Below, piece after piece: positions 1 through 64,000 of a DNA stretch of 64,000 nt. The first letter of the stretch is position 1, and each line of letters starts with the position of its first letter. The DNA lies in contig NC_086097.1 in the NCBI RefSeq assembly GCF_963921235.1, positions 139,190,001-139,254,000 on the forward strand, written 5' to 3'. Made by a program: the position numbers and the translations under genes. A model generated the notes under the pieces. The model was not told the origin of the DNA, did no database searches, and was given only the letters and a program-made list of their open reading frames with translations. The stretch comes from Mobula hypostoma. Taxonomy: Eukaryota.

Positions 1-370
1 ACTTGGATTGTTTACTCTTGAGTGGTGGAAGCTGAGTGGAGACCTGATAGAACCTTCAAGATTATGAGAGGCACATACAGAAAAATATCCAACATCTCCC
101 CCATAGGTCAAAACATCTAATACTAAAGAACCTGCATTTCTGGTGAAAGGGTGCAAGTTCAACACAGACCCAGAGTGGTGAGTTCCTGGATTACACTTCC
201 AGGGTTGCTAGTAGAGGCAAATACGATAGAGGCATTTAACAGTCTCTTATACAGGTACATCGATGAATCTTGTATCGGCAGACTGGACTAGTTCAGATAG
301 GCATTTAATTAGTTTGGTAGAACATCACATTCCAAAGAACCTCTTCCTGTGATGTACTATTCTATGTTGT
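1..370 (+). mobile_element. CR1-type LINE, degraded 3' fragment (cut by window start)
   Basis: Resembles the ORF2 C-terminus/3'UTR of other CR1 copies in the window and ends in a tactattctatgtt tail. Confidence 0.7.
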
Positions 371-2036
371 AAACTAACAAGAAAACTTGTTTACATTATC
401 TCCAATAGTCAACCTATTGTAAACCTGGAAATGTATTTGCAGTATACCATATCACAGATTCTAAAATATAAAACTGGCAAAGAAGTTTTGCTCAAAATAT
501 ACTATTGAGTTCTGCAAATTGATAACTGTTTTCCAAGGTCATTGACATTCAGATTCAAATTTATCACATGTAAATCAAAACATACAGTGAAATGTGTCAT
601 GTGCATAAACAACCAACACACCCAAGGATGTGCTGGGGACAGCCCACAAGTGTCATCACACATTTAAGCACCAACATTGCATGCTAACAACACCGAACAT
701 ACAAAGCAAGAAAGTAATGACGGCCAAATAAACACCATTACTCCCTCTTACCCACCCACCTTCACACATACACAGTCCCACAGTTTTTAATTAAGTCAGT
801 GACAACTGTGGCATACTCATTCAGGCTTGAAGATGACTTCCTGAACACAGTCCAGCCCACCAATTCAAAGCAGTCCTGTAAGCACTGCAGTGCTTCCCTG
901 GTCCATTCTTTCTTAGTCCTCACTACTGGTGCTGCAGTCTTCAGTCTCTGCCTATACTCAGGGTGTAGAAGTACAGCCAGGTGATTAGACTTAGCAAAGT
1001 GAGGGCATGGGATAGCACAGTAGGCATCTTAGTGGGGTCTTAGTGTAACATTGTTATGTGTGTTATTTCCTCTGGTACTACAGGTGATGTTGATAATAAT
1101 TATTTAGCGACTCTATCAAGCTGGAGGTCTTTTCCGAGAAGACATGAAGAATGAACAATTGCACCAGAGAGGCCACTGCGTCCAATGGTGCTGCCATCTT
1201 ATCAGAACTGTCCTCTACCTTCAATCAAACATAGTTACAATAAAAATTTAAATAAAATAGCCCAAGTCCCTGAGGGTCACAGCCTGCAGATTGATGATGG
1301 ATGAATGTTGTCCTGGAGCCAAGCTTCTGCACAAACAGCCTGCAACAGTTCCTCATGTTGTGCAGTCCAGCCACAATCTAATGCAACTCAGTTTGATTCA
1401 TTCTTGATTCATTCTTTCTTCCACTGAATGTACACTGCAGGGTAGCACTGAAGGGTAGCCTCCAACCCAATGCAGAATCCAGCTGCTCCTTCCTCGGCGG
1501 CCACAACAGGCAGCTCTGAGGCATGAATGCAACCTGGTCTACACCACAACCAAAGCCACACAGCTCCGCTGCTGACTGTCTCACCAATGAACCGGTATTC
1601 TACATTACCAACGTCCAACAGGTTCTTGCGATCACAGCAGGCACATCCAAGACAATTACCCACACATACAGCACCTATGACACCTTCTCCCTGGGTGGCT
1701 GAAGCAGTCTGTAACATGGCGCGCAAAAAGTCCAGGTTCACCACTATCCAGCAAGTCGCCAGTGGGATAAACCTGCGATACTTGATATTCCTGATAACCA
1801 GCAGTGTCTTGTGATCAAGAAAAAGACAAAGGATGAACAATTGCATCTTCGGTTGGACCCAGAGAGGCACTGCGTCGAGACTGCCTCCATCTTATCGGAA
1901 TTGTTCTCTACCTTCGAGCTTCAATCTAGAACTCCGTTTGTCCCCAGGGCTTCGATCTGAACTTCTGTTCAACCTTCGGGCTTTGACCTTCAGTATTGAC
2001 CCAGGAATCAATGATGCCGGCTCAGAGCCTGTGCAC

Positions 2037-2435
2037 GCTTGAGTTTAGAAGAGTGAGGGGTATCTGATGGAAAACTACCAAATATTGAAAGGCCTAGATC
2101 GAACAGACATGGGAGGATGTTTCCAATAGTGGAGAAGTCTAGGACCAGAGAGCAAAGCCTCAGAATTTCAGGACGTCCATTTAGAACAGAAATGATGAGG
2201 AATTTCTATAGTCAGACGGTGGTGAACCTATGGAATTCATTGGCTACAGATAGCTGTGTAGGCCAATCATTGGGTATATTTAAAGCAGAGGCTGATAGGT
2301 TCTTGATTAGTAAGGATGTCAAAGGTTTCAAAGGTTACAGGGAGAAGGCAGGAAAGTGGAGTTGAGAGGGAAAATAAATCTGCCATAATGGAACTGCAGA
2401 GCAGATTCTGCTCCTACGCCTTATGGTTTTATGAG
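2037..2435 (+). mobile_element. CR1 LINE 3' fragment
   Basis: ORF 2117-2365 (MFPIVEKSRTREQSLRISGRPFRTEMMRNFYSQTVVNLWNSL) matches the ORF2 C-terminus of the long CR1 at 33 kb. Confidence 0.8.
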
Positions 2436-3574
2436 TACCCTGGATGAGGACCAGAATTCCAGACCTCAAATTCCAGACTCACCAAATGATGGGGCCCTGA
2501 AAGCTAGCCCTTGAATTCCAGTCCCGCCAATGACGACACCCAAAAAGACCCGACATCCAACCACACCAGTGCCACTGGCCTTCAAACGTAGAGCAGAGGC
2601 TTAGACTCCGGCCTGTCCCCCAGTTCCCCCACATCTCTATCCTTAAGCCCTAACCTGACCCCTAACTCCCCTGTATGTCACAAAAACCATCTCTACGATT
2701 CTAAAAGCCAACCCAAAAGAAACTAAGGCTAAGCCACAACCGCAATGGAGACTGCAGCTTGGCGCCATCATGACTACATAATCTCTGTTTATAAATCAGC
2801 AATTAAAATGGAATACCTACACAAGGAAATTAATGACTAGCCTTAAGTTAGCATGCAAGCTGCACAAAGATGACATGGAACAAACAATTAAGTTATAATG
2901 GTCCACACTACCATTTATATTCTGGTTGCGTGAAGCTATCAAATGGTTCTTGATGAGAGTGATGATGACAGTGGACATGGTAGCAATAATGTGTAGTAGT
3001 TTAGGGAATTAAAGGTTTTTAAGACAAGTGGAAGTGGAGCAACTCAGACAGCTGCTTTACTGTAGTTGGTTTTGAGATTCTTGAGTGACATTGAGCACTT
3101 ATCCAAGTGACTGGAGAGCTTCCATTACACTCCTAATTTATATCCACTTTATAAATGGTGGAAACGTTTGGTAAATTCATTAAAAACTAAGTTTCCCACT
3201 GCTACATACACAGTATTTAGTTTTTTGTGAAAATGAAAAAGCAGATGCTGAAAATCCAAAATATAAACAAAAAACTGCAGAAACACTGAGCTAGTCGGGC
3301 AGCATCTGAGGAAAAAGAGATAACGTTTCAGGCTTGGGAGTCTATATCAGAAGTGAAAGGAAAGTAAAATGGCCTTAGACCTGAAACATCAACTGCTTCA
3401 CAATTAACAGATGCTGATTGACTGTTGAGTTTTTATAAACATTGTCTATTTCATCTGGTTCATTTGAATCTGAGTTTGATGGTGCCCATCCGTAATGTTC
3501 ATAGCAATTTTAATTAATTTAAAGCTTGCTGATTAGATTTTCTCATTACACAGCCATCGTGTGTGGAATCCGTC

Positions 3575-6500
3575 AGTCATAGTGACATAAAACACTGCAA
3601 CACAGAAAGAGGCCCTTTAGCCCATCTAGTCTCTGCCTAGTCCCATCGACCAGCACCCGGATAATCCCCTCCATACCACTCCCATCCATATACCTATCCA
3701 AATGTCTCTTAAATGTTGAAATTGACCCCGCATCTACCACTTCTGCAGGCAGCTCATTCCACACTTTCACCACCCTAAGTGAAGAAGTTTCCCCTCATGT
3801 TCCTCTTAAATATTTCACCTTTCACACTTAATCCATAACATCTAGCTGTAGTCTCACTCAGCTTCTCATAATTCTGTATATCAAATCTCCCCTCAATCTT
3901 CTATAGGGAATAAAGTAGGGAATAAAGTCTAACCTGTTCAACCTTCCCCTATAGACACGGTCACACCCTTGTAAATTTTCTCTGCACTCCTTTTTCAATC
4001 TTATTTACATCTTTCTTCAGGTAGGTGATCAAAACTGGACACAATACTCCAAATTAGGCCTCACCAGCATCTTCTACAATTTCAACACAACATCCTAACT
4101 CCTGTACTCAATACATTGATTTATGAAGGCTAATGTACCAGGTTTTCTTTATGACTGTCTGCCTGTGGTGCTACTTTCAAGGAATTATGGACCTGTATTC
4201 CTAAATCCCTCTGACATAGCGCACTCCTCAGTGCCCTACTCTTCACTGTGTAAGACATACCCTGGTTGTTCCTACCCAAAGTACAACACCTCATACTTGC
4301 CTGTATTAAATTCCATTTGCCATTTTTCAGTCCATTTTTCTAGCTGGTCCAGATCCCTCTGCAAGCTCTGATAGTCTTCTTCACTGTCCACTACACCCCC
4401 AATCTTGATGTCATCCACAAACTTGCTGATGCAGTTAACCACGTTATCATGCAGCTTGTTGATCATAAACGACAAACAACAACGGACCCAACACTGATAC
4501 CTGCAGCACACCGTGAGTCACAGGCCTCCAACGTTTAATCCAATTTACTACCTCATCTTCCATGCCAAGCAACTGATACTACTTGACAAACTCACATGTA
4601 GGGCCTGTTAAAGGCCTTGCTAAAGTCCATATACAAAACAACCACTGCCTTGCCTTCATCAACTTTCCTTTTTTTTTTGGTGCCTGCATGCATGTGCGAT
4701 GTTGGCGGGACGATGTCTTTTTCATGCCTTTACAAGGCGCAGAGTGAGTGAGAGAGAGAGACTGTGTGGTGCGCCACTCCTCACGCAGACATTTCGCAGT
4801 ATTTTTCCCTTTTATTTTACAAGGTCGAGTTGCACTCTCAACACGCAACCCGGCACGGATGGAAAGTGTACTCGGGAGCAGACCCGGCTGGGTTCGAACC
4901 CGGGAACCTCTGTTCCAGAGTCCGGCACTGATGCCATTGCGCCACCAGCCGGCCCATTAACTTTCCTATTATCTTCTTTGAAAAACTCTATAAAATTGGT
5001 TAGACACCACTTAACTTCGAATACCTTTCAATAATGTTCCCACTGCTGATGTCAGGCCCACAGGTCTACAATTTCCTGACTTGCTCTTAGAGCCCTTCTT
5101 AAACAATGGAATAACATTAGCTATCCTCCAATCATCCAGCACCTCACCCATGGTTAAGGATATTTTAAGTATCTCTGCTAGGGCTCCTGTAATTTCCGCA
5201 CTAGCTTTCCACAGAGTCCAGGGGAACACCCTGTCAAGCCCTGGGATTTTATCCATTCTAATTTGCCTCAAGACAGCAACTACCTCCTCCTCTAATCTGT
5301 ATAGTGTCCATGACCTTGCTGTTGCATTGCCTCACAGCTATAGACTCTGTGCCCATCTCCCCAGTAAATACAGATGAAAAAATCTATTTAAGATATTTCT
5401 CATCTCATTCGGCTCCGTGCATAGATAACTACTCTGATCTTCCGAGGATCAATTCCGTCCCTTGCTATCCTTTTTCTCCCAATATATCTGTAGAGGTCCT
5501 TAGTATTCTCCTTCACCTTGTCTGCTGGAACAAATTCGTGCATTCTTTTAGCCTTACTGATTTCCTTAAGTGTTATCTTGTATTTATTATACTCAAGTAC
5601 TTCATTTGTTCCTACCCACCAAGACCTGTCTCCTTCTTTTCCTTAACCAGGGCCTCAGAATCCCTTGACAACCAAGGTTCCCTAACTTGTTACCCTTGCC
5701 TTAACTCTGACAGGAACATACAAACTCTGTACTCTCAAAATTTCACTTTTCAAGGCTTCCCAACTAACAAGTATACCATTGCTAGAAAACAACCTGTCCC
5801 AATCCACACTCGCCAGATCCTTTCTGATACCATCAAAATAGGACTTGCTCCAATTTAGAATTTCAACCCGAGGACCAGACCTATCCTTTTCCATAATTAC
5901 CTTCAAGCTAATGATATTATGAGCACCAGATGCAAAGTGTTCCCCTACAAAAATTTTTGTCACCTTCCTTGTCTCATTTCCTTATAGAAGATCTAGTATC
6001 ACACACTCTCTAGTTGGGATTTCTGTATGCTGATTAAGGAAATTTCCTGAACACATTCGACAAACTCTTTCTCATCCAGCCGTTATACAGTTAATATGTG
6101 AAAGGTTAAGATCACCTATCATAAGTGTATGTTTCTTGCAACAGTCTGCTATCTCTACAAGTTTGCTCCTTTAAATCCCATGCGCTGTTGGGTGGTCTAT
6201 AATATAATTGCATTACCTTTCATATTACTCAATTCTCCCCATAAAGTCTCACTAAACGAGCTCTCCAGTCTGTCCTGACTGAGCACTGCCATGATACTTT
6301 CCCTGACTAGTAATGCCACACCTCTGCCTTTAATCTGTCCCACTCTATCATGTCTATAACACCCAACCCCAGAACATTGAGCTGCCAGTCTGCTCCTCCT
6401 GCAATCAAGTCTCACTAATGCCTTAAGCTCAGCCACCAACTACAATACACCTAGCACTGAAATACTTGCAGCTCGGAGCATTATTCCCGCCATGCTCAAC

Positions 6501-7520
6501 GTTTTGATTCCTGATTTGTATGTAGGCTTAGCAACATGCTTCTCCACTATCTGTTCTGGCACTCTGTTTCGCATTTCCCTGCAACTCCAGTTTAAAGCCC
6601 CAGCCCCCGTGCATCACAGCAAACCTTCCCACTGGGATATTAATCCCCTTCCAGTTCAGGTACAAAATGTCCCTTCTATACAGGTCCCATCTTCCCTGGA
6701 AGACAGCCCAATGATCCAAAATTCTGAAACCCTTCCTCCTACACCCAACTGCTTTGCCACATGTTAAACTGTAAGATCTTCCAATTGCTGGCCTCACTAA
6801 CACATAGCAGGGATAGCAATCCTGAGATCACAACCAAGGAGGTCCTGTTCTTTAACTTAGCATCTAACTCTCTGAACTCACTTTGCAGGACCTCATCACC
6901 CATCCCACCCATGTCACTGGTACAAACATAGATCACAATCTTGGCTGCTCACCCTCCCATTTAAGAATGCTGTGGACATGATCCAAGATGTCCCTGACCC
7001 TGGCAACCAGGAAACAACAAGCCATCAGGGAATCTTGATTTTGTCCACAGAACTTCCTTTCTGGTCCCTGAACCAACAAATCCCCTATCATTACAGTTAT
7101 CCTTCCCTACTGAGCTTCAAAACCAGACTCAGGGCCAGAAACCTGACCTCTGTGTCTTTCCCCCGCTAGGTCGTCCTCCTCCACCCCCAACAGTATCCAA
7201 AGTGGTATACCTGTTGTTAAGGAGTACAGCCACAGGGATGCTCTGCACTGGCTGCCTATCCCCTTTCCTCCTCCTGACGGTCACCCAGTTGTATGTGTCC
7301 TGTACCTGGGGTGTACCTACTTTCCTGTATATCGTGTCTATTAACCCTCAGTTTCCCAAATGATTTAGGATTCATCCGGTTCCAGCTCCAACTCCTTAAG
7401 AGGCCTGTTAGAAACTGCAGCTGGATTGCCTTCTTGCAGGTATAGTCGTCAGGGACCCTGCCTTCCCACGTCCTGCAAGAGAAGTATTTTATTATCCTGT
7501 CTAGCAACCCCACTGCTCCA
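3575..7520 (-). mobile_element. Near full-length, degraded CR1 LINE (ORF1 esterase + ORF2 EN/RT remnants)
   Basis: Collinear fragments: ORF1-like (6528-6936 VVISGLL, ILDHW), endonuclease (6197-6439 GRGVALLV), RT (5011-5271 WRIANVIPLFKKG; 4272-4511 KFVDDIKIGG), C-terminus (3573-3773 WNELPAEVV). Confidence 0.85.
4670..4954 (-). mobile_element. tRNA-derived SINE with poly(A) tail and 13-bp TSD
   Basis: The minus strand starts GGCCGGCTGGTGGCGCAATGG (A box), has GGTTCGAACCC (B box) and ends in an A-run. Flanks are catcaactttcct (4657-4669) and cattaactttcct (4955-4967). It interrupts a CR1 RT. Confidence 0.85.
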
Positions 7521-8269
7521 AATGTGCAATAAGAAAGAAAGAAAATAAGTAACAAAAAATCTATCTACACCTATGCCTCTCCTTGATCAGCCAAACCCTC
7601 AACTCCCCAGTCCAACACTAGCCCACTCAAACAATGACTGCTCCACTTACACCTAACTTAATTTTATTAGTCCCTGCCAAATGCCTAAATACATGCAATC
7701 CAATCTCTCCTCAGAAACTGTGGTGCACAAATAGTGCCAACAGCCTCTGCTCACTTCTTTTAAATTTCTCACCCTCTACATAATCCAGTGTCGCCTCAGG
7801 ACTGTGGCGTGCAGTAAGTGCTGACTGCCCCCACTTGCTTCTTTTGCACTCTATCGCCCTTTATGCAATCTGGTGTCTCCTTGGGGCTGTGGCACAAAAG
7901 GTGCTGCCTGGCCCCACTCATTTCTTTTAAACTCTCCATCTATGCAATCCGGTGTCTCCTCAGGACTGTCACTTGGGATATTATCATCAATTTACTGGAC
8001 CTTGTCTATATCTTGCTGCATAGGAGACATTCAAGACTTTCGAAATGGTTAGGCAGCAAATAGGAGATAGTTACTTCCTTCTGATCAAGTCAATGAAAAG
8101 GAGTCATAGAGCCATAGCACAGAAAAATGCCTCTTTGTCCAACTCATCCATATCGACTCCAATGTTTGAGTATGCCAACCCCATTTGTCTGTATTAGATC
8201 AATTATCTCCCAACTCCTTTCCAAGTACCCGTTCAAATGGTTTTTACACCATTGTAATTTTATCTGATT

Positions 8270-8590
8270 TTGAGATTAGCTTTATTTGTCACATGCACAT
8301 CAAAACATACAGTGAAATGCATTGTTTTGATTCAATGACCAACACCATCCAAGGATTTTGCTGGGCACAGCCCACAAGTGAAATTGCGCTTTCGACACCT
8401 ATATAGCATGCCCACAATTCACGAACACTAATTGTACATTTTTGGAATGTGGGAGGAAACCAGAGCACCTGGAGGAAATCCACAAGGTGACAGGGAGAAC
8501 GTATACTCCTTACAGAGTGGCCAGAATCAAACCCTGATCAGTGATTGCTGGTGCCGTAAAGTCATTGAACTAACTGCTACACTACCATGC
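8270..8590 (-). mobile_element. V-SINE/HE1-like SINE, degraded
   Basis: Contains the reverse complement of the V-domain-like core (tgtgggaggaaaccagagcacctggaggaaatccac), shared with the copies at 22980 and 51760. Confidence 0.65.
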
Positions 8591-8668
8591 CTTTACCACC
8601 TGTGATGGCAGCTCATTAAATTTAAAATCATCAGGATTTGAAGAGAATTCAAAATAAATTTCTTAATG

Positions 8669-9766
8669 CAACACACACAAAATGCTGGTGGAACGCAGCA
8701 GGGCAGGCAGCATCCATAGGAAGAAGCACAGTCGACGTTTCAGGCCGAGACCCTTCTTCAATCCTGATGAAGGGTGTTACATGCTCAAGGAGATTTGGTT
8801 TTTTTTGTGAGAATGCTGTAATGGTCTTTTGGAGGTCAGCTGATGTGATTTTCCCGCCGATGTGAGGTCACGTGATGACATGTGCCCCGTGACTATATAA
8901 GGGTCGACTCAGGTGACGCAGTAGGGTTTCTGAGTTTGTAGATTTCCCGGTAGAACGTGTTGTGCCTCTGGTTCTGTTGCGAGTTTGGTTTCGTGACGGT
9001 TTCATTTTTAAAACGGAAGGTGCGTTCTCTTACAAGATTTGTATTATTGAACTGGAAATTTGTGGCTGGAAGTGCCAATTCACTCAACTCCAAACAGTTT
9101 TGAAGGGAGAGTGAAGAATTCATCAAAGTGAAGGATCGAGAGGAGTCGGCATCGGTTGGCAGTTTAATAACGGATTGACCTTATTGAGTCTTCGTTGAAG
9201 AGAAGCTGCATTGAAATAACTCTTGCAATAAAGCAATGAGTTCATGCACCAAAAGGCTCTCTCTCTAAACAATTTAAGGTCAGTTGATTTAAACTGTTTA
9301 TTTTCGGCATCGGGAATCCTGTGGACAGAACCAGTAGTAAAGGTGCGTCAGTGAAGAAATCGTTCTCCAGAGAAGTCTCTCCCAATTGAATGCGTAAAAC
9401 TGTTGGACTTTTGAAGTTATCGCTTTAAGAACTGTATCTGACTGTATCGCTTTAAGAACTATTTTCGCATTTAACGCTTTAAGAACCAGAGCCGAGTGGA
9501 GTTGATGAACGGCTGCGTACCTGTTTAACCTCCAGTCAAAGTTTTCCTTTTTTTTCCCTTATCGTTTATATGTGTTTAATAAATGTTTGGTTGTTTTTAT
9601 AAAACCTGTCTCGATTAATATTCATTGTTGCCAGTTACGTAACAAGGGTCTCAGCCTGAAACGTCGACTGTACTTCTTCCTATGGGTGCTGCATGCCCTG
9701 CTGTGTTCCACCAGCATTTTGTGTGTGTTGCTTGAATTTCCAGCATCTGCAGATTTCCCAATGTTT
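8669..9766. mobile_element. Palindromic Penelope-like terminal element with minimal hammerhead motif, interrupted by a solo LTR
   Basis: 8669-8760 and 9645-9730 are reverse complements. The sequence matches the 3' end of the GIY-YIG element at 20840-20975. CTGATGA lies at 8764-8770 and GAAACGTCGACTG at 9658-9670. Confidence 0.8.
8775..9644 (+). mobile_element. Solo LTR (870 bp), Gypsy- or ERV-type
   Basis: TGTTAC...GTAACA termini, perfect 4-bp TSD AGGG (8771-8774 and 9645-9648), TATATAA at 8894-8900, AATAAA at 9578-9583. Removing it restores the host palindrome. Confidence 0.85.
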
Positions 9767-9984
9767 AAATTTTTTAATGCAGAGTTGATGATAAAGCTTG
9801 AAATATTTTCCACAAGTAATTCAAGTAGAGAATGACACAGGTATCACATAGATAAGTTCTCATAAATGGTCTGTTTTCTGCACCACAGTATATTATTGGT
9901 ACAATAAATCAGGAGGCTGCCTCATAAGAAATGATCAGCAATGTTTGAAAAAGTCAACATAGATCAAGGATCAAGACCGGTACC

Positions 9985-12900
9985 ATCATGACCATCGTTT
10001 TGGGGGATTTTAACCAGGTCAGCCTGACAAAGTCACTAAATAATTATCATCAAATATCACTTGTAGTACCAGAGGAAACAACACACTGGACCACTGTTAC
10101 ACCATCAAGAATGCCTACCGTGCTACTCCACGCCCCCACTTCGGAAAGTCTGATCACCTGGCTGTGCTTCTACTCCCTGAGTAGAGGCAGAGACTGAAGA
10201 CTGCAGCACCAGTAGTGAGGACCAAGAAAGCAAGGGCAAGGGAAGCACAGAAGCGCTTACAGGACTGCTTTGAATCAGTGGACTGGACTTGTATTCAGGG
10301 AATCATCTTCAAATTCATTTGAATGTGTTCAGGGAATCTTTGCAGTTGTTACCGCCTTCATTAAAACCTGTGCGGATGAGTGTATGCCTACAAAAACTTG
10401 CTGTACATTTCCAAACCAAAAGCCATGGATAGACCAGGAGGTTCATCACCTGCTGAGGGCCAGATCTATGACAGTCTGGTGACTCAGGTCTGTACAAGAA
10501 AACCAGGTATGACTTGTTGAAGGCTATTTCAAGAGCGAGGGACAATTCCAAGCGAGGCTGAGGACAACTTCGGATGCACGTCAACTCTGGCAGGGTTTGC
10601 AGGACACTACTTCCTACCAAGCAAACCCAACAGCATGAATAGCAGCGATGCTCCACTACCAGACGAGCTCAACTCCGTCTACGCCCACTTTGAAAGGGAG
10701 AATATAACTACAGCTGTGAAGATCCCGACTTCACCCAGTAACCTTGCGATCTTTGTCTAGCAGGCCGATGTTAGGCTGTCTTTAAGGAGGGTGAACCCTC
10801 ACAAGATGGCAGGCCCTGATGGAGTACCCAGTAAGGCTCTGAAAACTTGTGCTAACCAACTAATGGGAATATTCAAGGACATTTTCAACCTCTCATGCTA
10901 TGGGCAGAAGTTCAAAATGGCAACAATTATATCAGTATATAAGAAGAGTAGTGTGAGCTGCCTTAATGACTATCACCCAGTAGCACTCACACCTCCGGTA
11001 ATGAAATGCTTTGAGGGGTTGGTCATGGCTAGAATGAAGTCCTGCCTCAGCAAGGACCTGGACCCACTGCAATTTGCCAATCACAACAGATCTACGTCAG
11101 ACTCATTCTCAATGGTTCTTCATTCACCTGGACAAATCAAACACCCACGTCAGGATGCCATTCATTGACTATAGCTCAGCATTTAACACCATCATTCCCA
11201 CAGTCCTAATCGATAAGCTACAGAACCTGTAGATCATGTCTAACAAGCCTGATAGAGTTCTTTGAGGAGGTGACCAGGCATATAGATGAGGGTAGTGCAG
11301 TGGATGTGATCTATATGGATTTTAGTAAGGCATTTGACAAGGTTCCACATGGCAGGCTTATTCAGAAAGTCAGAAGGCGGGGGATCCAAGGAAGTTTGGC
11401 CAGGTGGATTCAGAATTGGCTTGCCTGCAGAAGGCAGAAGGTTGTGGTGGAGGGAGTACATTCAGATTGGAGGATTGTGACTAGTGGTGTCCCACAAAGA
11501 TCTGTTCTGAGCCCTCTACTTTTCGTGATTTTTATTAATGACCTGGATGTGGGGATAGAAGGCTGGGTTGGCAAGTTTGCAGACAACACAAAGGTTGGTG
11601 GTGTTGTAGATAGTTTAGAGGATTGTCGAAGATTGCAGAGAGACATTGATAGGATGCAGAAGTGGGCTGAGAAGTGGCAGATGGAGTTCAACCCGGAAAG
11701 AAGTAAATGGAGGATACTTGGTAGTGTGGAGGAGCAGAGGGATCTGGAGGTACATGTCCTCAGATCCCTGAAAGTTGCCTCACAGGTGGATAGGGTAGTT
11801 AAGAAAGCTTATGGGGTGTTAGCTTTCATAAGTCGAGGGACAGAGTTTAAGAGTCGCGGGGTAATGATGCAGCTCTATAAAACTCTGGTTAGGCCACACT
11901 TGGAATACTGTGTCCAGTTCTGGTCACCTCACTATAGGAAGGATGTGGAAGCATTGGAAAGGGTACAGAGGAGATTTACCAGGATGTTGCCTGGTCTAGA
12001 GAGTATGCATTATGATCAGAGATTAAGGGAGCTAGGGCTTTACTCTTTGGAGAGAAGGAGGATGAGAGGAGACATGATAGAGGTGTACAAGATATTAAGA
12101 GGAATAGATAGAGTGGATAGCCAGCGCCTCTTCCCCGGGGCACCACTGCTCAATACAAGAGGACATGCCTTTAAGGTAAGAGGTGGGAAGTTCTAGGGAG
12201 ATATTAGAGGAAGGTTTTTCACTCAGAGAGTGGTTGGTGCATGGAATGCACTGCCTGAGTCAGTGGTGGAGGCAGATTCACTAGTGAAATTTAAGAGACT
12301 ACTAGACAGGTATATGGAGGAATTTAAGGTGGGTGGTTTATATGGGAGGCGGGGTTTGAGGGTCGGCACAACATTGTGGGCTGAAGGGCCTGTACTGTAC
12401 TGTGCTGTACTATTCTATGTTCTATGTAACCTGGGCCTCTGAACCTCCTTCTGCAATTGGATCCTCGACTTCCTAACCAGAAGATCACAATCTGTACAGA
12501 TTGGTGATAATATCTCCTCCTCGCAGACCATCAACACTGCGCAACCCAGACGGGTGTGTGTTTAGTCCAATGCTGTTCTCACTCTATACCCATAAATGTG
12601 TGGCTAGGTATAGCTCAAATGCCATCTATAAATTGGCTGATGATACAACCATTGTTGGTAGAATCTCAGATGGAGATGAAAGGTTTACAGAAGAGAGATA
12701 CACCAGATAGCTGAGTAGTGTCACAGCAACAATCTTGCACTCGATGTCAGTAAGATGAAAGAGCTGATTGTGGACTTCCAGAAGGGTAAGACAAGGGAAC
12801 ATGAATCAATCCTCTTAGAGGGGTTGAAAGTGGAGTGAGCAATTTCAAGTTCCTGGGTGTCAAGATCTCTCAGGATCTAACCTGGTCCCAACATATTGAT

Positions 12901-13490
12901 GCAGCTAGAAAGAAGGCAAGACAGCAGCTATATTTCATTTGGAGCTTGAGGAGAACTGATTTGTCAACTAAAACACTCGAATACATCTAAACATGTACAA
13001 TGAAGATCATTCTGACAAGCTGCATCACTATCTCTGGTATGGGGAGGTTACTGCACCAGACTGTAAACTACAGAAAGTTGTAAAATTCATCAGCTCCACC
13101 TTGGATACCAGCCTTCATAGTATCCAAGATATCTCAGAAAGGCAACATCCATTATTAAGGGCCCCCATCGCCTAAGGCATGCCCTCTGGACATCAGGAAG
13201 GAGGTACAGAAGCTTGAAGGCACACACTCAGTGATTCAGGACAGCTTCTTCCCCTCTGCCACATGATTCCTAAATGAACACTGAACCCATGAGCACTACC
13301 TCACTTTTATTTATATATATTATTTGTCTTAGCACTATTTTAATCTATTCAATACACATATAATGTAATTGATACACTTAGTTATTTTCTTTTTTCCTTT
13401 CTATTTTCTCATGTATTGCATTGTACTGTCGTTACTAAATTAACAAATTTCAGGACACATGCTGGTGATAATAAACCTTTTTCTGATTCT
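9985..13490 (+). mobile_element. Rex1/Babar-like LINE, degraded, split by a younger CR1
   Basis: EN fragment (IVLGDFNQ), RT fragments (10791-11168 GPDGVP..LNDYHPVALT..MKCFE; 12501-12710 [18 protein letters not shown]), 3' end aataaac..ttctgattctg. Confidence 0.8.
11230..12427 (+). mobile_element. 5'-truncated CR1 LINE with open RT frame (ORF 11270-12196)
   Basis: [36 protein letters not shown]; (ttctatg)n tail; TSD AACCTG at 11224-11229 and 12428-12433. Confidence 0.9.
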
Positions 13491-13607
13491 GTGGGTTGCC
13501 TATTGAAACATGAAGAAAACACATAAAATAAATACATTTAGGATAAACTTGCATTCACTTTGCAATGCATCAGATCGCAAAGCACTTCCCAGTCAATTAC
13601 TTAAGAG

Positions 13608-14671
13608 CAGCGGTCCCCAACACCATCCATGTCAGCGCGGGAAGGAGATCAACTCCTCAAGCTTGCAAATGACGGTGGGCTGAAAAGTATGTTTGACATC
13701 TCTGTCGGCATTCTGGATCAAAGTCAAGGCTAAGTATCCTAAGATAGCCACGAAAGCACTGAAAACGTTGCTTTCATTTCCAACATTTTTCTGCGAAGCG
13801 GAGTTTTCTGCAATGAATGCAACAAAAACTAAATTGCAGAATAGACTAGACATAAGGAACCCCCTTCGAGTATCGTTGTCTCCAATCACCCGTCGATAGG
13901 ACCGTCTTGTTGCGGGGAAACAAGCCCAGGGCTCCCACTGATTCAGCGATATCGGTGCGTTGCAATGATTTTATATGTTCATACAGGGAAAATATGTGCT
14001 GTGTGTTTAATGTCCAAACGTTACTTAAAATGTTATGATGCTATTGACTTACTTATATAACCATATAACAATTACAGCATGGAAACAGGCCATCTCGGCC
14101 CTTCTAGTCCGTGCCGAACGCTTCTCTCACCTCGTCCCACCGACCTGCACTCAGCCCATAACCGTCTATTCCTTTCCTGTCCAGTTTAACTTTAAATGAT
14201 AATATCGAACCTGCCTCTACCACTTCTACTGGAAGTTCATTCAACACTTACTTCAAGCTCCCCTGTCCTCCCCTGATAATTGACTTCTCACTATATTCAT
14301 GTGAGGAAAATATGCGCTGTGTGTTTAATATTAAATTCGTTAGATAAACCCTTTTAGAAACGAAATTGAATGTATTAGCCACTTCTCACCTATATTCCGG
14401 TCGTACAATCCCGCACCCTCCAGCAGAATCGCCAAAAACGATTTGCAGGGCAAAAAAATCGGCAGGTACATGCATGGGCAGGTTGCACATGCGCACTGGT
14501 TCCCGCGCAAGGCTTCATGGTCATTGTAGTCTTTATCTAGATAAACACAACCTATTTGACTGCTACTCTTGTCCGTTGGCAACCCTACACCCGCCACCCG
14601 GGTCGGCCGGTCCGCAAGAATATTGGCAATATTAAACTGGTTCGCAGTGCAAAAAAGGTTGGGGACCCCTG
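13608..14671 (+). mobile_element. Non-autonomous hAT (Charlie/Buster-like) DNA transposon
   Basis: TIRs CAGCGGTCCCCAAC / GTTGGGGACCCCTG and a perfect 8-bp TSD CTTAAGAG (13600-13607, 14672-14679). ORF 13693-13899 is an hAT C-terminal dimerisation domain (FWIKVKAKYPKIA..FCEAEFSAM..KLQNRLD). Confidence 0.9.
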
Positions 14672-14844
14672 CTTAAGAGGACTTGCTAAGTTTAAGCAAG
14701 CAAACTTGCAAAACTTGCTTGTTACATACACCCAGGGGGCAGAACCAAGGCGGTTTTTAACAATGTGTGGTTTCTTCTATTATTCGATCCGTTAAACAGA
14801 AGCCCCTTGTCTATCTACCGTGATGCAAACGACCCTGTACTCCA

Positions 14845-15185
14845 CCTAGAACATAGAACAGTACAGGCCCTTCACTCCACGATGTTGTGCCAACTTCTCA
14901 TACTACCTACTCCAAGATCAATCAATCTAACCCTTCCCTCCCACAAAGCTTTCATCCATGTGCGTATGTTAGACTCGTAAATCTCCCGAATTTATCTGCT
15001 TCTACTACCACCACTGGCAGTGCGTTCCATGCACACTTATCACTCCCTGTGTGTAAAAAAATAAACCTCTGACATTCCCCCTATCCTCCAGTCACCCTAA
15101 AATTATGTCCTCTCTTATTAGCTATAACCACAGTGGGAAAAAGACACTGGTTGTCCAATCCATCTTTATCATCGTACACCTTTAT
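14845..15185 (-). mobile_element. CR1 LINE 3' fragment in NUDCD1 intron 1
   Basis: Inverted tail tagaacatagaac and ORF2 C-terminal remnant ([18 protein letters not shown]). Confidence 0.75.
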
Positions 15186-15496
15186 CAAATCACCTCTTAT
15201 CCCAGCCGCTCCAAAGAGAAACACTCTAGCTGCCACAATCTTTCCAACATACAAGCCACACTGCACTTTCTCCACAGATGTTGCCGTCCCTGCTGAGTGT
15301 TTACAGCAATTTCCATGTCCATTTGGAGGAGTAAGGGGAGCGTACTCATAGCCGGCATTAGTGCAGAGGCGGCGCGGCCAGTCACCATGCTGCCGGTGGG
15401 ATCCTTGACCCATCCCGCTGCACGGGGCAGAGGTGGGTGCTAGAGGGATCCAACTCCTGCCTGTGCGCAGCCGCCCGTAGCACGCCCAGGACTCAC

Positions 15497-15611
15497 CGCC
15501 ATCCAGCTCCACAGCGTAGGTGGGCAGCGGCTCCAGCGACAGCCGGTAACTGTCGAAGTTGGCGTCGATCAATCGCCTGTCCACACGGAGAGAGCAGTTC
15601 GCCGCCGCCAT
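15497..15611 (-). CDS. NUDCD1: NudC domain-containing protein 1, coding exon 1 (remaining exons lie left of the window)
   Basis: [38 protein letters not shown] matches the recalled human N-terminus ([20 protein letters not shown]). Kozak GCGATGG, phase-1 donor G|GTGAGT at 15496-15491, CpG-rich context, and synteny with ENY2. Confidence 0.92.
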
Positions 15612-15960
15612 CGCGCTCCGTCATCACTCCCGCCCAGGCACATGCGCAAGGTAGAGGGTTTCCCGGGAGTTGTAGTTCCCAAAGAATACTCCGTTTATTT
15701 ACTAACCACAAACCATTCCACTTATCTTAATGACGTATTATTGCATTTAAGATTATTTCTGCTATTTTAAACCTACGTTGTTTCCTCGGTTAGGTTCTTT
15801 GTGGTTGTTAGTAAAGGGGAAGATTAGTAACAGTGCACCGGTTACCCCGGTCGTAAAAATAAATTAAGAGACACAACTTAAGAGAATTATTTCATTTGTT
15901 TTCTCTCCTTTTCCCCTTCTGATATATTTTGTCTTCGTTCAAGCCGTGAGCCGTGGATCG
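15612..15960. promoter_or_regulatory. Bidirectional NUDCD1/ENY2 promoter region
   Basis: Head-to-head genes; CpG-rich 15340-15680; ZNF143/SBS-type motif ACTACAACTCCC (minus, 15665-15676); NRF1-like GCACATGCGCA (15638-15648); candidate donor GCC|GTGAGC at 15946 for a non-coding first ENY2 exon. Confidence 0.7.
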
Positions 15961-17049
15961 GTTGATTACTGGCCTGGGAACTGTCGTGTAGGAGCGTGGG
16001 TGCTGGGGGAGTTGTATAGCTGAACACCGTCTCCTTGGATCCGAGCTGTTGGGGCCGAGGAAGTGAGGACGGCGAAGGAGGAAGGGCCCCTGGAACTGGG
16101 AGGAGGTGAGGTGGAGGGTTGGATCAGCTGAATATAGTTAAAGGTGGGATGAGTGAGGCATGAAGAGGACTGCAGGTAAAGGGTTATGAGTAGGGAATAG
16201 AGTGTGGTTATGAGGTGATGTGGGAGAGGACGAGGGTAGGCAAGTGCATCTCCAATTTTCTTTTGTTGTACGTTCTTCTCTAAACAATAAGTTCCAGGTT
16301 ATTACTAATCACTGCATTTAAAAATGTTCTCTTACTTCCTGTATCTTCCGCCGAAAACCCTAAATCCGTGTCCTTTATATCGCCAGCAAATGGAAATTAT
16401 TGTTTTTATATGCCTTATATAAACTGTCATAATCTTTCAGTCACCCTTCAACTTTTGCAGGGTGCATAACCTCCTTTCTCAATCATACCTTGCAGATAAA
16501 ATGTCTCATCCCTGGAGCCCTTCTGTAAAGTCTCCCTGCACCCTTTCAAGGGTCATTGCATCCTTCCAACAGTGCGAGTGCCATATTATGGTCGTGAAAT
16601 AAATAAGACCTTATAAGAGCTAGGCAGACTTCTCTGCTTTGGTGAATTCTATGATCCTATTTGTTTGAATTATTGTCCATAAGATCTATGTTATGTCCAA
16701 GTGTTTTTAATAGAAAAGGAATTTGTTTGTTATTGTCCCATGTACTGAAATGCACTGTAATTTTGTTTGTATGCTATCCAGAAAAGACATTCCATACACA
16801 TCAAGTTAGGGAAAAAGGAAAATAGAATGCAGAATTATAGTGTTACAGTTACAAACAAAGTGCAGTGGAGGTAGGCATATAAAAGGCAAGGGCCATGATA
16901 AGGTAGATTAGGAGATTTTCAAAAGTTTATCTATTAGCATATAACAGTTCTGTTCAAAATGGAAGCGGGGAGAAGAGAGAATGGGGGGGGTGGTAGGTTC
17001 CTCAGTTAGTTGGCTGCTCACTCAAGTTGCGATGCATCCAGGTAGAATA

Positions 17050-17900
17050 CTATCAGAATGCAGTTTATCACTGTCTTATCTGACAGGAATTTTGTTGCTT
17101 TGCAGCAACAGTACAGTGCAATGACAAAATTACTATAAGTTACAAAATAAATAATGCAAAATAATTGGAATGATGAGGTAACATTTATGGGCAGTTCAGA
17201 AATATAATGGAGGTGAAGAAGCTGTTTCTGAATCATTGAGTGAGGGTCTTCAGGCTCCTGTGCCTTTTCCCTGAAGGTAAGAATGTGAAGAGGGTGTAAC
17301 AGAATGGTAAGAGTCCATAGTAATGGATGCTGCCTTCCTGAGGCAACATTTCTTGAAGATGACCTTGATGGAAGGAAGGAGGTGCCTGTGATGGAGCTGG
17401 CTGGAACCCTTCACAGTCTCTTGCAATCCTGTACATTGGAGCCTCCACACGAGGCTGTGTTGCAACCAGTCAGAATCCTCCACCGTACATCTCGAAATTT
17501 GCAAGTCTTTTGTGACATATGAAATCTCTTCAAACTCCCAATGAAGTAGAGCCGCTGCCATGTTGTCTTCATGACTGCATCAATGTGTTGGACCCGGGAG
17601 AGATCCTTCATGATGTTGACACTCAAGAAATGGAGGTGCTCACCCTTTCCACTGCAGATCCCTCAATGAGGACTTGTGCGTCTTCTCCTGATCTTCCCCT
17701 TCCTGAAGTCCACAATCAATTCATTGATTTTGCCACCATTGTGTGCAAGGCTGCTATTGTGAGGTCATTCAACCAACCAATCTGTCTCATTACTATTTGC
17801 CTCCTCATCGCCACCTGAGATTTTACCAACAACAGTGGCGTTATCTGTGAATTTATAGATGGCATTTTAGCTATACTTGCCCATTATTCTCGTGAGAGTA
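17050..17900 (-). mobile_element. Rex1-like LINE 3' fragment
   Basis: Minus ORFs with QHIDAV..QRLYFIGSLKRF, ILTGC, CLRKAASI, LPSGKRHRSLKT, matching the copy at 38482-38832. Confidence 0.8.
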
Positions 17901-18901
17901 CAGCAGTGAGTTAAGCATGCATCTATTGGAAAAAAAATTGTAAGAGTTATCGGGGTCATACTGAGTTTCCTTACCCTTCTGAGGAAGTAGAGACATTAAT
18001 GTGCTTTCTTGGCTATAGTGTCCATGCGCCTGGACCAGGACATATTGGTGATATTTACATCGAGGAAATTGAAGCTTTCTACTATTGGTACATTACTAAC
18101 AACTCCTTAGAGTTGTGCCATTGAATTTTTATTTACTCTCCTTATCCTTTTTGGCAAAGTGTGTCATCTTGCACTTGTCTGTTAAATTCCTTCTGGCACT
18201 TGTACGTCAATCTGTTACATTAATATCCTCAATGTTTGTGAATACTAAGTAAAGCTATATGAAGTATTCTGATATTAGTGTTAGGGTATTGAACTATAGC
18301 CCTAACACTGTACCCTGGAAGCCACTGACAGTTGGGAACTACAACATACTGGAAGAGAAAAACAAAACCTCATATCCACCAACTAGTCACAGTACTTTTT
18401 CCTCAATCTGCTTTGTTACTGCCTTCTACCCACATCATGCTTTATGTGAAGTAAGAATGAAAGAAGGCTGAAGAATAACGAAAGCCCAATAATTATATCT
18501 AGATACCTTGAAACAAATTGAAAATGGGCATTTCCTCAAAGTGGGGAACTATTTTTCTGATTAACTTGCAGCTTGTTTATCTCCTATCCGACTCACATAT
18601 CTGCTCATTAGTTTTGTGTAGATGGTTTCCAATGTGCCTAGCCAAAAGATGTACACTTTATTCATGACATAAATTCTTTGGCTGACACCTTTGAAGTTTC
18701 TGACATTTCTCAGTTACATTCTCACCTGTCACTTATACCCTGGATTCCAACCAATCATGAAATATTCAGATGTCCTAAAAGTCAGTAACAAGCTTGCATG
18801 ACTAAGCCTTGGAGAATCATAGCTGTAAAAGTAAAAAGCCTCATTTTTTCTACTCGTATATGTTAGTGTTTTCTTGTGATTTTATCTGCTAGCTTTCTGA
18901 A

Positions 18902-18969
18902 ATGAATAAAGACGCACAACTCCGAGCAACTATAAATCAGAAGTTGATAGAAACAGGCGAGCGTGAACG
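18902..18969 (+). CDS. ENY2: ENY2 coding exon A (MNKDAQLRATINQKLIETGERER)
   Basis: Acceptor tgctag| at 18892, ATG at 18902, donor CG|GTAAGA. Near identical to vertebrate ENY2/Sus1. Confidence 0.95.
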
Positions 18970-19057
18970 GTAAGAGAATTTCCATTGTGAATGTATTTCA
19001 GATGTTCTAAATAAGTAGAATATCATTTTATTCTAATCTTGTCCTTTTTGCCTCCAG

Positions 19058-19128
19058 TCTGAAGGAGCTGCTCAGAGCAAAACTCACTGAATGTGGATGG
19101 AAAGATCAGTTGAAAGCACACTGTAAAG
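19058..19128 (+). CDS. ENY2: ENY2 coding exon B ([23 protein letters not shown])
   Basis: Acceptor cctccag|, donor G|GTACAC, 71 nt, phase-consistent, after an 88-nt intron. Confidence 0.96.
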
Positions 19129-20026
19129 GTACACATTGATTAGGAAAAGATAAAGGAATATAGGGAAATTGAAGAAAAATGGAAAAGCCAGAGTAAGTGA
19201 GAGTAGCAGGAAACAGGACCATTTCTTGGTAGGGGTCAGCTATTTTAGCGATGAGCAATAATTTCATTATCACAGATGGCTAGCGAGGCTCAGTTGTTGA
19301 GTATATTAAATCTTGAAAATGAAAAATCTTGGATGTTTGAACGAAGGAAAATCAAGAATCATGTGGGACTGCTGCTTAGGAAGATCACCCCTGATATTAC
19401 AATGGTGGTGCTAGATCAAGGGCAGATTGATTAATTCTCTTTTATTTCTTACGTTCTTGAAAGAAAGGGCGTGGGCCAAAATATCAGTGTCTCAACTCTA
19501 TGACCTGCATTTTAAATTGGTTTTAAAGATGATCATTGTTTCTTATAATTTGTATCTGCTAAGCAGAACTTTATTCTTCACTAAGGATACAAACCTAAAG
19601 CTAGCAAATAGGATTTGTGTAGATGGGCTGACATGGATGTAATGGGTTGAAGGGCCTTTTTCCGTGTCCTACAACACTGTGATTCTACAGTTGACAGAGT
19701 TCATGTCAACACTGAGTTAATGCTATCAGTAGAAGAAGGTGGGGAGACATAGACCAAGGAATGAGGACGTCTGGGATCACAATGGGGCACTGTTTCTGAT
19801 TGGCCTGTTCTCAAATGTTCATGGACATAGGTGAACTTAGAGAGCATTCATGTGAAATCCGTTGATATGAAGCTTTTGTAATGATGACACGTATATGTTT
19901 AACAATTTAATGTAGCCTTGTGATACCAGTGGAGACACAGGAAATGGCAAATAATAGGATCTGGAGCAAAACAAAAAGCTGCTCTAGCAATTCAGTGGGT
20001 CAGGCCTTACACACATAGGCAAAAGC

Positions 20027-20978
20027 TTCACACACACAATGCCGGAGGAGCTCAGCAAGCCAGGTAGCATCTATGGAAAAGAGGTAGAGGCAGGTGTAGC
20101 ATTTGTTCCACTTGCAAGGATAAGTGCCAGGAGGGAGATCACTGGGGAGAGACGATTCGTCTCTCCGCAATGATCTCCTTCCTGGCACTTATCCTTGCAA
20201 GCGGAACAAGTGCTACACCTGCCCTAAAACCTCCTCCCTCACTACTATTCAGGGCCCCAAACAGTCCTTCCAAGTGAGGCGACACTTCACTTGTGAGTCT
20301 GTTGGGGTCATATTCTGTGTCTGGTGCACCCATTGTGGTCTCCTGTATATCGGAGAGACCCAATATAGATTGGGAGATCGCTTCGCAGAGCACCTACGCT
20401 CTGTCCGCCAGGAAAAGCGGGATCTCTCCGTGTCCACTCATTTTAATTCCACTTCCCATTCTGATATGTCTATCCATGGCCTCCTCCACTGTCGTGATGG
20501 GGCCATCAGGTTGGAGGAAGAACAACTTTATTTGAACCTTATGGCCTAAACATCGATTTCTCAAACTTCCGATAATGCCCTGTTCCTCTCCTTCACCATC
20601 TCCTTTCCCTCTCTCACCTTATTTCCTTGCCCACTCATAGCCTCCCTCTGATGCTTCTCTCACCCCCTTTCTTCCATGGCCATCTGTCCTATCAGTCTCC
20701 CCCTTCTCCAGCCCTGTAGCTCTTTCACCAATCAGCTTTCTAGTTCTTTACTTCATCCCTCCCCCTTCAGGTTTCACCTATCACCTTGTGTTTCTCTCTC
20801 CCCTCCCACCACCTTTTAAATTTACTCAGCTTTTTTTTCTCTCCTGCTGAAGGGTCTCAGCCCGAAACATCAACTGTACTCTTTTCCGTAGGTGCTACCT
20901 GGCCTGCTGAGTTCCTCCGGCATTTTGTGTGTGTGTGTTGCTTGGATTTCCAGCATCTGCAGATTTTCTCCTGTTTGT
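20027..20978 (+). mobile_element. 5'-truncated Penelope-like retroelement (GIY-YIG endonuclease) with inverted 5' end
   Basis: ORF 20124-20549 PCKRNKCYTC..FTCESVGVIFCVWCTHCGLLYIGETQYRLGDRFAEH is a Cys motif + GIY-YIG. Pyrimidine-rich 3'UTR. 20027-20083 is an inverted copy of 20878-20935. Internal 65-bp-arm hairpin at 20090-20222. Confidence 0.88.
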
Positions 20979-22622
20979 GAAGAGGCAAAAGCTTAGTCAT
21001 TCTTCATTATTTCTGTCAGCTGCATGTGATGCTGCCACCACCAGCCACGTCTTCCCCTCCCCAGACCTTTCTGCTTTGAGCTGGGGGCACTTTCTGTGAT
21101 CCCTGATTTGTTCTTTTCTTTCTGTCCCCTGCAGGTAGTCTAGACAGTAACTTAATCGTATGAACATTGAATCAATCAATTTCTGGTAACCCACACACCC
21201 CTCCATTCCTTTCTATATCCTTTTAATCCACCCAGTTCCTCTCACTCATCCCCTTCTTTCCCCTATCCCAGCTCCCTGGGTTTCCTCCTCCACCTAGTTC
21301 CTCTGTCTACCACGCACACACTTTACCTACACAATACCTCTTTCCCTCCCCGTTTCCCAACTGCTCAACATCCTTCACTTCTCTGGACCCAATCACCACC
21401 TTCTTTTCTTTTCAGATTTCCTAATCTCCAGCCCCTCAAAATCTCCACTATCACATCCCAGCCTTTGTCACTATCTCCAACTCCCCCACCCCATCCACCT
21501 GGCTCCATTTGCACATCAACTCCTCCTCACATGGATACCTAGCTGTCCCCCCCCCCGACAAAACACCTTATACTGGCTGTCTCCCCTTTATACTCTCAAC
21601 TCTAATGGAGGCTCAAAACCCAACATGTTGATTCTCCCTTTGCCTCCACAGATGGTGCCAGAAATGCACTCCAGTAGACTTTGTATGTTTCTGTGATAGC
21701 AATGTTGTGAAGAGTCTATTTTATCACGTATTGAATAAAGCAGTACAACGCACGAAAAGACCCTTCAGTCTGCGCCGTCCATGATGCCAATTTAAACAAA
21801 TCCTATCTGCCTGAACATGAGCTACAGTACAATATATTCCTCCATTCCTTGCCTGTTCACGTGCCTGTCTAAATGCATCTTAATCAGTGGTAATGTATCT
21901 AAATTCTGTAATTAATAGGGAGAGGACTTGTACTGAGAGTAAGATTTAAATTCAAGATCAACCAAAACTTCAAAGCACAAAAGAGACCACTTGGTGGTCT
22001 CAGTGAACACGTGGGCTGTTTGAGCATAATATCCCATCAGAGCAGTTTTCTTCAAGGGAATTTTTGGCAGAGCAGTAGCTCTTCTTGACTGTAGAAAGAT
22101 ATTACCATTATGGGCTGTTTTTCAGATATGCCAGGGTTTTACTAGGTTCAGTTCTAAAAGCAGGTTTGCTGGATCTGTTACTGGAATTTATTACCATATG
22201 CACTTATAATTTTCGTTACAAAATTTGCCATTGTTGGATCCATTTGATGAGCAAAATCAGTGATAAATTGCTGTAATGTAAAACAACAGGGAATATTATA
22301 GAATTTTAGAAACTAAACTAGAACGTACAGTCATAGAGTTATACAACATGGAACTGACCCTTCGGCCTAACTCATCCCTGCCAACCAAGGTGCTAATATA
22401 TTTGTGTTAATCCCATTTACCTGCATTTAGCGCCTATCCCCCTTAAACCTTTCCTGTCATATACAGTTGCTCAGTAATGTGAAGCAATTGTAATCAACCC
22501 ATTGGATTTCAGTAGTGTAAAGTCTGAAGCTTTGAGATGAATGTTGAGAAACTCATTTGCAACCTAATTTTGACAAAAGCTTTCTGTCATGATTTTGAAA
22601 TTGCTTTCCTCATCTGTTGTAG

Positions 22623-22697
22623 ATGTGATCAGGGAAAAAGGACTGGAACACGTGACGGTAGATGATTTGGTGGCAGAAATAACTCCAAAAGGAAGAG
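22623..22697 (+). CDS. ENY2: ENY2 coding exon C ([25 protein letters not shown])
   Basis: Acceptor ttgtag|, donor G|GTCTGT, 75 nt, phase-consistent. Confidence 0.96.
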
Positions 22698-22844
22698 GTC
22701 TGTATGTGTTCATTTATATGGAGCATGTATGGCAAGATTAATCACAAATATAAGCAAATCTACAACATCACTTCCTGATTTAGTCTGTGGATCTGTTTTG
22801 GGATTCATTCTTTGGAATAGTTGTATTTATTTATTTTATTTTGT

Positions 22845-23100
22845 TTAGAGACACAGCATGGAATAGGCCATTTCGGCCCCAAGAGCAACAGCGCCCAGCA
22901 ACACATCTATGTAACACTAGCCTAATCATAGAGCAATTTACAATGACCAATTAACTTACTAACTGATAGGTCTTTGGACTGTGGGAGAAAATCGGAACAC
23001 CCAGAGGATACCCACACATTCACTTCAGAGGATGTTTGAAGTCTGGAATTGTACTCCAACAGCCGAGCTGTAATGGCGTACGCTAGCCACATGGTACTGT
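22845..23100 (-). mobile_element. V-SINE/HE1-like SINE with CR1-like tail
   Basis: gtgggagaaaatcggaacacccagaggatacccac core plus a cacagcatggaataggcc..cggccc CR1-like 3' piece. Confidence 0.65.
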
Positions 23101-24469
23101 ACTGTGACAATGCCTAAAATGCCCTTTTCCTAGAAGGTTATAAAAATGGGGGGGGGGGGGCGGGGGGCAGTGGTGGTAATAATGTTCTCATTGTCATCCC
23201 TCTGCATCAGAGATAAATATGTATTCTTTCTTTAGCTTTGCAAATCTAATTTGAAACAAATTGAGTACATCAGCAATGACAATTAATAGCATCGATATTG
23301 TATATTTTAATGTAGGAACCAAAAGTCCAAATTTCATTCAGAATAAAAATGAATGAGACCTAAATCTCCCTGTGCCAGGTGATGCAAGATAAAGAGGTAG
23401 AGAAGTTTAAGGAGAGAATTGTAAAATGTAGGACTAAGCCAACTAGCAAGCTGGCTATCAATGAAATAAAAATATTTGGATACAAGTTTTGTGTTCTAGA
23501 GCTGTTTGCCTGATAGATAAAGGTGAGTAGGTGAAGCCATTAAGGAGTTTACCCAGATGTATCAAACTTTTCAATGAAAGTCAGGGAGGCAGAATGCCAA
23601 ATTTGCTTTGTGACGCCAATGAGTGATGGGTGAGCTGGATATTAACTCGCAGAGTAAATAGGTCGTTCATCCAATTATAACTTATAGTCAAAGGCAAGTT
23701 TATTGTCATATGCACAGGTGCAATGAGAAACTTACTTTCAGCAGCATCATGGGCACATCGCATCATATGAGCAATATTTGCACAAAAAATATAAATAACA
23801 CAAGTAGAACAGAGTTCCATTTGATAAGACTTTACGCACTGAGCGTGTAAAAACCTTTTACTGTACTATTTTTGACCCCTAGGAAACCTACCCCTCTTTT
23901 AGCTATCCTGATTGTGCCTTTCCTGCCTCAGGATGCTGCAGCATTCTATTCTCTACGGTGGTCTTGTCATAGCTTCAACATAGTTATGCTGTACATAGCC
24001 CCACCCACTGCGCATATTGAGTTGCAAAACATGCCTGTACTCTGGTGACTACTTAAAATGTACTATTTATGAATAATTTTAAGATTTTTAAAAAATTTTC
24101 TCCTTGTATACTACATAATTGCTCCATACATTGAATTGAATCTGTACATTGCTAATCAGCTTGCTGTATCCTATAAATTGATTAATATGCTATATCTGGT
24201 AGAAATCAGCAAAATGTCAATTTAAACAATCTCATGACAATGACCAAAACTATTTACATAAATCAAATCATTAAGATCCTTGGGAATGCTACTGCTCTGC
24301 TTTCTATGAAAGTTATTAATCCACCCCTTGCTTTGAGACTTAGCAACGTTTTTATCCATAGAGGAACAGAGCTTTTAATTTGTCTTGGGTCACTATGTTC
24401 CAATACTAAATGATGAAAATGTATGCTGATCAAGGTTAGGTCAGATTTTTTAAAATTTTTTTTAGAAGA

Positions 24470-25440
24470 AGTTCCTCCTCATCTCTGTTCCAGAGGGGTG
24501 TCTTTCTATTCTGAGGCTATACCATCTGATCCTAGACTCCAACTACAGTACTGAGAATTTTTACTCCATGTCCATTCTATCCAGACCTTTCAATATTCCA
24601 TAGTTTTCAATGCAATACCCTTCATTCTTTTAAACTCCAATGAGTACAGTCTCAGAGCCATCAAATGCTCTTCATTCATTAACCCTTTCATTTCCAGGAT
24701 CATTCTCATAAACCTCTGGACTCTCCAATGCTGACAGAAATCCTTCCTGAGACATGGGGCTCACAACCACCTATAATACTCCAAATATGGTCTGACCAAT
24801 GGCTTATCAACTATAATATTACATCTTTATTATTATATTCTGGTCCTCTAGAAATGAATGCTAACATTGCATTTGCCTTCCTTACTGCCAACTCAGTTTA
24901 TGTTAACCTTTAGCGAATTCTGCACTAGAACTCCCAAGTCCCTTTGCATCTCTGATTTCAGAATTTGTTACCTGTTTAGAAAATATGCTATGCTTTTATT
25001 CCTTCTACCAAAGTGAATGACCATGCATTTGCTGTATTCCATCTGCCACTTCTTTGCTCATCCTCCTAATCTGCCTAAGTCCTTCTGCAGACTCTTTGCT
25101 CCATTGACACTACCTGCCCCTCTCCCTATCTTTGTGTCATCCGCAAACTTGGCCACAAAGCCATCAATTCCTTCAACCAGATAACGTGAAAAGTAGTGGA
25201 ATACCAACTCCTTACTTTCTCTAAAAAGTAGGATGACATTTGCAGCTTTGTAGTCCTCTATAACTATTGCAGAATCTGGTGATTCTCGAAAGATTACTAC
25301 TAATGCCTCTGCAATCTCTTCATCTACGTCTTTCACAACCCTGGGCTATAGTCCTTCCAGTCCAGGTTGCTTATCTACCTTCAGACCTTTCAGCCTCCAA
25401 GTACCTTCTCCTCAGTAATGGCAACTATACTCGTTTCTGC
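24470..25440 (-). mobile_element. Degraded CR1 LINE fragment
   Basis: ORF 25058-25336: EIAEALVVIF..ANVILLF..KFADDTKIG..LQKDLGRL. Confidence 0.8.
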
Positions 25441-26514
25441 CTCCTGACTCCATCCACCAGAACAGCCAGGACCTCCCAATAGCCACCGATTTCAATTACC
25501 ATACTAACATCCCTGTTCATGGCCCTTGAATTTCTGGCTTGTTGCTGCTGTCTTTCACAGTGGTAAGAAGAAGGAGGGTAATTTGAGAAAAGAAGCAGGG
25601 AGCTTACAGTTTTCATTCTGGATCTATTGCATGATTGACATTAACGCAACTCCTTTTCTCTAAATAATGCTGCTCACAATTTTTTGGATGACCCTGCCTG
25701 ATTAGTTGATTTCCATTCCCATCTCAAAGCCAAACATATGAGAGCCCGTGCTCTTGAATTATCTGAATGAATGTTCTGCCACTTACCCCACCCTCACTGC
25801 CCAACTCAAAGACACACTCTCCTGCACTGGTCACTTTTCACCTTTTATTGGTTCACGGCTGTGAACTCACCTTCATGAACTCTAGTTCTGAATGTTACTT
25901 TTTATTTGCACAATTTGTTCTTTTTTGGGGCACATTGGGTATTTGTCGGTCTTTGTAATGGGTCCACGTGGGTTTCTTTGTTTTGTGCTTTTTGTAAGGA
26001 GATGATAGCAAGGTTGTATATACTTTGTACTTTGAACTTTGCTGCTTCACACATCTATACTATTTTTTATAGTGTCAGTAACATTATACTGTCTTACATA
26101 AACATGCGACACATACTTGTCAATCATCAGGCCATGTCATTCAGAGTCTTTGGCTCAGGGTACCTATCCAAGAGTCTCTTAAAAGACCCTATTGCATGGT
26201 AATAAACTTGAATTTGAATTAATGTTACACGGTTAAAGGAACCTAGTCTTAATCCATTGCTGCATTGGTTTTGAATCAAACATTGCAGCCAATTCCATTA
26301 TCACTCTAGAGCCTACAGATGATGGGTGAGATAGTGCACAATAATTCCCTGCTGTCCACATTTATGTTATGACAGTCAAATATAGATATTTCAAAGGTTT
26401 CTACTTCTAAAATTTAAAATAGTTTGATTCCAAGATAAAACCGTGACAACTCGTTCGTTGGTTTGGCTTTTATTTAAAAGATCCCTGTTTCAGACGTGCT
26501 TGTTTTTCTTTCAG

Positions 26515-26591
26515 CCCTGGTGCCAGACAGTGTGAAGAAGGAGCTTTTGCAGAGGATAAGGACCTTCCTTTCTCAGCATGCCAGTCTCTAA
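26515..26591 (+). CDS. ENY2: ENY2 last coding exon ([25 protein letters not shown])
   Basis: Acceptor tttcag|, stop TAA at 26589-26591. The four exons sum to 291 nt = 96 aa + stop. Confidence 0.96.
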
Positions 26592-26809
26592 ACTTAAAAT
26601 GACCAAATTACATTGCCATTTCTTTATAATTTCAGAACATGAATTAAATCAGTCATTAAAATGGCTCCCAATTAAGGTTTCACATCTTTATTTTTGTGAC
26701 GTGCTTTCATGTCAATTTTTGATATGTTTCATTTTTTACGTTCTCAGCTAAGTAGGTTTTCTACACACCCTCATGAATTTTCCTGACAATGTTTAAAAAT
26801 GTTTGTTGA

Positions 26810-26815
26810 AATAAA
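26810..26815 (+). terminator. Likely ENY2 polyadenylation signal
   Basis: First AATAAA seen downstream of the stop (about 220 nt), in an AT-rich 3'UTR followed by T/GT-rich sequence. Confidence 0.55.
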
Positions 26816-27559
26816 ATTATTTTGACACAATTATTGCTGTGATATGCTTTAATCTTGCAAAACTTTTTGTTCAGTTAAGTATAGTTAGGTGTTCCTATCA
26901 CACTAGGTTTTTAGTCTGTAAAGTTGTTGCTGTGTAAAGGATCTGTTTCAAGCCTGAAAATCTTGGAAGCACTCACTTCATTAGAACTGAAAAGTGAGAA
27001 AAGAAGCTTGTTTTATGGTGCAGAGAGGAGAAGATGGGAAGAAGAAGTAGTATGTTGGTTTTAATCTAACAAATTTATCTACACCATCACATTTGCTTTT
27101 AAAAGTAGCATTGTAGATTGAAGAGAAAATAAAAAAGTACATAGCAATTCCCAGGGAAAAAAATTCCCAAACTACATTTGTAGAAGGCATAGTTCTAAGG
27201 TCGAAGAAGAAAGGTTTAAAGAACACCAAGGAGCAACTACAGAGAGTGGTGTGTATATACAAAATAAGCTGCTTAGGAATTACTTGAAGTAGGTACAATA
27301 ATAACATTTAATAGATATTTGGACAGATGCATGGATAGGAAGGGTTTATGGGCCAAATGCAGACTAGCTTAGATTGGAACCAGCCTCCTGTACATGGACT
27401 TTGTCTATACTTCTCGCTGCCTCAGTAAAGAAGCCAGCATAATCACAGACCCCAACCATGCTGGACATTCGCTTTTGTTCCCCACTCCCATCAGGTAGAA
27501 GATACAAAAGCCTGAAAGCACATAACACCGGGTTTAAGGACAGCTTTTATCATGTTGTT

Positions 27560-27888
27560 ATCAAATAGAGTATTGAGAACAGGTGTTGGGATGTTATGTT
27601 GAAGTTCTACAGTAAATGATGGTGAGGCAAAATTTGGAGTATTGTGTGCTGTTCTGGCCATCTACCTACAGAAAAGATATTAATAAGAGTGAAAAAAATA
27701 CAGAGAACATTTACAATGATGTCATTGGGACTTGAGGACTTCAGTTATAGGGATAGATTAATAGGTTAGGTCTTTATTCTCTGGAGTGTAGGAGAATGAG
27801 GGGAGATTTGATAGAGGTATACAAAATTATGAGGAGTATAGATAGGATATATGCAAGCAGGCTTTTTCCATTAAGGTTGGGTGTGACT
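27560..27888 (+). mobile_element. Host CR1 fragment, left half (split by the ERV)
   Basis: CR1 ORF2 C-terminal sequence ending in gggtgtGACT; it resumes at 39412 with GACTagaaa..aaggtgaaatat..gggggaacttc. Confidence 0.8.
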
Positions 27889-28297
27889 TGTTGGATGCTG
27901 ATATTTTTGATCCAAGGTTCTTTTGGAAGTCAAGAATGAGGCATAAAACTTGTTGCTTCACAATAGTTCATTAAGCGCTAAAAAAACAAAGATCGGGAAG
28001 AAAAGGTAGTGAGAATCTAAGAACAAAGAAGAAAGGGGGAAAAAAAAGATGGCGAGCCAACACGCTCTGCTCTTCTGAAAACCAGAGATAACAGGCATTC
28101 CATTCAGATTTGTAGATAAGAGTTAACCAATAAGATAGACCCTATTCAAATATTGCGATACTGAAGAAGTTTCCAGAAAGACACAAAACTGTAACCACTA
28201 GGGGATGCACTAAACAATTGCATATACACAGGTGATAGACACAAGGAAACATAGGAAAGGTAAACTGGAAAGAAAGCAATTATAGAGTCTAATCCAA
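27889..28297 (-). repeat. ERV 3' LTR
   Basis: Aligns with 39102-39411 (ggttcttttggaagtcaa, ctctgctcttct, tgtaacca, caattatagag.ctaatccaa). It is preceded on minus by the purine tract GGGGAAAGAA (28298-28307). Confidence 0.85.
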
Positions 28298-28409
28298 TTC
28301 TTTCCCCAGTACCACCCCCCCCCCCACCCCTGATTCTAAATCACACATTTAGAATTTGAACACTCAGAGGCAAATAAACTTGTGGTATCTACGGAAAGTT
28401 TATAATAAT

Positions 28410-28545
28410 CAGTCCTGATGAAGGGTCCCGGCCTGAAACATCAGCTATACTCTTTTCCATAGATGCCACCTGGCCTGCTGTGTTCCTCCAGCATCTTATG
28501 TGTGTTACTTGGATTTCCAGCATTTGTGGATTTTCACTTGTTTGT
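28410..28545 (+). mobile_element. Penelope-like 3' terminal fragment with hammerhead-like core, inserted in the ERV
   Basis: CAGTC-CTGATGA-AGGGTCCCGGCCT-GAAAC-ATC followed by the family's gatgccacctggcctgctg..ttccagcat tail. Confidence 0.8.
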
Positions 28546-28599
28546 AATCAAAAACTACATCACTTATGGAAATATTGAAGTGTATTCATAGGGTTATGT

Positions 28600-30365
28600 C
28601 GTTCGGTTGATTAGTAAGCACACTCGCATGAGTTTGAACTACGCTATTAATGATCACCCTTTACAAGTAAAAAAGATGTAAATTATGATAAAGCATATCA
28701 AGACAAATAATATGACTTGCAATAATGAGTAACCCCAGTTTCCTAGTTTAAATGAATCTAGCCAAAGAAATCCCTTCCACCAGATTGATGTATTTTAGCT
28801 GCTTCTTTACAAATATGGTCAGCCAAATCAGTTATGGCTTCAGACTCGTCAGTTATGTAAGTACAACACTCCTTGCACATGTTCCTCTCCCCCATAACTT
28901 CTAAGAGAAGATCTAATGCCATACAATTTTAAAGAACCATCTTGCGCATGGTGACTATTTCTGTTGCTACTTCTGAAGTTATCAGAAGTCATTCGTTCCC
29001 CTTTCTATAGCCACAACAACATTTTTAACCTCTCTTATACTCCTTGCAATACCATAAAATGCAAACTAACTTCTTCTGAAATGTCTTGTTTATTTCTAGA
29101 CTTAGGAGGTAAACATGAAGTCTGTATATATCTCAAAGTAGGAAAGACATACCCCAAATAATAAGATCCTAACTAATTATGTGGTAGAGAGGAATCAACC
29201 CCATTTCCACACATAAAGAATGTATTATTTCATGAATTTATACCATTTGTTATCACTTGACAGAAGCCTTGTTGAATTGAAATATTTTTCTGATGGATAT
29301 TGTCAATGAATATTCCAGAGTCATTACCTCATTTAGTACAATGTAAAGTATAATTGCATGAACTATGTCCTACTGGAATGGTACCTACTGAACTCAAGCA
29401 AAAGGTAACTTTTATAGCGAATACCTGAATAGCTTTATTGCAAACAGTAGAGTGAGATATGATATGATTCCCTAAATCATGCTGATTATATTTACATAAA
29501 TGATCGTTCAAGACAGTATATAGGGGGCATAATCATCGTATAATTGTGACTCCCTTGAGAATAATTAATCTTGAGCTTAATACTAATATTGCCATTACTG
29601 GGTTATGATAATGAACTTTGCTTAAGAAAGAAGGTGTATGTTCTGGATCTGTAGGAATGCTTAGCATTGGTGATTTAATTTTTTTTTCATTTAGGGGATA
29701 TGGGTATTGCCAGATAAGCCAGCATTTATTGCCCATAACTGCTGCAGTCCCTGAGGTGTAGGCAATATGTTTCCAAGTCAGGATGGTGAGTGACTTGGAA
29801 GGGGATTTCAAAGTGGTGGTGTTCCCAAGTATCTGCTGTTCTCATCCTTCTAGATGGTAATGGTCGTGGGTCTGGAAGGTGCTAGCTTAGGAACTTTTGT
29901 GTGTTGTTGCAGTGCATCTTGTAGATAGTAGATGCTGCTGCAACTGTTTGTCGTTGGTGGGATTGGATGCTTGTGGAAGAGATATCAATCAAGTATGTTG
30001 CCTTGGACTGGATGGTGTCAAGCTTCTTGAGTCTTGATGGAACTGCACTCATCCAGGTGCGTGGTGAGTATTCAATTGCACTCCTGACCTGAACCTTGTA
30101 GATGGTGAACAGGCTTTGGGGAGTCAGGAGGTAAGTAACATGCTGCAGGATTCCTAGCCTTTGACCTGCTCTGGTAGCCAAAGTGTTTATATGACTAGAA
30201 GTGTGTGGTATATATTGACATACCCAACAGCTAGAGGCATTAACAGCATCAGCAAATTCATATGATATTTTGTAAGTATACATTATGAGTGATCTCAATT
30301 GGCACATTGTGAATGGGAGGAATTGGCAAAAATATAACAACAAATAATATTGGAATAAACTTCAT
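28600..30365 (-). pseudogene. ERV env remnant, gamma-type
   Basis: Signal-like MKFIPILFVVIFLP (ATG 30365); SU CWVC motif; FFMCGNG..LPHN*LGSYYLG; decayed furin site RNKQ (29086-29097); ISD-like L*NCMALDLLL; C..CC motif (MCKECC); TM helix YSLLQVILFVLICFIIIYIFF. Confidence 0.85.
29680..30195 (-). mobile_element. L2/CR1-group LINE 3' fragment inserted in env
   Basis: ORF 29882-30343 switches from env (CWVCQYIPHTSS) to LINE RT C-terminus (RAGQRLGIL..LFTIYKVQVRSAIEYSP..LDTIQ). Confidence 0.75.
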
Positions 30366-30529
30366 AATGTCCTGTAGTTGTGGATTCTGTTTGAGGTCTT
30401 CTGGCTGGTTAGTGATTTGCTCACTGTATAGACACTGAGTTGAAGGTTACTGGCACATTAACCACAGGTTAATTATCCTTATTGGATACAACTTTAGCTC
30501 GCTTGTAGTGGCTGTTATGTATTCACTTA

Positions 30530-32745
30530 TTTTTACCTTATACTTTCACCACTGAGTTAGTCATTAACAGCACTTGATAAGAACCTTCCCATCAGCCTTC
30601 CATTGGTTACTTATGCAGTTTCTTACTCGGGATCCAGGGTGTGTCCTCCTCCTCTTGGATCACTCCAAGTGATGGAAACCTGTTGAGAAGCAGACTGGAC
30701 ATCTAGGGTTAATTTCACACAACAGTTGATAAACTGTCTGCGTACTGTGTATATCAGCCTCCCTGAGATCAAGAACTCCCGGCAGTGTCATAGAATGCCC
30801 TGTTACTTTATTGAATGGACTTAATTTAGTTTTCCTGTTGGGGTTGCTCTGATGCTATATAAGACCATAGGAAGAGTCATAGGCCATGGTACACCTTCTT
30901 CATGGTAATTAGTCATTGTTTGATGGTTCCATTCATTTGTTCAACTTGTCCTCATGATTCTAGATGATGTGGACAATGAAAAGACCATTCAATGTTCATC
31001 ATTCAACATAATTCCTGACAAACATTCCCAGTGTAATGTGTTCTTTGATCAGAGCTGATGTGACATAGCAATCCCCATCCAGGAATAGAGTCCTTGATCA
31101 GAGTTTTTGCTGTGTGTAACTTTCTGGAACAGCTTTCACCTATCTTGAAAACTTGTCAACTTGTCCACTATTACCAGTGCATCAGAGTATCTTTGACACT
31201 TAGGAAAAGTAACGTAGTCCATTTCTAAGTATATAAGTGGACCAGGTTGGACAAGAACAGTTAATTGTGGTAGCATTTCCACTTCTCCAGGATTTGTTTT
31301 CTGGCATGTCATGCATCTTTCAAACATTTATCGAGCTCGTGCTCTGCATTTTGGATTCCACCACCATTGGGAGAACCTGTTGATAATCTTTTCCTCTCCA
31401 ATGTGTCCCTAGGCAGTGTATTGTACCTGCTGTGCCAGATAAGGAAGCAATGTAGTTGGAGCTACTAGACTATGATAGTGCCACATCTCCGTGCTCCATC
31501 ACAGTTGAACCTTCCACCATTTTCCATCCAGAACGAAATTTCTTGTTTGGAGAATTGAGCTTGCTCTCTCAAATATCTTGTAACTTAGCTTCCATAATTT
31601 CAGTTGTCAAATTTACTGCATATGTTTTCAGTACTTCATTTAATTATTTGAACTTTTTAAAATTTCTTTTATTTCTTTTACCCCTTCCCGTGCTGTCCTT
31701 TTGGCAATCTCATCCACAAATGCATTTCCATAACTTTTCATTGAAATCATTTTGGAGTGGCTTTTTCATTTTAATACAGCTATTCCTGAAGACAATTCTA
31801 TGACATTCATGTGCTCTTATACTAGTTGACCATTCTTGATTGGGCATCCAGCCGTTCAAGTTCCCTCCCAATCATTGAGGAGCCATCGGTGTACAAAATC
31901 AGATCTTTGGCAAAGTAATAACCAACAAAAACAATGTTGGTCTCCATGTTATTGAGTTAAAACTGCCATCATCTGTCTCTCATTGACATACAGGGTAAAT
32001 GGTTTGCCTGTATCAGGGATTCATAATGCAGGTGCAGTACTCAATATCACCTTTAAAGTTTGAAATGCATCTTGAAAGTTGTTCTTTATTACGATCATAG
32101 GGTGGTCTGAGCACTTACTGCCTTTCAGCAGATCGTTGAATGGTTGGGCAATTTCAGCATATGAATTGATCCATGCTCTGCCGTATTTACACAAACCCAA
32201 AAATGATCAGAGTTGCTGGACTGTTACAGGTGGTGTTGCTGTCTTATTGGCTTTTGCATGACCCTCAGTGATTTCCTGCTTATCTTGGGAAATTTTCTGC
32301 CCCATGTAAATTACTTCTCCTTGCCTAGATTTGCTTTATGATCCTTGTAGGGTAGATAATTGAGCAAATAAATCGCATGTTCACGCCGGTCTGCAACTTC
32401 GGATACAATCAGGACATCGTCCACATATTGTACGATAGTCGAATCAATGGCTGATAAGTCCCTCAGATATTGTCTCAAAGCCATGTGATAGACAGTGGGA
32501 TTGTTGTGGAGCCCTTGTGGTAGCCTCATCCACTGGTATTGTTGACCATCAACTGTGAAAGCTAACCACGGTTGATATTCAGACGCTAGCTGTACAGTCT
32601 AGAATCCATTGGCCATGTCAATAACTGTAAACAACTTGTGTGATGGCTTCATGACATTAAAAATAGTTGATGGATCTGCCACTCGCAGGGCTAGCTTGTC
32701 AATATATTGATTAACAACCCAGTAATTCACTGTCAGTCTCCTTTC
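30530..32745 (-). pseudogene. ERV pol remnant (RT, RNase H, integrase)
   Basis: RLTVNY..FTVIDMANGF*..LAFTVDGQQYQWMRLPQGLHNNP..QYVDD (32311-32740); FLGLCKYGRAWINSYAEIAQP; LYTDGSS (~31890); integrase H..CMTCQKTNP..MDYV..LVIVDK, ISSDQ, EGSYQVLL. Many stops and frameshifts. Confidence 0.88.
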
Positions 32746-32979
32746 ATTGGTTTCATCTTCAATCCTGCGTGTCTTCACTTCCTTGGTCTTTATTGGAGCA
32801 ACCTATTGCTTCATCACTGTCATCCTCATTTGAGTCACTAGAGGCCAGTGCAGAGTGCCTGTGATATCTCTGCTGTAATTCATAGAAACATAGAAACATA
32901 GAAAATAGGTGCAGGAGTAGGCCATTCGGCCCTTCGAGCCTGCACCGCCATTTATTATGATCATGGCTGATCATCCAAC

Positions 32980-35968
32980 TCAGAACCCAGCCTTCCCTCC
33001 ATACCCCGTGACCCCTGTAGCCACAAGGGCCATATCTAACTTCCTTTTAAACATAGCTAATGAACTGGCCTCAACAGTTTGCTGTGGCAGAGAATTCCAC
33101 AGATTCACCACTCTCTGTGTGAAGAAGTTTTTCCTAACCTCGGTCCTAAAAGGCTTCCCCTCTATCCTCAAACTGTGACCCCTCGTTCTAGACCTCCCCA
33201 ACATCGGGAACAATCTTCCCGCATCTAGCCTGTCCAATCCCTTTAGGATCTTATACGTTTCAATCAGATCCCCCCTCAATCTTCTAAATTCCAACGAGTA
33301 CAAGCCCAGTTCATCCAGTCTTTCTTCATATGAAAGACCTGCCATCCCAGGAATCAATCTGGTGAACCTTCTTTGTACTCCCTCTATGGCAAGGATGTCT
33401 TTCCTCAGATTAGGGGACCAAAACTGCACACAATACTCCAGGTGTGGTCTCACCAAGGCCTTGTACAACTGCAGTAGTACCTCCCTGCTCCTGTACTCGA
33501 ATCCTCTCGCTATAAATGCCAGCATACCGTTCGCCTTTTTCACCGCCTGCTGTACCTGCATGCCCACTTTCAATGACTGGTGTATAATGACACCCAGGTC
33601 TCGTTGCACCTCCCCTTTTCCTAATCGGCCACCATTCAGATAATAATCTGTTTTCCTATTTTTGCCACCAAAGTGGATAACTTCACATTTATCCACATTA
33701 AATTGCATCTGCCATGAGTTTGCCCACTCACCCAACCTATCCAAGTCACCCTGCATCCTCCTCACTGCTAACACTGCCACCCAGCTTCGTGTCATCCGCA
33801 AACTTGGAGATGCTGCATTTAATTCCCTCATCCAAGTCATTAATATATATTGTAAACAACTGGGGTCCCAGCACTGAGCCTTGCGGTACCCCACTAGTCA
33901 CCGCCTGCCATTCTGAAAAGGTCCCGTTTATTCCCACTCTTTGCTTCCTGTCTGCTAACCAATTCTCCACCCACACCAATACCTTACCCCCAATACCATG
34001 TGCTTTAAGTTTGCACACTAATCTCCTGTGTGGGACCTTGTCAAAAGCCTTTTGAAAATCCAAATATACCACATCCACTGGTTCTCCCCTATCCACTCTA
34101 CTAGTTACATCCTCAAAAAATTCTATGAGATTCGTCAGACATGATTTTCCTTTCACAAATCCATGCTGACTTTGTCCGATCATTTCACCGCTTTCCAAAT
34201 GTGCTGTTATCACATCCTTGATAACTGACTCCAGCAGTTTCCCCACCACCGACGTTAGGCTAACCGGCCTATAATTCCCCGGTTTCTCTCTCCCTCCTTT
34301 TTTAAAAAGTGGGGTTACATTAGCCACCCTCCAATCCTCAGGAACTAGTCCAGAATCTAACGAGTTTTGAAAAATTATCACTAATGCATCCACTATTTCT
34401 TGGGCCACTTCCTTAAGCACTCTGGGATGCAGACCATCTGGCCCTGGGGATTTATCTGCCTTCAATCCCTTCAATTTACCTAACACCACTTCCCTACTAA
34501 CATGTATTTCGCTCAGTTCCTCCATCTCACTGGACCCTCTGTCCCTTACTATTTCTGGAAGATTATTTATGTCCTCCTTAGTGAAGACAGAACCAAAGTA
34601 ATTATTCAATTGGTCTGCCATGTCCTTGCTCCCCATAATCAATTCACCTGTTTCTGTTTGCAGGGGACCTACATTTGTCTTTATCAGTCTTTTCCTTTTT
34701 ACATATCTATAAAAGCTTTTACAGTCCGTTTTTATGTTCTCTGCCAGTTTTCTCTCATAATCTTTTTTCCCCTTCCTAATTAAGCCCTTTGTCCTCCTCT
34801 GCTGAACTCTGAATTTCTCCCAGTCCTCAGGTGAGCCACTTTCTCTGGCTAATTTGTATGCTACTTCTTTGGAATTGATACTATCCCTAATTTCTCTTGT
34901 CAGCCACGGGTGCACTACCTTCCTTGATTTATTCTTTTGCCAAACTGGGATGAACAATTGTTGTAGTTCATCCATGCAACCTTTAAATGCCTGCCATTGC
35001 ATATCCACCGTCAATCCTTGAAGTGTCATTTGCCAGTCTATCTTAGCTAATTCATGTCTCATACCTTCAAAGTTACCCCTCTTTAAGTTCAGAACCTTTG
35101 TTTCTGAATTAACTACGTCACTCTCCATGTTAATGAAGAATTCCACCATATTATGGTCACTCTTACCCAAGGGGCCTCTCACGACAAGATCGCTAATTAA
35201 CCCTTCCTCATTGCTCAAAACCCAGTCCAGAATAGCCTGCTCTCTAGTCGGTTCCTCGACATGTTGGTTCAAAAAACCATCCCGCATACATTCCAAGAAA
35301 TCCTCTTCCTCAGCACCTTTACCAATTTGGTTCACCCAGTCTACATGTAGATTGAAGTCACCCATTATAACTGCTGTTCCTTTATTGCACACATTTCTAA
35401 TTTCCTGTTTAATACCATCTCCGACCTCACTACTACTGTTAGGTGGCCTGTACACAACTCCCAGCAGCGTCTTCTGCCCCTTAGTGTTACGCAGCTCTAC
35501 CCATATCGATTCCACATCTTCCCGGCTTATGTCCTTCCTTTCTATTGCGTTAATCTCTTTTTTAACCAGCAACGCCACCCCACCTCCCCTTCCTTCGTGT
35601 CTATCCCTCCTGAATATTGAATATCCCTGAACGTTGAGCTCCCATCCCTGGTCACCCTGGAGCCATGTCTCTGTGATCCCAACTATATCATAATCATTAA
35701 TAACAATCTGCACTTTCAATTCATCCACCTTATTACGAATGCTCCTTGCATTGACACATAAAGCCTTCAGGCGCTCTTTTACAACTCTCTTAGCCCTTTT
35801 TAATGCTTGCCCTGGATTTGTCGGCCTGCCACTTTTACTTTTCCCCTTTGTACTTTTTGCTTCTACGCTCACTTTACACTCCTCTGTCTCTCTGCACTGG
35901 TTCCCATCCCTCTGTTGTGAACTAACCTCCTCACACCTAGCCGCTTTAATTTGATTCCCACCCCCCAA
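32980..35968 (-). pseudogene. CR1 ORF2p (APE endonuclease + RT) with a single frameshift near 33755
   Basis: NARSI, GITETW, GDFN, SDHN (EN); [29 protein letters not shown] (RT). ORF 33746-35968 continues in another frame as 32980-33894. Confidence 0.93.
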
Positions 35969-35973
35969 CCATT

Positions 35974-36891
35974 CTAGTTTAAAGTCACCTCAGTAGCCCC
36001 CGCTAATCTCCCTGCCAGGATATTGGTCCCCCTAGGATTTAAGTGTAACCCGTCCTTTTTGTACAGGTCACACCTACGCCAAAAGAGGTCCCAATGATCC
36101 AAAAACTTGAATCCCTGCCCCCTGCTCCAATCCCTCAGCCACGCATTTATCCTCCACCTCATCGCATTCCTACTCTCACTGTCGCGTGGCACAGGCAGTA
36201 ATCCCGAGATTACTACCTTTGCGGTCCTTTTTCTCAACTCCCTTCCTAGCTCCCTATATTCTTCTTTCAGGACCTCATCCCTTTTCCTACCTATGTCATT
36301 GGTACCTATATGTACCAGGACCTCTGGCTCTTCACCCTCCCACTTCAGGATATCTTGGACACGATCAGAAATATCCCGGACCCTGGCACCAGGGAGGCAA
36401 ACTACCATCCGAGTCTCTGGACTGCGTCCACAGAATCGCCTATCTGACCCCCTTACTATCGAGTCCCCTATCACAACTGCCCTCCTCTTCCTTGCCCTAC
36501 CCTTCTGAGCTACAGGGCCAGACTCTGTGCCGGAGGCAGGGCCACTGTCGCTTCCCCCGGGTAAGCTGTCCCCCCCAACAGTACTCAAACAGGAGTACCT
36601 GTTGTTAAGGGGCACAGCCGCCGGGGTACTCCTCATCACCTGCCTTTTCCCCTTCCCTCTCCTAACCGTGACCCACTTGTCTGCCTCCCGTGGCCCCGGC
36701 GTGACCACCTGCCTTCCACTCCTCTCTATCACCTCCTCGCTCTCCCTGACCAGACGAAGGTCATCGAGCTGCAGCTCCAGTTCCGTAACGCGGTCCCTTA
36801 GGAGCTGCATCTCGATGCACTTGGCGCAGATGTAGACGTCCGGGAGGCTTGGAGACTCCAGGGCCTCCCACATCCGACACCGAGAACAGCA
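35974..36891 (-). CDS. CR1 ORF1p: zinc finger/coiled coil + SGNH esterase domain (N-terminus truncated)
   Basis: CCSRC..CAKC, leucine heptads, SGNH blocks [15 protein letters not shown] and DGLHLN. Confidence 0.9.
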
Positions 36892-37799
36892 ACTTGGTGT
36901 TCAGATGGTGTTGATGCCTCGGACTATTGTCCAAGGTAGGTTGCAATTCCTCACAGTTCAGATGGTGGCGTTATCTCAATGGACTGACCAATGTCAGGGT
37001 TTTTCCCCAAGAAGTGTCCACTGGCAGGACCGTCCCCCTGATGACCCTCCTGAGCTTTCTCATATTGCTTCAGTTCGTCAAAGTTCTGCGCAAAGCACTT
37101 CAATTCAATTACACTCATTATGTTGTTTTTTCACTCCTTCAATAAATGTAGAAATTTGCTCTTTAGGCATTTTACTGTCTAATATACTGCTTTTGTAGTT
37201 ATCACAAATTTCCTGTTTCTTTCCCTATTGTTTAATTAACTTCCTGACTTTGCTTTGCTAACTTTTTCACTTGATCACACATTCAATCAAACTGACCAGA
37301 TGTTCTTATCTGTAACTCACATATTCCAGCTTTTCCCTTTCCCTCAAACATTCTCTGGATCCTTTCACATACCTTCCTAATAAACTTAACATTGATTACT
37401 TATCCAGGTTTTTTCATTAATCTTATTAAACTGAGATATTTATATTCAGGTAGGAGCTTTGGCCAATGTCTTAATTCAGTCGTATGTAACACTTAATTTG
37501 TATGCACTTTTTATCACTTTGACTGCAATCCAAAATATTTTCGGATTGCAAACAAAATATTGCCACTAGAGTGCAACTGAAGTATAAATAGATTGTAACC
37601 CAAACATCGCGAGATTGCAAATGAAACTTCATTAGGTTGTTACAGATCTGTTTTTTTTTCCAGAATAGCAACATATAGTTTCCTCACTCTTAAACCCACC
37701 AGTTGTTGTATTGAAGCAGATCTAGGTGGGTTATCTTGGATGATTTGGAATTATAGAGGAGACTCTTACCTCCTTTTGTATGTGCACTAATGTTTCCAC

Positions 37800-39053
37800 T
37801 TTCAGCAGTTAGTACCATCATTCCTACAATCCTGATTGAGAAGTTGCAGATCCTGGGCCTCTAAACCTCCCTCTGCAATTGGATCCTTGACTTCCTAACC
37901 GTAAAACCACAGTCTGTGCGGATAGGTGATAACATATCCTCTTCGCTGACGATCAACACTGGTGCACCTCAGGGGTGTGTGCTGAGCCCACTGCTCTACT
38001 CTCTATATACCCATGGCTGTGTGGCTAGGCATAGCTCAAATACCATCTATAAATTTTCTGACAATACAGCCCTTGTTGGTAGAATCTCAGGTGGTGATGA
38101 GAGGGTGTACAGGAATGAGATATGCCAACTAGTGGAGTAGTGCCACAGTAACAACCTGGCACTCAACGTCAGTAAGACGACAGAGCTGATTGTGGACTTC
38201 AGGAAGGGTAAGACAAAGGAGCACATACCAATCCTCACAGAGGGATCAGAAGTGGGGAGAGTGAGCAGCTTCAAGTTCCTGGGTGTCAAGATCTCTGACC
38301 ATCTAACTTGGTCCCAACATATCGATGTAGTTATCAAGAAGGCAAGACAGCGGCTATACTTTATCAGGAGTTTGAAGAGTCAAGTCAAGTGAAGTTTATT
38401 GTCATTTCGACTATAAGCTGCTGCTACAGTACACAGTAAAAATGAAACAATGTTCCTCCAGGACCGTGGTCCAGATTTGGCATGTCAACAAATACTCTCA
38501 AAAACTTCTATAGATGTACTGTGGAGAGCATTCTGACAGGCTGCATCACTGTGTGGTATGGGGGGGCTACTGCACAGGACCGAAAGAAGCTGCAGAAGGT
38601 TGTAAATCTAGTCAGCTCCATCTTGGGTACTAGCCTACAAAGTACCCAGGACATCTTCAGGGGGCGGTGTCTCAGAAAGGCAGCATCCATTATTAAGGAC
38701 CTCCAGCACCCAGGGCATGCCCTTTTCTCACTGTTACCATCAGGTAGGAGGTACAGAAGCCTGAAGGCACACACTCAGCAATTCAGGAACAGCTTCTTCC
38801 CCTCTGCCATCCGATTCCTAAATGGACATTGAATCTTTGGACACTACCTCACTTTTAATATACAATATTTCTGTTTTTTCAAATCTATTCAATAGACGTA
38901 ATTGATTTACTTGTTTATTTATCATTATTATTTTTATTCATTTATGATTATTATTACTTTTTCTCTGCTAGATTATGTATTGCATTGAACTGCTGCTGCT
39001 AAGTTAACAAATTTCACGTCACATGCCGGTGATAATAAACCTGATTCTGATTC
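37800..39053 (+). mobile_element. Rex1-like LINE 3' portion inserted in the ERV leader/gag region
   Basis: [41 protein letters not shown]; tail aataaacctgattctgattct; short inverted LINE-tail insert at ~38380-38472. Confidence 0.85.
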
Positions 39054-39079
39054 TTCAGAGTCCTTAAATTTTTGCAACC

Positions 39080-39098
39080 ATCCTTGCTGACTATGCCA
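39080..39098 (-). promoter_or_regulatory. Primer-binding site complementary to tRNA-Ser 3' end
   Basis: Minus strand TGGCATAGTCAGCAAGGAT, 3 nt after the LTR, versus the expected TGGCGTAGTCGGCAGGAT for vertebrate tRNA-Ser(AGA) (recalled). Differences are two CpG transitions and a 1-nt insertion. Confidence 0.8.
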
Positions 39099-39101
39099 AA
39101 T

Positions 39102-39411
39102 TGTCGGATTCTGATGTTTTTGAACCTAGGTTCTTTTGGAAGTCAAAAAAGAGGCATGAAACTTGTTCTTTCATGATCATTTCATTAAGTGTTAAGAGAA
39201 TAAGGAGGAGATCAGAAAGGAAGAGTAATGAGAGTCTAAAAACAAAGAAGAAAGGAAAGATAGCGATCCAACATGCTCTGCTCTTCTTATACCTGTAACC
39301 ATTAGGAGACACACTGAACAGTTGCATCTACATTGGTAATTATGTGGATATAAGTAGGCATGGGAAAGTTAAAGTGCAAAGAAAATAACAATTATAGAGA
39401 CTAATCCAACA
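39102..39411 (-). repeat. ERV 5' LTR
   Basis: TG..CA ends; a diverged copy of 27889-28297 with ~100 bp missing; adjacent to the PBS. Confidence 0.85.
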
Positions 39412-39690
39412 GACTAGAAATGGTGATCATAAGTAAAGGGTAAAAGGTGAAATATCTAGGAAGAACATGAGGGGGAACTTCATTCGGGGCAGTGCGAGTA
39501 TGGAACGAGCTGCCAGCAGATGTAGTGTATGTGTACTTGATTGCGACATTTCGGAGAAGTTTAGGGAATGAATGGGAAGGGTATGGAGGACTATAGTGCA
39601 GGTGAGGGACAATGGGACTGGGGAGAAAAACAGTTTGACACAAAATAAATGGGCTGAGTGGTCTTTCTGTGCTGTAGTGCTCTATGACTT
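39412..39690 (+). mobile_element. Host CR1 fragment, right half
   Basis: Continues the CR1 broken at 27888 and ends in a gtgctgtagtgctctatgact tail. Confidence 0.8.
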
Positions 39691-40604
39691 TACAATGAGG
39701 CAAAGTGGAGAAAGTGCAGTGCAGATAGACAAATGAAACGCAAGGACCATGGTGATGTAGACTGGAAGATCAAGAGTTCATTGTTTAGCATTCAAGAGTC
39801 TGATAACAATGGGACAGAAGATGTCCTTGAGCCTGTGGTATGTGCCTTCAAGCTTTTGTGCCTTCTACCTGGTGAGGGAGTGGAGAGCAGAAAGTGACCA
39901 TGGTGGACAGAGTCCTTGATTATGTTGGCTGCTTTCCTGAGGCAGCAGGAAGCATAGATTTTATAGAGGAGAGGATGTTTTGCTGAGTTTCAGAGGCTTG
40001 GTGACCTTCTGGGTTTTAGGAAGTTCAGGGGATATGGGATTAGTGCAGGAGGTAAAAAATCAGCCAAGGTCTGAATGAATGTTGGAGTAGGCACATTGGC
40101 CCAGAGATCTGGCTGCGCCTTTATTTCTTGTGAATGTTACTACTGAAATACTAACCCATCTGACCTACATTGCAAAGCTGTTAACCTTTTAATATCTTAG
40201 CAAAATTGTTTGGCAGAATCTTACAGAGATCAGGGCAAACTTTTCCGTATAATCGACATTTAAGAATTGTTTTAGAATGGAAAATTCTCTAGTCTTTTTT
40301 ATTCATTTTGATAAATCATTTTGTAGGTTCAAGAGATCTTCAGAGAATCCATGAACAATTCCCTCCTGGGTTCTATGGAGTGCAATAAGATCTTTCACGG
40401 CAATTTTGTAATGGTTATATTTGAAAGCTGCTAGTCCCTAGGGATATTTTTAATATTCTCCAAAAAATTAATTCACATATTTTAAATTATATACTAGTTC
40501 TGTATCCTATAAGATACTGCCTGAAAAGAAACTGGGAGGACATTTTATATGTGAATAATAAATTGCTGCAAAGCTTTGAGTAGGAGATATTAATAGTGTT
40601 TGAA

Positions 40605-40805
40605 CAACACACATCAAAGTTGCTGGTGAACGCAGCAGGCCAGGCAGCATCTCTAGGAAGAGGTACAGTCGATGTTTCGGGCCGAGAACCCGAAACGTTG
40701 ACTGTACCTTTTCCTAGAGATGCTGCCTGGCCTGCTGCGTTCACCAGCAACTTCGATGTGTGTTGCTCGAATTTCCAGCATCTGCAGAATTCCTCGTGTT
40801 TGCGT
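40605..40805. repeat. Near-perfect 160-bp palindrome of Penelope-like terminal sequence
   Basis: Arms 40605-40681 and 40689-40765 are reverse complements around a 7-nt loop; same family as 8669-9766. Confidence 0.9.
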
Positions 40806-41151
40806 TAATAGTGTTTGACTTTGGTTTTGCATGCAGCTGGAAAATTGATGCATGCTCAAAACCATAGTATCTACTCATATTTCTTTTTCAGACATATTTG
40901 TTGAAATAACATTGATCAATGAAACTGTACAAGAATACAAAAACACTGATAAACCTGTGGTTAGTTGGATTTCGGAGAGAAACTTTTAACTAATTTTAGA
41001 AAGTATATTGAAATTTTAGAGAGCATACTGTACAACTTTTCAAGATATTGACCATCGGGGTGTTCAAATATTCAAATATTGTTCCTCAGTTAAATGTATT
41101 GATGTTAAATTTGAAAAGTTTTTAGAATGGAGATACTTATACACTCTAGAG

Positions 41152-43728
41152 CAGCCTTTCTCAAACTCTTTGCCCTGAAGGAACCCTTGAAATAATTGTC
41201 AGGTCTAAATAATTGTCAATGCTCTTTTGAGTAGAGTCTGAATTTTCAGCCTACCTTTCTTGAAAAAACTTGTATTTAAGCTTAGTTTATCTTTCTTGAA
41301 ATTAATCTTTCTAAAGGTAGGCTGAATAGATTCAATTTGAATAAAGGTTGTAAACTGATCTTAATTGATGCTATTTACAACATGAAAACTTATTGACAAT
41401 GTTGAATAGTAAAGTTACTACAAAGCATAAGCCAAAGCAATATGAATAAAAATATAGCCTAAGACACAGTTTTATACAAGGCTTTGAAAAAACAGGCCAA
41501 GCATGTAAAAGCTGTGCTTGTTTTTTGCTACACAAATACTCATTTCTGGGTTGAACTTGAGATAAGCAAATACAGGTTTCATCTTCAGCGATTCCTTTCC
41601 TTGCTCTTGATGCTTGTTAAACAACAAAAAGCTTGCTCACACTTGTAAGAAGTTGAAAAGTGCAGCAAAATGTTCATTGCTTTCTCATGAACAGCAGAAA
41701 ACCTTCCTTTCACAGAAATCCAGAACTTGTCCAGGGGCAGGTTAGTATATCTCATCTTGAATGCACAATCAGACTGCAGCTCACAAAGTTCTTCCTCTTC
41801 TCTCAAATTCAAGTTCTCAGGCTGAGCAGAAGACTCAGAGAAATAGTCCCTCACCCAGTCATACACTTGTGTTGAAAGAGAGGAAAAATACTGTTCAATT
41901 TTGTTCTGAAATTCTTCCAGGTGGTTTTCAATAAGACTCAAGACTTTCTGATCCTTCCTCATTCTCAAGCCCAAGCAGCAGTGGAAACGTTTTAAGATTT
42001 CCTTATGCAATATGATTTTTTCCAACGATTCAGTTTCCTTTTAAATCTAAGAATTTTGTCACTTGAAGTCAAAACATTTTCTCCAGGGCTTGCAGAGACT
42101 AGTTCATATAAATAAAAGAACATCTGCTAAGTAGGCTCATTTCTGCAGCCATTCTTCATCTTAAAAATACTCAGCAAAATCTGGTGTACTATTTTCTTGA
42201 AAGTACTCCTGCAATTTACCTTTCAGCTTGAACACCCTGTTAAGAACTCTTCCTTTGCTACGCCACTGGAGTTCTGTATGTAGCAGGAGATTGGTGTGCT
42301 CTTTGTCCAGGTTTTCACACAGTTTTTTTTTAAACATTCTCGCGTGAACTGGTCTTTGTTAAAGTTAGCCATTTTTGTAGCATCATCCAGAACTTTTTTC
42401 ATTTCATCTCCAAGAGTTTTTGACATCAGCACCTCTCTGTGAAGAAAGCAATGTGTTGTGACAATGTCAGGGTTTTCTTTTTTTACTACAGAAATAAAAC
42501 CTCTCATGGAGCCAACCATTGATGGGGCACCATCAGTATCGATGCCAACACAGTTCCTTCAAGACAGATATGAAGACAAAACATTAAATTTACATTATGT
42601 AAAACATAATGTTTACAGATATGAAAAACATTATGTTTACAGATATGAAGACAAAACATTAAATATATTTTGGCCTTTGCCCTTTGGAACAGAAAAAAGT
42701 TTTTTTGAATTTCGCCATCATTTACAAATCTTACAATGCTACAATGTGACACTTACTGGTGAAAACTGTTGACTCATCAACCAGGATAGAGAAGCTCTTG
42801 TTTTTCAGTTTATTATACAAAACCTCTTCAGCATCATGTGACATGTCATCAATATGTTGATTTATCATACTGTTTGAAAGTGAAACCTTTTCAATTTCTG
42901 GTAATGCATCTTGTCCTAGCATTTTGTCCACTATAATTTTACATGCTGGCATTATTAAATTCTCACCAACTGTGTGACTTTTTCTTTTCTGAATAAGTTC
43001 TGCTACTAAATAACTTGCTTACTGATTTACTGACTGTGATTTTATTAACAAAATCTTTACTTTGTTTGTTTTGAGATTCCAATAGTCGTTTAAAGCAATC
43101 AGCACTTTTACATGTTTTATGGCTGTGAGTTGTAGTTAAGTGTCTTTTCAATTTTGCTGGAGTCATTGCTACACATGGAAATTGTTTGCCACAGTCTAGA
43201 CACAATGGAATAGGACAACTTGGATCACCAGTCCATGTAAAATACATTGATAAGTAGCTTTCATTGTAAGGACAGATTTTTTTTGTGTCTGTTGTTGCAC
43301 TAATGCAGTGAAATAACTCAGAAGATTGTAATTCTTCATCATTAACCATATCAGAATTATCCAAAGGCTGAGGGCTAGAAACCTCCTCTTCAAATATCAC
43401 CATATTGGGTTGTCTTTAAAATGAAAATTTCCTTCCAATTTTCTGCTACACTGGTAGAGTTTGTTCTCTCCCATAAGTCAGTAGGTGGCATGTAAGGGAA
43501 AGTTGGGGGAGTTAATTTGGGAGGGAGAAAACTCAACCAAATAAAGATGGTCCTACTGCACGAGAGACCTGCAACGAGATTGCTAATGGGGCTGCTTGCT
43601 CACTGCCCACCACTGCAAATGGTAGCATCATGCATCATGTGAAGTTCAATAAACAATGTTTTTTTTAATCATGATCCCTCACGGAACCCCTAAGTGACCT
43701 CTTGCTGAACCCCGGTTGAGAAGCCCTG
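41152..43728 (-). mobile_element. Full-length decayed hAT (Buster/Charlie-like) DNA transposon
   Basis: TIRs CAGCCTTTCTCAA / TTGAGAAGCCCTG; 8-bp TSD CTCTAGAG (41144-41151) / CTCGAGAG (43729-43736). Transposase fragments: BED finger (CLDC..LKRHLTTTH), FSILVDEST, THCFLHREVL, YKCEQAF. Confidence 0.9.
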
Positions 43729-44089
43729 CTCGAGAGATTAAAGTCACGTCCTTTTAATTTCTGTTTAGATATATATTCTATTCTCCTTTGAAGTTTTCTG
43801 ACAGAACCCTTATCCACTTTATTTCCAGGCAGTTTATTCTAGACTACAACTCACCACTGCTTAGAAACATCTTTTCATGACTGAAATAGTTCATTTTTCT
43901 GTGTCCTCTGCTGTTTGAACCTCCTACGAATGGAAACATTTTCACCTCCACTTTCGAGCTTCTTAACCAAATTAAGTTTTTCTGGTTGCCCTGAGACCTG
44001 ACTTTACACTGTGCATAGTTCATTCAGAGCAGCAGTTCATGTGACATGTAAAGTACCTTAACACCACTATACAACAGTGAAGTTTGTGT

Positions 44090-47000
44090 AGATGTCTGCC
44101 TCATCGGACACATCTTGGGTTTGTTAGCAATGAATCCACACTTTGAGAAGTCTGATCACCTGGCTGTACATTTTCTTCCAACGTATAGACAAAGACTAAA
44201 GACCACAGCGCCAGTGGGGAAGATGAAGAAGATGTAGTCAAGGGAGGCAAAGGAATACTTACAGTACTGGTTTGGGTCAGGAACTGGGAAATATTCAGGG
44301 ATTCATCTTCAAGTCTGAAGGAAGTTCCCACAGTTGTCACCGATTTAATCAAGACCTATGTGGATGACTGTGTGCTTTCGAGAACAGACCACATATACCC
44401 AAACCAAAAGTTGTGGATGAACCAGGAGATTTGTAGCCTGCAGAGGGCTAGATCCATAGCATTTCAAACCAGTTATCCAAAATGATACAAGACATCCAAC
44501 TGCAACCTATGAAAGGCTATTTTAAGGGCAACAAAACAACTCTGATTAAGGTTAGAGACAGAATTAGATGCATGTCTGCATGGCAGGGTTTAAGGACGTT
44601 ACTTCCTACAAAGCAAAATTAACATCATGAATGACTGTGTTGTTTCACTCCCAAATGAGCTCAACACCTTTTATTCATGCTATGAAAGAGAGAATAAAAC
44701 TTCATCTGTGCAAGTCATGGCAGCATATGGTGACTCTGTGATCTCTGTCTCGGCGGCCAACACTAGAATGTCTTTCAAGAGAGTGAATCTTGCAAGTCGT
44801 CAGGCCTTAATATGTATCTGGTAGGACTGTAAAAACCTGTGCCAACTAACTGGCAGGTGTGTTCAGTCTTTCACTGCCACAGTTGGAGGTCCCCACCTGC
44901 TTCAAAAGGTCAACAATCATACTAGTGTCCAAGAAGAGCAGTGTGATCTGTTTCAATGACCATTGCCTAGTGGCACTCACATCTACTGTGATGAAGTGCT
45001 TTGAGAGGTTGGTCTTGGCTAGAATCATCTTATGCCTAAGCATGGACCTGATGCAATTTGCCAATTGCCATAATAGATGTACAATGGCAGTATTCATCAT
45101 TAAGGACCCCCAATATCCAGGACATGCGCTCTTCCCATTGCTACCATCAAGGAGAAGGTGCTGGTTAGGAGCCTGAAGGAACACATTCAATGTTTCAGGA
45201 ACAGCTTCTTCCCCTTCACCATCAGATTTCTCAATGGACAAAGATCCCATGAACACTACCTCACTATTTTTTCACTCTCTTTTTGCACAACTTGTTTGAT
45301 TTATTATATATATATATATATATATAATTATTGTAAGTTAAAGTTCTTATTATCTATTGCAATGTACTGCTGCCTCAAAACAACAAATTTCATGACGTAC
45401 TATATGCTGGTGATATTAGACCCAATTTTGATTCTGAACCCATTGTTAGCAGTAAACTCAAGCAGTCAATGATGCCTTCAACCTCTCGCTTCAGCAGTCT
45501 GAGGTACCCACCTGCTTCAAGGAGACTTCAATTATACCGGTGTCCAAGAAGAACGTGGCAACCTGCCTCCATGATTATCATCCGACAGTACCAACATCCA
45601 CTGTGATGAAGTGCTTTGAAAGGTTGGTGATCAACTCCTGCCTGATGAGTGACTTGGATCCAATCCAACTTGTCTACCATCACAACAGTTCATCAGCAGA
45701 TGCCATTTCATTGGCTCTTTACTCAACTCTGGAACATCTGGACAGTGAAGATGCATACATCAGGATGCTCTTCATTGAATACAGCTCTGCATTCAATACT
45801 ATCATCCCCTCAAAATTAATCAGTAACTCCTAGTCCAAGGCCTCAATATCTGCTTGCGCAACTGGATCCTCGAGCTTCTCACTTGCAGGCCCAAATCATT
45901 TCAGATTGGCAACAACATCTACTCCATGATCTCCATCGGCACAGATATACCACGAGGCTGTGTGCTTGGCTCCCTGCTCTACTCACTTTACACTTATGAC
46001 TGTAAAGCTAAGCACAGATCCAATGCCACATTTAAGTTTAGTGACGTCACCACTGTCATTGGCCGAATTAGAGGTGGTGATGAATCAGCATACGAGGGAG
46101 ATTGAAAATCTGGCTGAATGGTGCCACAACAACCTCTCTTTCAATGTCAGAATCAGAATCAGTTTTAAATCACTGGCATATGTCGTTTAAAAAAAAAAGA
46201 GAAAAAAAGTACTTGGTTTCATTGGTTCATTGTTCATGGGTTCATTGTCCATTCTGATGGTGGAGGGGAGGAATCTGTTTCTGAAACACTGAGTATGTGT
46301 CTTCAGCTTTTGTACCTCATTCTTTATAGCAGCAATGAGAATAGGGCACGTCCTAGGTGATGGGTCCTTAATGACGCATGCCACCTTTTTGAGGCATTGC
46401 CTACCCCTTGGCCAGACCTTCTTGGTCCTTACCACTGATGCTGCTGCCGTTTTCAGTCTCTGCCTATATGCTGGGAGTAGAATTACAGCCAGGTGATCGA
46501 ACATCCCAAAGTGTGGGTGTGGGATAGCACAATGAGCTTTCTTGATGATGGTATGACAGTGGTCAAATGTGTTGGCTCCTCTGGTTTCACAGGAAATATG
46601 GTGGTAGTTGTTCAGGGACTTTTTCAAACTGTCCTGGTTGAAATCTCTTGCAATGACAGGGAAGGTATCAGGGTGTGCAGTTTCATGCCTGCTGATTATG
46701 TTGCTCAGCTCCTCCAGTGCCTGCCTGATTTTTGCCTTCCCACTACTAGGACGATGGCAGAAATCTCCCTCAACAAATCAAATGGACAATATTTGACCAC
46801 TGGATGTTTCAGATCAGGTGAGCAGGACTGAGACAGTTCTGCCACGTTTGTGCACCTCGATGAGTTAATCATAAGGCATACTCCAGCTCCTCTCCCTTTA
46901 AAAGATTGATCTGTCTTGTCTTTGTGGAGAATGATGAAGACATTGAACTGAGTGCTGTGCCCGATGGCTACACCAAGGCAAGGCTTGGCAAGACCAAGGA

Positions 47001-47810
47001 GCTGATTATTGACTACAGGAGGAGGAAACCAGAGGTCCATGAGCCAGTAATCATCGGGGGATCAGGGGTGAAGAGGGTCAGCAACTTTAAATTCTCCGGC
47101 GTTACCATTTCAGGGAATCTGTCCTGGGTCCAGCACATAAGTGCCATTACAAAGAAAGCACGACAGTGCCCTTACTTTCTTAGAAGTTTGTGAAAATTCA
47201 GCGTGCCTTCTATAATTTTGACAAACTTTTATAGATGTGCTGTGGAGGGTATACTGACTGGTTGTGTCACGGCCTGGTATGGAAACACCAATGCCCTTGA
47301 ACAGAAAAGCCTACAAAATGTGGTGTATACAGCCCAGTCCATCACGAATAAAGCCCTCCCCACCATCAAGCACATGTACAAGGACCATTGTTGCAGGAAA
47401 GCAGCATCCATCATCAAGAATGCCCACCATGCAGGCAATGCTCTCTTCTCGCTGTTGCTATCATGAAGGAAGTACAGGAGTCTCAGGACCCACATCACCA
47501 GGTTTAGTTACAGTTATTACCTCTCAACCACCAGAGAGGATAACTTCACTCAACTTCACTCACCAGCACTGAACTATTCCCACAACCTATATTTTTGATA
47601 TTTATTTCTTATTTATTTTTTATTACTGTATTTGTTTTGTATTTGCAGTTTGTGGTCTTTTGCACATGGGTTGTTTGTCTTTGGGTGCTGTTTTTCATGA
47701 CTATGGTATTTCTTTGTATCTACTGTGAATGTCTACAAGAAATGAATCTCAGGGATGTACATGGTAATTTATATATGCATTGATAATACATTTACTTTGA
47801 ACTTTAAATA
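44090..47810. mobile_element. Cluster of Rex1-like LINE fragments in both orientations
   Basis: Plus pieces at 44090-45440, 45470-46150 and 46980-47810; minus piece at 46160-46910. Motifs VPTCFK, VMKCFERLV, YSSAFNTI, HFGMFDH. Confidence 0.8.
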
Positions 47811-50800
47811 AACGTTTATAGGTTATTTCTATTTCAACAGTTTTGTTGACTTAATTTCTCAGTTTATTTTACAATCCCATTAATGGGTTATTGCAGGTAT
47901 CGGGAATGGATTATTAATCCACAAAGAACAGAAGTTTATTAAACCATCATTGTTAACGAATTATTCCACTTCTTTACTGGTCAGTTGATTTCTCCATTTC
48001 AGCATCAACACACAATCCATTTTACAAACAAATAAAATGGTTGCCCTTGGATTTACTGTATATTCGTTCAAGTTAATAGAAATCTAACCTGAACAGATTG
48101 GCAGAGGTGGAAGAGATAGTAGTACTAATAAACGACTCTGGGTGTTAAATGCCCAGGGTTTCCTCCCAGGCCTCCACAAGTGTTGCCATGGTATTAATAT
48201 TTTGAATGATTTGTTCCCTCACACAGGAAGCATTCCACTCCTGTGAATGGAAATGCTCACAATCTGAAGTGTCAGTTCAACACATTCTTCTTAATTTTTC
48301 ATTTTGATGTTTAAGGGATGTTTCAGACCAAAAAGATATCATTTTGAAATTCATTTTCTTGTTTCCTAATTCTAGCAGAAGGTGATTAATGTAAAACATT
48401 AACGCTTGATAGATGCTACTTGACCTGCTGAGCATATTCTGTCACTTTTGGTATCCAGTCACCCTGGCTGAAATTGCAAGGATTAATCTGACTGCTTGTA
48501 GCTGCTGTTTGATATTGAGTGAGGTGGTCACACGAGAACAGTGCAGGCAGGTGAGTGTGGTCATTGTGAAGGTACGGTTTCCCTCTTTGGTAGGTTGCTC
48601 TCTTCTGGTGTCTAATTGCTCAAGACAAACTAAGAACATAAAAAGCAGAGGCAGGAGAGGGACAACTGACCACTCTTAGAGACCTGGTCTATACTTAACA
48701 TTATCTATCAGAGATCTTCCTTTAGATTGAAAAATTACAAAAACAAGTCCTTTATTTAGGTGCAGTGAATACAAAAGAAATCAAAGAAATTATAGACTTG
48801 CTAACCCAACACTTCTGGCAAATTATTGGAATCCATAATTAAGAGCATACTGTAAGTTTCTATGAGGAACTTGAGCAGAGAGTCACCATACAATTATAAA
48901 AATGCAATGTCCATCAAACGAATTCAATTTTTGATCTAATTGTCATTTTATTTGGGAGGAATGTCTGTGTCATCCAACAAGATTCAATGTAAAAATATGG
49001 CTGAGTAATCTATGAAGGAGGGTTATGCTCTTTTTTTAGGATGGAGTGCCGGTATCCCCTTTAAGCACTATATCCAAATTGTGCTGCTACATCTTCACAA
49101 TAGCAACCAAATAGTAATGAGATGACAGCAGTATAACTTTTTATTGATGTTGACTGATCAATATGGATGAAATTCACCCAGTAGCTGGGGTTCTTCCACA
49201 TTTAATTTGGGGATATTCCCAAAAAATACACTTTTGAGCAATTTCATTGTGATGGGATATTATTGTCAGTTGTTGATGTTGTAATCTTATGTCAAGTCTG
49301 AAGGTGTGGAAGCAGATATCCAGTTTCATTTCTTCATTCCTCCATTTATTCTCTCTTGTAACAAGCAACAATAGCAGCTGAGAATAGGAAAACCATCATA
49401 AACGACAATTTGTATTAATTACAGGAAGTGAATCAGGTCTAAACATGCTAGCTATTGATATAATGTTATAACCAGCAAGAATTACTGTAATGAGTAGCTG
49501 TATTCCTGGATATAATTTGCATAGTTTTTATTGTCCTCAACTCCAAACATGTCTGTACTTGTAATCCCGAAGTGAATTAGCTGAATCTATTGTGTGACAA
49601 CTCAAGACCATATTATAAACAGAGATTGCTGAACCATGCTCACAGGTCTGACAGCATCTGTACAGAGAGGAATAGCTGAGGGATTATTCAACAGAGCAGT
49701 GAAAAATTTTACAGAACGTGTTTTATGCAGGTGCGAACAGGGGGAAAGGGGGAGGTAAGAACAAAAGAAAAGATCTATAATAAGCTTGAAGGTAGAAGAA
49801 ATTAAGTGTGATTGTAAATATGAAGCAAATCTGTATTATATGGATATACAATTAATATAAAGAAATATTATATTTACAAAGTATGGAAGCTTCAAAATTT
49901 GTTCAATCAAGTCAGTACTTTTGGAAAAGAGAGTAAAGGACAAAGTTTATCCTTCGATTTATGCCAGCAAGCTCCTACTTGGACCCATTCAGTTTTTTTA
50001 TTTTGGTTCAGGGATAAATGTTGGGCACAGAACTCTGGAGAGAAAAAACCTGCTCTTCTTCAAAATAATTCTATTGGGGTCTTTTTATAATTACCTGAAA
50101 GGACTGACCAGGTCACCATTTAACATTATTCCTCACAGGTTTACTTTAGATTGAAAAAGAAGAAAACAACTCTAGGTGGAAAAAAAAGTCACAGATGCTG
50201 TTATTCTGAAATAGAAATGGAAAATGCTGGAGATATTCAACAGGTCTTGCAGCATCTGTGGAGATAGAAACTGAGTTAAGATTTGTGGTCAATGTTTGTT
50301 AAGAGCATAACTTCTTAAGTTCTGTTTTCAGAAAGCTAATCCCTTTTTTGAGCAAGAAGTCATAGATCTAAGTCTTGTAATTTGGAGCAAAGCTAGGAAC
50401 AAAGGAGGTTCAAAAATTGATCTCCTCTGAAATTAAAGTGATGCCTATCACTTTAATTCTCCTCACATGCTCACTTGGATTTTTCTGCACAATTTTAAGA
50501 AAACCCAGTGTAACTCAAGGAACAGCAGCTGATATCCAGTCCGGAGAGCTGCAAACTTCAAACTCAATAGTCATTTCCACAATTTTAGGTGACTCACCTA
50601 TTTTTTTTTTTGTTTTTATCTGGACTGACTGACTTTTATCCATCTGTAATATTAACTCAGATTTACCCGTTCCATTTAGATTGTCAGATTTGCTTGTCAT
50701 TTTCCCTACAATTCTGACCTGCATTTCAGAGCTTTTACATGTTAGAAATACTCAACAGGTCAGTCTGCATCTGCAAAAAGAGAAACAGAGTTAATATTTC

Positions 50801-51528
50801 AAGTTGCTTTAATCAAAATGAAGAATCACTTCTTTTGTTTTGACCTGAAACATTATTTTTCTCTCTCCATAGGTATTGTCTGATCTATTGAGTGTTTCCA
50901 GCATTTTCTGATTTTATTTTGATATTAGAAGTCTTCCCAAGTTCAACAATTTCAGTTTTAGTTACTTCTAATTTAACATCTACCAGGAAAAATAAATCTG
51001 TGTTTTTGATTGACTCATCCTCTGGGCTTAGCCTTTGTTTTATCTCTTCTCCCAATCCCTGTCACATTACATGATTTTTCTTTTTGTTAATTCATCTTTA
51101 CAGTGTCTATCCTGTCCCAGATCTTTCTATTTGTTCTGTTTGTACTTCTCACTAGTCCTTGTTCATTTAAGAGGTGTTGTTTTATGCACTTTGTCACTAG
51201 TTGCAGCTTAATATTGCTTGATATTAATTAAAGACACTTGAATACACAGTTCATTGATTAAAAACACACAGTGACTGTGCAGAGGGTATTTTTCTTCTCT
51301 GCCTTTGCCTTGTCTGTATCTCATCTCTGACTCAGCAGCTTGAGCACATCTGTGAAGGAAAAGAAACGGTCAATATCTTGGGTCAAAACCCTGCATCAGG
51401 ATAGCGAATTATGTTCTGCTTATATTCAGATGGGTAAAATCTACAGTGCTTGACTCTTGAATGATGTGCTTAATGCGTTCTCTACTTGCAGTATTCGGAA
51501 GCTGAAAGATCGGGAACCGTGGGGCAGA

Positions 51529-51595
51529 ATGGTTGGCTGGCTCATGCCCTGGAGCCTGCTAATATCGCTCCATCTCTGCTCATGGCAGTTGGCAG
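51529..51595 (+). CDS. PKHD1L1: PKHD1L1 (fibrocystin-L) first coding exon, signal peptide MVGWLMPWSLLISLHLCSWQLA
   Basis: Hydrophobic signal-like peptide, AGAATGG Kozak, phase-1 donor CAG|GTGAGC compatible with the next exon, upstream acceptor ttgcag| at 51491. Confidence 0.75.
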
Positions 51596-51644
51596 GTGAG
51601 CACAAGATCTTACTCGTCTCTGTGTCGTAAGTGTTATCAAAACA

Positions 51645-51930
51645 TGGCGGGTGGTACTGCAGTGTAGTGATTAGCACAACGCTTTGCAGTGCAGGCAACC
51701 CAGGTTCAATTCCCACCGCTGCCCGTAAGGAGTTTGTACGTTCTCCCCATGACCGCATGGGTTTCCTCCGGGTGCTCCAGTTTCCTCTCACAGTCCGAAG
51801 ACATACTGGTTGGTAGGTTAATTGATCACTGCAAACTGTCCCAAGATTAGGCTGGGATTGAATCAGGGGATTGCTGGGCAGCTTGGCTGGAAGGGCTGGA
51901 AGGGCCTATTGTGTGCTGTATCTCAATAAA
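51645..51930 (+). mobile_element. tRNA-derived V-SINE
   Basis: tRNA-like head (gtgtagtgattagc..ggttcaattccc) plus V-domain-like gggtttcctccgggtgctccagtttcct. Confidence 0.75.
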
Positions 51931-52009
51931 GCAAAAAAAAACAAATCACATTTATTGAGTGTCAAGCTGCACTCTTATCAAGGCAATATGAAACGTTTAT
52001 TGAAGGATG

Positions 52010-52535
52010 TATTCTATAGATGTGAGGTGGAAAGTATATTGACTGGCTTCATACGGGAACACCAATGCCTTTGAGTGGAAAGTTCTACAAAAGGTAGTGG
52101 ATTCGGCCCAGTGCGTGACAAGTACAACCCTCCCAACCATAGAGCACATCTACGTGAAACGTTGTTGTAGAAAAGCAGCATCCATCATCAAAGATCCTCA
52201 CAACCCAGGCCAAGCTGCTGCCATCAAGTAGAAGGTACAGGTGCTACAGGACTCGTACCACCAGCTTCAAGAACAGTTACTACCCCTCAACCATCAGGCT
52301 CTTGAACAAAAGAGGTTAACTACACCCATTCTATTTCTGGTTTCCCACAACCAATGATCTCACTTTAAGAACACTTTATCTTGTTATTTCATGCTCTCGT
52401 TATTTATTGCTATTTATTTCTTTGCTCATTGATCCTGTTTACTATCGATTTGCTGAGTTTGCCTGCAGGAAAAAGAATCTCAGAGTTGTATGTAGTAACA
52501 TGTATGTAGTCTGGTAATAAATTTTTCTTTGAACT
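52010..52535 (+). mobile_element. Rex1-like LINE 3' fragment
   Basis: FYRCEVESILTG, aaagcagcatccatcatcaaag, tail aataaa..ctttgaacttt. Confidence 0.75.
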
Positions 52536-52953
52536 TTTATTAACTACTGTCTCTCTCCACATGTATCTTTTCCCAATTCCACACCTCACCTTATCTAACT
52601 TACCATCTGCTCATCTCTGTTTCGAATTCCCCTCTTCCTCCATAAATTGCCTCTTTCTCACTTTCACTCTCCCCTTCAGTCTCTTCGTCATCATTCTCCC
52701 CATTTTATTTCCTATTTTGTCCGTCTCTGTTTAATTTCTGTTTAATTTTCTCAATAACTGTAACACAACTGTATATTCTGCATTCTGTTTTGCTTTTGAA
52801 CAATGTACTTATGTAGATCTGTCTGGTTTGTACACAAACAATAGCTTTTCACTGTATTTTGGTACATGAGACAATAATAAACTAATATCACTGCCCTTCT
52901 CTCTAACTTTTTTTAACTTTCCCTGTGTATTGACATACTTATTTATTTTGTAG

Positions 52954-53040
52954 GTTCCCAAGTTGTTCGAAAAGTTTTTAGTGTCTATCCTAACCATGGA
53001 GGCCAGAATGGAGCAACAAGGCTGACAATCAAAGGGCAAG
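52954..53040 (+). CDS. PKHD1L1: PKHD1L1 coding exon 2 (GSQVVRKVFSVYPNHGGQNGATRLTIKGQ)
   Basis: Start of an IPT/TIG domain; NGATRLTI.G.G as in vertebrate PKHD1L1; canonical AG/GT. Confidence 0.93.
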
Positions 53041-53123
53041 GTAAGAAAGGGTCTCTTCCTTCTCACTGAGCTAGCTTATACCCCCGCCTCACTGCTTCTA
53101 ATCCACTATTGATGTCTTGGCAG

Positions 53124-53268
53124 GGTTCTCAGTGGGGCATCAATTTGACTTTGGAGCAGAAGATGAAAAGTTGGGCAACAGCGTGCAGCTGGTATCGGAT
53201 ACCAGGTCCATCCCCTGTGATGTAGAGAGGGAATCCAGCCATGAAACACAGATTATCTGTTACACCAG
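53124..53268 (+). CDS. PKHD1L1: PKHD1L1 coding exon 3 (GFSVGHQFDFGAEDEKLGNSVQLVSDTRSIPCDVERESSHETQIICYTR)
   Basis: LGNSVQL, CDVE and QI.CYTR are conserved; 145 nt; canonical splice sites. Confidence 0.95.
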
Positions 53269-53864
53269 GTACTTGACTTCAACTCGTTAGAGTGACTTGA
53301 CTCACTCTGCAAATATGGAACAAGAAAATAGTTTAATTGAGACATAGGAGACTGCAGATGCTGGAATCTGGAGCAACAAAGAGTCAAACAAAGGAACTCG
53401 GGTGGGGTGGGTGCATTGCCAAGGACCATCTGTGGAGGAAAACAATTGTCAATACTTTGGGTCAAAAAACTGCATCAGGATAGTGAGTGGAGTATCTTAT
53501 GCCAAGACTCACGATGAGACCTTGTGGCCAAGCCTCAAATATTCTTCCAGTGGGAAGACAATCTCTCTGAAATCTGAGAGACTGCTTCCTGAGGCACAAT
53601 CACACCTGGCATAAACTCAACAGTAATTTAGGGTGCTACAGGTTAAAATTGCAAATGTAAATTGGTTTATTATTGTCACATGTACGAAGCTGCACTGAAA
53701 AACATAGTTTTGCCTGCCGTAAAAGCAAGAAAGTAATGTTGAGGCTTTATAAAGCACTGGTGAGGCCCTGCTTGGAGTATTGTGAGCAGCTCTAAGAAAG
53801 GATGTGCTAATATTGGAGAGGGTTCAAAGGAGGTTCACGAAAATGGTTCCAGGATTAAAAGGCT

Positions 53865-54497
53865 AAAAAGCAAGAGGATTCGAGTACAGGAGCAGGGAGG
53901 TACTGCTGCAGTTGTACAAGGCCTTGGTGAGACCACACCTGGAGTATTGTGTGCAGTTTTGGTCCCCTAATCTGAGGAAAGACATTCTTGCCATAGAGAG
54001 AGTACAAAGAAGGTTCACCAGATTGATTCCTGGGTTGGCAGGACTTTCATATGATGAAAGACTGGATCAACTAGGCTTATACTCATTGGAATTTAGAAGA
54101 TTGAGGAGGGATCTTATTGAAATGTATAAAATCCTAAAGGGATTGGACAGGCTAGATGCAGGAAGATTGTTCCCGATGTTGGGGAAGTCCAGAACGAGGG
54201 GTCACAGTTTGAGGATAAAGGGGAAGCCTTTTAGGACCGAGATTAGGAAAAACTTCTTCACACAGAGAGTGGTGAATCTGTGGAATTCTTTGCCACAGAA
54301 AACAGTTGAGGCCAGTTCATTAGCTATATTTAAGAGGGAGTTAGATATGGCCCTTGTGGCTAAAGGGATCGGGGGTATGGAGAGAAGGCAGGTACAGGGT
54401 TCTGAGTTGGATGATCAGCCATGATCATACTGAATGGCGGTGCAGGCTCGAAGGGCCAAATGGCCTACTTCTGCACCTATTTTCTATGTTTCTATGT
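53865..54497 (+). mobile_element. Young 5'-truncated CR1 inserted in an older CR1 fragment (53720-54925)
   Basis: ORF 53912-54424 is almost identical to the ORF2 C-terminus at 33 kb; TTTCTATG tail; the host sequence resumes at ~54500. Confidence 0.9.
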
Positions 54498-55975
54498 TTG
54501 CTTGTCATATGAAGAGCATTTGATGGCTTTGGGACTCTACTCACTGGAATTCAGAAACCTATTGAAACCTGCTGAATGTTGAAAGGCCTCGATAGAATAG
54601 ATGTGGAGAGGATGTTTCCAGTGGTGGGAGAGTCTAAGATCACAGGACACAGCCTCAAAATAGAGGGGTGTCCTTTTAGAATGGAGTTTCTTTAGCCAGA
54701 GGGTGGTGAATCTGCGCAATTCGTTGGAACAGGCAGCTGTGGGGGCTGAGTCATTGGGTATATTTAAGACAGAAGTTGATAGATTCTTGACCAGTCAGGG
54801 CCTGAAGAGACATGGAGAAGGCAGGAGATTGAAGCTGAGAGGGAAAATGGATCAGCCATGATGAAATGACGGAGCAGATGATGGGCCAAATGGCCTAATT
54901 CTGCTCCTATATCTGATGGTCTTTTGGTCTATCTACACAGATCATTTTGTTATAACAGTACATTAGGTAGTACAGGGGAAAAGCAATAAAAGACAGCAGA
55001 ATGAAGTGTTACAGTTACATAGAAAGTGTAGTGCAGGCAGACAATAAGGTACAAAGCCACAGGAGGTAGATTCTGAAGTCAAGAGTCCATCTCATTCTAT
55101 ATTGGACCATTCAATGTAACAGTGGAACTGAAGCTGTCCTTGATCCTGGTGATACATGCTTGCTGGCTTTGTATCTTCTGCTTAATGGGAGGGAGGAGAC
55201 AGAATGTCCGGGATTGGGTTGGATCTTTGATTATGTTGGTTGCTTTACTGAGGCAACTCCAACTATTCACCTTCAATCTCTATTTCCTCTCAGCTAGAGC
55301 CCTTGAGGGAGTTTATCCTATCTAGAATGGTATCATCTTGATAATCACATTCCCTTAGATTGTTGTATCCAAGACTTAGTGAACTCTGACATGTGCACTT
55401 TGACCTTGCTAGGTTTATACCCAACAGACACACACTGCTGGGTTACATCAAATTCCTACCCATGGGCATGTGGTGGTAACTATCTGTTCAATACTTCACG
55501 CTGGGTTTAACTGCTTCTCAGCATCTCCTTCCTCACAAATGCTGTCTTGTATGATTTGTCCCTGCTTGTATTTTAATATCAATTACGACCTATTTCAGCA
55601 GACATCTTCCATCAGGTTAAATCCCTACAAAGTACAGGAAGCATATTCAGCCAATGTGTCTCTGTCTTTCTGCAGTTCCTTTTAACCAGGGCAGGAGAGG
55701 GTGCAGAACCACAGTCTACAGCCAGTCCGAAACCACCGAGGTGCAGGATCCTTACTCCGATTAGTTTTCCCTGGGTGGATTTGCTCTGGCACACAATTTG
55801 GAGATTTAGGAACCAGGTGGTCAAAGCAAATCTGGAAATAGCGTGTTCTCCAAGCAGCAGCTCTGGAAGAAGAACCAGTTAACATTTCAGTTTGATGCCC
55901 ATTCACTGGAACCTTATAAAAGCTAATGATAAGATGGAGGGGGGTGGGGGGGGAGGAGTATGCTCAGTATTTCCA

Positions 55976-56305
55976 TGGTGACACAGTGGCACAGCTGGTA
56001 GAGCAACTACCCCACAGCTTCATCAATGTGAGGTTAACCCTGACCTCCGGTGCTGTTTCTGTGGAGTTCGCACATTCTCCCTGTAGATTTCCTCCAAGTA
56101 TTCCACTTTCCTTGCAGCTCCTTCAGACAGTGGGTTGCAAAGTTAATTGACAACTAGATTGCCTCTGGTGGCAGATAGAATCTGGGGGAGTTAGATGGGA
56201 ATGTAAGGAGAATAAAATGGGATTAGTGTCCGATTGGTGCTAGTGGGTGTTTGATGGTCAGTACAGACTCACAGTACTAAAGGAACTGTTCCGGTACTCT
56301 ATGGC
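55976..56305 (+). mobile_element. HE1/V-SINE-like element
   Basis: tRNA-like head cacagtggcacagctggtagagc, gtggagttcgcacattctccc core, CR1-like tail. Confidence 0.65.
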
Positions 56306-56432
56306 TAATGTGCTTTGTTTCTGATTTGAAACATTTTCAATATTTTTAAAAAATTTGTTTTGAAGTATTTGCATTGGTGATCCTTGAAGAAGCTGTTACT
56401 CCGATTTCAATGAATGTTCTTCCTTGTTACAG

Positions 56433-56511
56433 GCCTCTTCCATATGACACCTATGTTGTTGTAGTGACTGTGGATGGGGTTCCTATTGTTAACCGATGGA
56501 TAAAGTTTTAT
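56433..56511 (+). CDS. PKHD1L1: PKHD1L1 coding exon 4 (PLPYDTYVVVVTVDGVPIVNRWIKFY)
   Basis: VDGVP motif; acceptor ttacag|, donor |GTGAGT; phases 2/0 fit the neighbouring exons. Confidence 0.9.
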
Positions 56512-56699
56512 GTGAGTGAAAACTTTTTACTCTCACGTACTGCTTACAGCACATCAACCAAGAGAAGGGAAAATTTGAAGCAGAGATCTTAATCAGTAAC
56601 AATGAATCCAAATTAATAACAATGAATCATGGTTTGGGACTATTGTCTTTTGAAAGTCGATTGGTAGGGGTGTTCTGTGAGAGGGTAAGGAAATAACAC

Positions 56700-57265
56700 T
56701 GCAGCTACTGTATACAAAACTTCAGTCAGACTGCACGTGGGGTATTGAGTGTGGTTCTGATTGCCCCACTATGGGAAGCTTGCAGAGACTGTGGAGGGGT
56801 TACAGAAGAGGTTTACCAGCAAGCTACCTGGATTAGAGGGTATGAGCTATAAGGAAAGATCAGACAAACCTGGGTTGTTCACCCTAAAGTATCAAAGGCT
56901 GGGTGGGGGAGATCTGATAGAGTTTCTTCAAGTTATTAGAGGCATAGATGAGGTAGACAAGTCAGAACATTTCCCGTAGGTTAGAAATGTCCAACACCAG
57001 AGGATGCAATTTTAAGGTTAGAGGGAAGGCGGTCTGACGACAAGCTTTATAAGCAAAGAGCAGTAGGTGCCTGGAATGGCTATGGAAACAAGCAGTTTGA
57101 TGGAGTCTAAGAAGCTTTTGGATAGACACATGAATGTGCAGGGAGTAGAGGGATACGGATTACATGCAGGAAGAGAACATTTAGTATAAATTGATATCAG
57201 AATCAGCATAATCTTGTGGGCTGAATGGTTTGTCCAGTGATGTACTGTTCCATGTACATTCTATG
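56700..57265 (+). mobile_element. Degraded CR1 3' fragment
   Basis: ORF 56761-56979 LQKRFTSKLPGLEGMSYKER..GDLIE. Confidence 0.75.
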
Positions 57266-57522
57266 AAAAACATTTTCCCATCTTAGTGGAAGTAAACCTT
57301 CAGTGGTCAGACATTGGGCATCTTCTTGTGGAAGGAATAAAGGGCAGGTCTCTACCTTCACTGCCTGGGCAGTGTTTTAAAAGGGGTCTCATTTACCAGT
57401 AATAGGAACCGTTCCTTCCCCGTTGCGTCCCAAGAAAGACTGGGTGTCAGAAGTAAAAGCAAAATCACTCATTCCAGCTGAAGTTCAACACCATTGCTAA
57501 TTTATGATGTTTCCTTTCGCAG

Positions 57523-57580
57523 GCACGCAACTACCGTACCCCAACCATTGAGGAGATTTCACCAATGTCTGGATTGCCAG
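57523..57580 (+). CDS. PKHD1L1: PKHD1L1 coding exon 5 (ARNYRTPTIEEISPMSGLP)
   Basis: RTPTI..I.P.SG.PG motif; 58 nt; canonical splice sites. Confidence 0.93.
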
Positions 57581-57759
57581 GTCTGTGCATCAACGTATTC
57601 CTAGTTTCACAGCCAGTCAGACAGCAAAATCTTACCACAACAATATCATGCATGTCCACTTTCCCATGGGAATGGCATTTAATCAGGACCAAGTTTGAAT
57701 TAAAGAGAAGATAGCCACTAGCCTGTCCTTAAACACAGAAACTGATGATCTCATTGGCC

Positions 57760-58172
57760 CATAGAAACGTAGAAACATAGAAAATAGGTGCAGGAGTAGG
57801 CCATTCGGCCCTTCGAGCCTGTACCGCCATTCAGTATGATCATGGCTGATCATCCAACTCAGAACCCTGTACCTGCCTTCTCTCCATACCCCCGATCCCT
57901 TTAGCCACAAGGGCCATATCTAACTCCCTCTTAAATATAGCCAATGAACTGGCCTCAACTGTTTCCTGTTTCAGAGAATTCCACAGATTCACCACTCTCT
58001 GTGTGAAGAAGTTTTTCCTAATCTCGGTCCTAAAAGGCTTCCCCTTTATCCTCAAACTGTGACCCCTCGTTCTGGACTTCCCCAACATCGGGAACAATCT
58101 TCCTACATCTAGCCTGTCCAATCCCTTTAGAATTTTATACGTTTCAATAAGATCCCCCTCAATCTTCTAAAT
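57760..58172 (-). mobile_element. Young 5'-truncated CR1, inverted relative to 53865-54497
   Basis: Reverse complement of 54091-54496 with only about a dozen differences by eye. Confidence 0.92.
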
Positions 58173-58559
58173 CTTCATGTTCAGGTTTAGCCAACTGGGA
58201 GATGACTATTGTCTTTCTTATCCTGAGATTCTGCTCACATTACCGGTTCCTTGTGCTTTTCATGAAAAATGGCCTCTCTGAGATTGGAATGTCTTCTGTG
58301 CTCATTGTTAACATGAACAAGCCCAGCAGCAACTTCAGGAATCTGCTCAGTCATAGTTAAACTCAGAAATCTAGGAGTTACATGGTAATTCCATTATTCC
58401 ATGTATTGCAAGTTCTTACCAAACTCCTGCCATATTGGTGCTATTCCTGTTTCATGACAGTCTGTTTAAGACCATTATGTATTATCCAAAGCAACTTGCT
58501 GATTCAACATGTCACAATTGGCCCATCTTTCATTTCCAGTCCTGGGTCCTTTGTATCAA

Positions 58560-59640
58560 CTTGAGAGGCCAAAAGGATCCTCCTTTTGAAGGCTCATTCA
58601 TAAAGTCGGCAGTTATGGGATCAAGGGAAGCTTGGCTGTGTGGATTCATACAGAAAGCAGAGGGTGGCAGTAGATGGAATGTATTCTGAAAGGATCTGTT
58701 CTGTGACCCCTTGCTCTTTGTGATTTTTATAAATTACCTAAATAGAAAGTGGAACGGTGGGTTAGTAAGTTTGCAGGTGACACAAAGGTCGGTGGTGTGG
58801 ATAATGTAGTGTGGAACAAGACATTGACAGGGTGCAAAGCTGGGTGGAGAAGTGGCAGACAAAGTTCAGTGCAGAAAAGTGTGAAGTGATACACTTTGAA
58901 AGGGTGAACTTGATCGCACAGTACAAAGTTAATGGCAAGATCCTTGGCAGTGCGGAGGAACAGAGGGATCTTGGGGTCCAAGTCCACAGCAAGTGGTTAA
59001 GAAGGTGTACAGTGTGAAAGCCTTCACTAGTCAGGGCATTGAGTTCAAGAGCTGCGAGATAATGTTGCAGCTCTATAAAATCCTGAATAGACCGCAATTA
59101 GAGTACTGTGTTCAGTTTAGGTCACCTCATTATAGAAAGGATGTGGAAGCTTTAGAGAGAGTGCAGAAGAGGTTTACCAGGATGCTGCCTAGATTAGAGA
59201 GTATGTCTTATGAGGAGAGCTTGAGTGAGTTGGGGCTTTGCTCTTTGGAAAGAAAACTTGAGAGAAGACTCTGTTGAGAAGAGACTTGATAGAGATGCAT
59301 AAGATGTTAAAATGATAAGAGGCATAGACAGAGTGGACAGCCACCATCTTTATCCGAGGCTGGCAATGGCTAATATGAGTGGACATCTACTTAAAGAGAT
59401 TGAAGGAAAATATAGGGAGGATGTCAGTGTTTTTTTTAAAGTGTTAAGTGCCTGGAACACACTTCCAGGGGTGGTGGAAGAGGCAGATACATTAGGGACA
59501 TTTAGGAGATGCTTGGATAGGTACATGGTTAAAAGAAAAACTGTGGGAGGGGAGAGCTAGAATGATCTTGGAGCAGGTTCTAAGGTCAGCACAACATTGT
59601 GGACTGAAGGGCCTGTATTGTGCTGTTCTGTTCTATGTTC
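58560..59640 (+). mobile_element. Degraded CR1 fragment
   Basis: EKWQTKFSAEKCEVIHF, RPQLEYCVQF, AWNTLPGVV; gttctatgttc tail. Confidence 0.8.
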
Positions 59641-59862
59641 GACGGCACTTTAGCAGGAAAGTTGCACTTCTGACAGTGCTGCGCTCTCTCTGTATTTCAC
59701 TGGAGCATTGACCAAGATTGTGTGATCAAGTTTCTGGAGTGGGACTTGAACCAACATCTCTAAGAGTAGTTCCTGCATTACATTCTTCTAACTTTGCAAA
59801 TTGTAGCTCATTGTTCCAGCTCTTTACCTCTCCAACAATTTCTGATTTCCTTTGGTTCCTAG

Positions 59863-59956
59863 GCCAACTGATTACTATCCGAGGGAAAATTTTCACTGAT
59901 GTCTATGGCAGTAATAAACCAATGGATTCCAGTCACAGCAACACCAAGATTGTAAG
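59863..59956 (+). CDS. PKHD1L1: PKHD1L1 coding exon 6 (GQLITIRGKIFTDVYGSNKPMDSSHSNTKIVR)
   Basis: LITI.G.IFTDVYGSN conserved; 94 nt. Confidence 0.95.
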
Positions 59957-60358
59957 GTAACATAGATGAGTGAATCAACTGTGCAGGTCAGCCCAGTAAA
60001 ACACAGCACAGCTTGGAACTGCTTTGGTGTTCCTCTCCTGTCTTTTAAATGAAAACTGCTTAGCCATCAGGCTTAGACTGAGATGAGGTGTTCTCTTGAC
60101 AATAATTAGGATGAGGCACAGTCTGATCTGTAATTTTTTACCTTCATGGGCCTTTTTTACATCAGCAGCACAGCAGTGGAAACTGAGTAGTTTCAAACTT
60201 CTGGGACTGCACAACTCGCACAACTTCTTATGGTCCCAGAACAATCAGGAAAGCTCACCAAAGCCTCTACCTTCTGAGGAGGCTAAAAAGAGCTGGACAA
60301 TGCACGTCTATGCTCACCTCATTCTACAGGTGCACAATAGTGCATCCTAACATGCTGT

Positions 60359-60525
60359 TACTGGCCAGTGGTGTAGTGGCATCAGCACTGGACTCCGAGG
60401 CAGATGGTCCTGAGTTCGAATCCAGCCGGGTTCCAGCTTAGGCAGCAGAAAGGCCTGACGATCTACTTCCATGTCACGAAATACAGTGTCCATAGGGTCG
60501 CCATGAGTCACTCAACAACAACAGC
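60359..60525 (+). mobile_element. Short tRNA-headed SINE with RTE-like tail, inside a Rex1-like fragment
   Basis: A box TGGTGTAGTGG, B box GAGTTCGAATCC, tail ccatagggtcgccatgagtc + (CAA)n, 10-bp TSD AACATGCTGT (60349-60358, 60526-60535). Confidence 0.8.
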
Positions 60526-61465
60526 AACATGCTGTATCACTGCATAGTACAGAAACTGCGGCAGACAGGGAGATTCTACAACAGGTAGTCAAAACTACCC
60601 AACGCGTCACTGGCACCAGCCCACTTGCCATCAAGGGCATATGTATCTACAGAAAGGTGCCAGAAAAGGGCCAGTAACATCAGGAAGGATCCCACCCACC
60701 CTGTTTGTGGATTGTTTGTCCCACTCCCATCAGAAAGGAGGCTATGTCGTATTCATGCCAGGCTCAAAGCAGTAAGGCTGATCAACACCTCAACCCACTA
60801 ACCCACCCCTCCAAACCCCCAACCACCACTACTTTATCTTATGTGAAAACTCCTATGCCTAGCATCACTTCATGGACATGCAATCAATCTATGTATATAA
60901 GCTATCTTATGTATTTATATTTATTGTGTGCTTTTTATTATTATGTTCTTTACCTTATTGTGTTTTTTTTGTTGTGCTGCATTGGATCCGGAGTAACAAT
61001 TACTGTATTTTCTTCTCCTTTACACTTGAGTACTGGAAATGGTATTAAGCAATCTTGAAAATTGAATGAATCTTAATTCTGGAGCTGATGATTATGTGTG
61101 GTCAGAGCTCATGGTGAAGAAAAGGAATTCCATGTTTCGTAGTTTTCTGAGACTTTCAAACATCTAATACCACGGGGAGGGGAAGGGAAGACAAGACAAA
61201 GCTTTTGCAGTGCATCCATCCATGATCACTCAACCAGATCTTTCTCAAGAAGATCCTCTTTTTGTCCTGACCATGTCCTCCCTTTGAAGGTACACTGGGT
61301 ATGATTGCATTTGTAGCTTGGTAATGTAGCAAGCACTGCATATTTATCTGCTTTTTAAAACTCATTGAATCTACAATGGATATCCTTTAAAGTCTAGTTG
61401 TAAGCAGAGATTACAAATACCATTAACCCTGACTGATTAATTATGGGACATCTTTCTAATCCTAG

Positions 61466-61519
61466 AGTCTATGCTGGAGGAAAGCTCTGTGACTTACTTC
61501 ATCCGGACTCCGATAACTT
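61466..61519 (+). CDS. PKHD1L1: PKHD1L1 coding exon 7 (VYAGGKLCDLLHPDSDNL)
   Basis: VY.GG..C.LL.P.SDNL conserved; 54 nt; donor GTAAGT. Confidence 0.93.
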
Positions 61520-62308
61520 GTAAGTTTATCTAAATGTAATGAGGTTGTGAGTGATGTTTCGTTGAGTCTGCTTTGGTTCAGTCTGGCCCACTGTGATATC
61601 TGCTTAAAGTGACTCAGTCATTTTCTTCCCAAATTTGGACCAACTCATTCTGAACTTTCTGAGTTGCTTTCTACAATTCTGGGGGTAGTCCTAGCTTAAT
61701 CCAATCTGAAAAGTTGTCCCTTTGTTTATACACATAACCTGTTGGTGTGACTTTTGTGGTTGTAATTAAATTCCCAGTGGTTAACCGTCACTGGATCTTT
61801 GAGGTTGCTTCTTCCAAAGTTAGCAACCCGCATTGCTGCATCGCTACTGATGGTAAGAACCAGGACCTGGTGACTGGAGGACTACTGACACTCAGTACTC
61901 CTCAGCACTCCACTTAGGACTCCGGCCTACACCGCAAGCTGCCCTACCTTATATTTTACACCCTTCAACAAAGGGTGAACTGGTCTTGGGCAGTGAGACA
62001 AGGTAACAGCTTCAAATCCACGGTCTACCTGAAACCAGACCAACCCTCGAATCCGAAGAGCTGCTTTACCATCATCAACTTTGGACTTCATCCCTGAGGT
62101 TTATTTTGACTCCGAAGTTTTGAAACTTTGTGACTGGTGGCTGGTCGTGGAAGGAACCTTGCCAAGAAACTTTCTGCCTCATTAAGATCACTCTGAAGTT
62201 TCATATTGCCCTGGGAGAACTATTTTCCCATGTAGATTTCACCTTCCTGTAAACTGATTGCAATATTAATATTTTTGTTGAATACAATGCAAGATTTTAA
62301 ACTTGCAG

Positions 62309-62376
62309 GTATGGTTTGAAACTTAACTCCGGGAATAAAGGCACTATGACATGCAGAGTGACTGGTACATACACAG
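62309..62376 (+). CDS. PKHD1L1: PKHD1L1 coding exon 8 (YGLKLNSGNKGTMTCRVTGTYT)
   Basis: YGLKL..G.M.C..TGT conserved; phase-consistent. Confidence 0.92.
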
Positions 62377-62456
62377 GTAAGATTCATTAATGATCTATAA
62401 GACATTGTCAAAGCTGGAACAGGCATAGCATTTCAATTTCTCATTGCTGATTTCAG

Positions 62457-62499
62457 GTCACCATAATATGAGCTTCATTTTGGATAATGGCTATGGAAG
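62457..62499 (+). CDS. PKHD1L1: PKHD1L1 coding exon 9 (GHHNMSFILDNGYGR)
   Basis: HHN.SFILDN.YGR conserved; 43 nt after an 80-nt intron. Confidence 0.95.
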
Positions 62500-62942
62500 G
62501 TAAGACATTTCAACCAATTAACTTAAAATCACACAGTGGAAACTGTAGAGCCAATGTCACTGAGGGAGGCTTCATGTGTGCACACCAAGTATTGGTTTCT
62601 GTGCAATTATCCGCTGATAATTACATAGCATTAATTTGCTATTTGGTTTTCATGTACTTCAAATAAACTCTGAATCAAACTTCTAATGTTTTGTAATTTT
62701 TAGAGCAGACTTGATATTTTTGGGCTAGGTGGGAATTTTTCACATAGCATGCTTAAATGAGTATGTCACATCTTGAGCACCCATGCACACAACTCTCTCA
62801 GCATAACATATTTGTATGTTGTATGTAAATGTTACATTTATTAAGTAAATTTTCAAGCACTATATTCCAAAATACATTACTTTTATGGTGCAGTTTTCAC
62901 CTTTAGATCAAAATTGTGTGTTCCCTGTTACTCCCACTGCAG

Positions 62943-63013
62943 GTCTCTACCGACTGTGAAAGCTTATTTTGTCTCCTCTCTCAATAAACTCAGCATGTTC
63001 CAAACCTACTCAG
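62943..63013 (+). CDS. PKHD1L1: PKHD1L1 coding exon 10 (SLPTVKAYFVSSLNKLSMFQTYS); gene continues past window end
   Basis: AYFVSSLNK..MFQTY conserved; 71 nt. The ten exons total 766 nt in one open frame. Confidence 0.95.
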
Positions 63014-64000
63014 GTAAGGACACCACCATTCATTAGGATTAGTGAGTTAAGGAGTGACAGTCTTTTCCATTGCCATCATCTCTGTGACCCTGGGGTGGAC
63101 CTTACCCTCATTACTCAACAGCTGCTTCATACAAGTGATATCAAGCATACTGTCATCCAGGAAATGGTAGGTCCAATGACCATAGAGTCAAGAGGGTTGG
63201 CTTTAAGGAGAAAGTCCTGGGAGGGAACTCCAGGACTATGGAAAATGAATGGAGTAGTAATTAAATTCTGGGATGAGAAAGGAGCAGAGATGTTAGAATT
63301 TTACGGTATCGGACAAGTTTGTGATAGGGAATGGTGGGTCAAGGAGCGATTTGTAAATCAGGATGAGATTGTGATCATTAGAAGGTGAATTCAGTCATCC
63401 CACCCTCCTTCAAGAGTCATACTCAGTGTAGATTGGTTCACAGTTTCCAGTTCAGATACACGGGTATACATGCACATTGCTTGACAAGGAAGAGTCTGGG
63501 TACAATGTGGAGTCTTTCCCATGCAGTCCCAGCCACTGGGCGGTGAAATGATGAACTGTTTATTGGACTAATTACACACATGCAAGAGGAAGGAAGCTGA
63601 TCAAATCCCTACTCCACATCTGAGGTTCCCAGATCCCTGCTGGAGCCCCTTTCTCCCACCCACCTTCTCTTCTCTTCCCAGGATTGGCACGAGGCAGTGC
63701 GGGGGCAGTGACAGTGTCTGGAACAATGTTGTGGAACGTAGCTGGTCGAGAGCACAAGATCCCCCACCGGAACATCTGCGGCTTTCCGCAGCTGGCAAAT
63801 CCTGACTCGAACATTATTAACCCTTAAAACAAAATTAGCTAAAGCACTTTAAATAATAAATTAAAACAAACAACAGCAAATAATTTAGTATATATAATTG
63901 GCCTTTATCCCTTTGTTACTTACTGATTAACACAGAAGGAGGCTATTCTGTACGTTGGGTCCATGCTGATTCCCAACAGGACAATTCCATTAGTCTCAAA

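Follow-up and report, generated by a model that had tools for sequence, protein, structure and literature searches.

An env-bearing provirus inside an older CR1 fragment

The window analysed, a 64,000-nucleotide stretch of the Mobula hypostoma genome, contains a retroviral provirus inserted into an older CR1 fragment (Table 1). The element is confirmed as real and long dead. Segments at ~18940-26570 on the plus strand, located by motif, are presumably exons of ENY2; a search of the genome for the EnY2 family gave no match, and its controls were likewise blank.

Table 1. Features of the provirus, its target and its nested inserts (window positions)
Feature	Position	Strand	Evidence or remark
Older CR1 fragment, left half (insertion target)	27567..27884	+	blastn to the young CR1 of the window, E 2e-6
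Target site duplication GACT, left copy	27885..27888	+	4 bp; identical copy on the right
3' LTR	27889..28299	-	inner TG decayed
Polypurine tract	28300..28330	-	sequence; comparable tracts precede 3' LTRs of sibling copies
Later short repeat insert, presumably SINE/LINE-tail-like	28410..28545	+	very high repeat depth; similar copy at 40689-40802
Decayed gamma-type env	28560..30360	-	frames; interrupted by the LINE at 29680-30195
Later LINE fragment within env	29680..30195	-	sequence comparison, repeat depth
Integrase: zinc finger, core, C-terminal part	30490..31500	-	stops and frameshifts present
RNase H remnant	31700..31905	-	~200 bp gone at ~31845, retained in siblings, e.g. L078
Shared deletion 2, junction	31905..31906	-	~320-350 bp of RT connection region absent, in frame
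RT, mid-fingers through YVDD palm and thumb	31906..32741	-	RVT_1 E 1e-17; 62% to intact fish-lineage Pol
Shared deletion 1, junction	32737..32742	-	GGAGA microhomology; at least ~2 kb lost, from gag through protease to the RT N-terminus
Last retained gag part	32742..32880	-	matches deleted and long sibling copies
Young CR1 LINE within gag	32881..36891	-	esterase-like ORF1, 308 aa; ORF2 split over two frames, 747 + 305 aa
Leader and 5' gag, heavily decayed	36892..37799	-	without Pfam match
Later LINE fragment within leader, which we take to be L2-like	37800..39053	+	sequence
Primer-binding site, tRNA-Ser(AGA)	39080..39098	-	after ATT spacer, 3 nt from LTR
5' LTR	39102..39411	-	alignment to 3' LTR
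Target site duplication GACT, right copy	39412..39415	+	a single contig spans this junction in organisms A, B and D
Older CR1 fragment, right half	39416..39540	+	intact CR1 contigs; junction-bridging contigs

The outline of the element agrees with the original prediction, which had been made from the letters of the sequence. The two LTRs align locally with a score of 277 (52.5 being the top of 300 shuffles), and the outer ends read TG..CA and form a terminal inverted repeat of 8 bp. Their divergence, put at about 20% by eye, was computed from 296 gap-free columns with 38 transitions and 16 transversions: p is 0.182 and the K2P distance 0.215 (bootstrap 0.16-0.29), or 0.186 without CpG-type columns. 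As the TG is gone at the inner end, the 3' LTR can be read as either 409 or 411 bp long; internal gaps make the 5' LTR ~100 bp shorter. The primer-binding site was located where it had been proposed and agrees with host tRNA-Ser(AGA) genes at their 3' end, the exceptions being two transitions of CpG type and an additional base, and the purine tract adjoins the 3' LTR as described. Paired TG..CA LTRs with a short target site duplication, together with a tRNA primer-binding site and a polypurine tract, place the element among Retroviridae.

A GACT duplication that splits a CR1 had also been proposed. GACT is present on both sides, and contigs of intact CR1 join the halves. In each deep run, more than 200 contigs depart from the window at 27888 and proceed into sequence like that from 39416 onward, so the halves are collinear. 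The four nested inserts are at the positions originally given.

The gene order gag-pro-RT-RNase H-IN-env holds for the family, with protease in the long sibling copies only. Within the window, RT, RNase H and integrase followed by env on the minus strand were recovered as first read: RT and the integrase zinc finger pass the Pfam cut-off, and RNase H and rve fall below it. The gag sequences of four long copies gave no Pfam match over cut-off. The window env has zero Pfam matches. Its surface subunit (SU) carries a CWVC motif and a decayed furin site (~29095), and its transmembrane subunit (TM) an immunosuppressive domain (ISD) and a cysteine loop, shortened by decay, at ~28800-28970. Matches to PDB entries are weak (E 0.16-1.5, to syncytin-1, ERV-S71, ASLV TM and filovirus GP2), with ferritin ahead at 0.13, and in a homologue search with the SU frame as query none of the 464 candidates scored. 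The same env stretch in sibling copy L054 matches TLV_coat at 26.9 bits (cut-off 22.5); of three siblings, this one alone exceeded the cut-off. Sibling env copies retain a full ISD and CX6CC, complete in L054. The order of ISD and then CX6CC in TM indicates a gamma-type env.

Shared deletions and a proposed spread of defective copies

The absence of protease and much of gag near 32750, noted originally, is real. It is no private lesion of the window copy, as the same breakpoint recurs at dozens of loci. The first junction was found in 13 of 17 loci selected by RT (including one tandem duplicate pair) and in none of three selected by protease. A second shared deletion, at 31905-31906, had escaped the original prediction; of 18 aligned loci, 5 have exactly this junction and 2 a compatible one, and these seven loci and the window have a 6-nt gap in common. 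Among the best 40 of 187 candidates, 35 of 39 scored non-self matches span the first junction, and 39 of 39 span the second (best 40 of 124). The junctions are thus present in at least 35 and at least 39 other loci, respectively; these are lower bounds, since the queries themselves bore the junctions and the best 40 alone were scored, and for the same reason the proportions are skewed towards deleted copies. A third deletion, which removes the RT active site, is shared by 10 loci (10 of the 20 fetched loci displayed), and it occurs with either form of the first junction, all four combinations having been observed.

As identical breakpoints recur at dozens of unlinked loci, the deletions appear to be inherited, and the loss of gag, protease and RT segments reads, from these alignments, as a trait of a subfamily and not as decay of the window copy. 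This copy was likely defective before it integrated, since both of its deletions match dozens of loci letter for letter. That a full provirus integrated and later lost protease and gag by ordinary genomic deletion is extremely improbable. The window copy does have private lesions, namely the gap in RNase H and the short 5' LTR, but a later loss would not place the same breakpoints at dozens of unlinked loci, and the displayed alignments show no artefact.

The missing genes persist in relatives. Long copies with protease have the LTR and leader of the window copy and are of the same age; in L124, L126 and L131 the LTR, primer-binding site or gag is shared with it. LTR pairs of seven other copies differ by K2P 0.17-0.29. 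Four-bp duplications flank sibling LTRs as well (exact in L017; mostly unreadable in the other two-LTR copies). Identical inactivating breakpoints at many unlinked loci, retained cis signals and same-age relatives with the missing genes are the marks of a trans-complemented subfamily. We therefore read the window copy as a non-autonomous subfamily member, copied in trans by the proteins of coexisting full-length relatives, with a probability of about 0.85.

The steps may be envisaged as follows. A jump of RT between short GGAGA repeats would have produced deletion 1, and the short genomes would have been packaged and integrated by helper Gag-Pol, supplied by relatives that may once have been competent for gag, pol and env jointly. 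Co-packaged genomes could then have recombined to yield the mosaic of deletion combinations. A single ancient germ-line burst would have been followed by neutral decay and the four later LINE/SINE insertions.

One alternative is that the microhomology jump was repeated on intact genomes, once for each deleted copy, with none of the products copied onward. In line with this, long copies carry GGAGA at both ends of the deletion 1 segment, and the deleted copies do not form a resolved clade in the integrase tree, a star of 21 rows (26 loci with short matches omitted) in which terminal branches are 0.12-0.19 in long and deleted copies alike. As the star gives no clade, it is the breakpoints that carry the case for common descent. 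Deletion 2, however, has little or no microhomology, and yet at least 39 loci break at one and the same base. Moreover, deletions 1, 2 and 3, a 31-nt gap and the 6-nt gap are stacked within single copies, and therefore several rounds of copying are needed. Independent recurrence is, on these grounds, unlikely. Precise, recurrent, in-frame joins would also be expected if the short forms were reverse-transcribed spliced viral RNAs; in most long copies examined, however, the segments of deletions 1 and 2 lack GT..AG ends and in deletion 1 a direct repeat takes their place, which leaves splicing with scarcely any likelihood.

Multiplication of a single deleted provirus as DNA, by segmental duplication or LINE machinery, finds some parallel in the duplicate pairs L084/L085 and two loci on C91 with equal scores. 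It is very improbable for the family as a whole: the window copy has its own target site duplication and a full LTR at each end, the displayed copies have different flanks on both sides, and copies diverge from one another about as far as their own LTR pairs do.

Copying in trans, the preferred reading, may have taken place within cells or by reinfection. Pairwise differences among copies are 0.19-0.25 per codon position, flat across RT, integrase and env, and the codon-position test gave no signal of selection on env or pol; a star-like burst yields a flat pattern with either route, so the test does not separate them. Env was likely a passenger, since parts of it are gone from many copies, long or deleted. 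Of the two routes, intracellular complementation seems the likelier. The analysis turned up neither a new mechanism nor any hint of a function for the host.

Viral lineage and age of the insertion

The window RT falls in a clade (support 98) with proteins of carp, characiforms and clupeids and with the gar protein matching Le_oc_ERV2; identities are 51-62%. In the present trees this lineage is sister to epsilon plus gamma (class I; SH-aLRT 96), with other NGFW lineages forming a grade outside. It falls outside a 99-supported clade of WEHV-1 and mammalian gamma-like rows and so is not nested in class I. Chromodomain gypsy rows lie outside the RT clade, and the RT is retroviral rather than Ty3/gypsy. 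The best match to a solved structure is MLV (444 bits, vs 210 for foamy virus). A class I epsilon-like pol, the first reading of the MLV score, was dropped on the placement in the trees. Pol is likewise not closest to spumaviruses, as the two scores indicate, and a foamy-like element was rejected. The Env of lokiretroviruses is related to fusion proteins of Mononegavirales; the env here is TLV_coat-type, and a lokiretrovirus was also set aside.

Orthologous copies of the insertion are present in two other species. In organism B, one contig bridges the junction of 5' LTR and CR1 with 1 difference in 251; in organism D, a bridging contig has 21 differences and 3 gaps in ~244, with 114 of 1266 positions differing in an internal piece and 40 of 514 in a flank. 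In organism C (run X9, of low depth and small share) the pieces were short and almost identical, and C was left out. Three small runs of organism A contained no matching words, a result that does not speak for absence. As organism D, ~9% diverged, has the same LTR-CR1 junction, the insertion is about twice as old as the split from D. The early reading of an old env-bearing integration is supported. On the faster shark rates the insertion is probably 90-130 My old, shark rates varying about sevenfold. Slow rates of 1.6-2.2e-10 per year, as given in the available parts of the sources (PMC9826928, divided by generation time; Han, 2015, PMC4422223), lead to 420-670 My, an age that was set aside as about equal to or beyond the split of cartilaginous and bony fish, for which the accessible text gives ~450 My (PMC10787021).

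The copies from ray fall in a single clade (99), which is itself nested within a group of carp-like and clupeid viruses (84). A grouping of the 13 non-ray rows together was rejected by an AU test (p 0.033) on a quick tree that omitted nine loci with short frames and included several rows of unknown host. One tentative scenario, to which we give somewhat less than even odds, is that a Cretaceous-or-older virus passed between rays and ray-finned fish, leaving behind the readable fossil of a defective, recombining, helper-dependent swarm. The provirus would then be among the oldest two-LTR proviruses datable by orthology, at or beyond the ERV-L benchmark of 104-110 My.

Genomes of cartilaginous fish evolve slowly, so that retroviral fossils stay readable far longer than in mammals; here, a single burst supplies pol/env loci by the hundred and candidate LTRs by the thousand. 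Across ray lineages these could serve as markers of presence or absence, and their divergence as a neutral clock. Spread with the aid of helpers, with stacked deletions and recombining genomes, is best known in primates and rodents, and would have operated far earlier in a fish-lineage retrovirus. The RT lies between class I and SnRV-like groups and is relevant to where the limits of those clades are set.

Relation to known retroviral families

The suggestion that the family is undescribed may hold in part. The lineage is known, in that the RT groups with ERVs of gar (Le_oc_ERV2), carp (Cy_ca_ERV4), cod (Ga_mo_ERV4) and characiforms in the available part of Xu et al. (2018; PMC6001957). The family itself may be uncatalogued: a literature search, with most subscription journals beyond reach, found no description of it in rays, and a scan of IMG/VR with an intact relative as query gave no match. 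The Xu lineage, as far as the accessible material goes, has the same RT motifs, IDMANGF, QYQW.RLPQG and YVDD; the ray family differs in its cartilaginous host, in that all observed copies are dead and ancient, and in the dominance of internally deleted forms. The Xu tip list (S2 Fig) places the gar and carp relatives in the Huo, SnRV-related block, an affinity read from tip order, whereas the present tree has the lineage as sister to epsilon plus gamma.

The SnRV-related CmiERV lineage I of elephant shark, in the part of Han (2015; PMC4422223) at hand, has a similar layout of LTR end, ATT spacer and tRNA-Ser primer-binding site, the NGFW motif in RT and, by eye, env motifs of similar type; the NGFW motif and the ATT plus tRNA-Ser site are supporting marks of affinity and not defining ones. 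The CmiERV LTR is about twice as long, with no likeness visible by eye, and its pair is 3.3% diverged, compared with 21% in the window; that portion of the paper reports no shared-deletion subfamily. Gamma-type Env with ISD and CX6CC is also found in anamniote ERVs with epsilon-, gamma- or SnRV-related pol, which the available part of Chen et al. (2021; 10.1101/2021.11.23.469661) records in six cartilaginous fish, with more than 500 copies in three.

HERV-H, which is primed by tRNA-His, offers a parallel in mode of spread. Its RTVLH2-like group, from what is accessible of Gemmell et al. (2019; PMC6629862), is numerous, has shared pol deletions and frequent env loss, and exists beside a smaller, more intact group. 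HERV-H is a class I primate family of an unrelated lineage and far younger, and the ray family additionally lacks protease and most of gag. In age, the nearest comparison is the orthologous ERV-L provirus of placental mammals, dated to 104-110 My in the part of Lee et al. (2013; PMC3758187) available. Both are very old, dated by orthology and interrupted by later nested insertions; the minimum age of the ERV-L provirus comes from dated host splits, whereas that of the ray provirus comes from borrowed rates.

Structure of the provirus and its surroundings

The two LTRs align with a score of 277, far above chance (at most 52.5 across 300 shuffles), and the divergence first judged by eye at about 20% is computed as p 0.182 and K2P 0.215 over 296 columns (bootstrap range 0.16–0.29), or K2P 0.186 once CpG-type columns are removed. 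GACT is present at both proviral ends. An older CR1 is split by the insertion, as had been predicted, since many CR1 contigs from sequencing runs pass from position 27888 into sequence resembling the right flank. The predicted tRNA-Ser primer binding site (PBS) lies just past an ATT spacer and corresponds to the tRNA-Ser(AGA) genes of the host; the pattern has nine exact matches in the genome, all four of those tested being called tRNA-Ser, and the same PBS is retained in sibling copies. Among the pol domains originally named, RT passes Pfam, and integrase and RNase H give only weak matches. The proposed env is recognisable from motifs in the window, and TLV_coat passed in one of three siblings tested.

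Coordinates of features in the window
Feature	Position	Strand	Basis or detail
Presumed ENY2	18940-26570	+	four coding exons, found by motifs
Provirus	39411 down to 27889	minus	LTR alignment
Short nested repeat	28410-28545
Junction 2 (RT-connection deletion)	31905/31906
Junction 1 (gag-protease-RT deletion)	~32737-32742
Young CR1	32881-36891		ORF1 open, 308 aa
Break in ORF2 of young CR1	near 33760-33890		frames of 747 and 305 aa
LINE fragment	37800-39053
Short unrelated tail	38380-38475		AGTCA repeats
Inverted repeat pair	40599-40771		arms 83 bp, 93% complementary, 7 bp apart

A gap of about 1.3 kb separates the last of the exons that we take to be ENY2 from the 3′ LTR, gene and LTR lying tail to tail. 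The inverted pair consists of two copies of the short nested repeat and would form a strong hairpin if transcribed. The AGTCA tail inside the LINE fragment represents a third level of nesting.

Orthology and age

A single contig bridges the junction of the 5′ LTR with CR1 in each of organisms B and D, these letters being codes for sequencing-run sources: B shows 1 difference over 251 positions, and D shows 21 differences plus 3 gaps over ~244. The organism D data are two runs of one sample, and one run, X1, may derive from the source of the window itself. Organism D differs from the window at 114 of 1266 positions in an internal piece and 40 of 514 in the flank, compared with 19–25% among paralogues, so its sequences are orthologues. 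The LTR pair has diverged by 16–18% versus 8–9% between organisms A and D, about twofold. If rates were even and no LTR-LTR conversion occurred, the insertion would thus be about twice as old as the A-D split. Per-generation rates and generation times reported for sharks (PMC9826928) give, on division, 0.83–1.07e-9 per year in three species and 1.6–1.8e-10 in the other three. The faster rates place the insertion at 87–130 My (75–173 over the bootstrap range), an age that rests on shark rates, no ray rate having been found. The slower rates were set aside, as the resulting ages are implausible.

Viral lineage

The proteins nearest to the window (51–66%) are Logan rows together with ERVs of carp, characiform, clupeid and gar. 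In quick trees these proteins form a well-supported clade with the window RT (support 98; 97 without the window row), which falls outside the WEHV-1/gamma-like clade as its sister (96). The gar row corresponds to Le_oc_ERV2 in a fish ERV survey (Xu et al., 2018; PMC6001957), whose S2 Fig lists Le_oc_ERV2, Cy_ca_ERV4 and Ga_mo_ERV4 in the SnRV-related Huo block, after snakehead retrovirus, a matter of tip order and not of topology. The SnRV-related CmiERV of elephant shark has the same spacer, PBS and env type as the window family (Han, 2015; PMC4422223). Taken together, the tree, the tip order and the likeness to CmiERV suggest that the lineage may lie between SnRV-like and class I groups.

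Six ray rows fall in one clade placed within the viruses of ray-finned fish; the alternative, in which the 13 non-ray rows hold together, is rejected by the AU test (p 0.033). Since frequent host switching by fish retroviruses is already published (Xu et al., 2018), the ray clade adds a case, not a principle. One protein row of the same RT lineage, P0214, stands for 3937 member sequences and carries the motifs of Cy_ca_ERV4. In some fish the lineage is plentiful and probably of recent date.

A family with shared deletions

First-look candidates in the 3.48-Gb genome, which are not copy numbers, amount to 2600 for the LTR, 427 for the RT stretch and 451 for env; the best 40 of each show identities of ~68–84%. 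LTR-pair K2P is 0.17–0.29 in seven other two-LTR copies. The integrase tree (21 rows, 26 of 46 loci being excluded for short matches) is star-shaped, its end branches measuring 0.12–0.19, and pairwise differences are even over codon positions in RT, integrase and env. Nearly all divergence thus accumulated after insertion, from one burst. Locus L103 (G000:C59:38839500-38849499) holds two deleted-form copies in tandem round one LTR. Many weak protease-RT matches in the same genome sit in stop-free frames of 600–1170 aa (e.g. C12:46964683, C45:46172366, C1:239630340) and belong to different LTR elements, which are far younger and have an open pol.

Aligned with P0001, an intact Pol of the fish lineage, the window Pol begins at residue 171 and lacks ~466–583. 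Protease and much of gag are missing, as first noted, but sequence comparison indicates that the deletions are inherited by the window copy: at junction 1, gag is joined to RT at an identical site in 13 of the 17 loci selected by RT. Normal pol continues past this site in the other four and in all three protease-selected loci. Junction 1 has two forms, set apart by an extra 31-nt gap, the window form being spanned by 35 of 39 scored non-self matches genome-wide. Junction 2 is an in-frame loss of ~320–350 bp; of 18 aligned loci, 5 carry it exactly and 2 are compatible with it, and 39/39 scored matches span it. As the queries bore the junctions, these proportions are biased and the counts are minimum figures; some loci, few in number, are mutual duplicates. 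A third shared deletion (10 loci displayed, 20 fetched) takes out the RT active site. It and junction 2 each co-occur with both forms of junction 1, mosaics that point to recombination between defective genomes. Judged by eye, the window and five siblings have a nearly whole env; in about fifteen copies, long ones (those that keep protease) among them, env has internal cuts.

In long copies, GGAGA flanks the segment lost at junction 1 at both ends (shortest segment 2036 bp). The deletion might have arisen by a template jump at microhomology. Lacking protease, the RT N-terminus and most of gag, a genome is unable to copy itself. Such genomes occur at dozens of loci that are not linked, and their LTRs, PBS and purine tract are intact; complementation in trans is the best explanation of this spread. 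The long copies are the likely helpers, which would have packaged the deleted genomes, and the spread could perhaps have been intracellular rather than infectious.

The window provirus is a fossil of an already known element type, and ERVs with gamma-type Env are described from six cartilaginous fish (Chen et al., 2021). A literature search, with most subscription papers, Dfam and Repbase outside its scope, yielded no description of the family or of ERV subfamilies with shared deletions in cartilaginous fish. The family history of inherited deletions tells more than the single-copy outline of the original prediction. Complementation in trans is one of three amplification routes named in PMC10435555, and the closest working analogue is HERV-H, in which a large group sharing pol deletions stands beside a smaller, more intact one (PMC6629862).
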